A DNA stretch of 64,000 nt from Planctomycetota bacterium (lineage in GTDB: Bacteria > Planctomycetota > PLA2 > JAEUHO01), in NCBI GenBank assembly GCA_965223505.1, contig CBDCWP010000034.1, positions 160,001 to 224,000 on the forward strand, given 5' to 3'. Below are positions 1-64,000 of this stretch, one piece after another. Position 1 is the stretch's first letter. The number at the start of each line of letters is the position of its first letter. The notes beneath the pieces were generated by a model. It was not told the origin of the DNA, searched no databases, and worked only from the letters and a program-made list of their open reading frames with translations. A program made the position numbers and the translations under genes.

Positions 1-1
1 G

Positions 2-2470
2 GTGCTCTTCAACGACATCCTTCCGTTCGGCATGCCGTTCTACAACTACACGCTCAACAAGAAGAAGCTCGGCGGTCTCATCAGCGACTGTCACAAGCTG
101 CTCGGCAAGAGCGCGACGTTGCGTCTCCTGGACGACATCAAGGACATCGGCTTCAAGTCGGCCACCCGGGCCGGCCTTTCCTTCGCCAAGAACGACATGC
201 GCGTTCCCGCCGCGAAGGACGAGGTCATCGACAAGGCCGAAGAAGAGGTCGGCGGCATCGAGCGGCACCTCAAGCGCGGTGAGATCACGCGCGGTGAGCG
301 CTACTCGAAGATCATCGACGTCTGGACGCGCGCCCGCGAAGAGGTCGGCCGGGTCATGATGGACTCGCTCAAGGAGGACATTCGCGACGGCCAGCCGTAC
401 CTCAACCCGATCTTCGCCATGGCGGACTCGGGCGCTCGAGGCTCGGTGGAGCAGATCCGTCAGTTGGCGGGCATGCGCGGGTTGATGGCGAAGCCGTCCG
501 GCAAGATCATCGAGACGCCGATCAAATCGAACTTCCGCGAGGGCCTGCACGTCCTGGAGTACTTCTCCTCGACGCACGGCGCCCGCAAGGGACTGGCCGA
601 TACGGCGCTCAAGACCGCGGACTCGGGCTACCTGACGCGCAAGCTCAGCGACGTCGCACAGAACGTGGTCGTCACCATGGACGACTGCGGCACGCTGAAC
701 GGCATCAGCAAGGGCGTCATCTTCAAGGGTGACAAGCTCGAGGTGTCGCTGTCGCAGGCCATCACCGGACGCGTCGCCCGCGACACGATCATCGACGTCG
801 TGACCGACGAGGTCGTCGTTCGCGAGGGCGAGCTGATCACCGAAGAGGTGGCGCAGCGCGTAGAGGGCATGGGCTACGAGAAGGTGCGCGTTCGTTCGCC
901 ACTCACGTGCGAGGCGCCGAGCGGCGTGTGCCGCCTTTGCTACGGCATGGACATGTCGCGGGGCCAGATGGTCGAGCCCGGCTTGGCCGTCGGCATCATC
1001 GCGGCGCAGTCGATCGGCGAGCCGGGCACCCAGCTCACGATGCGGACGTTCCACATCGGAGGCACGGCGACGCGCGGCGTCGAGGAGTCGGAGATCACCG
1101 CTTCCGCGAGCGGGTTCGTCCGCTACCACGAGCTGAACGTGGTCGAGGCGGCCAACAAGGAGCTCACCTGCATCAGCCGCAACGGCGAGATCATCATCGT
1201 GGACAGCCGCGAGCGCGAGCGCGACCGTTTCGTCGTACCGCTCGGCGGCATCGTCCAGGTGAAGGACGGCGATCCGATCAAGGAGAAGCAGGTACTGTTC
1301 ACCTGGGACCCCTTCAACGTTCCGATCCTGGCCGAGCGCGAAGGTGTCGCTCGTTTCGACGACATCGTCGACGGAAAGACGCTGCGCGAGGAGGTGGACC
1401 CGGGTTCCGGCGTCAAGCGCCGCGTGATCATGGAACACAAGGGCGACCTGCATCCGCAGATCATCATCGAGGACGAAAAGGGCACGCCGATCGCCCTGTA
1501 CCCGATTCCCGAGAAGGCTCACCTCGAGGTGGAGCCCGGGCAGAAGGTCGTGGCCGGCGCGCTGCTCGCCAAGACGCCGCGTGAGGTCACGGGTACGCAG
1601 GACATCGTCGGCGGTCTTCCGCGTGTGACCGAGGTGTACGAGGCGCGCCGTCCGAAGGAGCCGGCGACGTTGGCCGAGATCGACGGCGTCGTGGAGCTCG
1701 GCGACAAGCGCCGCGGCAAGCGCACCATCCTCGTGAAGTCCGACGGTGGTCAGGTCGTCGAGCATCTCGTGCCGCACGGAAAGCATCTGCGCGTCCACTC
1801 GGGCGACCGCGTGCGCGCCGGCGATTCGATGGTCGACGGGCCGCTGGTCCCGCACGACATCCTGCGCATCACGGGCATCGAGGCGTTGCAGGACTACCTG
1901 CTGCGCGAGGCCCAGAACGTGTACCGCAGCCAGAACGTCTCGATCGACGACAAGCACCACGAGATCATCATCGGACAGATGCTGCGCAAGGTGCGAGTCG
2001 AGGATCCGGGCGACACGGACCTCCTTCCGGGCGCCGTGGTGGACAAGTTCCGCTTCCGTCGCAAGAACAAGCGCGTGATCGAGGCCGGCGGCAAGCCGGC
2101 GCGTGCCGAGCCGCTGCTGCTCGGCATCACGAAGGCGTCGCTGCAGAGCGAGTCCTTCATCTCGGCCGCGTCGTTCCAGGAGACCACGAAGGTGCTGACG
2201 CAGGCCTCGCTGTCGGGGCGCGTCGACCACCTGATCGGTCTCAAGGAGAACGTCATTCTCGGCCACCTGATCCCGGCCGGCACGGGCTTCAAGGAGTACG
2301 TGCGCACCCGGGTCCAGAAGAACATCCCGCTCGAGGAGTCGGTCGCCGGCTTCGCGGAGATGCCCGAGGATCTGGAGGCCCTGCAGGAGCTCAAGGACCT
2401 GCTCGGCGCCGCGGACGAGGAGGAGATCACGGAGACGGGCGGCGAGCCGGAGGCCGCGCCGGGCTCCTAG
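2..2470 (+). CDS. rpoC: RNA polymerase beta' subunit (5' truncated by window edge)
   Basis: Motifs [46 protein letters not shown]. Confidence 0.99.
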
Positions 2471-2626
2471 CCCCCTGACAAGGCGGTCGGCGGCGGTCTT
2501 CGACCCGCCGCCGGTCGCAGAACCACCCCTGAATCCGCTTCGGAGAGTCGCCGCGGATCGGGTACGGTGGTCGTTTCCAACCCGAGTTTGCGGCCGCTTC
2601 CGGGTGGAGGCGGCGCAGGAGCGAAG

Positions 2627-2998
2627 ATGCCGACGATCAACCAGCTTGTCCGCAAGGGGCGCAAGAAGATCCCCAACCGGAGCAAGAGTCCCGTGCTGGA
2701 GCAGTGCCCGCAGAAGCGCGGCGTGTGTCTGGCCGTCAAGACGCAGACGCCGAAGAAGCCGAACTCCGCGCTTCGCAAGATCGCCAGGATCCGCTTGTCG
2801 AACGGTCGCGAGGTCACGGCCTACATTCCGGGTGAAGGTCACAACCTTCAGGAGCACAGCATCGTGTTGATCCGCGGCGGCCGCGTTCGCGACCTCCCGG
2901 GCGTTCGGTATCACATCATCCGCGGCACGCTGGACTGCTCCGGTGTCGACGGTCGGAAGCAGCAGCGCTCGAAGTACGGGCAGAAGAAGAACAAGTAA
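2627..2998 (+). CDS. rpsL: 30S ribosomal protein S12
   Basis: [10 protein letters not shown]...[11 protein letters not shown]...[13 protein letters not shown] at 2627. Confidence 0.99.
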
Positions 2999-3474
2999 TG
3001 GCGGGCAAGTACTACCGGAGCTTCGAACACCTCCTCAAGCCGGACCCGGTCTACGGCGACCTCAACGTCGCCAAGTTCATCAGCTACATCATGCTGGACG
3101 GCAAGCGTTCGACCGCCGAGAAGATCTTCTACGACGCGCTGAAGGAGATCGGCAAGCGCGTCGGTGACCGCGAGCCCATCGAGGTGTGGCGTCAGGCGAT
3201 CGACAACGTCAAGCCCATGGTCGAGGTGCGCAGCCGTCGTGTCGGCGGCGCGAACTACCAGGTGCCCGTGCAGGTCAGCGGCAAGCGCCAGCGCGCGCTC
3301 GCGTATCGCTGGTTGCTCGAAGCGGCCCGCGCTCGCAAGGGTCGTCCCATGCGCCGCGGTCTCGCGGAAGAGCTTCTGGCCGCCTACAACAAGGAAGGCG
3401 GCGCCTACCTCAAGCGCGAGAACGCCCACAAGCAGGCCGAGGCGAACAAGGCCTTCGCCCACTTCGCCTGGTAA
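2998..3474 (+). CDS. rpsG: 30S ribosomal protein S7
   Basis: EVRSRRVGGANYQVP, AEANKAFAHF. Confidence 0.99.
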   Translation: MAGKYYRSFEHLLKPDPVYGDLNVAKFISYIMLDGKRSTAEKIFYDALKEIGKRVGDREPIEVWRQAIDNVKPMVEVRSRRVGGANYQVPVQVSGKRQRALAYRWLLEAARARKGRPMRRGLAEELLAAYNKEGGAYLKRENAHKQAEANKAFAHFAW

Positions 3475-3571
3475 GCGGGCGACGCAGGGCGGCGCGCTGC
3501 GTCGTCGGCGTCGTCGTTGCGTGGCAGACCACGCGGCCTCCTAGCCTCCTTGCATCGCATCCACCCTGCGC

Positions 3572-3711
3572 CGCCCGCGGCGAACAAGGTGAAGCGGCAC
3601 GCGACGAAACAGATCGCTTGAAGCGTACGAACGAGCCTTACGCGCCCGCGGCGAACAGGGTGGAGCGGCACGCGACGATACAGTTTGTTCAACACGTTGA
3701 ACGAGCCTTAC
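3572..3711. repeat. Imperfect ~71-bp tandem direct repeat (2 copies)
   Basis: cgcccgcggcgaaca..g.agcggcacgcgacga.acag...gaacgagccttac starts at 3572 and again at 3643. Confidence 0.85.
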
Positions 3712-3720
3712 CATTCGCGC

Positions 3721-4284
3721 ATGAAGCGAACGCATCTCGTGCTCATGGTCGCAGCCCTGTTGATGGGAGGCTGCTCGTCCGGCGGGACTGGTGGAAAGGC
3801 GCCCTCGGCAGGGTCGGATACGGGTAGATCGACGAGCGATCCGCGCGTCAAGAGCTTCAAGGGGCAGCCGGCACCGGCGCTCTCGGCCGACGGACGCATG
3901 GCCAGCGCGAACGCGCCCGCCGGACTCGACGGGTTCAAAGGGCGAACCGTGTTCCTCATGTTCGCTTTCCCGCGGTGACCCGCCTGCCGGGCCATGATGC
4001 CCCACCTGGTCAGGTGGCAAGAAACGTACCGCTCCGAAGGCCTCGACATCGTCTACGTCGACGACGGCCGGCGCGACTCGCTCGTCTCCGCACAAGAGAT
4101 GGCGCGCAACAACCCCTTCACCGTCTTCCATGACACCTCCGGCGCGTCGAATCAGACGTACGGGATTCGCGCGTATCCGACCGCCTACATCCTCGACCGG
4201 AACGGCAACGTCATCTGGGAAGGCATCCCCGTCTTCAACACCTTCACCACTGAGGTGGCGATCCTCGCCGCGCTCGCCCGGTAG
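3721..4284 (+). CDS. TlpA/thioredoxin-fold lipoprotein, predicted selenoprotein (UxxC), in-frame TGA at 3976-3978
   Basis: ORFs 3685..3978 and 3994..4284 share a frame; read-through gives FAFPR-U-PAC-RAMMPHL; lipobox-like MGGC; C-terminal YGIRAYPTAYILDRNG typical of TlpA. Confidence 0.85.
3998..4019 (+). promoter_or_regulatory. Candidate bacterial SECIS hairpin
   Basis: CCACCT-GGTC-AGGTGG stem-loop; apical loop starts ~30 nt after the UGA; GGUC loop as in the E. coli fdhF SECIS. Confidence 0.75.
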
Positions 4285-4368
4285 GGGATGGGATAGGGGG
4301 TGGCAGCCCTGATCCTCGGTCGTGCCAAGTGTGTTTACGGCATCAGCCGAGGAAGGAACTGCCACCCC

Positions 4369-5415
4369 ATGACTGCGTACCACGTCGGAATCGACCTGCA
4401 CAAGAGTGTCGCCCAAATCTGCGTCCGTGATGCGAAGGGCGAGATCGAAGAGGAGCGGCGGTGGCGCCTGCCGGATCGAAAGGCGGCCGCGGCGCTGGTT
4501 GCGTTTCTTGGCACCTACGGCGGCGGGCGCTTCGCGGTGGAAGCGTTGGGCTGCAACCGCTGGTTCGTGCTGGCCTGCCGCGAAGCGGGTTTGGAGATGC
4601 TTGTGGTGGACGCCACGAAGCTCGATCTGAAGAAGCAGGGCAAGAAGACGGATCGACGCGACGCCCAGGAGATCTCGCGCCGGCTGTACCTTGGCGACCT
4701 GGACCGCTACGCACTGACCTACTTCGCCACCGAAGCCGAGTTCGGCCAGCGCAAGGTGTTGCGGGTTCGGCATCAGCTCGTTCAGCATCGAACCAGCGTG
4801 CTGGCGCACATCCGCGGCATGCTCAACGCGTACCTGCTGCGAGCGCCGGTGACGCAGCTGTACACCAAGCGCGGGATCCAGTGGCTTCGCGAGCAGCGAC
4901 TGGGTGATGAGAACCAGGATCTGGCGCTGCAGTCGCTGGTGGATGTCGTTGCGGCTCTGCAGGAGCGCATCGAGAAGCTCACCGCTCGAATCCGCGAGTT
5001 GGCCGAGCAGGACGAAGTCTCAGGCTGGATCGTTCGGAATCTGCCACAGGCGGGAGCCCAGACGGCTCTGACGCTTCAAGCTGAGTTGGGTGACGCAACC
5101 CGCTTCCGCGGTGCTCGACAGATCTCGAGCTATGGGGGTGTCGTTCCACGCGTTTCGGCCTCGGCGGATCGAGCGCACCACGGCCGCATGACCAAACGCG
5201 GAAACGCCGAGTTGCGTTGGGTGCTGGGGCAATGGGCGGTTCGGTTGCTGGCCTTCGACCCAGAGGTGAAGGCGTGGGCACAGCCGATGCTCAGGCGCAT
5301 GCACCGCAACAAGGTTCGAATGGCGCTTGCACGCCGGCTACTGGTGGGCGTGTGGGTGATGTTCTCGCGTGGCGAGGTGTTCTCGCTGCGTCGGTGCCTA
5401 GGCCAGGCTGCCTGA
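4369..5415 (+). CDS. IS110-family DEDD transposase/recombinase
   Basis: GIDLHK, AVEA, KTDRRDA (DEDD RuvC-like); C-terminal GVVPRVSASAD...HGRMTKRGNAELRW, ALARRL. Confidence 0.95.
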   Translation: MTAYHVGIDLHKSVAQICVRDAKGEIEEERRWRLPDRKAAAALVAFLGTYGGGRFAVEALGCNRWFVLACREAGLEMLVVDATKLDLKKQGKKTDRRDAQEISRRLYLGDLDRYALTYFATEAEFGQRKVLRVRHQLVQHRTSVLAHIRGMLNAYLLRAPVTQLYTKRGIQWLREQRLGDENQDLALQSLVDVVAALQERIEKLTARIRELAEQDEVSGWIVRNLPQAGAQTALTLQAELGDATRFRGARQISSYGGVVPRVSASADRAHHGRMTKRGNAELRWVLGQWAVRLLAFDPEVKAWAQPMLRRMHRNKVRMALARRLLVGVWVMFSRGEVFSLRRCLGQAA

Positions 5416-5624
5416 GCGAACGCACTGAGAGAGAGGAAGCGAAACCAGGAATCGGACACCAACGGGCGCGTACTCCGGCGGGCCGCTGAGCGCATCAGCT
5501 CGTGTAGGCGATTGAGAGGCGCGTCCGACTCCCCCTCATGACGCCGCCCGAATAGGCGAGCTCGAAAACCCGAGTGGACGGATCCGACCCTGGCGACGCG
5601 GAAAGGACGCACGGCCGACAGAAA
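5416..5624 (+). ncRNA. Candidate bridge/seek RNA of the IS110 element
   Basis: ~210-nt 3' non-coding region with segments matching the target (GTAGG 5504-5508, CGCC 5542-5545) and the donor junction (AAACC 5566-5570, ATCC 5582-5585). Confidence 0.7.
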
Positions 5625-5646
5625 AGGGCTTGCCATTCCCTAAACC

Positions 5647-5710
5647 GGCGACCCTTGTGGTCGCCCAATCGGCCCGTCCCTGATCGAGCGGCCACGAGGG
5701 CCGCCCCGAC
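5647..5710. repeat. REP doublet (first copy interrupted by IS110, second degenerate and inverted)
   Basis: ggcgacccttgtggtcgcccaat ... gagcggccacgagggccgccccgac. Confidence 0.8.
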
Positions 5711-5723
5711 ATCGACCGCCGAT

Positions 5724-6407
5724 TCACGACCGCGGCCGCAGGACCTGTTGCCGGCGCTTGAACCAGAACGGAACGTACAGCAGTGCGTAGAGCACGACCG
5801 ATAGCGCCTCGGCAACGAGGATGTAGTACGGCCACGGTCCGAAGTAGTCGAGCGGCGTCGCCGAATCAGGCTTCTCGCGCAAGAACATGTAGTTCGTGTC
5901 CGCCATCCAATTGACGCCCGCCATCACCAACGCCACGACGTTGACCGCCACGAGCGCACGCCAGACCGCCCCCGGCCGCGGTGGCAGCCCGAAACGGAAC
6001 GCGACGCCCACCGCGGCCACCGTCAAGGCGCCGTGCTTCACGAAGTAGGCGATCACGACCAGCAGATCGCGATGGTCCGGCAGGTCGGGCGTGACGATCG
6101 CGAGAAACGCGCCCGACGCGCCCCACAGGTAGGTGAGCTCGGCCATGAGCCGGTTGCGCGTCAGCAACGCGGCGATCGCAACGCCGACGCTGATGTCGCA
6201 CAGCGCCAACGGCGCCGCAGGACGCCAATCGCCGCCGTTCAGCAGGAACTCGCCGACCGACTCGACCGCGACGCCGAAGACGAGCAACAGTGTGATCACC
6301 CAACGCAGCGGCGTCTCCGGCAGGAACGACGCCCGGACCAAGAACACCGACGCCGCGGCGACGATCGCGACGATGACGCCGATCTCCGACGCGCCGACAT
6401 CGGGCAT
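5724..6407 (-). CDS. YwaF-like (TIGR02206-type) integral membrane protein
   Basis: PLALCD, LAIVTPDL, TNYMFLREKP...LDYFGPWPYY motifs; several hydrophobic helices; start uncertain. Confidence 0.8.
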   Translation of the reverse strand: MPDVGASEIGVIVAIVAAASVFLVRASFLPETPLRWVITLLLVFGVAVESVGEFLLNGGDWRPAAPLALCDISVGVAIAALLTRNRLMAELTYLWGASGAFLAIVTPDLPDHRDLLVVIAYFVKHGALTVAAVGVAFRFGLPPRPGAVWRALVAVNVVALVMAGVNWMADTNYMFLREKPDSATPLDYFGPWPYYILVAEALSVVLYALLYVPFWFKRRQQVLRPRS

Positions 6408-6575
6408 CGGCCTCAAGCCCCGTCGATCGCTGCGAGTCCACGGCTGTCTTGCATGGCGTCTCCCGAGGACGCCTAGCATACGATCCGCGCTGACGCTCAG
6501 ATCCGGGATTGGGGCGCCGGAAATCCGCCGTATCCTCGTCGCGCCGCCATGCCGGCGGGTCGGACGGACTGCCCC

Positions 6576-8645
<2,070 letters not shown>

Positions 8646-9052
8646 CGGCCGGTCCTCCCGGCAAGCGGGGCTCCATGGAGACGAGTCCAGACTTCCGCCT
8701 CGCCTGTCCCGTCTCCCGGGGACGCCTTTCGCATCTCCGTAAGTATTCCGTTCGCACCCCTTGGCCACGCCGCCGAGGCCCCTCGGACCCGCACTTTCCG
8801 GGCTCTCGCCGCCAATTCCCTCCGCGCCTTTTGTCGTGTCCCTGTCCCGGGCTCACTAACATCCGGGCTTCTGCGTTCATTTCTCGTCGCGTGTCGTCCG
8901 GAGGGGCGACAGACCTTCGGGATGAGTCGGGAGGGTGCAAGCCCTCGGGCGACGAATGCGGATCCCCGTTTTTTGCACCCAATCCGTGCGGTGTCGCCGC
9001 CTCGGCCGGGATTCCCAGCCGCGGTACGGCCTCACGAGAGGGCCACGACTAC

Positions 9053-9361
<309 letters not shown>

Positions 9362-9363
9362 GC

Positions 9364-10086
9364 ATGGCCAGCATCAAGACACTCAAGGGCAGCAAGGTCT
9401 CCGACGCGAAGATCGACGACGCCCTCTTCGGCGAGAAGCTCCATCCCGTCGTGCTGCGTGAGGCCGTCCTCATGTACCAGGCGAACCAGCGGGTCGGCAC
9501 GCACCAGACGCGCACGCGGCGCTTCGTCAGCGGCACGAGCGCGAAGATGTACAAGCAGAAGCACACCGGCCGCGCGCGTCACGGTGACCGCAAGGCGCCG
9601 CAGTTCCGTGGTGGCGGCGTCGCCCACGGCCCGCACCCGCGCGACTACTCGTACAAGATGCCGCGCAAGGCGCTGAAGCAGGCGCTCAGAGTCGCGCTCG
9701 CGGGGAAGCTGCGCGACGGCGAGATCTACCGTTGGGAAGGCGGCAGCCTCGACAACCCGTCCACCAAGGCCGTCGTCGGCGTCCTGGAGAAGCTCGGCGC
9801 TTCGCAAAGTGCCCTGTTCCTCTTTGCCGGCGAGACCGACCGCAACCTCGTGCTCTCCGTGCGCAACCTGCGCCGCGTGCGGGCGCTGTCCGCCGACGAG
9901 GTCAACGCGTACGACCTCGTCGCCCACGACGATCTCGTCCTGCTCGACGGCGCGCTCGAGGCGCTCTTGGCCCGGGTGAGCGCCGAGGAGGCCGCGCCGG
10001 CCGCCGGCGGCGAAGGGGAAGGCGAGAGCCTCACCGAGGCGTTCGGCGACGCGTTCGACGCCGCGTTCCAGAAGGGTGATGAGTAA
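9364..10086 (+). CDS. rplD: 50S ribosomal protein L4 (acidic C-terminal extension)
   Basis: KQKHTGRARHG...GGGVAHGPHPRDY. Confidence 0.98.
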   Translation: MASIKTLKGSKVSDAKIDDALFGEKLHPVVLREAVLMYQANQRVGTHQTRTRRFVSGTSAKMYKQKHTGRARHGDRKAPQFRGGGVAHGPHPRDYSYKMPRKALKQALRVALAGKLRDGEIYRWEGGSLDNPSTKAVVGVLEKLGASQSALFLFAGETDRNLVLSVRNLRRVRALSADEVNAYDLVAHDDLVLLDGALEALLARVSAEEAAPAAGGEGEGESLTEAFGDAFDAAFQKGDE

Positions 10087-10373
10087 TGAAGGCTGATTCC
10101 GCCAACGCCGCCATCGTGCGGCCGCTGATCACCGAGAAGACGCTGCGCCTCGCGGAGCGTTCCAACGCCTACACGTTCCAGGTCCATCCGAAGGCCAACA
10201 AGGTCCAGATTCGCGAAGCGATCAGCGACATGTTCGACGTGCACGTGTTGTCGGTCCGCACGCAGAACTACATGGGTAAGTTCCGCCGTGTCGGCCGTTA
10301 CACGGGTGCCACGAACAGCTGGAAGAAGGCTGTCGTGCGACTCCGCGACGGAGACACGATCGAGTTCTATTGA
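10086..10373 (+). CDS. rplW: 50S ribosomal protein L23
   Basis: PLITEK, ANKVQIR, WKKAVV. Confidence 0.98.
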   Translation: MKADSANAAIVRPLITEKTLRLAERSNAYTFQVHPKANKVQIREAISDMFDVHVLSVRTQNYMGKFRRVGRYTGATNSWKKAVVRLRDGDTIEFY

Positions 10374-10382
10374 TCAGTTTTC

Positions 10383-10417
10383 CAGGCGTCTCGACCTCAG
10401 GTCGGGGCGCCTGTTTT
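10383..10417 (+). terminator. Terminator-like hairpin between rplW and rplB
   Basis: caggcgtctcgacc-tca-ggtcggggcgcctg followed by tttt. Confidence 0.5.
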
Positions 10418-10434
10418 CGTTAGGAAGCAACAAG

Positions 10435-11283
10435 ATGCCGATTCGTCGCGTCAAGCCCACGACCAACGGTCAGCGAGGTCTCTCGTATCTCGATACGAGC
10501 GACCTGACCAAGAAGCGTCCCGAGAAGCGCCTGACCAAGGGTCTGCGCAAGTCGGGCGGCCGCAACAACCTCGGCCGCATGACCGTTCGCCGTCGCGGCG
10601 GCGGGCACAAACGCCTCTACCGCCAGATCGACTGGAAGCGCAACGACAAGGACGGGATCCCCGCCAAGGTCGCCGCGCTCGAGTACGACCCGAACCGCAA
10701 CGCGCGCCTGCACCTCCTGCAGTACGCCGACGGCGAGAAGCGGTACGTCCTGGCGGTCAACAACGTCAAGGTCGGCGCGACGGTCCACAACGGCTCCAAC
10801 GCCGAGTACAAGGCCGGCAACAACATGGAGCTCAAGGACATCCCGGTCGGCCTGATCGTTCACGCCGTCGAGATGGTCCCCGGCAAGGGCGCGCAGCTCG
10901 CGCGCGGCGCCGGCACGCAGTGCACGCTCAGCGCCAAGGAGGGCAAGTACGCCTTGCTCACCCTGCCGTCGGGCGAGATGCGCAAGGTTCACATCCGCTG
11001 TCGGGCCACCATCGGCCAGGTCGGCAACGTCGACGTCAGCCTCGTCAAGATCGGCAAAGCCGGCCGCAACCGTCACAAGGGCAAACGCCCGAAGGTGCGG
11101 GGCTCGGCCATGAACCCCGTCGCGCACCCGATGGGCGGCGGCGAGGGGCGTCGCTCGGGCGGGCGCCATCCGAAGTCGAAGTGGGGGCAGCTGTCCAAGG
11201 GCGGCAACACCCGCAACCCGCGCAAGGGTTCGTCTCGTTTCATCGTTCGCGGCCGCAAGCGCGGCAAGCAGGTTGGGAAGTAA
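10435..11283 (+). CDS. rplB: 50S ribosomal protein L2
   Basis: [20 protein letters not shown]. Confidence 0.99.
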
Positions 11284-11285
11284 TC

Positions 11286-11546
11286 ATGGGACGCAGTCTC
11301 AAAAAGGGGCCGTACGTCGACGAGCGCTTGTTCGAGCGCGTCATGGCGATGGGCGCCCGCAAGGATCCGCTGAAGACCTGGGCGCGCCGATGCGACATCG
11401 TGCCGGAGTTCGTGGGACACACGTTCCTCGTCCACAACGGCAAGCAGTTCATCCGCGTGTACGTCACGGAAGACATGGTCGGGCACAAGCTCGGTGAGTT
11501 CGCGCCGACCCGTCTCTTCCGCGGTCACGCCGGTCGGGGTAGGTAG
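11286..11546 (+). CDS. rpsS: 30S ribosomal protein S19
   Basis: [10 protein letters not shown]...[11 protein letters not shown]. Confidence 0.99.
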
Positions 11547-11548
11547 AC

Positions 11549-11929
11549 ATGGCGAAGTCGAAGACAGCTCCCGAGCAGAAGCGATTCGTCGCATCGCACA
11601 AGATGGCGCGCATCAGCCCGTTCAAGGCGCGCGGCGTCATCGACATGGTGCGCGGCAAGCCGGTCGACGAGGCGCTGCACATCCTCGAGTTCGAGCACAA
11701 GCGCGCCGCGCCGATGATCCGCAAGGTCATCCGCTCCGCGCTCGCCAACGCCTCGAACGACCTCAACGTGAACCTGAAGAACCTCGTCGTCGTCGACGCG
11801 CGCGTCGACGGCGCCGGGCTCCTGAACGGCCGCCGCCGCTGGCAGCCGCGCGCGATGGGCCGTGCGTTTCCGATCCTGAAGCGCATGAGCCACATCTCGA
11901 TCGCGCTGGCCGAAGCGAGCGAGGAGTAG
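11549..11929 (+). CDS. rplV: 50S ribosomal protein L22
   Basis: RISPFKAR, PRAMGRA, KRMSHI. Confidence 0.98.
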   Translation: MAKSKTAPEQKRFVASHKMARISPFKARGVIDMVRGKPVDEALHILEFEHKRAAPMIRKVIRSALANASNDLNVNLKNLVVVDARVDGAGLLNGRRRWQPRAMGRAFPILKRMSHISIALAEASEE

Positions 11930-11931
11930 CA

Positions 11932-12591
11932 ATGGGTCAAAAGACACATCCCGTCGGATTCCGCACCGGGATCTATCTCGATTGGAACTCGCGTTGGTAC
12001 GCCAACAAGAAGGACTTCGCGCGCCTTCTGCGCGAGGACCGCGAGATTCGCACCTTCATCAAGAAGGAGTTCTACGGCGCGGGCATCCCGAAGATCGAGA
12101 TCGAGCGCAAGGCCGACGCGCTGCGCGTGATCGTCCACACCGCCAAGCCCGGCGTCCTCATCGGCCGCAAGGGCGTCAAGGCGGAGGAGCTCAAGAAGCG
12201 CATCGAGAAGCTGACCGGCCGCCGTGCGGGCCTCGACATCGTCGAGATCCCGCGCCCCGAGCTGAACGCGCCGCTGGTCGCGCAGCAGGTCGCCGAGCAG
12301 CTGATGAAGCGCGCCGCGTACCGTCGCACGCTCAAGCGCGCCATCGGCCACACGATGGATCGTGGCGCCAAGGGCGTGAAGATCCTGATCGGCGGCCGAC
12401 TGGGCGGCATGGAGATCGCCCGCACCGAGAAGCAGAGCCAGGGTTCGATCCCGCTGTCCACGCTCAAGGCCGACATCAGCTACGGCCAGGCGACCGCGCG
12501 CACCACGTACGGCACGATCGGCGTGAAGGTCTGGATCTACCTCGGCACGCTCGCGAAGGCCGAGCCCAAGCGTCGTGAGGAGGTCCTCTGA
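11932..12591 (+). CDS. rpsC: 30S ribosomal protein S3
   Basis: MGQKTHPVGFR...TTYGTIGVKVWI. Confidence 0.99.
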   Translation: MGQKTHPVGFRTGIYLDWNSRWYANKKDFARLLREDREIRTFIKKEFYGAGIPKIEIERKADALRVIVHTAKPGVLIGRKGVKAEELKKRIEKLTGRRAGLDIVEIPRPELNAPLVAQQVAEQLMKRAAYRRTLKRAIGHTMDRGAKGVKILIGGRLGGMEIARTEKQSQGSIPLSTLKADISYGQATARTTYGTIGVKVWIYLGTLAKAEPKRREEVL

Positions 12592-13010
12592 TGTTGATGC
12601 CCAAGCGGGTCAAGTACCGGAAGCCCCAGCGCGGCCGGATCAAGGTGAACAGCGTCGCGCAGCGCGGCAACACCGTCGCGTTCGGCGACTACGGCATCCA
12701 GGCGCTGCAGGCCGGCTGGATTCCCGCGAACGTGATCGAGGCCGGTCGTGTCGCGGCCGTGCGCGGATCGCCCGACGGGCGCATCTACATCCGCATCTTC
12801 CCGCACAAGGCGATCACGTCGACGCCGGAAGAGACGCGGATGGGCACCGGCAAGGGCGAGCCGGACTACTGGGCGGCCGTCGTGCGGCCCGGAACGATTC
12901 TGTACGAAGTCGGCGGCGGAGTCTCCGAAGACGAGGCCCGTCGGACCATGAACAAGGTCGCGCACAAGATGCCCATCAAGTGCCGGTTCGTGAAGCGGAG
13001 GAAGGCATGA
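12591..13010 (+). CDS. rplP: 50S ribosomal protein L16
   Basis: MLMPKRVKYRK, TRMGTGKG. Confidence 0.99.
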   Translation: MLMPKRVKYRKPQRGRIKVNSVAQRGNTVAFGDYGIQALQAGWIPANVIEAGRVAAVRGSPDGRIYIRIFPHKAITSTPEETRMGTGKGEPDYWAAVVRPGTILYEVGGGVSEDEARRTMNKVAHKMPIKCRFVKRRKA

Positions 13011-13225
13011 GGCCCCGCGACATTCGACGCCGCGAGACGCCCGATCTCGAGCAGGAGATCGTCCGTCTGCGCGACGAGATCTTTCAGCACCGATTCCACG
13101 GTCAGAGCGAGGAGAAGGTCGACCGCGGCCTCATTCGCCGGCACCGTCGCGACATCGCGCGCATCAAGACCATTCTCAAGGAACGTGAAGGCGGCCAGGC
13201 CGTCCTCGCGAAGGAAGCTGAGTAG
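13007..13225 (+). CDS. rpmC: 50S ribosomal protein L29
   Basis: [11 protein letters not shown]; position in S10 operon. Confidence 0.95.
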
Positions 13226-13227
13226 CC

Positions 13228-13611
13228 ATGTCCGGTGAACAAAACACCCGTGCACGGGGCCAGCGCAAGACGGTCGAGGGGTACGTCGTGTCCGACAAGA
13301 TGGACAAGACGATCACCGTTCGTTCCGAGCGGCTCGTGAAGCACCCGCTGTACGGCAAGTACATCCGTCGCGCGACCATCGCCAAGGCGCACGACGAGAA
13401 CAACGAGGCGCAGCAAGGCGATCTCGTCGAGATCGCGTTCACGCGTCCGCTGAGCAAGACCAAGAACTGGCGCCTCGTGAAGATCGTCCGGCGTTCGACG
13501 CTGGCCGGTCCGGTGCCGGTCGAGGACGAGGTCGCGGAGGTCGTCGAGGCCGCGGCGCCCGAGTCCCCCGCGCCGGACGCTGAAGCGGAAGGGGAGGAGA
13601 GCTCCTCATGA
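13228..13611 (+). CDS. rpsQ: 30S ribosomal protein S17 (acidic tail)
   Basis: [22 protein letters not shown]. Confidence 0.98.
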
Positions 13612-13976
13612 TCCAGCTTCGCACCTGGCTCGACGTCGCGGACAACTCCGGGGCGAAGCGCTGTCACACCATCAAGGTGGTGGGCCGCGGGAACAAGGAC
13701 ACCGCGGAGATCGGCGACATCGTCGTCTGCTCCGTGCGCAAGGCCATTCCGTCGTCTCCGATCAAGACCGGCACCGTGGTGCGCGGCGTCGTCGTACGTA
13801 CGCGCAACGCGCACAGGCGGTCGGACGGCTCGTATGTGCGCTTCGACTCGAACGCGATCGTCCTCATCAACGAGGACAAGAGCCCCAAGGGGACGCGCGT
13901 GTTCGGAGCCGTAGCGCGTGAACTTCGCCGCAAGGGCTTCACGAAGATCGTGAACCTCGCGCAGGAGGTCGTGTGA
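13608..13976 (+). CDS. rplN: 50S ribosomal protein L14
   Basis: [20 protein letters not shown]. Confidence 0.99.
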
Positions 13977-14326
13977 TGCCGAAACGCGTACGCAAGGGCG
14001 ACATGGTCGCCGTCATCTCCGGCGACGACAAAGGCAAGCGGGGCCGCGTTCTCAAGGTGGTCACCGACAAGAACCGGGTCGTCGTCGAGGGCGTCAACCT
14101 CGTCTACAAGCACCTGCGCAAGAGCCAGCAGCACCCGCAGGGCGGTCGCATCCGTCGCGAAGCCGCCGTGCACATCAGCAACGTCATGCCTCTGGACCCG
14201 GAAGAGAACAAGCCTACGCGCGTGAGCTACCGCGATGTGGACGGCAAGCGCGCGCGCGTCGCGCGCCGAACCGGCAACGCGATCGACGGTGCCGCGCCGG
14301 CCAAGGGCAAGAAGGGAAAGGATTAG
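13976..14326 (+). CDS. rplX: 50S ribosomal protein L24
   Basis: KGDMVAVISGDDKGKRG, EAAVHISNV. Confidence 0.98.
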   Translation: MPKRVRKGDMVAVISGDDKGKRGRVLKVVTDKNRVVVEGVNLVYKHLRKSQQHPQGGRIRREAAVHISNVMPLDPEENKPTRVSYRDVDGKRARVARRTGNAIDGAAPAKGKKGKD

Positions 14327-14329
14327 CGG

Positions 14330-14884
14330 ATGGCTCGTCTTCGTGACCAGTATCTGTCCACGATCCGGGACGATCTGAAGACCAAGCTCGGCATCGACAA
14401 CCCGCATGCGCTCCCGCGTCTGAAGAAGATCACGGTGTCGTGCGGCGTCGGTGACGCCAAGGACAACAAGAAGCTGCTGACGAACGCAGTGGCGATCCTC
14501 GAGAAGATCACCGGCCAGAAGGCCGTCATCACCCGCGCCCGCAAGTCGGTCGCGCAGTTCCGCTTGCGTCAGGGCATGGCCGTCGGCTGCCGCGTGACGC
14601 TGCGCGGCGCTCGGATGTACGAGTTCCTGGATCGTCTCGTCAACGTCGTCATTCCGCGTATCCGCGACTTCCGCGGCTTGAAGCGCAGTCTCGACGGGCG
14701 CGGCAACTTCAACATGGGCCTGAACGAACAGTCGGTCTTTCCCGAGATCGACACCGACCTGCTCGAGTTCACACAGGGAATGAACATCGCCATCACGATC
14801 GCGGGTGGCTCGGATGAACACAGTGCGGCGTTGTTGGAAGCATTCAGCTTCCCCTTCCGCCGAGAGGAGGCGACAGTTGGCTAA
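14330..14884 (+). CDS. rplE: 50S ribosomal protein L5
   Basis: [18 protein letters not shown]. Confidence 0.99.
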
Positions 14885-15062
14885 GCGCTGCCTCATCGTC
14901 AAACAGCAAAAGAAACCGAAGTTCAGCACGCGTGCGTACACGCGCTGCCAGTTCTGCGGGCGTCCGCGGGCCGTCTACCGGAAGTTCGGCATCTGCCGCA
15001 TCTGCTTCCGCGAGATGGCGTTGCAAGGCGAGATTCCCGGACTTCGGAAAGCGTCCTGGTAG
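14877..15062 (+). CDS. rpsZ: 30S ribosomal protein S14, Zn-binding type Z
   Basis: TTG start; RCQFCGRPR...GICRICFR...[11 protein letters not shown]. Confidence 0.97.
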
Positions 15063-15073
15063 GGGGTGTCGAT

Positions 15074-15475
15074 ATGTCAATGAACGACACGATTGCAGAC
15101 ATGCTCACCCGGATTCGGAACGGGATCCAGGTGCGCCGTGAAGAGGTCGACGTGATCGGTTCGCGGGTCAACCGCGCGATCGCGGACGTGCTCGTACGCG
15201 AGGGTTTCGCCACGGGCGTCAACGACGTGCTCGACCCGCGCGGCTATCCCGCGCTGCGCGTCGGCCTGAAGTACGATCGGGACGGCGGCTCCGTCATCTC
15301 GAAGATCGACCGGGTGTCGAAGCCGGGCCGGCGCGTCTACCGCGGCGTCCGTGATATTCCGCGCGTGTTGAACGGGCTGGGCATCTCGGTGGTGAGCACC
15401 TCCAAGGGCATGATGTCGGACCGCGAGGCTCGCGCAGCGGGCGTCGGGGGCGAGATCCTCTGCGAGCTTTGGTAG
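15074..15475 (+). CDS. rpsH: 30S ribosomal protein S8
   Basis: IADMLTRIRN, SKPGRRVY, GGEILC. Confidence 0.99.
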   Translation: MSMNDTIADMLTRIRNGIQVRREEVDVIGSRVNRAIADVLVREGFATGVNDVLDPRGYPALRVGLKYDRDGGSVISKIDRVSKPGRRVYRGVRDIPRVLNGLGISVVSTSKGMMSDREARAAGVGGEILCELW

Positions 15476-15493
15476 CGAGGGGAAGGAACCACG

Positions 15494-16042
15494 ATGTCCA
15501 GAGTCGGTAGAGCCCCCATCAAGATCCTCGACGGCGTCGAAGTGAACGTCGCCGGCGACACCGTCACCGTGAAGGGCCCCAAAGGCGAGCTCAAGCGCGA
15601 GCTCACGGGCGGCATCACGGCCAAGGTCGAGGACGGCAACGTCCACGTCGCGCGGTCGAACAACTCGATCGACAGCCGGTCGCGCCACGGCCTGTTCCGC
15701 GCCCTGATCAACGGCATGGTCGAAGGCGTCGCGAACGGCTTCGAGAGGCGCCTCGAGATCGTCGGCGTCTCCTACGGCGCCTCGGTCGAAGGCAACCGGT
15801 TGAAGCTGCAGGTCGGATTCAGTCATCCGGTGTACGTCGACATTCCCGCGGGTCTCAAGGTCGAGTGCCCGAGCCTCGTCCAGGTCATCGTGACGGGTTG
15901 CGACAAGCAGCTCGTCGGCGAGTTCGCGGCGCGCGTGCGCCGGGTCCGCCCGCCGGAGCCCTACAAGGGCAAGGGCGTGCGCTATCTGGGCGAGCAGATC
16001 ATCCAGAAGGCCGGCAAGTCGTTCGTCGGCGGGGAGAAGTAG
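15494..16042 (+). CDS. rplF: 50S ribosomal protein L6
   Basis: MSRVGR, PEPYKGKGVRY. Confidence 0.99.
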   Translation: MSRVGRAPIKILDGVEVNVAGDTVTVKGPKGELKRELTGGITAKVEDGNVHVARSNNSIDSRSRHGLFRALINGMVEGVANGFERRLEIVGVSYGASVEGNRLKLQVGFSHPVYVDIPAGLKVECPSLVQVIVTGCDKQLVGEFAARVRRVRPPEPYKGKGVRYLGEQIIQKAGKSFVGGEK

Positions 16043-16044
16043 TC

Positions 16045-16401
16045 GTGGGTCAGATCAAGCGAATGGAAAAGCGCCGGCGCAATCGGGCGTTCCGCGTGCG
16101 CCGCAAGGTGCGCGGAACCGCCGAGCGTCCGCGCATCAGCGTGTACCGCACCAACATGCACATCTACGCGCAGATCATCGACGACGAGGCCGAGCGCACG
16201 CTTTGTCAGACGTCTTCCAAGGCGCTGAAGATGGCGTACGGCGGCAACATCGAGGCGGCCAAGAAGGTCGGCGAAGAGCTGGGCAAGTTGGCCAAGAAGA
16301 ACAAGATCGAACGCGCGGGCTTCGACCGCGGCTCACGCGCCTACCACGGCAGGGTCAAGGCCCTGGCCGAGGCGGTGCGCGAAGCAGGTGTGAAGTTCTA
16401 G
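16045..16401 (+). CDS. rplR: 50S ribosomal protein L18
   Basis: GTAERPR, HIYAQIIDD, YHGRVKALAE; GTG start. Confidence 0.98.
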   Translation: MGQIKRMEKRRRNRAFRVRRKVRGTAERPRISVYRTNMHIYAQIIDDEAERTLCQTSSKALKMAYGGNIEAAKKVGEELGKLAKKNKIERAGFDRGSRAYHGRVKALAEAVREAGVKF

Positions 16402-16414
16402 GGCGGGAGTAAGC

Positions 16415-16912
16415 ATGCGCCGAGAAATCGACAACGTAGATGCAGAGGGCCTCGACCTGGTTGACCAGGTCGTCAAGATCAACCGGTCGGCCAAGGTCAT
16501 GAAGGGCGGACGCCGTTTCGGCTTCAGCGCCCTCGTGGTGGTCGGTGACGGTCGCGGCGTCGTGGGCCTGGGCTTCGGCAAGGCGCGCGAGGTGCCGCCG
16601 GCGGTCGAGAAGGCCGTGACGGACGCGAAGAAGAATCTCGCCCGCGTGAAGATCAAGGGCACGACGATTCCGCACGCGTTTGTGGCCGAATTCCGCTCGA
16701 GCAAGGTGAAGATGATCCCTGCGGCGCCCGGAACCGGCATCGTTGCGGGCGCGCCCGTTCGTGCGGTCCTGGAAGCTGCCGGTGTCCACGACGTCTTGAC
16801 CAAGGCGCTGGGCAGCAAGAACCCGATGAACCTGGCCAAGGCCACCTTCGAGGGCCTGCTCGCCATGCGGACGCGGCGCGACGTCGCCGCCGGCCGCGGC
16901 GTGGAGCTTTGA
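16415..16912 (+). CDS. rpsE: 30S ribosomal protein S5
   Basis: KVMKGGRRFGFSALVVVGD, APGTGIVAG. Confidence 0.99.
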   Translation: MRREIDNVDAEGLDLVDQVVKINRSAKVMKGGRRFGFSALVVVGDGRGVVGLGFGKAREVPPAVEKAVTDAKKNLARVKIKGTTIPHAFVAEFRSSKVKMIPAAPGTGIVAGAPVRAVLEAAGVHDVLTKALGSKNPMNLAKATFEGLLAMRTRRDVAAGRGVEL

Positions 16913-16913
16913 G

Positions 16914-17475
16914 ATGAACCTCTCCGACGTCAACAAGATCAAGGTCAAGCGCAAGAAGCGCCACCGCGTCGGCCGCGGACAGGGTTCCGGCTGGGGCACG
17001 ACCCTCGGGTCGCGGCCACAAGGGCGCCGGCCAGCGCTCCGGGAACCGGATCCGTCTGCGCTTCGAGGGTGGCCAGATGCCGCTCTATCGCCGGCTGCCG
17101 AAGAAGGGCTTCTCGAACGCCAAGTTCAAGGTGACCTACCACGCGGTCAACGTCGGCGACCTCGAAAAGGTCTTCGAGGCCGGCGACGAGGTGAACCTCG
17201 ACATCGTCAAGGCTCGCGGTCTGGCGCCGAAGAAGGCGAAGTTCTTCAAGGTGCTCGGCTACGGCGACCTGACCAAGGCGCTGAAGATCACCGCGCACGG
17301 CGTGAGCGCCGGGGCGCGGACGAAGATCGAGGACGCGAAGGGCAGCGTCGAGCTGCTGCCGACGCGTACCGAGTACCGCGAGAAGGGCGTGCGCAAGGGC
17401 GGTGTCGCCCCGGCTGCCGCCGAGCCCGCGGCTCCCGAGACGAGTGACGAGAACAGCGAGGCCTCTGACGAATGA
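16914..17475 (+). CDS. rplO: 50S ribosomal protein L15 with an apparent +1 frameshift near 17002-17004
   Basis: RVGRGQGSGWGTT in one frame; SGRGHKGAGQRSG...FEGGQMPLYRRLPK in the next; one extra C in accc. Confidence 0.93.
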
Positions 17476-18788
17476 TCGGGAGCTTCACCAACCTCTTCCG
17501 CGTCCCGGACATCCGGAAGCGCCTCGGGATCACCCTCGGGTTCCTGCTGCTCTATCGAGTCGGCTGGAACATCCCGATTCCGGGTGTGGATCTCGGACTG
17601 CTGGACCGCGCGTCGAGTCAGACGGGTGGGGGCGACTTCGCCGCCATCTTCAGCCTGATCTCCGGCGGCGGACTCTACTCCTGCGCCCTGTTCAGCCTCG
17701 GCATCATGCCGTACATCAGCGCGAGCATCATCTTCAGCCTGCTGACCAAGGTCGTGCCGAGCCTGGAGAAGGTCGCCAAGGAGGGCGCCGCGGGTCAGCG
17801 CAAGATCAACCAGTGGACGCGTCTGACGACGGTTCCTCTGTCGATGTTGCAGGCCGTGATCCTGGTCGGGAACGTCTACCAGAATCCCAACAGCCAGCTC
17901 GGCGGCGCGCTGCTCGAGCCCGGCTTCCTGCCCGCGCTCACCGCTGTCATGACGCTCACGGCCGGCACCATCTTCCTGATGTGGGTCGGCGAGCAGATCA
18001 CCGAGTACGGCGTCGGCAACGGCATCTCGCTGCTGATCATGGCGGGCATCGTGGCCCGCGTACCGGACTCCGTGGCGTGGCTGATCAAGAACGAGTCGGG
18101 CATGTTCCTGCCGTTCGCGCTGCTGGTGCTGTTCTTCGTGATCGTCATCGTGGTGGTCTACATCACGAAGGGCACGCGCAAGATCCCCGTGCAGTACGCG
18201 AAGCTGACCCGCGGCCGCAAGGTCTACGGCGGCCAGCGGCACTTCCTGCCCATCAAGGTCAACCAGGCGGGCGTGATGCCGGTCATCTTCGCCTCGGCCC
18301 TGCTGTCCTTCCCGACGATGATCGGCGAGGGCCTGAAGTGGGACTGGCTGGCCAACTCGATGCGTTTCGGCTCGTGGACCTACACGGTCACGAGCGTCCT
18401 GCTGATCTTCTTCTTCTCGTACTTCTGGACGTCGCTGATGTTCAACCCGGTCGAGATGTCGAAGAACATGAAAGAGGGCGGCTCGTTCGTTCCGGGCATC
18501 CGTCCCGGCAAGCGCACGGCCGAGTTCCTGCAGAAGGTCATGACGCGCATCACGCTGGCCGGCGCGACGTTCCTCGCCGTCATCGCCATCGTGCCGCAGT
18601 GGCTGGCGCAGGCGGTGTCGGAGAAGACGCCGGCGACCATCGCGTACTTCCTGGGCGGCACGTCGATCCTGATCGTCGTGAGCGTCGCGCTGGACCTCGT
18701 CGAGAAGCTCAACAGCGCGCTGATGATGCGCAGCTACGAGGGCTTCCTGCGCGGCGGCGCCGGCCCCGGCGGACGGAGGAAGAGGTAG
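17472..18788 (+). CDS. secY: Preprotein translocase SecY
   Basis: LGIMPYISASII, GVGNGISLLI, GVMPVIFAS, PGIRPG. Confidence 0.99.
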   Translation: MIGSFTNLFRVPDIRKRLGITLGFLLLYRVGWNIPIPGVDLGLLDRASSQTGGGDFAAIFSLISGGGLYSCALFSLGIMPYISASIIFSLLTKVVPSLEKVAKEGAAGQRKINQWTRLTTVPLSMLQAVILVGNVYQNPNSQLGGALLEPGFLPALTAVMTLTAGTIFLMWVGEQITEYGVGNGISLLIMAGIVARVPDSVAWLIKNESGMFLPFALLVLFFVIVIVVVYITKGTRKIPVQYAKLTRGRKVYGGQRHFLPIKVNQAGVMPVIFASALLSFPTMIGEGLKWDWLANSMRFGSWTYTVTSVLLIFFFSYFWTSLMFNPVEMSKNMKEGGSFVPGIRPGKRTAEFLQKVMTRITLAGATFLAVIAIVPQWLAQAVSEKTPATIAYFLGGTSILIVVSVALDLVEKLNSALMMRSYEGFLRGGAGPGGRRKR

Positions 18789-18790
18789 TC

Positions 18791-19360
18791 ATGCGACTCA
18801 TCCTTCTCGGCCCTCCCGGCGCAGGCAAAGGCACCCAGGCGGAGCGCATCTGCGCTCAGCACGAGATCCTGCACCTCTCGACCGGCGACCTGCTGCGCGC
18901 GGCCGTGGCCGCCGAGACCGAGCTGGGTGTCGATGCCAAGGGCTTCATGGACCGCGGCGAGCTCGTCCCCGACGAGCTGGTGCTCTCGTTGCTCGTGGAG
19001 CGGCTGGAGAGCGCGGAGGCGCGCGCCGGCTACCTGCTCGACGGGTTTCCGCGCAACGTGAGCCAGGCCAAGGCCCTCGCCGGCAAGATCGGTGACGACG
19101 CGATCGAAGCCGTCCTGCATCTGAAGCTGGATGACGAAGAGATCGTCCGGCGGCTGCTCTCGCGCGGCCGCAAGGACGACACCGAGCCGGTGATCCGCAA
19201 CCGGCTCAAGGTCTACCGCGAAGAGACGTCGCCGCTGATCGAGTTCTACGATCAGCGCGGGCTGCTGCGCACGGTGGACGCGAAGGGCAGCATCGACGAG
19301 ATCGCCGCGCGCATCTCGGACGTGCTCGAGAACAACGAGCCGGCGGAGCAAGGAGCATGA
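18791..19360 (+). CDS. adk: Adenylate kinase (short-LID type)
   Basis: [24 protein letters not shown] without a long LID. Confidence 0.98.
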
Positions 19361-19382
19361 TGAAGGAACGGAAGAAGCCGTA

Positions 19383-19598
19383 ATGGCACGTGAGGACAAC
19401 CTCCGCCTCGACGCGAAAGTCGTGGAAGCCCGGCCGAACGCGATGTTCGTGTGCGAGCTCGAGAACGGTCACCGCATCCTCGCCCACATCTCGGGCAAGA
19501 TGCGGATGAACTGGATTCGGATCCTCCCCGGCGACCGCGTGACCGTCGAGATGAGCCCTTACGACCTCTCCAAAGGCCGCATCGTGTATCGCGACTAG
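19383..19598 (+). CDS. infA: Translation initiation factor IF-1
   Basis: LAHISGKMR...[14 protein letters not shown]. Confidence 0.99.
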
Positions 19599-19618
19599 CT
19601 CGCGACAGGAATGGAACA

Positions 19619-19732
19619 ATGAAGGTTCGATCGAGCGTCAAACGCATCTGCGAGAACTGCCGGATCATCCGGCGCAAGGGCAAGGTGCGTGTCATTTGCA
19701 CGAACCCGCGCCACAAGCAGGTGCAGGGTTAG
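19619..19732 (+). CDS. rpmJ: 50S ribosomal protein L36
   Basis: [14 protein letters not shown]...HKQVQG. Confidence 0.99.
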
Positions 19733-19763
19733 GCAGGGCGAAGCGCCCACAGGAGACTGAGTC

Positions 19764-20147
19764 ATGCCCCGTATCGTCGGTGTAGACATCCCCAACGAGA
19801 AGGTGACCTACGTCGCCTTGCAGTACATCCACGGCATCGGCAAGCACACGTCGCTCAAGCTCTGCGCCGCGCTCGGTCTGGACCCGACCCGGCGCGCCAA
19901 GGAGCTGACCGACGAGGAGCTCGCGCGCCTCGCCAACGAGATCGAGCAGTCGTTCGTCGTCGAGGGCAACCTGCGTCGTCAGACGCAGCAGAACATCGCC
20001 CGTCTGAAGGAGATCGGTTGCTATCGCGGCCTGCGTCACCGGCGCGGTTTGCCCGTGCGCGGACAGCGCACCCAGACCAACGCGCGGTCCCGGAAGGGGC
20101 CCCGAAAGACGGTCGCAGGCAAGAAGAGCGTCAAGCAACTTCGCTAA
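19764..20147 (+). CDS. rpsM: 30S ribosomal protein S13
   Basis: [17 protein letters not shown]. Confidence 0.99.
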
Positions 20148-20346
20148 CATACTAGGGGAAAACGAGTTAGGTCGGTCGGCTCCAAAGTTGCAGGGGGTCG
20201 CACCGGCATTAATCTGAGCCATTCGGTTTCGTCGCGCCGCCACGTCCCAGAGAACCCCCTTCCGAACGCCCATTTTTTGGGCCCTCGAAGGCCTCCCGGG
20301 CGTCCCTGCGTACGCGTTTCGAGCCGTGTGATTCGTCGGGAGCGTC

Positions 20347-20721
20347 ATGGCCGGTAAGAAGAAGATTCGCAGGAACGTTCCGAAGGCCGTGGTGCACATC
20401 CAGGCCTCGTTCAACAACACGATCGTTTCGATTGCGGCGCCCAACGGCGAGACCCTTTGCTGGGACTCAGCTGGAACCATCGGATTCAAGGGCAGCCGCA
20501 AGTCGACGCCGTTCGCCGCGCAGAAGGCCGCCGAACGCGCCGCCGAGAAGGCGCTCAAGATGGGCGTGCGCGAGGTGGAAGTCCGGGTCAAGGGACCCGG
20601 AGCAGGCCGCGAGTCGGCGATCCGCAGCCTGCAGGCGCGCGGATTGAAGATCCGCGCCATCGAAGACGTGACGCCGTTGCCGCACAACGGCTGCCGGCCG
20701 CGCAAGCGTCGCCGCGTGTAG
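20347..20721 (+). CDS. rpsK: 30S ribosomal protein S11
   Basis: [24 protein letters not shown]. Confidence 0.99.
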
Positions 20722-20869
20722 TCAGTTTCTCACCGGGCGCTCGCTGGACGTCCGGAGTGTTTTTCGTTCGAACCCAATCGTTTTTCTTTCAAAGCGCGAA
20801 CAGTCAACCGCACGGGCGAGCATCTACGGATTTCCGAGGCGCCGCAGCGTGGGGATTACGGAGGATTGA

Positions 20870-21931
20870 ATGAGGATCCGTTGGCGGAACCTTGAGCTTC
20901 CCACCAAAGTCGTCGCCGATTCGGCGACGCGCACCGATACCTACGCGAAGTTCACGGCGGAGCCGTTCGAGCGCGGGTACGGCGTGACGGTCGGCAACGG
21001 CCTGCGTCGGGTGCTGCTCTCCTCGATCGAGGGGACCGCGGTCACGTCGGTGAAGATCCAGGGCGTCAAGCACGAGTTCTCGTCGATCGACGGCGTGAAG
21101 GAAGACGTCACGGACATCATTCTCGCGCTGAAGGCGCTGCGGATTCAGTTCCACACGGACGATCCGAAGGTGCTGCGGATCGAGAAGTCGGGTGAGGGCC
21201 CAGTGACGGGCGCCGACATCCAGACCACCTCGGATTGCGACGTCGTCAACACCGACCTCGTCATCTGCAACCTCACCACCGATCGCGCCTTCGAGGCCGA
21301 GATCGAGGTTCGCCGCGGTCGCGGCTACGTGACCGCCGAGGAAAACTCCCGCGAGGAGCAGGAGATCGGCGTGATTCCGGTCGACGCGATCTTCTCGCCC
21401 ATCCAGCGCGTCCGCTACCGCACGGAGAACACCCGCGTCGGCAAGCTGACGAACTACGACCGGCTGATTCTCGAGCTGTGGACGGACGGGACGATCACGC
21501 CCGAGATGGCCCTGGTCGAGGCGAGCAAGATCTACCGCAAGCACCTCAACCCCTTCATCCAGTTCTTCGACGTCGGCAAGGAGCTGCTGATGGACGCCCC
21601 GGTGACGGAGCTGCCCACGGCCGCCACGTCGCCGTTCTCGCTGCCCACGTCGTTGGAGCCCGCCCCGGCGCCCGTTCAGGTCGCGGTGGGCGGTGGCGAC
21701 CGCGAGGAGGTCAAGCGTAAGCTGGAGCTCCCGATCGCGGCGATGGACCTGTCCGTGCGTGCCAGCAACTGCCTGGAGGCGGAGGGCATCCAGACCATCG
21801 CCGACCTGGTGGTGCGTGGCCACGACGAGCTCATGCACCTGAAGAACTTCGGCCGGACCTCCTTGAAGGAGATCCTGAAGAAGTTGGACGAGATGGGCCT
21901 GAGCCTCGGCATGGACGTCGAGAACATCTAG
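20870..21931 (+). CDS. rpoA: RNA polymerase alpha subunit
   Basis: PFERGYGVTVGNGLRRVLLSSI, LSVRASNCL, NFGRTSLKEI. Confidence 0.99.
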   Translation: MRIRWRNLELPTKVVADSATRTDTYAKFTAEPFERGYGVTVGNGLRRVLLSSIEGTAVTSVKIQGVKHEFSSIDGVKEDVTDIILALKALRIQFHTDDPKVLRIEKSGEGPVTGADIQTTSDCDVVNTDLVICNLTTDRAFEAEIEVRRGRGYVTAEENSREEQEIGVIPVDAIFSPIQRVRYRTENTRVGKLTNYDRLILELWTDGTITPEMALVEASKIYRKHLNPFIQFFDVGKELLMDAPVTELPTAATSPFSLPTSLEPAPAPVQVAVGGGDREEVKRKLELPIAAMDLSVRASNCLEAEGIQTIADLVVRGHDELMHLKNFGRTSLKEILKKLDEMGLSLGMDVENI

Positions 21932-21987
21932 GACCCGGCACTGAGACCGACGGACGAGATTCTGGAAGACAGGGATTAGGACGAGCC

Positions 21988-22419
21988 ATGCGACATCGTG
22001 TAGCCGGCAAGAAGCTGACCCGCGACACCCAGCACCGGGCTGCGATGCGTCGCAATCTGGCGCGAGCGCTGTTTCTGAACGGCCGGATCGTGACGACGAT
22101 GGCCAAGGCCAAGGCGACGCGACGGTACATCGACAAGCTGATCACCCGCGCGAAGCGCGCGGCGGCGCTGAAGGACTCGGACCGCGCGGCCTACGTGCAT
22201 CAGGTGCGCCTGCTGCGTCGCGAGATCCCCGAGCGCCAGATCCTGAGTCTCCTGGTCGAGCAGATCGCGCCGCTTTGCAAGGACCGTCCCGGCGGGTACA
22301 CCCGCATCATTCGCGACGCCAAGAACAACCTCGGCGACAACTCGCCGCGCGTGATCTGGGAGTTCGTGGACCGTCCGGTCGAAGAGGACGAGGCGGATAC
22401 CAAGAAGAAGAAGAAGTAG
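21988..22419 (+). CDS. rplQ: 50S ribosomal protein L17
   Basis: MRHRVAGKKL, RPGGYTRI. Confidence 0.98.
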   Translation: MRHRVAGKKLTRDTQHRAAMRRNLARALFLNGRIVTTMAKAKATRRYIDKLITRAKRAAALKDSDRAAYVHQVRLLRREIPERQILSLLVEQIAPLCKDRPGGYTRIIRDAKNNLGDNSPRVIWEFVDRPVEEDEADTKKKKK

Positions 22420-22447
22420 TAGTAGCTCGCGAGAACGAAGGAAGTGC

Positions 22448-23290
22448 ATGGAGGGCGCCCGCCACACCACTCGAGGTTCGGCGCTCTGGGACTTCCTCTA
22501 TACGTTCATCACGGCGCGGCGCGTCTTTCTTTCGATCTTCAAGCGCTATGAGCGCCGCGTCCTGAAGGCGGCCCGCGAGCGCGGTGTGGATCGCAGCGAT
22601 CTCGTTCTCCCGCCGCAGCAGCTCTGGAAGCTGTTCCACTTGCGCCGGCTCGAACTGCTGCGCGATCAACGACTCGGGCCGTTGCGGGAGCTGTCGCAGC
22701 AGATCTTCGGTGACAGCGGCGACGAAGGCCTCATGGACGCGTACTGCGGCCACATGTATCACGAGATCTCGATTCTCAGCGAGGAGCACCAGAGCGTGGG
22801 GCGGTTCGTGCGTCACCACGACCCTCGCCGCTACCGCGCGCTGTTCGAAGAGGTGAGCGGCTACTACCCGACGCGCCTGCGGCGGGTGAAGCGCTTCTTC
22901 GCGAGCGGCATGAAGCGGCTCGACGAGCTGCTGCCGCGTTGGAGCTCCGAGCGCGTCGTGATCCGCAGCACCTACCTGTTCGGCGATCGGTTGGCGCGCC
23001 TGGCGTACGGCCGCGGGCGTGAGGCCCTGTACCAGCGCATGTACCCGCGCGGCGGGGCCATTCGCGGGTACTTGACGGCGGCCCGTTCGTTCATGGATTC
23101 GGGATTCACGCCGCAGGCCGGCGCGGCGCTCGGCGAGGCGGCGCGCATCGCGAAGACACTGGAGGGCAGCGGTCGCGATCTCATGACGGACGACCGCGCT
23201 GCGATCCAAGAAGTGCAAGAGATGATGGTGTTGCTGATGGGCGGCGCGAAGGGGGCGGCCGCCGGTGTCGAGAGCGGGACCCCGGAGTAG
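22448..23290 (+). CDS. Hypothetical helical protein
   Basis: 280-aa ORF with genome-typical codon use and an upstream purine-rich RBS-like site; no family recognised. Confidence 0.75.
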   Translation: MEGARHTTRGSALWDFLYTFITARRVFLSIFKRYERRVLKAARERGVDRSDLVLPPQQLWKLFHLRRLELLRDQRLGPLRELSQQIFGDSGDEGLMDAYCGHMYHEISILSEEHQSVGRFVRHHDPRRYRALFEEVSGYYPTRLRRVKRFFASGMKRLDELLPRWSSERVVIRSTYLFGDRLARLAYGRGREALYQRMYPRGGAIRGYLTAARSFMDSGFTPQAGAALGEAARIAKTLEGSGRDLMTDDRAAIQEVQEMMVLLMGGAKGAAAGVESGTPE

Positions 23291-23403
23291 TCGCCGTCGG
23301 TGAGAGCGACGGCGTGCGCGTACACGTCCACGTGAGACGCGGTGGTCGAGCCGGCCCATGCAACGATTGCGCCCGAACCACAGGTGCGCCCTACAATCCC
23401 CGA

Positions 23404-24843
23404 ATGCCCTCCGACACGTCCGTTCATCCCGCGCCGCACGTCGCCCCCGCGGACGACATCGCGCTCTCCGGCGAAGCGCGCCACGTGTACTTCGTCAGCT
23501 TCGGCTGCCAGATGAACGTGCTCGACTCGGAGCTCGTGCTGGGGGACCTGAAGCGCAACGGCTACCGCCGCACCGACGAGATGCGCACCGCCGACGTCGT
23601 GCTCATCAACACCTGCTCGATCCGCGAGCACGCCGAATCGAAGGTCTGGAGCCTTCTGGGCCGCGCACGCCAAGTCAAGTCCGCGCGCCCGCACATGAAG
23701 ATCGGCGTCATCGGTTGCATGGCGCAGCGCGTCAAGAACGACATCGCCAAGCGCGCGCCGCACGTCGACCTCATCCTCGGCACGTCCAACTTCCGCTCGG
23801 CCGTACAGGACCTGGAGGATCTCTTCGACGGCGGCGGCCGCATCGTGCGCACCGACAAGCGGCCGGACCCCGAGTTCCTCCCCGACGCCGACCGCAACGT
23901 CACCGTTCGGCCGGACCCGTTCCGCGCGTACGTCACGATCATGCGCGGCTGCAACCACAGCTGCACGTACTGCATCGTCCCGCACACGCGCGGCAAGGAG
24001 GTCTCGCGTCCGGTCGACGACGTCCTGCACGAGGTCCAGGCGCTCGTCGACGACGGCGTGCGCGAGGTCACCTTCCTCGGGCAGAACATCAACACCTACG
24101 GCCAGGACCTGCATCCGAAGCGCGAGCACACCGGTGAGATCTGCACGCTGCTCGAGCGCGCCGCCGAGATCGAAGGGCTGGACCGGATCCGGTTCCTCAC
24201 CAGCAATCCGTTCGACATGACCGAGGACATGATGCGTCGCTTCGGCGCCGTGAAGAAGGTCATGCCGTGGCTGCACATCCCGGCGCAGTCCGGTTCCGAC
24301 GCCGTGCTGCGTCGCATGCAGCGCACGTACACGGTCGCGCAGTACCACGAGGTCGTCGGTTGGGCCCGCAAGCACATCCCGGGCGTCGAGATCACCTGCG
24401 ACTTCATCGTCGGCTTCACCGGCGAGACCGACGAGGACTTCGAAGCGACGAAGCAGCTCGTGCGCGACGTCGGATTCCTGCAGTCGTACGTCTTCAAGTA
24501 CAGCCTGCGTCCGCGAACCCTCTCGGCGCGCAACCTGCCCGACGACGTTCCCGAAGACGTGAAGAAGCGCCGCAACGTCGAGCTGTTGGCGGTGCAGGAC
24601 GAGATCGCGCTGGCGCGCAACCGGAGGATGATCGGAGAGCGAGTCGAGGTGCTGGTCGAGGGCGTCAGCAAGTCCGACGCCTCGCGCGTGACCGGCCGCG
24701 ACTTCAGCAACCGGCTCGTCCACTTCGACGGGGGGGGCGAGCTCGCGGGCCGCTTGGCGATCGTCGAGATCACCGATGCCTGGGCGCACTCGTTCATCGG
24801 AAAGCTGATCGAGGTCGAGGAAGCGTCACGGATCGAGCCGTGA
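23404..24843 (+). CDS. miaB: tRNA-i6A37 methylthiotransferase
   Basis: GCQMN, NTCSIRE, GCNHSCTYC (radical SAM), C-terminal TRAM domain. Confidence 0.96.
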   Translation: MPSDTSVHPAPHVAPADDIALSGEARHVYFVSFGCQMNVLDSELVLGDLKRNGYRRTDEMRTADVVLINTCSIREHAESKVWSLLGRARQVKSARPHMKIGVIGCMAQRVKNDIAKRAPHVDLILGTSNFRSAVQDLEDLFDGGGRIVRTDKRPDPEFLPDADRNVTVRPDPFRAYVTIMRGCNHSCTYCIVPHTRGKEVSRPVDDVLHEVQALVDDGVREVTFLGQNINTYGQDLHPKREHTGEICTLLERAAEIEGLDRIRFLTSNPFDMTEDMMRRFGAVKKVMPWLHIPAQSGSDAVLRRMQRTYTVAQYHEVVGWARKHIPGVEITCDFIVGFTGETDEDFEATKQLVRDVGFLQSYVFKYSLRPRTLSARNLPDDVPEDVKKRRNVELLAVQDEIALARNRRMIGERVEVLVEGVSKSDASRVTGRDFSNRLVHFDGGGELAGRLAIVEITDAWAHSFIGKLIEVEEASRIEP

Positions 24844-25340
24844 CGGCGCCGATTGCTGCTGTCGGAGAATCGCTTCTCGCACTTCTGCGCGAGGGACTCC
24901 GCGCTTCAGACCAGCAGCGCGTCGTGTTGGTGTCGCCCGCCGAGGCGGTGGGCACCGATGCCGGGCTCTCGGTGTTCCTCTTCCACCTGCAGGGGAGTCC
25001 GGACCTCAGAAGTCCGGCCGGCAAGGGCGGGCGCTCGGGCGCGACGCTCGATCTGCACTTCCTGATCACCGCTCATCTCGATAAGGGGATCCCCGACGTC
25101 AGCGACCGCGAAGCGGCTGCCCTCGCCGAGCTGGGCCGCGCCATCGGCGTCTTGCACGACAACCAGGTCTTGCGGGGCGCCCGGCTGCGAGGGGAGCTGG
25201 CGGACACGGATCTCGTCCTTCGAGTCGAGATGGTGACGCTGACGACGAAGGACCTGGCAGCTGTTTGGAGCCTCTTCCCAGGCATTTCCTACCGGACGTC
25301 CGCAGCATTCCGCGTTTCCCTGGTCCCGATCGAGGGCTGA
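24840..25340 (+). CDS. DUF4255 / Pvc16-like protein
   Basis: LSVFLFH, LDLHFLITA, LGRAIGVLHDN, VWSLF...YRTSAAFRV resemble DUF4255; GTG overlaps the miaB stop. Confidence 0.75.
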   Translation: MTAPIAAVGESLLALLREGLRASDQQRVVLVSPAEAVGTDAGLSVFLFHLQGSPDLRSPAGKGGRSGATLDLHFLITAHLDKGIPDVSDREAAALAELGRAIGVLHDNQVLRGARLRGELADTDLVLRVEMVTLTTKDLAAVWSLFPGISYRTSAAFRVSLVPIEG

Positions 25341-25373
25341 GCCTGCAGCCTCCGCACGTGGTATCCCTGGGCG

Positions 25374-26198
25374 ATGCGCGACGTTCTTACGGCTCTCTCC
25401 GTCTGCGGGCTCCTCGGATCGGGCGTGATTGCCGGGGTGTTCTTCGCCTTCTCGAGCTTCGTGATGGGAGCGCTCGGTCGCCGGCCCCCGCTCGAGGGGC
25501 TGCAAGCCATGCAGTCGATCAACGTGGTCGTGCTGAACTGGCGCTTTCTGGGCGCCTTCATCGGGACCGCGGTCATCTCGGCGGCTGTAGTCGTTCTGGC
25601 GCTGATGGAAGGTGGACCGGCGGCCGGCTACCTCGTCGCGGGCGGCGTGCTCTACGTGGTCGGCACGTTTGTCGTGACCGCGTTCGGCAACGTCCCCCTC
25701 AACGAGGCGCTGGCGAAGGTGTCACCGAGCGACGACGGCGCTGCGGAGGCGTGGCGCCGGTACGCAAGGCGCTGGACGTCTTGGAACCACGCGCGAACGC
25801 TCGCGGCCGCGCTCGCTGCGCTCTCTTTCTGCGTCGGGCTTCTTCAGCCGGACGCAGCGGCCGTCGCGGGCGCCGTGACGCCGCGTGAGCAGGAGGTGGA
25901 CCGAAGCGCCATCCTCGCGGCCGCCAAGGGGGCCAACTCGCGCGTGGTCGTCATCCCGACGGACGGCGCGCCGGAGAGCGTCGTCGTGGACCAGCTCACG
26001 GCCTGGAAGGACGCCGGGACCGGGCATGTCCTGCCGCTGGACGCCGATCGACCGGAGAGCGCGGCCGGGCTCTTCCGGCTCGCGGACGTCATCGAGCTCG
26101 CGGGCCCCGGCCCGCACTCGGTCGTAGGGCGGGACGACGTTCGCCTGGCGCTCGATGCCGCGCGCGCGCGCGGCGCGATCGTGGTGGGGGGCGAGTAG
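25374..26198 (+). CDS. DUF1772 (anthrone oxygenase-like) membrane protein with a C-terminal extension
   Basis: GVFFAFSSFVMGAL, AMQSINV, NVPLNEAL, WTSWNHART. Confidence 0.8.
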   Translation: MRDVLTALSVCGLLGSGVIAGVFFAFSSFVMGALGRRPPLEGLQAMQSINVVVLNWRFLGAFIGTAVISAAVVVLALMEGGPAAGYLVAGGVLYVVGTFVVTAFGNVPLNEALAKVSPSDDGAAEAWRRYARRWTSWNHARTLAAALAALSFCVGLLQPDAAAVAGAVTPREQEVDRSAILAAAKGANSRVVVIPTDGAPESVVVDQLTAWKDAGTGHVLPLDADRPESAAGLFRLADVIELAGPGPHSVVGRDDVRLALDAARARGAIVVGGE

Positions 26199-26301
26199 CC
26201 GGTGTCGTCGCTCGCTGACGTCACCTCGAGCGACGCCGGCTCGCCGAACCGGATCGAGAGGCGCGCATCGTGCAGCCCATGACGCTGTATCCTGGCGCCG
26301 C

Positions 26302-26718
26302 ATGAACGCACTCGAACTCACGCTCGAGGTGGAAGCGGAGATCAAGGCGCTCCACCGGGAATTCCGCAGCTGGTTTCGGGGCGAGTCGAACGACATCTCG
26401 CGCATGGACGGTTCGTTTGCCGCGTATTTCACGTTCATCTCCCCGCAGGGTGAGATGGTCGATCGCGCGGAGCTCATGCAGAATCTGCGCGCCGGCAAGG
26501 GCGCCAGCCGCATCGACATCCAGATCGACAACGTGATGGTGCATTGGAGCGAAGGTGACGCGATCGTCGCGTCGTACGAAGAGATCCACGTTCACGCCGA
26601 CTACAAGACCGTGCGCCAGTCGACGGTGTTGATGACGCGCGATGCGAAGGCGCCGGGCGGGTTCCTTTGGCGACATGTCCACGAGACCTGGAAGATCCCG
26701 CCGCCGCATCGGCGCTAG
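26302..26718 (+). CDS. DUF4440 / NTF2-like protein
   Basis: EIKALHREFRSWF, FTFISPQG, WRHVHETW. Confidence 0.75.
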   Translation: MNALELTLEVEAEIKALHREFRSWFRGESNDISRMDGSFAAYFTFISPQGEMVDRAELMQNLRAGKGASRIDIQIDNVMVHWSEGDAIVASYEEIHVHADYKTVRQSTVLMTRDAKAPGGFLWRHVHETWKIPPPHRR

Positions 26719-26810
26719 CGACTTCCGTCCCGAACATCGAGCACGATGCTGCGCTGCGCCGGGCCACTCGTTATCTAGAGGCGGGGTTTGGACACGGCCG
26801 GAGGTCCGCT

Positions 26811-28199
26811 GTGTGTAGTCCGCTCCTGGCCCCGTTCGTCCTGCTGGTCGCATCGCTGGTGGTGACCACACCGCGCCCCGCCTGCGCCGAGGACGATCTC
26901 GAGGCCCGCCTCACGAAGCTTCGCACGTGGCAGGACGGGGAGCTTCGCAAGCAGCTGAAGAAGGCGCTCGCCGCGACGGACGTCACGTTCGCGGGCCGGG
27001 TGCTCAACGAGCTGGATCGAATCCTGCCCGATGTCGGCACCGCCGACGAGCGCACGGCGCTCGAAGCCCTCGAGGAGAACGACCGCAAGTCGCTCAAGGC
27101 CCGGCCCGGCCTGGAGAAGACCTACGCGAAGTATGCCGCCGCCGCCGCGAAGCGGCTCGCCGCCCTGGCGTCGTGGTCGCAGGAGAACGAGCGCGCCGAC
27201 GACGCCGCATCGCTGGCGCGCGAGGCGACTCGCTACGACCCGGACCAGTCGGAGGCGCGTGGCGTGCTCGGCCAGCAGAAGGTCAAGGGGTGGGGCTGGG
27301 TCGAGACCCAGCGCGCCCTGAGGCTTCGCAAGGGGCTTCTGCCGCTGGGGGACGAGTTCCTCCCGCGCGCCAAGGTCGTCCCCAAGCGCCGCCACTGGGA
27401 GCACGCGTGGGACGTCGAGTCCGACCACTGGCACATTCGAAGCAACCTCGAGCTTGACAGGATCTTCGAGCTACGGGACCTGCTCGAAGCGCACTATCGC
27501 GGATGGATGTCGGACTGGGACGGGTACCTGCCCATGCGCGTGAACCCGCCGCGCTTCCGCGTGTACATCTTCGCGACGAAGCAGCAGTACGAGTCCTACC
27601 TGCAGGAGAACGACTCGGGTCACATTCGCAACGTCCCCGGGCAGTACTCGCCTCACCACAAGCTCGCGACGTTCTTCGACGTCGAGGTGCTGCGCGCGAA
27701 GGGGCAGCGCGTCAGCAGCCTGACCGAGCTGATGCTGCACGAGTGCACGCACCAGCTCATGCACGAGAAGCTGGACGGGCACTTCGCGCACTTCGACACG
27801 CCGTCTTCGCCCAACTTCTGGCTGCACGAAGGGCTGTGCGAGTACTACGGCATGCACACGCTGCAGAAGGGCCGGCTCGTGCTCGACCGCAAGGCGATTC
27901 GCAAGATGGTCCGAACGGGATTTCTGCGCAAGCGACTGGCTCGCGCGCCTGCGGCCTCGGACCTGATCGCACTCACGCGGCAGGCGTATCAGTCCGCGGA
28001 CGGCGAAACGCGACAGATGAACTACGTCGTGAGCGGTTTCCTGTGCATGCATCTCACGGAGGAGCACCGGTCGGGGTTCCGCAAGCTGCTCCGAGCGGCC
28101 TACTGTGAGGAGAACACACCGGACCTCGTCGAGAAGCTCATGGGCACGGATCCTGCCGAGCTCGACCGGTCTCTACGGTCGTTCCTCGCGAAGCTCTGA
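26811..28199 (+). CDS. Secreted DUF1570-like zinc-metallopeptidase-fold protein
   Basis: Signal peptide; HECTH and WLHEGLCEY gluzincin-like motifs; start approximate. Confidence 0.7.
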   Translation: MCSPLLAPFVLLVASLVVTTPRPACAEDDLEARLTKLRTWQDGELRKQLKKALAATDVTFAGRVLNELDRILPDVGTADERTALEALEENDRKSLKARPGLEKTYAKYAAAAAKRLAALASWSQENERADDAASLAREATRYDPDQSEARGVLGQQKVKGWGWVETQRALRLRKGLLPLGDEFLPRAKVVPKRRHWEHAWDVESDHWHIRSNLELDRIFELRDLLEAHYRGWMSDWDGYLPMRVNPPRFRVYIFATKQQYESYLQENDSGHIRNVPGQYSPHHKLATFFDVEVLRAKGQRVSSLTELMLHECTHQLMHEKLDGHFAHFDTPSSPNFWLHEGLCEYYGMHTLQKGRLVLDRKAIRKMVRTGFLRKRLARAPAASDLIALTRQAYQSADGETRQMNYVVSGFLCMHLTEEHRSGFRKLLRAAYCEENTPDLVEKLMGTDPAELDRSLRSFLAKL

Positions 28200-28303
28200 T
28201 CGGCCGTCGCGCTTGACGCCGCGCCGGAGGCAACCGTGCCCACGTCGAACCCTACGTTCGAGCTGGTCGTTCCAGCGGCGGACACCGGAGATCGGCTCGG
28301 CGA

Positions 28304-29560
28304 CTAGAGGTCCACGCGCGCGTCGAACAAGAGACTCGGGTCGTTGCGGGGAATCGTCAGCATCAACGTCGAGAACGTGTGCTCGACCTCGCCCTTGAAA
28401 ACCTGCTCGTCGTTCACGGTGATCACGACCTCCTTCGTTGGGTCCACCAACGGCTCGCCCAACAGCACCGACATGCCGGTCACGTCGCCGGATGAATGTT
28501 CGTGCGTGGTGATCTCGATTCGGTTGCCGGGCTTCGCGCGGAACTCGATGAGCGCCTCTTCCTCGGCGCGGGCCCAGTAGATCCAATACATCTGCCGCTT
28601 CCAGTGAAGCACCGGCTGCCACAGGAACGACGCCGGCCGCGGCACCCGGGGGTGCGACGCAAGCCACTTCTGCGAAGGGAGATAGCCCCCTTTGGGCGGC
28701 GCGTGCCCGCGCCCCTCCACGCGGTCGTAGCGGAAATTGAAACCGTCGGGGAAGCGCTTCTTCAGCTCCCGCAGCTTGATGATCGCGAAATCGTTGGACG
28801 CCGGCGGCACGTTCTTGTCGTCACCGCTCTGATAGAGGTGCAGCGGCAGATTGAAGTAGCTCGGCAAGATGCCGCGCTGCACCTCGCTGAACTCCTCGTC
28901 GCTCGGCTTGCGCTTCATGCAGGTGGGTGCGCCCGCGTACGGGCCGACGCCCGCGAAGACGTCGGCATGATGCGCGCCCAGCGTCCATGACCCGTAGCCG
29001 CCCATGCTGTGGCCGCTGATGTAGATCCGATTCGGGTCGATCTTCCAGGTGCGCTTGGCCGCCTCGATGAGCTCCATCACGAACGCCTCGGTGCTCGAGT
29101 CCGTCCAGCCGTGCTCGGTCTTCTCGAGGACCTCGGGGTAGATCCACCCCCAGCCGCCTCCACCCATGCCGACGCTCTCCGCCGAGCCGGAGCCCGCGCC
29201 GCCGCCGTGGAGCCCGATCCACAACGCCTTCGTCGGCTTGCCCGAGACGATGTACTTGCCGCGCTTCTCGCCGTAGAGGTAGTTCGTGCCGGACGCCTCG
29301 AGCTTCGGACCGACCTTCGAAGCCGCCTTGAGCAGGTCCGCGCGCAGCTTCTTCAGCGCGCCCGGTGCGAGCGGCGCCAGCTCCTCGTCCCACTGCTTGC
29401 GCATGTCCTCGCGCGTGCCGAAGTCCGCCTCGATGTACGTCTTGACGAGGCGCTGTAGCGCCTTGCCGCGCGGGGGTTTGCCTTTGCCGGGGGCGGCGGC
29501 GGCCGGATGCACCGACAGCAAGGCCCCTGCGATGAACAACAGCAACGTGCGCCTACCCAT
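28304..29560 (-). CDS. Secreted alpha/beta hydrolase (esterase/peptidase-like)
   Basis: Signal peptide; LHGGG, IDPNRIYISGHSMGGYG, D(KNVP), GRGH. Confidence 0.85.
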   Translation of the reverse strand: MGRRTLLLFIAGALLSVHPAAAAPGKGKPPRGKALQRLVKTYIEADFGTREDMRKQWDEELAPLAPGALKKLRADLLKAASKVGPKLEASGTNYLYGEKRGKYIVSGKPTKALWIGLHGGGAGSGSAESVGMGGGGWGWIYPEVLEKTEHGWTDSSTEAFVMELIEAAKRTWKIDPNRIYISGHSMGGYGSWTLGAHHADVFAGVGPYAGAPTCMKRKPSDEEFSEVQRGILPSYFNLPLHLYQSGDDKNVPPASNDFAIIKLRELKKRFPDGFNFRYDRVEGRGHAPPKGGYLPSQKWLASHPRVPRPASFLWQPVLHWKRQMYWIYWARAEEEALIEFRAKPGNRIEITTHEHSSGDVTGMSVLLGEPLVDPTKEVVITVNDEQVFKGEVEHTFSTLMLTIPRNDPSLLFDARVDL

Positions 29561-29605
29561 CGGCGCGGATTGTAGCCGCGGCACCGGCCTTCGTAGGATG
29601 CACCC

Positions 29606-30715
29606 ATGGCCTTCTCGGACCACGACCACGCGACGATGGCGCGCGCCATCGCCCTCGCGCGCAAGGGGCGCTTCGCCGTCGAGCCGAACCCGCCGGTCGG
29701 CTGCGTCATCGAGCAGGATCAAACGGTCGTGGGGGAGGGCTGGCACAAGGGCTACGCGGGTCCGCACGCGGAGATCGAGGCGCTGACGCTCGCCGGCGAG
29801 AGTGCGCATGGCGCGACGGCGTACGTGTCGCTCGAGCCCTGCAATCACGACGGGAAGACGCCGCCGTGCGTCGATGCGCTGATCGCCGCGAAGGTGGAGC
29901 GTGTCGTCTACGGAACGCGCGATCCGAACCCGGAAGCGGCCGATGGCATCGAACGCCTGGTCGCGGCCGGCATCCAGGTCGACGGCCCGCTGCTCGAAGC
30001 GGACGCGCGCGCTCTGCTTGCCCGGTTCGTAGCGTCCCTGGAGTCGGCGCGCCCTTGGATCATCGGCAAGTGGGCCATGTCGCTGGACGGCTCCATCGCG
30101 CCGCGGCGCGGTGGCGGGGGCGCGATCTCGGGACGGCGCGCGCAACTCGTCACCCACGATCTGCGCGGGCGGGTGGACGCGATCGCGGTCGGCATCGGAA
30201 CCGTGCTCGCGGACGATCCGTTGCTCACCTGTCGTCTGGAAGGTGGTCCGGCGGGCGGTGCGCAGCCGATGCGCGTCGTGTTCGACCCGCTCTTGCACAC
30301 GCCGCTGTCGGCGCGCCTGGTGCGCGACGCGCGCTCATCGAGCGTCGTGATCGTCTGCGGAGAGCGCGTCGACGACGCGCGCCGCGACGCGCTCGAAGCC
30401 GCCGGCTGCGAGACCTGGGTGATGGCCGTCGACGATGACGCGCTCGACCTGGATGCCGTCACGCGCGCGCTTCGAACGCGGGGCGTGAGACGGATGTTGG
30501 TGGAGGGTGGCGCGCGCATTCACGGTGCGTTCCTCCGCGCCGGGCTCGTGGATCAGGTGACGGCGTTCGTCGCGCCCCGCATCCTGGGCGGCATCGAGGC
30601 GGTTCCGGCGGTCGTGGACAGTGGATTCGACGACCTAGAGTCCGCGCCCGTGCTCGAAGAGGTGATGTGGCGCAAGGTCGGCGACGACCTGATGTTGCAG
30701 GGGTACGTGCCGTAG
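29606..30715 (+). CDS. ribD: Riboflavin biosynthesis deaminase/reductase
   Basis: PNPPVG, HAE, LEPCNH..TPPC, SLDG, VEGG. Confidence 0.97.
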   Translation: MAFSDHDHATMARAIALARKGRFAVEPNPPVGCVIEQDQTVVGEGWHKGYAGPHAEIEALTLAGESAHGATAYVSLEPCNHDGKTPPCVDALIAAKVERVVYGTRDPNPEAADGIERLVAAGIQVDGPLLEADARALLARFVASLESARPWIIGKWAMSLDGSIAPRRGGGGAISGRRAQLVTHDLRGRVDAIAVGIGTVLADDPLLTCRLEGGPAGGAQPMRVVFDPLLHTPLSARLVRDARSSSVVIVCGERVDDARRDALEAAGCETWVMAVDDDALDLDAVTRALRTRGVRRMLVEGGARIHGAFLRAGLVDQVTAFVAPRILGGIEAVPAVVDSGFDDLESAPVLEEVMWRKVGDDLMLQGYVP

Positions 30716-30805
30716 GGGCAGCCCTTGTGGCTGCCCGATTGGGCGACCACGAGGGTCGCCCCTACATCCTGATCGTGATTGGGCGACCACGAGGGTCGCT
30801 CCTAC
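30712..30805. repeat. GTAG-family REP cluster (3 copies)
   Basis: gtaggggcagcccttgtggctgccc followed by two inverted gggcgaccacgagggtcgc(c/t)cctac. Confidence 0.9.
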
Positions 30806-30867
30806 ATACAACCCGGCGCCGGCCCGCCGTACGGCAGGGGCTCGACCCGCACGCGAGCAACATGCCG

Positions 30868-32409
30868 CTAACGCAGCCGCAAGAGCCGGCGCAACGGGTC
30901 GCTCGCAGGCGCGTCCCAGAACGCCGACGCGAGCGCGTCGGCGCACCTGACCAGGGCGTCCACGCGGCGTTGGGTCGCCGGATCGTCGAGGTCGAGCGAC
31001 TCGATCCAGGCGCCGACGCGGTCGAGTCCGACACGAACGAGCGGGCGCAGCGCATCGTTCTTCCGCAAGGCACGGGCGTATCCGGGGCCGTGCTCGTAGT
31101 AGAGGCGCACCAAGCGCCGCCCGGCTTCGCTGCGTCGAAGCACACGGTCGCGAAACTCACGGAAGCGGTCGACTTCGGGTGAGACCGGATTCTCGTAGAC
31201 CGCGTTGGCGATGAAGCAGTCGAACAACCGGCGGAACGTCTTCCAAAGCTCGACCGCGTCCTTCTTGGCAGCCGGCGTCCACCCCTTGGTGACCGGACCG
31301 ATGTCGTACGTCTGTCCGCCTTCGGTGAGCTTGCCCGTCCCGTCCGCACGGCCGATGACGACGGCTCTCTTCAGTGCCGCGTCGTCGACGGATAGCTCCT
31401 TCTTGAGCGCCTCTGCGGAGGGAAACGTGCCTCGAAGGGTGAGCAGGATCGTGCCGGAGAAGCCCTTGCCGTCCATCTTGCCTTTGATCTTCAACGCGTA
31501 TCGGCCCTTCTCGAGGAAGGGATACTCCTTCAGCGCGGCGTCTTGGATGACCAGGATCATCGACTGCGGGTCGTCGAGTGTGGGGTCGAAGGTGAAGTCG
31601 TCGACGGTCAGCGTCTTCAGCCAGGCGTCGAGCCGCTTGTTCCACTCTTCGTCGCTCTCGTCCTCCTTCCGCTCCAGGTCCTTCTTCTCGAGATTCATCT
31701 TGGCCGCCGCGAAGGCCGCGTAGTAGCGCTCGGCCGGCCCCATGATCTTGCCGAGGTTACCGCCGCAGTGCGCCGTCTCGTCGCCCACGCGTGCCGCCGG
31801 CTTGCCGTCGATGAGCACAGTCGGATCGCCACCGGTGATCTCGAACGTGTTGGATCCGCAGCAGGCCGAGTGGATGCCCTTGTCGCCCTTCCGGGCCGCC
31901 GGTAGGCCGTCGATCGTGACCGTGGGGCTCCCGGAGATGATCGGGCCCTTGACGTCGTGCGGGCACGCGTTGCATCCGTGTGCGCAGTTCGGACAGTGCG
32001 CGAGATCGCCGAGTTTCGCGAACGTCGTGCCCTCGTCGTCCATGGCCTTCGAGCTCACGGCGACCACGTTCCACGATTTCGCGACGTCCTTGCCGCCGAC
32101 GTTCACCGTCAGCGTGATCCGATTCGCACCGGGAGCCTTGAACGCAGGACGCGACTCGGCGCCGACCGCAGGCGTGAACGTCCCCGTGCCCGACCAGGCG
32201 ACCTTGGAGGACCGATCCTCCGTCTTGCCGTCCTTCGTGACCTTGCACGTGGCGCCGAAGACCCAGCCCTCGGTGAACACCTTCGGGCTCTTGCCGGCCG
32301 GATAGGTCAGCTCGAGCGTGACGTCGGCATCGCCGTCGGGCGCGGAGCCGACCTCGGAACACGGAACGAGGAGCGCGACGATCAGGATCGAAAGAGCGGC
32401 GTATCTCAT
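30868..32409 (-). CDS. Signal-peptide protein with a PAAR domain and a C-terminal CFI-box-CTERM-like domain
   Basis: MRYAALSILIVALLV; GSPTVTIDGLPAARKGD and VLIDGKPAARVGD; CFIANAVY...FRDRVL...GRRLVRLYY. Confidence 0.85.
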   Translation of the reverse strand: MRYAALSILIVALLVPCSEVGSAPDGDADVTLELTYPAGKSPKVFTEGWVFGATCKVTKDGKTEDRSSKVAWSGTGTFTPAVGAESRPAFKAPGANRITLTVNVGGKDVAKSWNVVAVSSKAMDDEGTTFAKLGDLAHCPNCAHGCNACPHDVKGPIISGSPTVTIDGLPAARKGDKGIHSACCGSNTFEITGGDPTVLIDGKPAARVGDETAHCGGNLGKIMGPAERYYAAFAAAKMNLEKKDLERKEDESDEEWNKRLDAWLKTLTVDDFTFDPTLDDPQSMILVIQDAALKEYPFLEKGRYALKIKGKMDGKGFSGTILLTLRGTFPSAEALKKELSVDDAALKRAVVIGRADGTGKLTEGGQTYDIGPVTKGWTPAAKKDAVELWKTFRRLFDCFIANAVYENPVSPEVDRFREFRDRVLRRSEAGRRLVRLYYEHGPGYARALRKNDALRPLVRVGLDRVGAWIESLDLDDPATQRRVDALVRCADALASAFWDAPASDPLRRLLRLR

Positions 32410-32468
32410 GCCGCCAGCGTACCGAAGCGCGGTCGGAAGGGGCACCCCCCGTGCTGCGGAGTTCTGCG

Positions 32469-33548
32469 CTATCGGACGATGGGGCGCGCGTTCGACACGT
32501 CGCTCAACCGATACCGGATCCGGTTCGTCATGAGGTTGTCGCGCAGCTCCATGATCTCGGGGTGGACGGGATCGATGTAGGACGCCCGCGCGGTGTACCG
32601 CTCCGCCTTCGTCCACACCGTCGCATCGTGCATGAACCACGCCATGCTCAGCAGCAACGTGAACTGTGCCTCGTCCAGCTCGTTGAGCTTCGTCAGCACG
32701 TCGCGGCGCATCTCGCTGCCACGCGGCAGGATGCGGCGCAGGCGTCCGAGGTTGCGTCGCGACTGCTGGAAGTTGCCGTCGGCCTTCTCGGCGAGCTTGC
32801 GCGCCTTCGAGACCGAGCCCCGTTCCTGCGCCTTCTTGCACTCCGCGGTGCCCTTGATCCCGAGCTGCAGCAAGCGGACCGCGTCGGCCATGCGCTTGAT
32901 GATCTCCTTGTTCTTCTTCAGCTCGACCGTGGCTTTCTCGAGCTCGGCCTTGGCCAGCGCGGCTTCCTTGTCGAGCTCGCGCACGCGCTTGACCAGCTCG
33001 TCGATCAGCTTGTTGATCTCCCGCGCGTTCGGCGCCGACGCGAAGTGGAGCCGCAGCTCGCCGGCCGTCTTCAGCGCCGCCTCGAGATCGCCGGCTTCGG
33101 CCTGCTTCTTCGCGCGGTTCACGCCCGCGCGGACGGCGTCGGTCTCCGCCGCCCGTGCCAAGCCCTCGAACTGCTTCTTGTTGATCGCTCCGAGGTAGTA
33201 CGCCTTCTCGTACTCGGTGCGCGCTTCGGCATAGAGCCCGATGTCCGCCGCCAGCTCCGCGAGCTTCATGCGCGCCTTGCCGTCGGCGGGCGGCGCGAGA
33301 GCGGCCTTCACGCGGAAGACGCCCAGCGGCGTGATCTGCGTCCACGGCACGCGGCGGACCTTGTCCGGACCGACCGCCAGCACGACCTCCTTGGCCGACG
33401 CGGACTGCACGACGCCCGTGAGCGACTTGCCGTTCAGCAGCGGAATCTCGACAGGTCGCTCGTCGCCCGCCAGCGCGGGGAGGGCTCCCAGGAAGAGCAG
33501 GGTCAGGAGCGCGATGGCCGGCACGCGCAGGGGACGGATTCCGGGCAT
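32469..33548 (-). CDS. Secreted helical hypothetical protein
   Basis: Signal peptide ending ALA; TPR/coiled-coil-like helices. Confidence 0.75.
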   Translation of the reverse strand: MPGIRPLRVPAIALLTLLFLGALPALAGDERPVEIPLLNGKSLTGVVQSASAKEVVLAVGPDKVRRVPWTQITPLGVFRVKAALAPPADGKARMKLAELAADIGLYAEARTEYEKAYYLGAINKKQFEGLARAAETDAVRAGVNRAKKQAEAGDLEAALKTAGELRLHFASAPNAREINKLIDELVKRVRELDKEAALAKAELEKATVELKKNKEIIKRMADAVRLLQLGIKGTAECKKAQERGSVSKARKLAEKADGNFQQSRRNLGRLRRILPRGSEMRRDVLTKLNELDEAQFTLLLSMAWFMHDATVWTKAERYTARASYIDPVHPEIMELRDNLMTNRIRYRLSDVSNARPIVR

Positions 33549-33800
33549 GGGTGAGTCTCCAGGACCATTCTAGGAACGCCGCGCGCCCGCGAACGCCTCC
33601 AGTTTCCCATCGGGCCCGGCACGGGCTCTCAATTGCCGTCCCGCTCAACGCAGGGCGCCATCGTCTCTTCGCGAGACCGGTGAGACCGAAGCGAGCCGGA
33701 GCGACGACGAGGGTTCCGGCCGGAGGCGTGCTTCAGCACGTCGAGGACCGGGTTCCGAGTCGGTGCCCGGCGCAGCGAGGGGATCGCCGGTCGCAGCACG

Positions 33801-34892
33801 CTAGCCGGCGCCGCTCCCCTTCAGGACGTTGGTCCGGTCCAGGACCCGCTTGTACTTGTCCAGCAGGTCGGCGGCGTTGATCCGCTGGTCGCGGTGCGTC
33901 GCCGGATCCGTGATCTTGAGGTACTGCTCGAGGTCGCGCACCGCCAGGCTGTACTGGTGCAGGTTGGCGTAGGCCTGGGCCCGCTCCACGTACGCGGCGG
34001 GGACGGCCGAGTCCATCTCGATCACCTTGCTGAACTCGCGCACCGCCGAGCCGAACTCGTCGCGGCGCATGTGCACCGAGCCGACCAGCAGGTGCATCTT
34101 CTTTTCCTTCTCCGCGGCGCCGTGCATCTTCTCGAGGAAGAACTGACGCTGCTGGCGCGTGACGTTCTGGGTGCCCGCCGTCTTGATCCAGTCGTCCATC
34201 TCGCGCTTCCAGTTCTGCTGGCTGCGACGGCTGAGCTCGATGTAGCGCTTCGCGTAGTCGAGTCCTGCGGTGTCGTTCCCGAGCTGCAGGTGTGCCTTCG
34301 CGAGGCCGGCGAGCGCGTACTGGTTCTCCTTCGAGGTCGCCAGGACGCGCTCGTAGATCGGCACCGCCTTGCGCAGCAGGTCGTTGCGCTTCGTGGTCTG
34401 GATCGAGAGGTTCGTGTTGGCCTCGGCGCGGTCGATGTTGGGGTTGTGGGCGAGACGGTGCTGGATCAGCCGTACGTCGCGGTCGTAGTAGTCGGCCAGC
34501 GCCGAGTACACCTGCGCGTAGTCCTTCTGGACCTCGAACCGGCGATCACCGTGCTCCGGGTGCGTCCAGTCGAGCCCGACGATCTCCTTGTAGTATGCCT
34601 CGGCCGTGCGCAGCGCGTCCACGCTGCCGATGCCGTACAGTGCGCGCGCCTTGCCCCACTTGGCCTTCTTGTTGTTGGGGTCCTCGAGCAGGACCTTGTC
34701 CCACTGCTCGACGGAGTCCTCGTAGCGGCGCCCCTCGTAGTAGGTGAGCGCGTGCGACTCGTAGTACTCGATCTTGGCCTGGCGGTCCTTCTCCTCGTCG
34801 CGATCGTCGGGCGTGAGGGGGATCGAAGAACCCTGGCAACCCGTGAGCACGAGCAGGCCGGCGAGGGCGAAGGAAGCGGCGATGGAGCGCAT
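33801..34892 (-). CDS. TPR-repeat lipoprotein
   Basis: Lipobox LTGC; several TPR-like repeats. Confidence 0.8.
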   Translation of the reverse strand: MRSIAASFALAGLLVLTGCQGSSIPLTPDDRDEEKDRQAKIEYYESHALTYYEGRRYEDSVEQWDKVLLEDPNNKKAKWGKARALYGIGSVDALRTAEAYYKEIVGLDWTHPEHGDRRFEVQKDYAQVYSALADYYDRDVRLIQHRLAHNPNIDRAEANTNLSIQTTKRNDLLRKAVPIYERVLATSKENQYALAGLAKAHLQLGNDTAGLDYAKRYIELSRRSQQNWKREMDDWIKTAGTQNVTRQQRQFFLEKMHGAAEKEKKMHLLVGSVHMRRDEFGSAVREFSKVIEMDSAVPAAYVERAQAYANLHQYSLAVRDLEQYLKITDPATHRDQRINAADLLDKYKRVLDRTNVLKGSGAG

Positions 34893-34972
34893 GTTTCGAC
34901 TCTCCTGTCTGAGCCCCGAATTCTGCGCCGAACGGGTCACATCGTCGTCATACGCGCCTACCGTTACCCGCG

Positions 34973-36436
34973 TTAGGCTCTCGGCCGCGAGGCCTGGAGC
35001 CGGGCCCTGCGCGCCGCATCCAGACGCACGGTCAGCGTCTTCGCGCGCTCGACCGTGACCAGGCCCGGCGCGGCGCTCTTGGGCTTGCGCACGTAGCGCC
35101 GTTCCACATAGTCGACCTCGTTGTGCTCGGCCTCGCGGCGCTTGCTGAACAGGCACGCGAGCTGCGCCGCGTCGAGGAGCGTGTCCTTCGGCACGGTCTT
35201 GCCGCGCGGTGTCGGAACGATGACGTGGCTGCCCGGCGCGCCCCGCACGTGCAGGAACAGGTCGCCCGGCTTGGCGATGCGAAGCGTGAGCGCGTCACTC
35301 TCCCGCGCGTTGCGCCCGACCCAGATCGGCCATCCGTCGAGCGAGACGAACGCCCGGTATCCGGCCGCTTTCGCCGGCTGCCGCTTGGGCGTCTGCGGAC
35401 GCAGGGCGGCTTCGATGTGCGTCCGCGTCTCCGTGTCGAGCGTCGCCAGCGCAACCGTCAACGCGTCTTCGTCGTCGAGCTGGTCGAGCGCGGCGAGGGC
35501 ACGTTCCACGCGCGACACCGCGTCCGCGACCGCGTCGATCGCCGATCCCGCGCGTTCGGCCGCGGCTCTGAGCTTGCGTTCGCGGCGGAAGCACCACGCG
35601 ACCTGCTCGCCCGGCTCGAGCCCCGGCCGAAGCGGCACCTCGACTTCGCGTGGCGGATCGGACTCGTAGTCGAGAACGGTGACCTGCTCGAGGCCGGGTC
35701 GCAGCAGGTGAAACGAACCGCGCAGCAGCTCGCCGCGACGACGAAGCTCGTCCGCCTCGGCGCCGCCGTCGCGCGCCTGCTGAAGCTGCGTGAGGCGCTT
35801 GCCGAGGGTGCGTTGCTTCTTCTTGAGCGCGCGCCGAACCATGGCGCGCGACCGCTCGGACGAGCGCTGCTCGCTCTCCCCCTCGTAACGCTCGACGAGC
35901 TGCGCGGACGCCGAGCGACCCGGCTCCGGCGCGGCGTCGTTCTCGGGCGCCTTCCGTGCCGGCACGGGTTCGAACGTGTCACCCACGGCAGCCGCGCGGG
36001 TCTTGGCGACCTCGCCGCGGCATGTGACCCGTACGACGTCTTCCTCGTCGAGGACGTAGACGTTGGCCTGCCGTCCGAACAGCTCGATCCAGAGCGTGCG
36101 TTCGGCGCCGCGAAGCGTGAAGCGCAGCGCAGCGGCGCGTTCGCCGGAGACGGTCGCCGCGCCCTCGAAGCGTGCGCCCTGGAGAAGATTGCGCATCGAT
36201 GCCGCGAGCGCGCTCGGCTCGGGCGGCGCCTTCGCCGGTGCGTCCAGATGCATGCGCGGAAAGTCGGGATCGAGGTCGATCACGATGTCCGCGCGTCCGT
36301 CGGACGCGTCGAGCGCGACACGAAAGCGAAAACGATCGTCCTGGTGAACGGCGCGGACCTTGGCCGGTGCGCGGGCGTCGATCTCCGCCGCGATGGCGCT
36401 CAGCCATGCCGGAGTGATGCCCCGCAGCGTCGTCAT
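34973..36436 (-). CDS. NFACT / RqcH (FbpA-like) ribosome quality-control protein
   Basis: IELFGRQANV, IWVGRNARESDAL, LHVRGAPGSHV, YVRKPK..PGLV. Confidence 0.9.
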   Translation of the reverse strand: MTTLRGITPAWLSAIAAEIDARAPAKVRAVHQDDRFRFRVALDASDGRADIVIDLDPDFPRMHLDAPAKAPPEPSALAASMRNLLQGARFEGAATVSGERAAALRFTLRGAERTLWIELFGRQANVYVLDEEDVVRVTCRGEVAKTRAAAVGDTFEPVPARKAPENDAAPEPGRSASAQLVERYEGESEQRSSERSRAMVRRALKKKQRTLGKRLTQLQQARDGGAEADELRRRGELLRGSFHLLRPGLEQVTVLDYESDPPREVEVPLRPGLEPGEQVAWCFRRERKLRAAAERAGSAIDAVADAVSRVERALAALDQLDDEDALTVALATLDTETRTHIEAALRPQTPKRQPAKAAGYRAFVSLDGWPIWVGRNARESDALTLRIAKPGDLFLHVRGAPGSHVIVPTPRGKTVPKDTLLDAAQLACLFSKRREAEHNEVDYVERRYVRKPKSAAPGLVTVERAKTLTVRLDAARRARLQASRPRA

Positions 36437-36446
36437 GCAACCGCCG

Positions 36447-36908
36447 TTAGTCGTTGGCGTCGTAGACCCACTTGAGGCGGTCGAGCTCGCCTTCGACCAA
36501 GCCGTCGGGGAAGAACAGGCCGAGCTCCTTCTCGGCGGCCTCGGGGCCGTCGGATCCGTGCACCAGGTTGAACGACCGGCTCATGCCGTAGTCGCCGCGG
36601 ATGGTGCCGGCCGGGGCCGCGCGACCGTCGGTCGGACCCATGAGGCCGCGAACGACGGGGATGGCGTCGTCGCCGCGCCACGCCATGGCGACGATGGGGC
36701 CGGAGCTCATGAAGCCGACGAGACCTTCGAAGAACGGCTTCTCGACGTGCTCGCTGTAGTGCTGTGCGAGCAGATCGCGGGTGCAGACCATCAGCTTCAT
36801 GCCGACCAGCTGCAGTCCCTTCGCCTCGAAGCGCGAGATGACCTGTCCCACCATGCCCCGCTGGACGCCGTCCGGCTTGACCAGCACCAGGGTCGTTTGC
36901 TCCGCCAT
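36447..36908 (-). CDS. ndk: Nucleoside diphosphate kinase
   Basis: KPDGVQR, GTIRGD, NLVHGSD. Confidence 0.98.
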   Translation of the reverse strand: MAEQTTLVLVKPDGVQRGMVGQVISRFEAKGLQLVGMKLMVCTRDLLAQHYSEHVEKPFFEGLVGFMSSGPIVAMAWRGDDAIPVVRGLMGPTDGRAAPAGTIRGDYGMSRSFNLVHGSDGPEAAEKELGLFFPDGLVEGELDRLKWVYDAND

Positions 36909-37128
36909 GTCGATTCCTTTTCTGGGGTTCGGTTGGCGAGATTGTCAACGGCGCGGGCTCGTCGCGAAGAAGAGTCCGCCGCGCCCCATGGCGATGCCGG
37001 GTTTTTCCCTCGACATTCGAACCGGCGAACCCGGCGTCTGCGTGCAAAGTATCGATCCCGGCCTCCGGACGCGGACGGAGAGAAGCAGCCTGCTTCGCGG
37101 CGACCGCGTCGAGGGAAAGAGCAGTCTC

Positions 37129-37650
37129 GTGACCACCATTCTCGCCATTCACAAGAACGGCCGATCCGTGCTGGGCGGCGACGGCCAGGTCACGCTCGGC
37201 GATCACGTCCAGAAGCACGGCGCGGTCAAGGTGCGCGCGCTGAACGACGGCAAGGTCCTCACCGGCTTCGCCGGCGGCGCCGCCGACGCGCTCGCGCTGT
37301 TGGAGCGCTTCGAGGCGAAGCTCGACGGAGCCGGCGGCCGACTGCGCAAGGCCGCCGTGGAGCTCGGCAAGGACTGGCGCACGGACCGCGTGCTGCGGCG
37401 CCTGGAAGCCGTGTTGCTGCTCGCCGACAACGACGAGCTGTTGCTCGTCTCGGGTAACGGCGACGTGATCGCGCCCGACGACGGCGTCCTCAGCACCGGC
37501 AGCGGCGGCGCCGTCGCGGCCGCTGCGGCGCGCGCGCTGTCGCGTCACTCGGACATGGACGCCAGGGCGATCTGCGAGACTGCGCTCGGGATCGCCGGCG
37601 AAATGGACCTCTACACCAACGACCACATCACGATCCTCGAAGCGACCTAG
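37129..37650 (+). CDS. hslV: ATP-dependent protease subunit HslV
   Basis: GTG start then TTIL; GDGQVT, WRTDRVLRRLEA, GSGG. Confidence 0.97.
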   Translation: MTTILAIHKNGRSVLGGDGQVTLGDHVQKHGAVKVRALNDGKVLTGFAGGAADALALLERFEAKLDGAGGRLRKAAVELGKDWRTDRVLRRLEAVLLLADNDELLLVSGNGDVIAPDDGVLSTGSGGAVAAAAARALSRHSDMDARAICETALGIAGEMDLYTNDHITILEAT

Positions 37651-37678
37651 CATCGCGCCCCCGGAAAGACGGACTCCC

Positions 37679-39076
37679 ATGTCCCGCATCAAAGACAAGG
37701 ACCTCACGCCTGCGCGTATCGTCGCGGAGCTCGATCGCTACGTGGTCGGACAGAAAGACGCGAAGCGCGCGGTCGCGGTGGCGATTCGCAATCGCTGGCG
37801 CCGGATGCAGCTTTCCGACGACATGCGCGAGGAGGTCCTGCCGAAGAACATCCTCCTGATCGGCGCGACGGGCGTCGGCAAGACGGAGATCGCCCGGCGC
37901 ATCGCCAACCTCATCGACGCGCCCTTCACGAAGGTGGAAGCGACGAAGTTCACCGAGGTCGGGTACGTCGGGCGCGACGTCGAGCAGATCGTGCGCGATC
38001 TCGTCGAGAACGCCATCGCGGTCGTCCGCGAGAAGGCGCGGCGACGGGTGCAGCGCAAGGCGGAGGAAGCGGCCGAGCAACGGGTGCTCGACGCCTTGAT
38101 CGCGGACTTCGACCCGCGCGACGTCGATCTCGACCCGAACAAGTTCGACTCCACGACGAGCGCCCAGCCGGTGCAGTACGACATGGCCGCGATGCGCATC
38201 AAGTTGCGTGAGCGCTTGCGGGCAGGCGCCCTCGACGACCGCGAGATCACGATCGAGGTGCGCGAAGAAGGCCAGGCGCTCGGCAGCATCTTCGGCGATC
38301 AGACGTTCGCGCAAACGGGGATCGACTTCAGCAAGCTGATGAAGTCGATGGGGCGCGAGCCGCCGTCGAGCACGAAGTCGCGTCGCACGACCGTCAAGGA
38401 GGCGCTCGAGACGTTGGCGACCGACGAAGCGGAGCGTCTCGTCGAGGGAGCGGGCGTGGAGCAGGAGGCGATCCACCTCGTGGAGAACTCCGGCATCGTG
38501 TTCGTCGACGAGATCGACAAGGTCGCGGGCCGCTCGCAGGGCGGCTCGGGCCCGGACGTGTCGCGAGAGGGCGTGCAGCGCGATCTGCTGCCGCTCGTCG
38601 AGGGATCGACGGTCTCGACGCGGCACGGTCCGGTGCGCACGGATCACATCCTGTTCATCGGGGCGGGCGCGTTCCACGTCAGCAAGCCGTCGGATCTCTT
38701 GCCGGAGCTGCAGGGCCGGTTCCCGATTCGCGTGCGACTCGACGACCTCACCGAGGCGGACTTCGTTCGGATCCTGCGCGAGCCGCGGAACGCGCTGCCG
38801 AAGCAGTACGAGGCGTTGCTCTCGACCGAGAAGCTCAAGCTGTCGGTGACGGACGACGGGATCGAGGAGATTGCTCGCGTCGCGGCGCGCGCCAATGCCG
38901 AGCACGAGAACATCGGGGCGCGGCGGCTGGCGACGGTGATCGAGCGGGTGTTGGACGGCGTGTCGTTCGACGCACCGCAGATGGCCGGCGAGAAGGTGAA
39001 GGTCGATCGCGCCTATGTGCGTGAGCGTGTCGAGGACCTCATCGAGGACCGCGATCTGTCGAAGTACGTCCTGTAG
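37679..39076 (+). CDS. hslU: ATP-dependent protease ATPase subunit HslU
   Basis: GVGKTEIARR, GYVGRDV, DEIDK, ELQGRFP. Confidence 0.98.
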   Translation: MSRIKDKDLTPARIVAELDRYVVGQKDAKRAVAVAIRNRWRRMQLSDDMREEVLPKNILLIGATGVGKTEIARRIANLIDAPFTKVEATKFTEVGYVGRDVEQIVRDLVENAIAVVREKARRRVQRKAEEAAEQRVLDALIADFDPRDVDLDPNKFDSTTSAQPVQYDMAAMRIKLRERLRAGALDDREITIEVREEGQALGSIFGDQTFAQTGIDFSKLMKSMGREPPSSTKSRRTTVKEALETLATDEAERLVEGAGVEQEAIHLVENSGIVFVDEIDKVAGRSQGGSGPDVSREGVQRDLLPLVEGSTVSTRHGPVRTDHILFIGAGAFHVSKPSDLLPELQGRFPIRVRLDDLTEADFVRILREPRNALPKQYEALLSTEKLKLSVTDDGIEEIARVAARANAEHENIGARRLATVIERVLDGVSFDAPQMAGEKVKVDRAYVRERVEDLIEDRDLSKYVL

Positions 39077-39084
39077 CCGACAAT

Positions 39085-39167
39085 CGGTACCGGGTTTTTT
39101 CCGACGGACACGCGGGGGCGCGCACGGCGCGGACGCGTCCCGACCCGTCGAAAAAAACCCGGTACCG
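39085..39167. repeat. Long inverted repeat between hslU and aspS
   Basis: cggtaccgggtttttt.cgacgg ... ccgtcgaaaaaaacccggtaccg. Confidence 0.75.
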
Positions 39168-39239
39168 TATGACGACCGTGGTCGGCAACCGGGACGCCGG
39201 TACCCTGTGCCGTTCCCGCCACGGATGCACGAGAGCAAC

Positions 39240-41066
39240 ATGAAAACCACGCTGCGTACACACACCTGCGGCGAGCTGCGGTCCGATCACGTCGGCGACA
39301 CCGTCACGCTCTGCGGCTGGGTCAACGTCGTCCGGAACCAGGGCGGCGTTCTGTTCGTGGATCTCAGGGACCGCTACGGCGTCACCCAGATCACGTTCCG
39401 CGGCGACAAGGACGCAAGCCTGCTCGAGAACGCCGAACGCGTACGCCCCGAGTGGGTCCTGCGCGTCACGGGCGCCGTCATCCGACGCCCGCCCGAGGCC
39501 GCGAACCCCAACCTGGACACCGGCGAGATCGAGGTCGAGGCCGACGCGCTCGCGGTGCTCTCCGAGAGCCGCACCCCGCCGTTCCCGCTCGACGACCGCT
39601 CCGAGGTCAGTGCCGAGATCCGGCTACGCCACCGCTACCTGGACCTGCGACGTACGCACATGACCAAGATGATCGCGGGGCGCGCGGCCATCGCGTCCGA
39701 CGTACGCGCCCATCTCGAGGCCCACGGATTCGTGGACATCGAGACGCCGACGCTGATTCGCTCGACCCCGGAAGGCGCGCGCGACTATCTCGTGCCGAGC
39801 CGCGTGCATCCGGGCACCTGCTACGCGCTTCCGCAGTCGCCGCAGCTCTTCAAGCAGCTGCTGATGGTGGGGGGGCAGGACCGCTACTACCAGATCGCGC
39901 GCTGCTACCGCGACGAGGACCTGCGCGCCGACCGCCAGCCCGAGTTCACGCAGGTGGACATCGAGGCGTCGTTCGTCGAACAGGACGACGTGTTCGAGCT
40001 GCTCGAGTCGCTCACCGTCGCGCTCGTGAAGAAGTGGCGCGGGCACGAGCTGACGGCGCCGTTCCAACGCATGACGCACGAGGAGGCGATGCGCCGGTTC
40101 GGCAGCGATCGGCCCGACCTGCGCAACCCGCTCGAGCTCGCCGACGTCTCCACCGCGGCGGCCGCCCTCGGCTTCGCGCCGTTCGAAGGCGCGGTGTCGT
40201 CCGGCGGCATGGTCAAGGTCCTCGTCGGACCCGGCGCGGCGAAGCTGTCCCGCAAGGAGATCGACGCGTTCGAGTCCGAGGCGCGCTCGATGGGCGCACC
40301 GGGGCTGGCCTGGACCAAGCTCGGCGAGGAGAAACCCACCGGACCGCTGGCGCGGTTCCTCGACGGCGACGCGGGCAAGGCTTTCCTCGAGGCTGCGGGT
40401 GCGAACACGGGCGACCTCGTCTTGTGCGCGGCCGGCGACGCCGCACTCGTCCACCGCATCCTCTCCGCGCTGCGCGATCGCATGGCGCAGAAGCTCGAGC
40501 TCGTCGACACGACGTGCACCGCCGTGCTCTGGGTGACGGACTTCCCGTTGCTTGCATGGAACGAGGACGAAGGGCGCTTTGCCGCCGAGCACCACCCGTT
40601 TACCTCCCCGCGCGACGAGGACCTCGACGCGCTGTTCGAGGCGGCGGAGAGCGGAGTGAGCGAGGAAAATCGCGCACGCGTCGCGACGATCTGTTCCAAG
40701 GGCTACGACCTCGTCCTCGACGGCCACGAGCTCGCGGGCGGGAGCATCCGCATCCACCGGCAGGACGTGCAGCAGGCGGTCTTCCGCTTGCTGGGCATGG
40801 ACGCCGCGGAGGTCGAGCGCCGCTTCGGTTGGTTCGTCGAGTCGCTGCAGTACGGAACCCCGCCCCACGGCGGGATCGCGATCGGGTTCGACCGACTCGT
40901 GATGTCGCTGCTGGGCGACCAGGGCATTCAGGACGTGATCGCGTTCCCGAAGACGCTGAACGCGTCCGACCTGATGTGCGACGCCCCCGCCGCGGTCGAG
41001 CCCAAGCAGCTCGACGAGCTGGGTTTGGCCTGGAAATCGAAATCGGGGGCCGACGAGAATCGTTGA
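39240..41066 (+). CDS. aspS: Aspartate--tRNA ligase
   Basis: RTHTCGEL, PEGARDY, RDEDLRADRQPEF, PPHGG. Confidence 0.98.
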   Translation: MKTTLRTHTCGELRSDHVGDTVTLCGWVNVVRNQGGVLFVDLRDRYGVTQITFRGDKDASLLENAERVRPEWVLRVTGAVIRRPPEAANPNLDTGEIEVEADALAVLSESRTPPFPLDDRSEVSAEIRLRHRYLDLRRTHMTKMIAGRAAIASDVRAHLEAHGFVDIETPTLIRSTPEGARDYLVPSRVHPGTCYALPQSPQLFKQLLMVGGQDRYYQIARCYRDEDLRADRQPEFTQVDIEASFVEQDDVFELLESLTVALVKKWRGHELTAPFQRMTHEEAMRRFGSDRPDLRNPLELADVSTAAAALGFAPFEGAVSSGGMVKVLVGPGAAKLSRKEIDAFESEARSMGAPGLAWTKLGEEKPTGPLARFLDGDAGKAFLEAAGANTGDLVLCAAGDAALVHRILSALRDRMAQKLELVDTTCTAVLWVTDFPLLAWNEDEGRFAAEHHPFTSPRDEDLDALFEAAESGVSEENRARVATICSKGYDLVLDGHELAGGSIRIHRQDVQQAVFRLLGMDAAEVERRFGWFVESLQYGTPPHGGIAIGFDRLVMSLLGDQGIQDVIAFPKTLNASDLMCDAPAAVEPKQLDELGLAWKSKSGADENR

Positions 41067-41098
41067 TCCCGCTACCGTCCCGATCGAGGTGAACTGAC

Positions 41099-42331
41099 AT
41101 GTCGATGCGATCGACCGCGATCCTGCTGCTCGTCCTCGCGGTGGTCGCAGGCGCGTTCTTCGCCTTGCGCTCGTGCGACCGCGAAGAGGAGATCCCGCTC
41201 GACGAGCTGTTTCTCCTGTTGGATCAGGTCGAAGAGGGCACGCAGCAAGAGGAGGTCATCCAGCGACTTGGACGGCGCGGCCGCGCCGAACCGGAAGAGA
41301 TGATCCCGCTGTTCATCGAGCGCCTACGCAAGGAACGAGCGGACCCCGAGTCCTCCGTGATCGAGTTCACCGTGCCCTACAGCAAGACGACGCTCGACGA
41401 ATCGGCGCGAAAGCAGGAGCTGAGAGAGATCGGGCTCGCAATGACTCGGCGTCAGAACGTGTACGGGTTCGCCGGGGTCACGGTCCGCGTCGTCGGCCTC
41501 ACGACGGACGGCGACGGCGTGATCCAGCTCGAAGTGCCCCGTCCGTTCGACGAAGCCGAAGAGGCGGCGCTGTTGCAGCAGCGATTGCGGCTCATGTCGG
41601 CGCCTGGTTCGTCGGAGCTGCTGGTCGTCGCGGAACCGCCCGCGGAGGGCCTGAAGCCGCCGTCGCTTTGGGACGGCGACCGCGCTTCGTTCGATGCGTT
41701 CGTCGAGGAAGAGCGCGCGCGCCTGTCCAAGGCCGAGGCCGCAGAGGAGTCGCTCGTTCCCGACAAGCGGGGCTATCGGCTGGTACCGCTGCGGCCCCAG
41801 GCGCCGGGCAAGCCGCCCCGCTTGATCGTCTGTGTCGAGCCGGCGTCGCCGGCGGAGCAGTTCCGCGGCGATAGCTTCGAGCTGATCGACGCGCTCGATC
41901 CGCGCACCAATCGCCTGCTGTTCCAGATGACCCCGTCGCCGGACCGCCTGAAGGACCTCGAGGCGTGGTCGACCAAGCATCTCCACCGCGATGTCGCCAT
42001 CGTCGTGAACGGCCGGGCCGAGGTGGTCGCGCGCGTTCGCCAGCCGATCACGGGGCGCATGGACATCGACGTCGGTCCGCTCAGCGAGGTCAACCGGCGG
42101 TGGGTGGGGTCAGTACGCCGCGCCATCGCCGCGCCGTACCCGCGGGAGATCGAGGGCCGCATCCTGCCGAACGACCCGCGCGAGCTCAGCACGAAGATGG
42201 CCCGCGTGCTCGCCGCGTGTGGCCCGGCCGCTGATCCGTATCTGGAGGCCCTGCAGCAGGAGGGCGGCTCGCTCGCCCGCCGGGCCCGCTGGGCGCGCGA
42301 GGAGCTGGCGAAGGCAGAAGCCATCAAGTAG
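41099..42331 (+). CDS. Membrane-anchored protein with a SecD P1-head-like region
   Basis: N-terminal TM helix; KHLHRDVAIVVNG...RQPITG resembles the SecD head. Confidence 0.55.
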   Translation: MSMRSTAILLLVLAVVAGAFFALRSCDREEEIPLDELFLLLDQVEEGTQQEEVIQRLGRRGRAEPEEMIPLFIERLRKERADPESSVIEFTVPYSKTTLDESARKQELREIGLAMTRRQNVYGFAGVTVRVVGLTTDGDGVIQLEVPRPFDEAEEAALLQQRLRLMSAPGSSELLVVAEPPAEGLKPPSLWDGDRASFDAFVEEERARLSKAEAAEESLVPDKRGYRLVPLRPQAPGKPPRLIVCVEPASPAEQFRGDSFELIDALDPRTNRLLFQMTPSPDRLKDLEAWSTKHLHRDVAIVVNGRAEVVARVRQPITGRMDIDVGPLSEVNRRWVGSVRRAIAAPYPREIEGRILPNDPRELSTKMARVLAACGPAADPYLEALQQEGGSLARRARWAREELAKAEAIK

Positions 42332-42462
42332 TCGGCGTGCCGCCGGTGATTCCCTGCCCCGAACGTCCGGATTCTCGGGGGCCCGTGTACCTTGTTGCGT
42401 CCGCCGCAGAAACGCGCAATGGAGCGTGTTTCCGGCCCGAATCGCGAAAGGAGCGAACTCCC

Positions 42463-64000: not shown

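What the first reader, a model, noticed from the sequence alone, without database searches (positions are those of the whole stretch)
4281..5670. IS110/IS1111 element inserted in a REP repeat, with a readable REP-targeting bridge/seek RNA
Seen: removing 4288-5648 rebuilds a perfect copy of the window's REP (gtaggGGcgacccttgtggtcgccc), and the GG core is present at both ends. The predicted circle junction is taaacc-GG-atggga. The 3' non-coding region holds, in order: GTAGG (5504-5508, target left of core), CGCC (5542-5545, reverse complement of GGcg), AAACC (5566-5570, donor left of core) and ATCC (5582-5585, reverse complement of GGat). Both left guides are followed by CGA. The two target guides flank a hairpin (tgag...ctca) inside a closing stem gctcg/cgagc, as expected for a target-binding loop. 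Known: IS110-family recombinases use bridge/seek RNAs, located at the 3' end in IS1111-type elements, and some target REPs. Inference: this is an intact RNA-guided recombinase with a GG core aimed at a multicopy planctomycete repeat. The guides are short (4-5 nt), so it is their order and symmetry that carry the argument.
Basis: partly seen in the sequence, partly recalled or inferred. Interest (0 to 1): 0.9.

Follow-up and report, generated by a model that had tools for sequence, protein, structure and literature searches.

The report
REP-targeting RNA-guided insertion sequence
This is an intact, recently active IS110-family (IS1111-type) insertion sequence sitting at one fixed position of a multicopy palindromic repeat, with a conserved guide RNA gene behind its transposase gene; it is a new member of a mechanism described in 2024, not a new kind of system.

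Summary
Window 4288-5648 is a 1361-bp element. Removing it restores a GTAG-tagged REP. All 4 full copies in the genome sit at gtagg-GG^cgaYcc. The ORF 4369-5415 is an IS110-family DEDD transposase. The long non-coding region lies 3' of the gene, as in IS1111-type elements.

The interpretation (RNA-guided, REP-aimed) is supported.

I compared 76 distinct homologous 3' regions, 59 of them with both flanks, and found a conserved RNA at 5448-5601.
- **Fold:** it has an outer stem, a target arm and a donor loop. 86% of cells are paired, and the covariation score is 0.39 against at most 0.11 for slid controls.
GUAGG 5504-5508 (left target guide) and AAACC 5566-5570 (left donor guide) covary strongly with the flanks.
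CGCC 5542-5545 and AUCC 5582-5585 are strands of conserved stems and show no covariation with the flanks.
- **Right target guide:** CGGGCCGCU, 5479-5487.
- **Right donor guide:** about 5530-5538, with weaker support.
the gctcg/cgagc and tgag/ctca stems are not conserved.

REP targeting by IS1111/IS110 elements with seek/bridge RNAs is already published (ISPa11, IS621, ISPpu9, ISPpu10). This is a new, divergent member with its own RNA subfamily. No Rfam family matched. Expression and the circular form were not observed.

The parts
4281..4287 (+). Left half of the interrupted REP: GTAGG (left target, the GTAG tag of the REP) plus the left GG core copy (4286-4287)
   Evidence: the same 7 bases precede all 4 full copies and the remnant's left end
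4288..5648 (+).
   Evidence: 4 copies in the genome, 3 at 100% identity and 1 at 99.93%
4288..4309 (+). Left end: 6-nt terminal extension ATGGGA (4288-4293) and subterminal inverted repeat IRL TAGGGGGTGGCAGCCC (4294-4309)
   Evidence: AnGGnATAG is conserved at the left end of the homologs; IRL against the reverse complement of IRR matches 10 of 12 ungapped in the window
4292..4297 (+). GATAGG, a weak -10-like hexamer (TATAGR in most homologs) that would lie 17 nt after the right-end -35-like hexamer in a circle junction
   Evidence: inference; no circle observed
4297..4368 (+). Leader stem: GGGGTGGCAG 4297-4306 pairs with CTGCCACCCC 4359-4368, immediately before the ATG
   Evidence: I25, 10 nt, 100% complementary; arms differ in sequence but stay complementary in homologs; mean longest stem 8.7 against 5.5 shuffled
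4369..5415 (+). Transposase/recombinase gene, 348 aa, DEDD RuvC-like N-domain plus Transposase_20 C-domain
   Evidence: PF01548 5e-11, PF02371 2.8e-19; NF033542, 181.5 bits, cut-off 140; D9, E58, D95, D98, S265 invariant in 38 sequences
5448..5601 (+). Conserved bridge/seek RNA region (match to covariance model R1)
   Evidence: 118.8 bits, E 1e-31 to 1e-33; the only strong hit in the window, and exactly 4 hits in the genome
5452..5461 (+). 5' strands of outer stem P0 (5452-5456 pairs with 5583-5587; 5459-5461 pairs with 5575-5577)
   Evidence: helices 1 and 2
5464..5475 (+). 5' strand of stem P1 (pairs with 5516-5526, A5472 bulged), closing the target-binding loop
   Evidence: helices 3 and 4 (96% paired, all 7 inner pairs with compensatory changes)
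5479..5487 (+). Right target guide CGGGCCGCU, complementary to the top strand of core base 2 plus the right target
   Evidence: 372 of 472 matches against permutation 199 +/- 10; 9 of 9 in L038 and L039; window 6 of 8
5488..5501 (+). Hairpin P2 (GAGC / GCUC) between the two target guides
   Evidence: helix 5
5504..5512 (+). Left target guide GUAGG (5504-5508), then C, then G (core base 2), then AU matching the first two bases of the element's left end
   Evidence: 246 of 295 against permutation 95 +/- 9; column 5511 equals left-end base 1 in 63 of 66
5530..5538 (+). Probable right donor guide UCCCCCUCA, complementary to core base 2 and left-end bases 1, 3, 4, 5
   Evidence: 241 of 413 against permutation 222 +/- 3.9; compensatory changes at left-end bases 1, 3, 4, 5; weaker than the other three guides
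5543..5561 (+).
   Evidence: helix 6 (88.8% paired, 4 of 5 pairs with compensatory changes)
5566..5573 (+). Left donor guide AAACC (5566-5570), then C, G, A
   Evidence: 254 of 295 against permutation 176 +/- 6; AGACC, AAUCC, AAAGA, AGAAG and AAGGA track the right-end sequences of the homologs
5575..5587 (+).
   Evidence: helices 1 and 2
5626..5646 (+). Right end: IRR GGGCTTGCCATTCCCTA (5626-5642), including the -35-like TTGCCA (5630-5635), plus the 4-nt extension AACC (5643-5646)
5649..5665 (+). Right half of the interrupted REP (cgacccttgtggtcgcc)
5687..5705 (-). Second, inverted REP unit (GGCGGCCC variant, preceded by gtcgg) forming a REP pair with the interrupted one

Best explanation
Window 4288-5648 is a functional-looking IS110-family insertion sequence of the IS1111 type.

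Proposed mechanism:
- The DEDD/Ser recombinase (4369-5415) acts with an RNA of about 150 nt encoded just downstream (5448-5601).
- The RNA folds into an outer stem (P0) that encloses two guide-bearing loops.
[quoted passage not shown] - Recombination between a circularised element (…TAAACC-GG-ATGGGA…) and gtagg-GG-cgaccc places the element at one fixed position of the repeat.

Basis of each step:
- Shown here by computation: the site specificity, the family membership of the protein, the conserved fold, and covariation of three guides (more weakly a fourth) with flanks and ends.
- Inferred from published IS1111/IS110 work: that the region is transcribed, that the RNA is bound by the recombinase, that a circle forms, and the strand-exchange chemistry.
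For: - **Site specificity:** 4 of 4 full copies, plus the remnant's left end, sit at gtagggg|…|cgaYccWtgtggtcgccc.
- **Recent activity:** 3 copies are identical and the fourth differs at 1 of 1361 bases.
- **Protein:** PF01548 and PF02371. NF033542 'IS110 family RNA-guided transposase' scores 181.5 bits against a cut-off of 140. D9, E58, D95, D98 and S265 are invariant in 38 aligned relatives.
- **Layout:** 81 nt lie before the ATG and 233 nt after the stop codon.
- **RNA fold on 76 distinct homologs:** 27 pairs, 86.0% of cells paired, 22 pairs with compensatory changes, covariation 0.392 against at most 0.108 for slid partners, and 0 of 500 shuffles as high. There are many G-U pairs, for example U-G 30 at column pair 28/88. 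These would be A-C mismatches on the other strand, so they fit a + strand transcript.
- **Guide-versus-flank permutation test (59 non-redundant homologs, 5000 permutations):**
  - Left target guide: 246 of 295 (permutation 95 +/- 9).
  - Right target guide: 372 of 472 (199 +/- 10).
  - Left donor guide: 254 of 295 (176 +/- 6).
  - Right donor guide: 241 of 413 (222 +/- 3.9).
  - No permutation out of 5000 reached the observed value for any of the four.
- **Unbiased scan:** a scan of all RNA columns against all flank positions puts 5504-5508 against the left target, 5567-5570 against the right end, and 5480-5483 against the right target at the top.
- **Guide order:** the top-strand complement comes 5' of the bottom-strand match, as reported for IS1111 seekRNAs (PMC11187229, section 9 read).
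- **Copy number of the RNA:** model R1 finds exactly the 4 element copies in the genome, each at 118.8 bits.
Against: - No RNA data exist for this organism in the runs offered, so transcription, RNA ends and protein binding are unshown.
- No circle junction or empty site appeared in the contigs of 4 runs. Contigs drop rare forms, so this is not informative.
- The window's own right target guide matches its REP at only 6 of 8 positions, with a C opposite A in the middle.
- The one perfectly matching site in the genome is unoccupied.
- The right donor guide signal is modest, and the left end it reads is nearly invariant. Relatedness could inflate that permutation result.
- Single-sequence folding is no better than shuffled sequence (z +0.88 and +1.56).
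- The register of the right target guide relative to the core varies by one base between homologs, and the scoring allowed for this in the permutations too.
- The transposase is only 24% identical to IS5075/IS4321 and 33% to ISHvo10. R1 does not hit those loci. Homology of this RNA to characterised seekRNAs therefore rests on logic and layout, not on sequence.
Confidence: 0.85

Rival explanations
1. One reading: GTAGG/CGCC flank a target loop closed by gctcg/cgagc, and AAACC/ATCC are the donor guides, in left-then-right order as in IS621.
For: All four motifs and both stems exist in the window sequence. The left-then-right order is the one described for the IS110 group (PMC11208160, passages read).
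Against: The CGCC and ATCC columns do not track the flanks: 104 of 236 against 102.9, and 139 of 236 against 133.5. Both lie in helices that covary as helices, P3 and P0. Much stronger complementarity to the right flank sits at 5479-5487: 9 of 9 in L038 and L039.
Confidence: 0.03
2. Target choice is made mainly by the protein or by the REP hairpin structure, and the conserved 3' region is a structured 3' UTR or DNA-level end-recognition site rather than a guide RNA.
For: The left guides are only 5 nt long. The window's right target guide is imperfect (6 of 8). A target stem-loop acts as an extra specificity determinant for the REP-targeting ISPpu10 (abstract of 10.64898/2026.03.19.712850, read). 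The element's left end is conserved across the family and could be read by protein.
Against: Across 39 different left-target 5-mers and 49 different right-target 7-mers, the two loop sides change in step with the flanks. A protein-only or structure-only model does not predict this. Many homolog targets are not REP hairpins.
Confidence: 0.07
3. The element is a fixed relic: intact in sequence but no longer mobile in this genome.
For: Only 4 copies exist although 208 GTAGG-tagged REPs are available. A perfect guide match is unoccupied. The junction-promoter hexamers are weaker than in most homologs (TTGCCA 5 of 6, GATAGG 3 of 6). No circle or empty-site contigs were seen.
Against: Four copies at different loci differ by at most 1 base in 1361. 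The ORF is open, the catalytic residues are kept, and the RNA scores at full length. This is the pattern of recent transposition.
Confidence: 0.1

Closest known systems
ISPa11 (IS1111 family, Pseudomonas aeruginosa), studied in Siddiquee et al. 2024, PMC11187229
   Same: A DEDD transposase followed by a long 3' non-coding region that yields a seekRNA. It inserts at a fixed position in a REP. In the RNA, the top-strand complement comes 5' of the bottom-strand match (sections 4, 8 and 9 read).
   Different: Different host phylum and a different REP. ISPa11's own sequence was not compared here. The related named IS1111 members IS5075/IS4321 are only 24% identical in protein, and model R1 of this RNA does not hit the IS5075 locus. 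Terminal extensions here are 6 and 4 nt plus the shared GG, against the 7 and 3 nt stated in that paper.
IS621 (IS110 group, E. coli) bridge RNA: Durrant et al. 2024 PMC11208160; Hiraizumi et al. 2024 PMC11208158
   Same: An RNA with a target loop and a donor loop. [quoted passage not shown] It targets REPs. Its natural REP target also differs by one base from what the target loop encodes (ATCAGGCCTAC against ATCGGGCCTAC, passage read), as it does here.
   Different: In IS621 the RNA lies in the left end, upstream of the gene, and the left guides are on the 5' side of the loops and are 8-9 nt long. Here the RNA is downstream, the order is reversed, and the left guides are 5 nt followed by a conserved C opposite core base 1. 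Handshake guides in IS621 sit next to the right guides. Here the extension that matches the other partner sits after the left target guide.
ISPpu9 / ISPpu10 (Pseudomonas putida, REP-inserting IS110-family elements), PMC12288879 and 10.64898/2026.03.19.712850 (abstracts only)
   Same: Multicopy IS110-family elements whose copies all sit in REP or stem-loop repeats. ISPpu9 has a small RNA gene downstream of the transposase gene.
   Different: No sequence comparison was made here. Extra orphan RNA copies are reported for ISPpu9, whereas none were found in this genome (only the 4 element copies).
ISHvo10 (Haloferax volcanii pHV4)
   Same: It is the closest named transposase found: 33% identity over 97% of the query. 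PMC11187229 (section 6 read) describes it as a diverged relative of the IS1111 cluster.
   Different: An archaeal host. It is reported to have long non-coding regions on both sides. Model R1 finds no match in its locus at E up to 10.
GTAG-tagged REPs (Di Nocera et al. 2013, PMC3733652; passages read)
   Same: The target repeat is a short palindrome with GTAG at one end. This super-family is reported also in Planctomycetes.
   Different: That paper links GTAG REPs to RAYT tyrosine transposases, not to IS110-family insertion. Here the GTAG tag is what the left target guide reads.

Membership tests
IS110 family (sensu lato) | [quoted passage not shown] | tested here: met
   both above the gathering score; NF033542, 181.5 bits against cut-off 140
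IS110 family (sensu lato) | Catalytic D-E-D-D residues and the conserved C-terminal serine | tested here: met
   D9, E58, D95, D98 and S265 are invariant in 38 aligned relatives. They are assigned as the catalytic residues by position, by analogy with IS621 D11/E60/D102/D105/S241 (passage). The motif reads G--P----SA rather than SG.
IS110 family (sensu lato) | Sequence-specific insertion with only a short shared core and no ordinary target duplication | tested here: met
   4 of 4 copies at gtagg-GG^cgaYcc, with GG on both sides
IS1111 group | The longer non-coding region lies downstream of tnp | tested here: met
   233 nt 3' against 81 nt 5'; the same holds in the homologs
IS1111 group | Subterminal inverted repeats with short terminal extensions | tested here: met
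   IRL 4294-4309 against IRR 5626-5642: 10 of 12 ungapped in the window. 33 of 63 distinct homologs have at least 9 of 12. The repeat finder did not list it among its 25 longest pairs, because there is no 6-nt exact seed.
IS1111 group | Terminal extensions of 7 (or 6) bp on the left and 3 bp on the right (PMC11187229, introduction) | tested here: inconclusive
   Here they are 6 and 4 nt plus a shared GG that can be assigned to either side
IS1111 group | Transposase of 330-350 aa that clusters with IS1111 relatives in a tree | tested here: inconclusive
   The length of 348 aa fits. No tree with IS110-group references was built. Identity is 24% to IS5075/IS4321 and 33% to ISHvo10.
IS1111-type seekRNA / bridge RNA | [quoted passage not shown] | tested here: met
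   5479-5487 (top-strand complement) precedes 5504-5508 (bottom-strand match)
IS1111-type seekRNA / bridge RNA | A second pair of guides matching the element's own ends (donor) | tested here: met
   Left donor guide: 254 of 295 against 176 +/- 6. Right donor guide: 241 of 413 against 222 +/- 3.9, with compensatory changes at left-end bases 1, 3, 4, 5. The right donor guide is the weakest of the four.
IS1111-type seekRNA / bridge RNA | The RNA is transcribed and co-purifies with the transposase | not testable with these tools
   No RNA run was listed for this sequence
IS1111-type seekRNA / bridge RNA | A circular double-stranded intermediate with joined ends | not testable with these tools
   Only assembled contigs of 4 runs could be laid, and they showed no joints. 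Contigs drop rare forms.
Rfam RNA families | A match to a curated covariance model | tested here: not met
   the only hit in 4000-6000 is a sub-threshold miRNA model on the REP pair (23.4 bits, gathering score 62)

The most novel reading that the evidence does not exclude
This clade of IS1111-type RNAs (76 distinct sequences from several phyla) may use a variant recognition logic.
- The bottom-strand guides are only 5 nt long.
- They are followed by an almost invariant C that cannot pair with core base 1, so that only core base 2 is read. The left core copy is G at base 1 in 65 of 66 homologs, while the right copy varies.
- The left target guide then continues with bases that match the element's own left end rather than the target: 63 of 66 at base 1 and 45 of 66 at base 2.
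- In other words, the target loop pre-encodes the recombinant left junction. This would be a bottom-strand 'handshake' placed differently from IS621's.
- In the subclade containing the window, the left guide is fixed on the universal GTAG tag of REPs. The right guide is re-programmed to different REP stems (window, L037-L039), which would let one lineage move between REP families.
Probability: 0.3. Interest if true: 0.5.

Novelty: new member of a known kind. Interest (0 to 1): 0.3.

Why it matters
The finding gives a clean natural example of RNA-guided, REP-directed insertion outside Proteobacteria. It also gives a corrected guide map supported by covariation, and a covariance model for a bridge/seek RNA subfamily that neither Rfam nor the loci of IS5075 and ISHvo10 match.

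For annotation, such 3' regions should be marked as guide RNA genes. Reading guides from a single sequence by 4-5-nt matches is unreliable: it was half wrong here.

For engineering, the family offers compact 348-aa recombinases with naturally diverse targets (49 different right targets among 59 homologs).

None of this changes the known picture of how IS110/IS1111 elements work.

Tried and rejected
- **Single-sequence folding.** The 3' region folds no better than shuffled sequence, so it was not used.
- **RNAalifold.** On the MAFFT alignment it recovered only 8 pairs of P1. I set the rest of the fold by hand and tested it.
The gctcg/cgagc helix was shifted by one base through my indexing slip. 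One search is the correct test and gives the same conclusion.
- **First REP census.** It used a faulty pattern and is discarded. One search replaces it.
- **Rfam.** No family matched.
- **Model R1 on the IS5075 and ISHvo10 loci.** No match at E up to 10.
- **Sequencing runs.** No RNA holder was listed. Contigs of 4 runs from 1 study showed no joints, no circle and no empty site. Depth inside the element was about 4-5 times the flank in X2, consistent with a multicopy repeat, but contig depth is not a copy number.
- **Promoter scan of the linear element.** No sigma-70-like site in 4200-5760.
- **The repeat finder.** It did not list the imperfect subterminal repeats among its 25 longest pairs.
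- **Earlier notes of this scan.** Nothing was found.
- **Literature.** One search for Planctomycetes plus IS1111 or REP found no paper describing this element. That is one search of the held library only.
- **Not done.** No tree was built to place the transposase among IS110 and IS1111 reference proteins.
Full report
**1. The observation.**

Reading 4100-5850 shows ggtaggGG at 4280-4287. The element follows, from atgggatagg at 4288 to ccctaaaccGG at 5648. Then comes cgacccttgtggtcgccc.

The 19-mer GGCGACCCTTGTGGTCGCC occurs 8 times in the window at 3 or fewer mismatches, against 0.05 expected. It occurs 12 times at 4 or fewer. Ten of those 12 are preceded by gtagg. The other two are the occupied site itself and a gtcgg variant at 5705-5687 on the minus strand. 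Removing 4288-5648 therefore does rebuild a standard copy of the repeat.

**2. Copies and target.**

The window's genome has 44 contigs and 5.15 Mb. It holds 4 full copies. Three are 100% identical and one has 1 difference in 1361 bases. There is also a rearranged remnant on contig C40.

All 4 full copies read …gtagg-GG | element | (GG)-cgaYccWtgtggtcgccc. The remnant's intact left end is also preceded by gtagggg.

Genome-wide there are 359 REP-like sites at 4 or fewer mismatches, and 208 of them have GTAGG upstream. Two main variants exist: GG-CAGCCCT (96 sites) and GG-CGACCCT (78 sites). The repeat belongs to the GTAG-tagged REP type described by Di Nocera et al. 2013, who also report this type in Planctomycetes (PMC3733652, passages read).

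The host is a planctomycete by indirect evidence. A genome that the genome search labels 'same family' (G024) corresponds to a record titled Planctomycetia bacterium (L017).

**3. The protein.**

ORF 4369-5415 (348 aa) starts MTAYHVGIDLHK, as its relatives do. It carries PF01548 (DEDD_Tnp_IS110) and PF02371. It also passes NCBIfam NF033542 'IS110 family RNA-guided transposase' at 181.5 bits against a cut-off of 140. D9, E58, D95, D98 and S265 are invariant in an alignment of 38 relatives.

Relatives are common in metagenomes: 562 proteins at E of 1e-30 or better among the 8000 candidates scored, the best at 79% identity. They are rare among close kin: 6 of 61 genomes including the window's own, the best foreign hit at 53%.

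The nearest named elements are distant. ISHvo10 is 33% identical and IS5075/IS4321 are 24% identical.

**4. Layout.**

The non-coding stretch is 81 nt before the ATG and 233 nt after the stop codon.

The ends carry imperfect subterminal inverted repeats, 4294-4309 and 5626-5642. They match at 10 of 12 ungapped positions in the window. Among 63 distinct homologs, 33 have at least 9 of 12. Outside the repeats lie a 6-nt extension on the left and a 4-nt extension on the right.

Downstream NCR, subterminal repeats and a transposase of 330-350 aa are the features given for the IS1111 group in PMC11187229 (sections 4 and 6 read). No tree was built here to place the protein among reference transposases.

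**5. The RNA.**

I fetched 20 loci from genome contigs and 80 from metagenome contigs. Of these, 87 had at least 220 nt after an intact 3' end of the gene, and they gave 76 distinct core sequences.

The region aligns well across homologs that are only 45-67% identical in protein.

I derived a fold by hand from the alignment:
- P0: 5452-5456 with 5583-5587, plus 5459-5461 with 5575-5577.
- P1: 5464-5475 with 5516-5526.
- P2: 5488-5491 with 5498-5501.
- P3: 5543-5548 with 5555-5561.

On the MAFFT alignment this fold is paired in 86.0% of cells. Twenty-two of its 27 pairs show compensatory changes. The covariation score is 0.392, against at most 0.108 when partners are slid. None of 500 shuffles reaches it.

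The alignment was not fitted to the fold, but I drew the fold from the same alignment. The slid control is therefore the fairer one.

One search was mis-specified by one base and should be ignored.

A covariance model built from the fold (R1, 148 positions) finds the 4 element copies in the genome at 118.8 bits and nothing else. It gives one strong hit in the window. Rfam has no matching family.

**6. The guides.**

For each homolog I located the element's ends from the conserved AnGGnATAG (left) and CTAAA (right) blocks. I then compared fixed alignment columns of the RNA with the flanks.

Of the 76 distinct RNAs, 60 had both flanks long enough, and 59 remained after removing duplicates. Homologs whose right end I had probably mislocated (for example L025, L049, L061, L065, L028) were kept, and they lower the scores.

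Matches for true pairings against 5000 permutations of the pairing:

| Guide | Observed | Permutation mean +/- sd |
|---|---|---|
| 5 nt before the conserved CG at 5504-5508, against the 5 nt left of the core | 246 of 295 | 95 +/- 9 |
| 8 nt at 5479-5486, reverse-complemented, against core base 2 plus right flank (two registers allowed, in permutations too) | 372 of 472 | 199 +/- 10 |
| 5566-5570 against the last 5 nt of the right end | 254 of 295 | 176 +/- 6 |
| 5531-5537, reverse-complemented, against core base 2 plus left-end bases 1-6 | 241 of 413 | 222 +/- 3.9 |

No permutation reached the observed value in any of the four tests. Kinship among homologs inflates such tests. However, there are 39 different left 5-mers and 49 different right 7-mers.

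The closest relatives make the point by themselves. L038 and L039 keep GUAGG, but their 5' loop sides match their different right flanks at 9 of 9 positions.

An unbiased scan of every RNA column against every flank position puts the same three segments on top.

Both lie inside P3 and P0.

The right donor guide is the least secure of the four, because the left end it reads is nearly invariant. Its support is compensatory change at four positions:
- Left-end base 1: U:A in 37 homologs, G:C in 1.
- Base 3: C:G in 55, A:U in 3.
- Base 4: C:G in 58, U:A in 2.
- Base 5: A:U in 26, C:G in 5.

**7. Details of recognition.**

- Both left guides are followed by CG. The C faces core base 1, which is G in 65 of 66 left copies, so it cannot pair.
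- In L111 the core is TG on both sides, and there both left guides read UG.
- The right core copy varies at base 1: G in 51, T in 7, C in 4 and A in 2 of 64.
- The base after the left target guide's CG equals left-end base 1 in 63 of 66 homologs. It is unrelated to the first base of the right target. The next base equals left-end base 2 in 45 of 66. This strand therefore resembles the future left junction.
- I read this as a handshake-like feature. In IS621, handshake guides sit beside the right guides (PMC11208158, passages read). This reading is inference.
- The window's own right target guide implies GCGGCCCG, while the occupied REPs read GCGACCCT or GCGATCCT, giving 6 of 8 for the window.
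- The guide is one central mismatch away from each of the two major REP variants. Of the 208 GTAGG-tagged sites, 184 score 6 of 8, 4 score 7 of 8, and one (on contig C30) scores 8 of 8 and is empty.
- A one-base difference between the encoded and the natural REP target is also reported for IS621 (PMC11208160, passage).

**8. Expression (inferred).**

No sigma-70-like promoter is found in the linear element.

In a circle junction, the right-end hexamer and the left-end hexamer would be 17 nt apart. The right-end hexamer is TTGACW in most homologs and TTGCCA (5630-5635) in the window. The left-end hexamer is TATAGR in most homologs and GATAGG (4292-4297) in the window. Of 63 distinct homologs, 45 have at least 5 of 6 at the -35 position, 44 have at least 4 of 6 at the -10 position, and 32 have both.

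A promoter generated at the circle junction is reported for ISEc11 (PMC11187229, section 7 passage).

A 10-bp stem joins 4297-4306 to 4359-4368, just before the ATG. It is kept by covariation in the homologs. It would occlude the start region in read-through transcripts, but less so in transcripts started at the junction promoter. That role is my inference.

**9. What could not be shown.**

No RNA run was listed for this sequence. Contigs of four runs from one study cover the element without joints. Transcription, RNA ends, RNA-protein binding, circle formation and present-day activity therefore remain untested.

**10. Comparison and verdict.**

Published parallels:
- REP-directed insertion by IS110-family elements.
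- A 3'-encoded seekRNA in IS1111 members, including the REP-targeting ISPa11.
- The two-loop, four-guide logic.
- The junction promoter.

The sources are PMC11187229, PMC11208160, PMC11208158, and the abstracts of PMC12288879 and 10.64898/2026.03.19.712850. Durrant et al. state that covariance models predict a bridge RNA in 93.0% of ISfinder IS1111 elements (passage).

What may be new is at the level of detail: the 5-nt left guides, the unread core base 1, the junction-like extension of the left target guide, and a GTAG-anchored left guide combined with re-programmed right guides in the closest relatives. I did not see supplements of the cited papers. Those of PMC11208160 (predicted bridge RNAs) may already contain members of this clade.

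Noticed in passing
G000 contig C40:226626-227208 (loci L005/L006): A rearranged remnant of the same element. Element bases 561-748 in forward orientation are joined to bases 1-396 in reverse orientation, and both outer ends abut GTAGG-GG. One outer junction reads gtaggGGCGAC|GCAGC. A REP's CGAC replaces the element's internal TGAC next to an internal GG, which suggests an aberrant recombination at a REP-like internal site.
   Followed up: partly
whole genome G000; e.g. window 30717-30800, 45901-45975, 50193-50350, 55162-55180: REP census: 359 sites at 4 or fewer mismatches, 208 of them with the GTAGG tag. Two main stem variants exist (CAGCCC 96 sites, CGACCC 78 sites), often as inverted pairs. 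All 4 insertions are in the CGAYCC type. The single site that matches the right target guide at 8 of 8 (contig C30, minus strand) is empty.
   Followed up: partly
window 3994-4284 (+): A thioredoxin/AhpC-like ORF fragment (weak Pfam hits, E of 1e-5 to 1e-6) ends with a TAG stop codon at 4282-4284, inside the GTAG tag of the interrupted REP. The insertion therefore separates this gene from its downstream REP pair.
   Followed up: no
window 4297-4306 / 4359-4368: A perfect 10-bp stem between the left inverted repeat and the bases just before the transposase ATG. Homologs have different sequences but keep the complementarity (mean longest stem 8.7 against 5.5 shuffled, 76 distinct left ends). It may occlude the translation start in read-through transcripts.
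   Followed up: partly
window 5630-5635 with 4292-4297 (would be adjacent only in a circle): -35-like and -10-like hexamers lie 17 nt apart across the predicted circle junction. They are conserved at fixed positions in most homologs (45 and 44 of 63) and are weaker in the window's element.
   Followed up: partly
L111 (metagenome locus), also L093: In L111 the core is TG on both sides and both left guides read UG instead of CG. In L093 the left donor guide reads UG and the right core copy is TG. This is the only covariation seen at core base 1.
   Followed up: partly
L092, L077 (metagenome loci): Two extra bases lie between the right end and the stretch matched by the right target guide (…TAAACG-GG-TG-TCAGCTGC). 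In other homologs (for example L055, L094) the guide register is shifted by one base. The exact crossover position may differ between members.
   Followed up: no
L037, L038, L039 (metagenome loci, 64-67% protein identity to the window): The closest relatives keep the GUAGG left target guide and GTAGG left flank. Their right target guides match different downstream sequences (9 of 9 in L038, whose flank is another palindromic repeat, and 9 of 9 in L039). This looks like natural re-programming of one guide only.
   Followed up: partly
window 5647-5705: The REP pair forms a long hairpin that gives a sub-threshold Rfam hit to a miRNA model (mir-9242, 23.4 bits against gathering score 62). I take this as a chance match to a GC-rich hairpin.
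   Followed up: no
window 42109-42199 (+): A weak partial match to RNA model R1 (14.1 bits, E 0.0099 with rough calibration, model positions 17-117, several non-standard pairs). It is probably chance in GC-rich DNA and was not examined.
   Followed up: no
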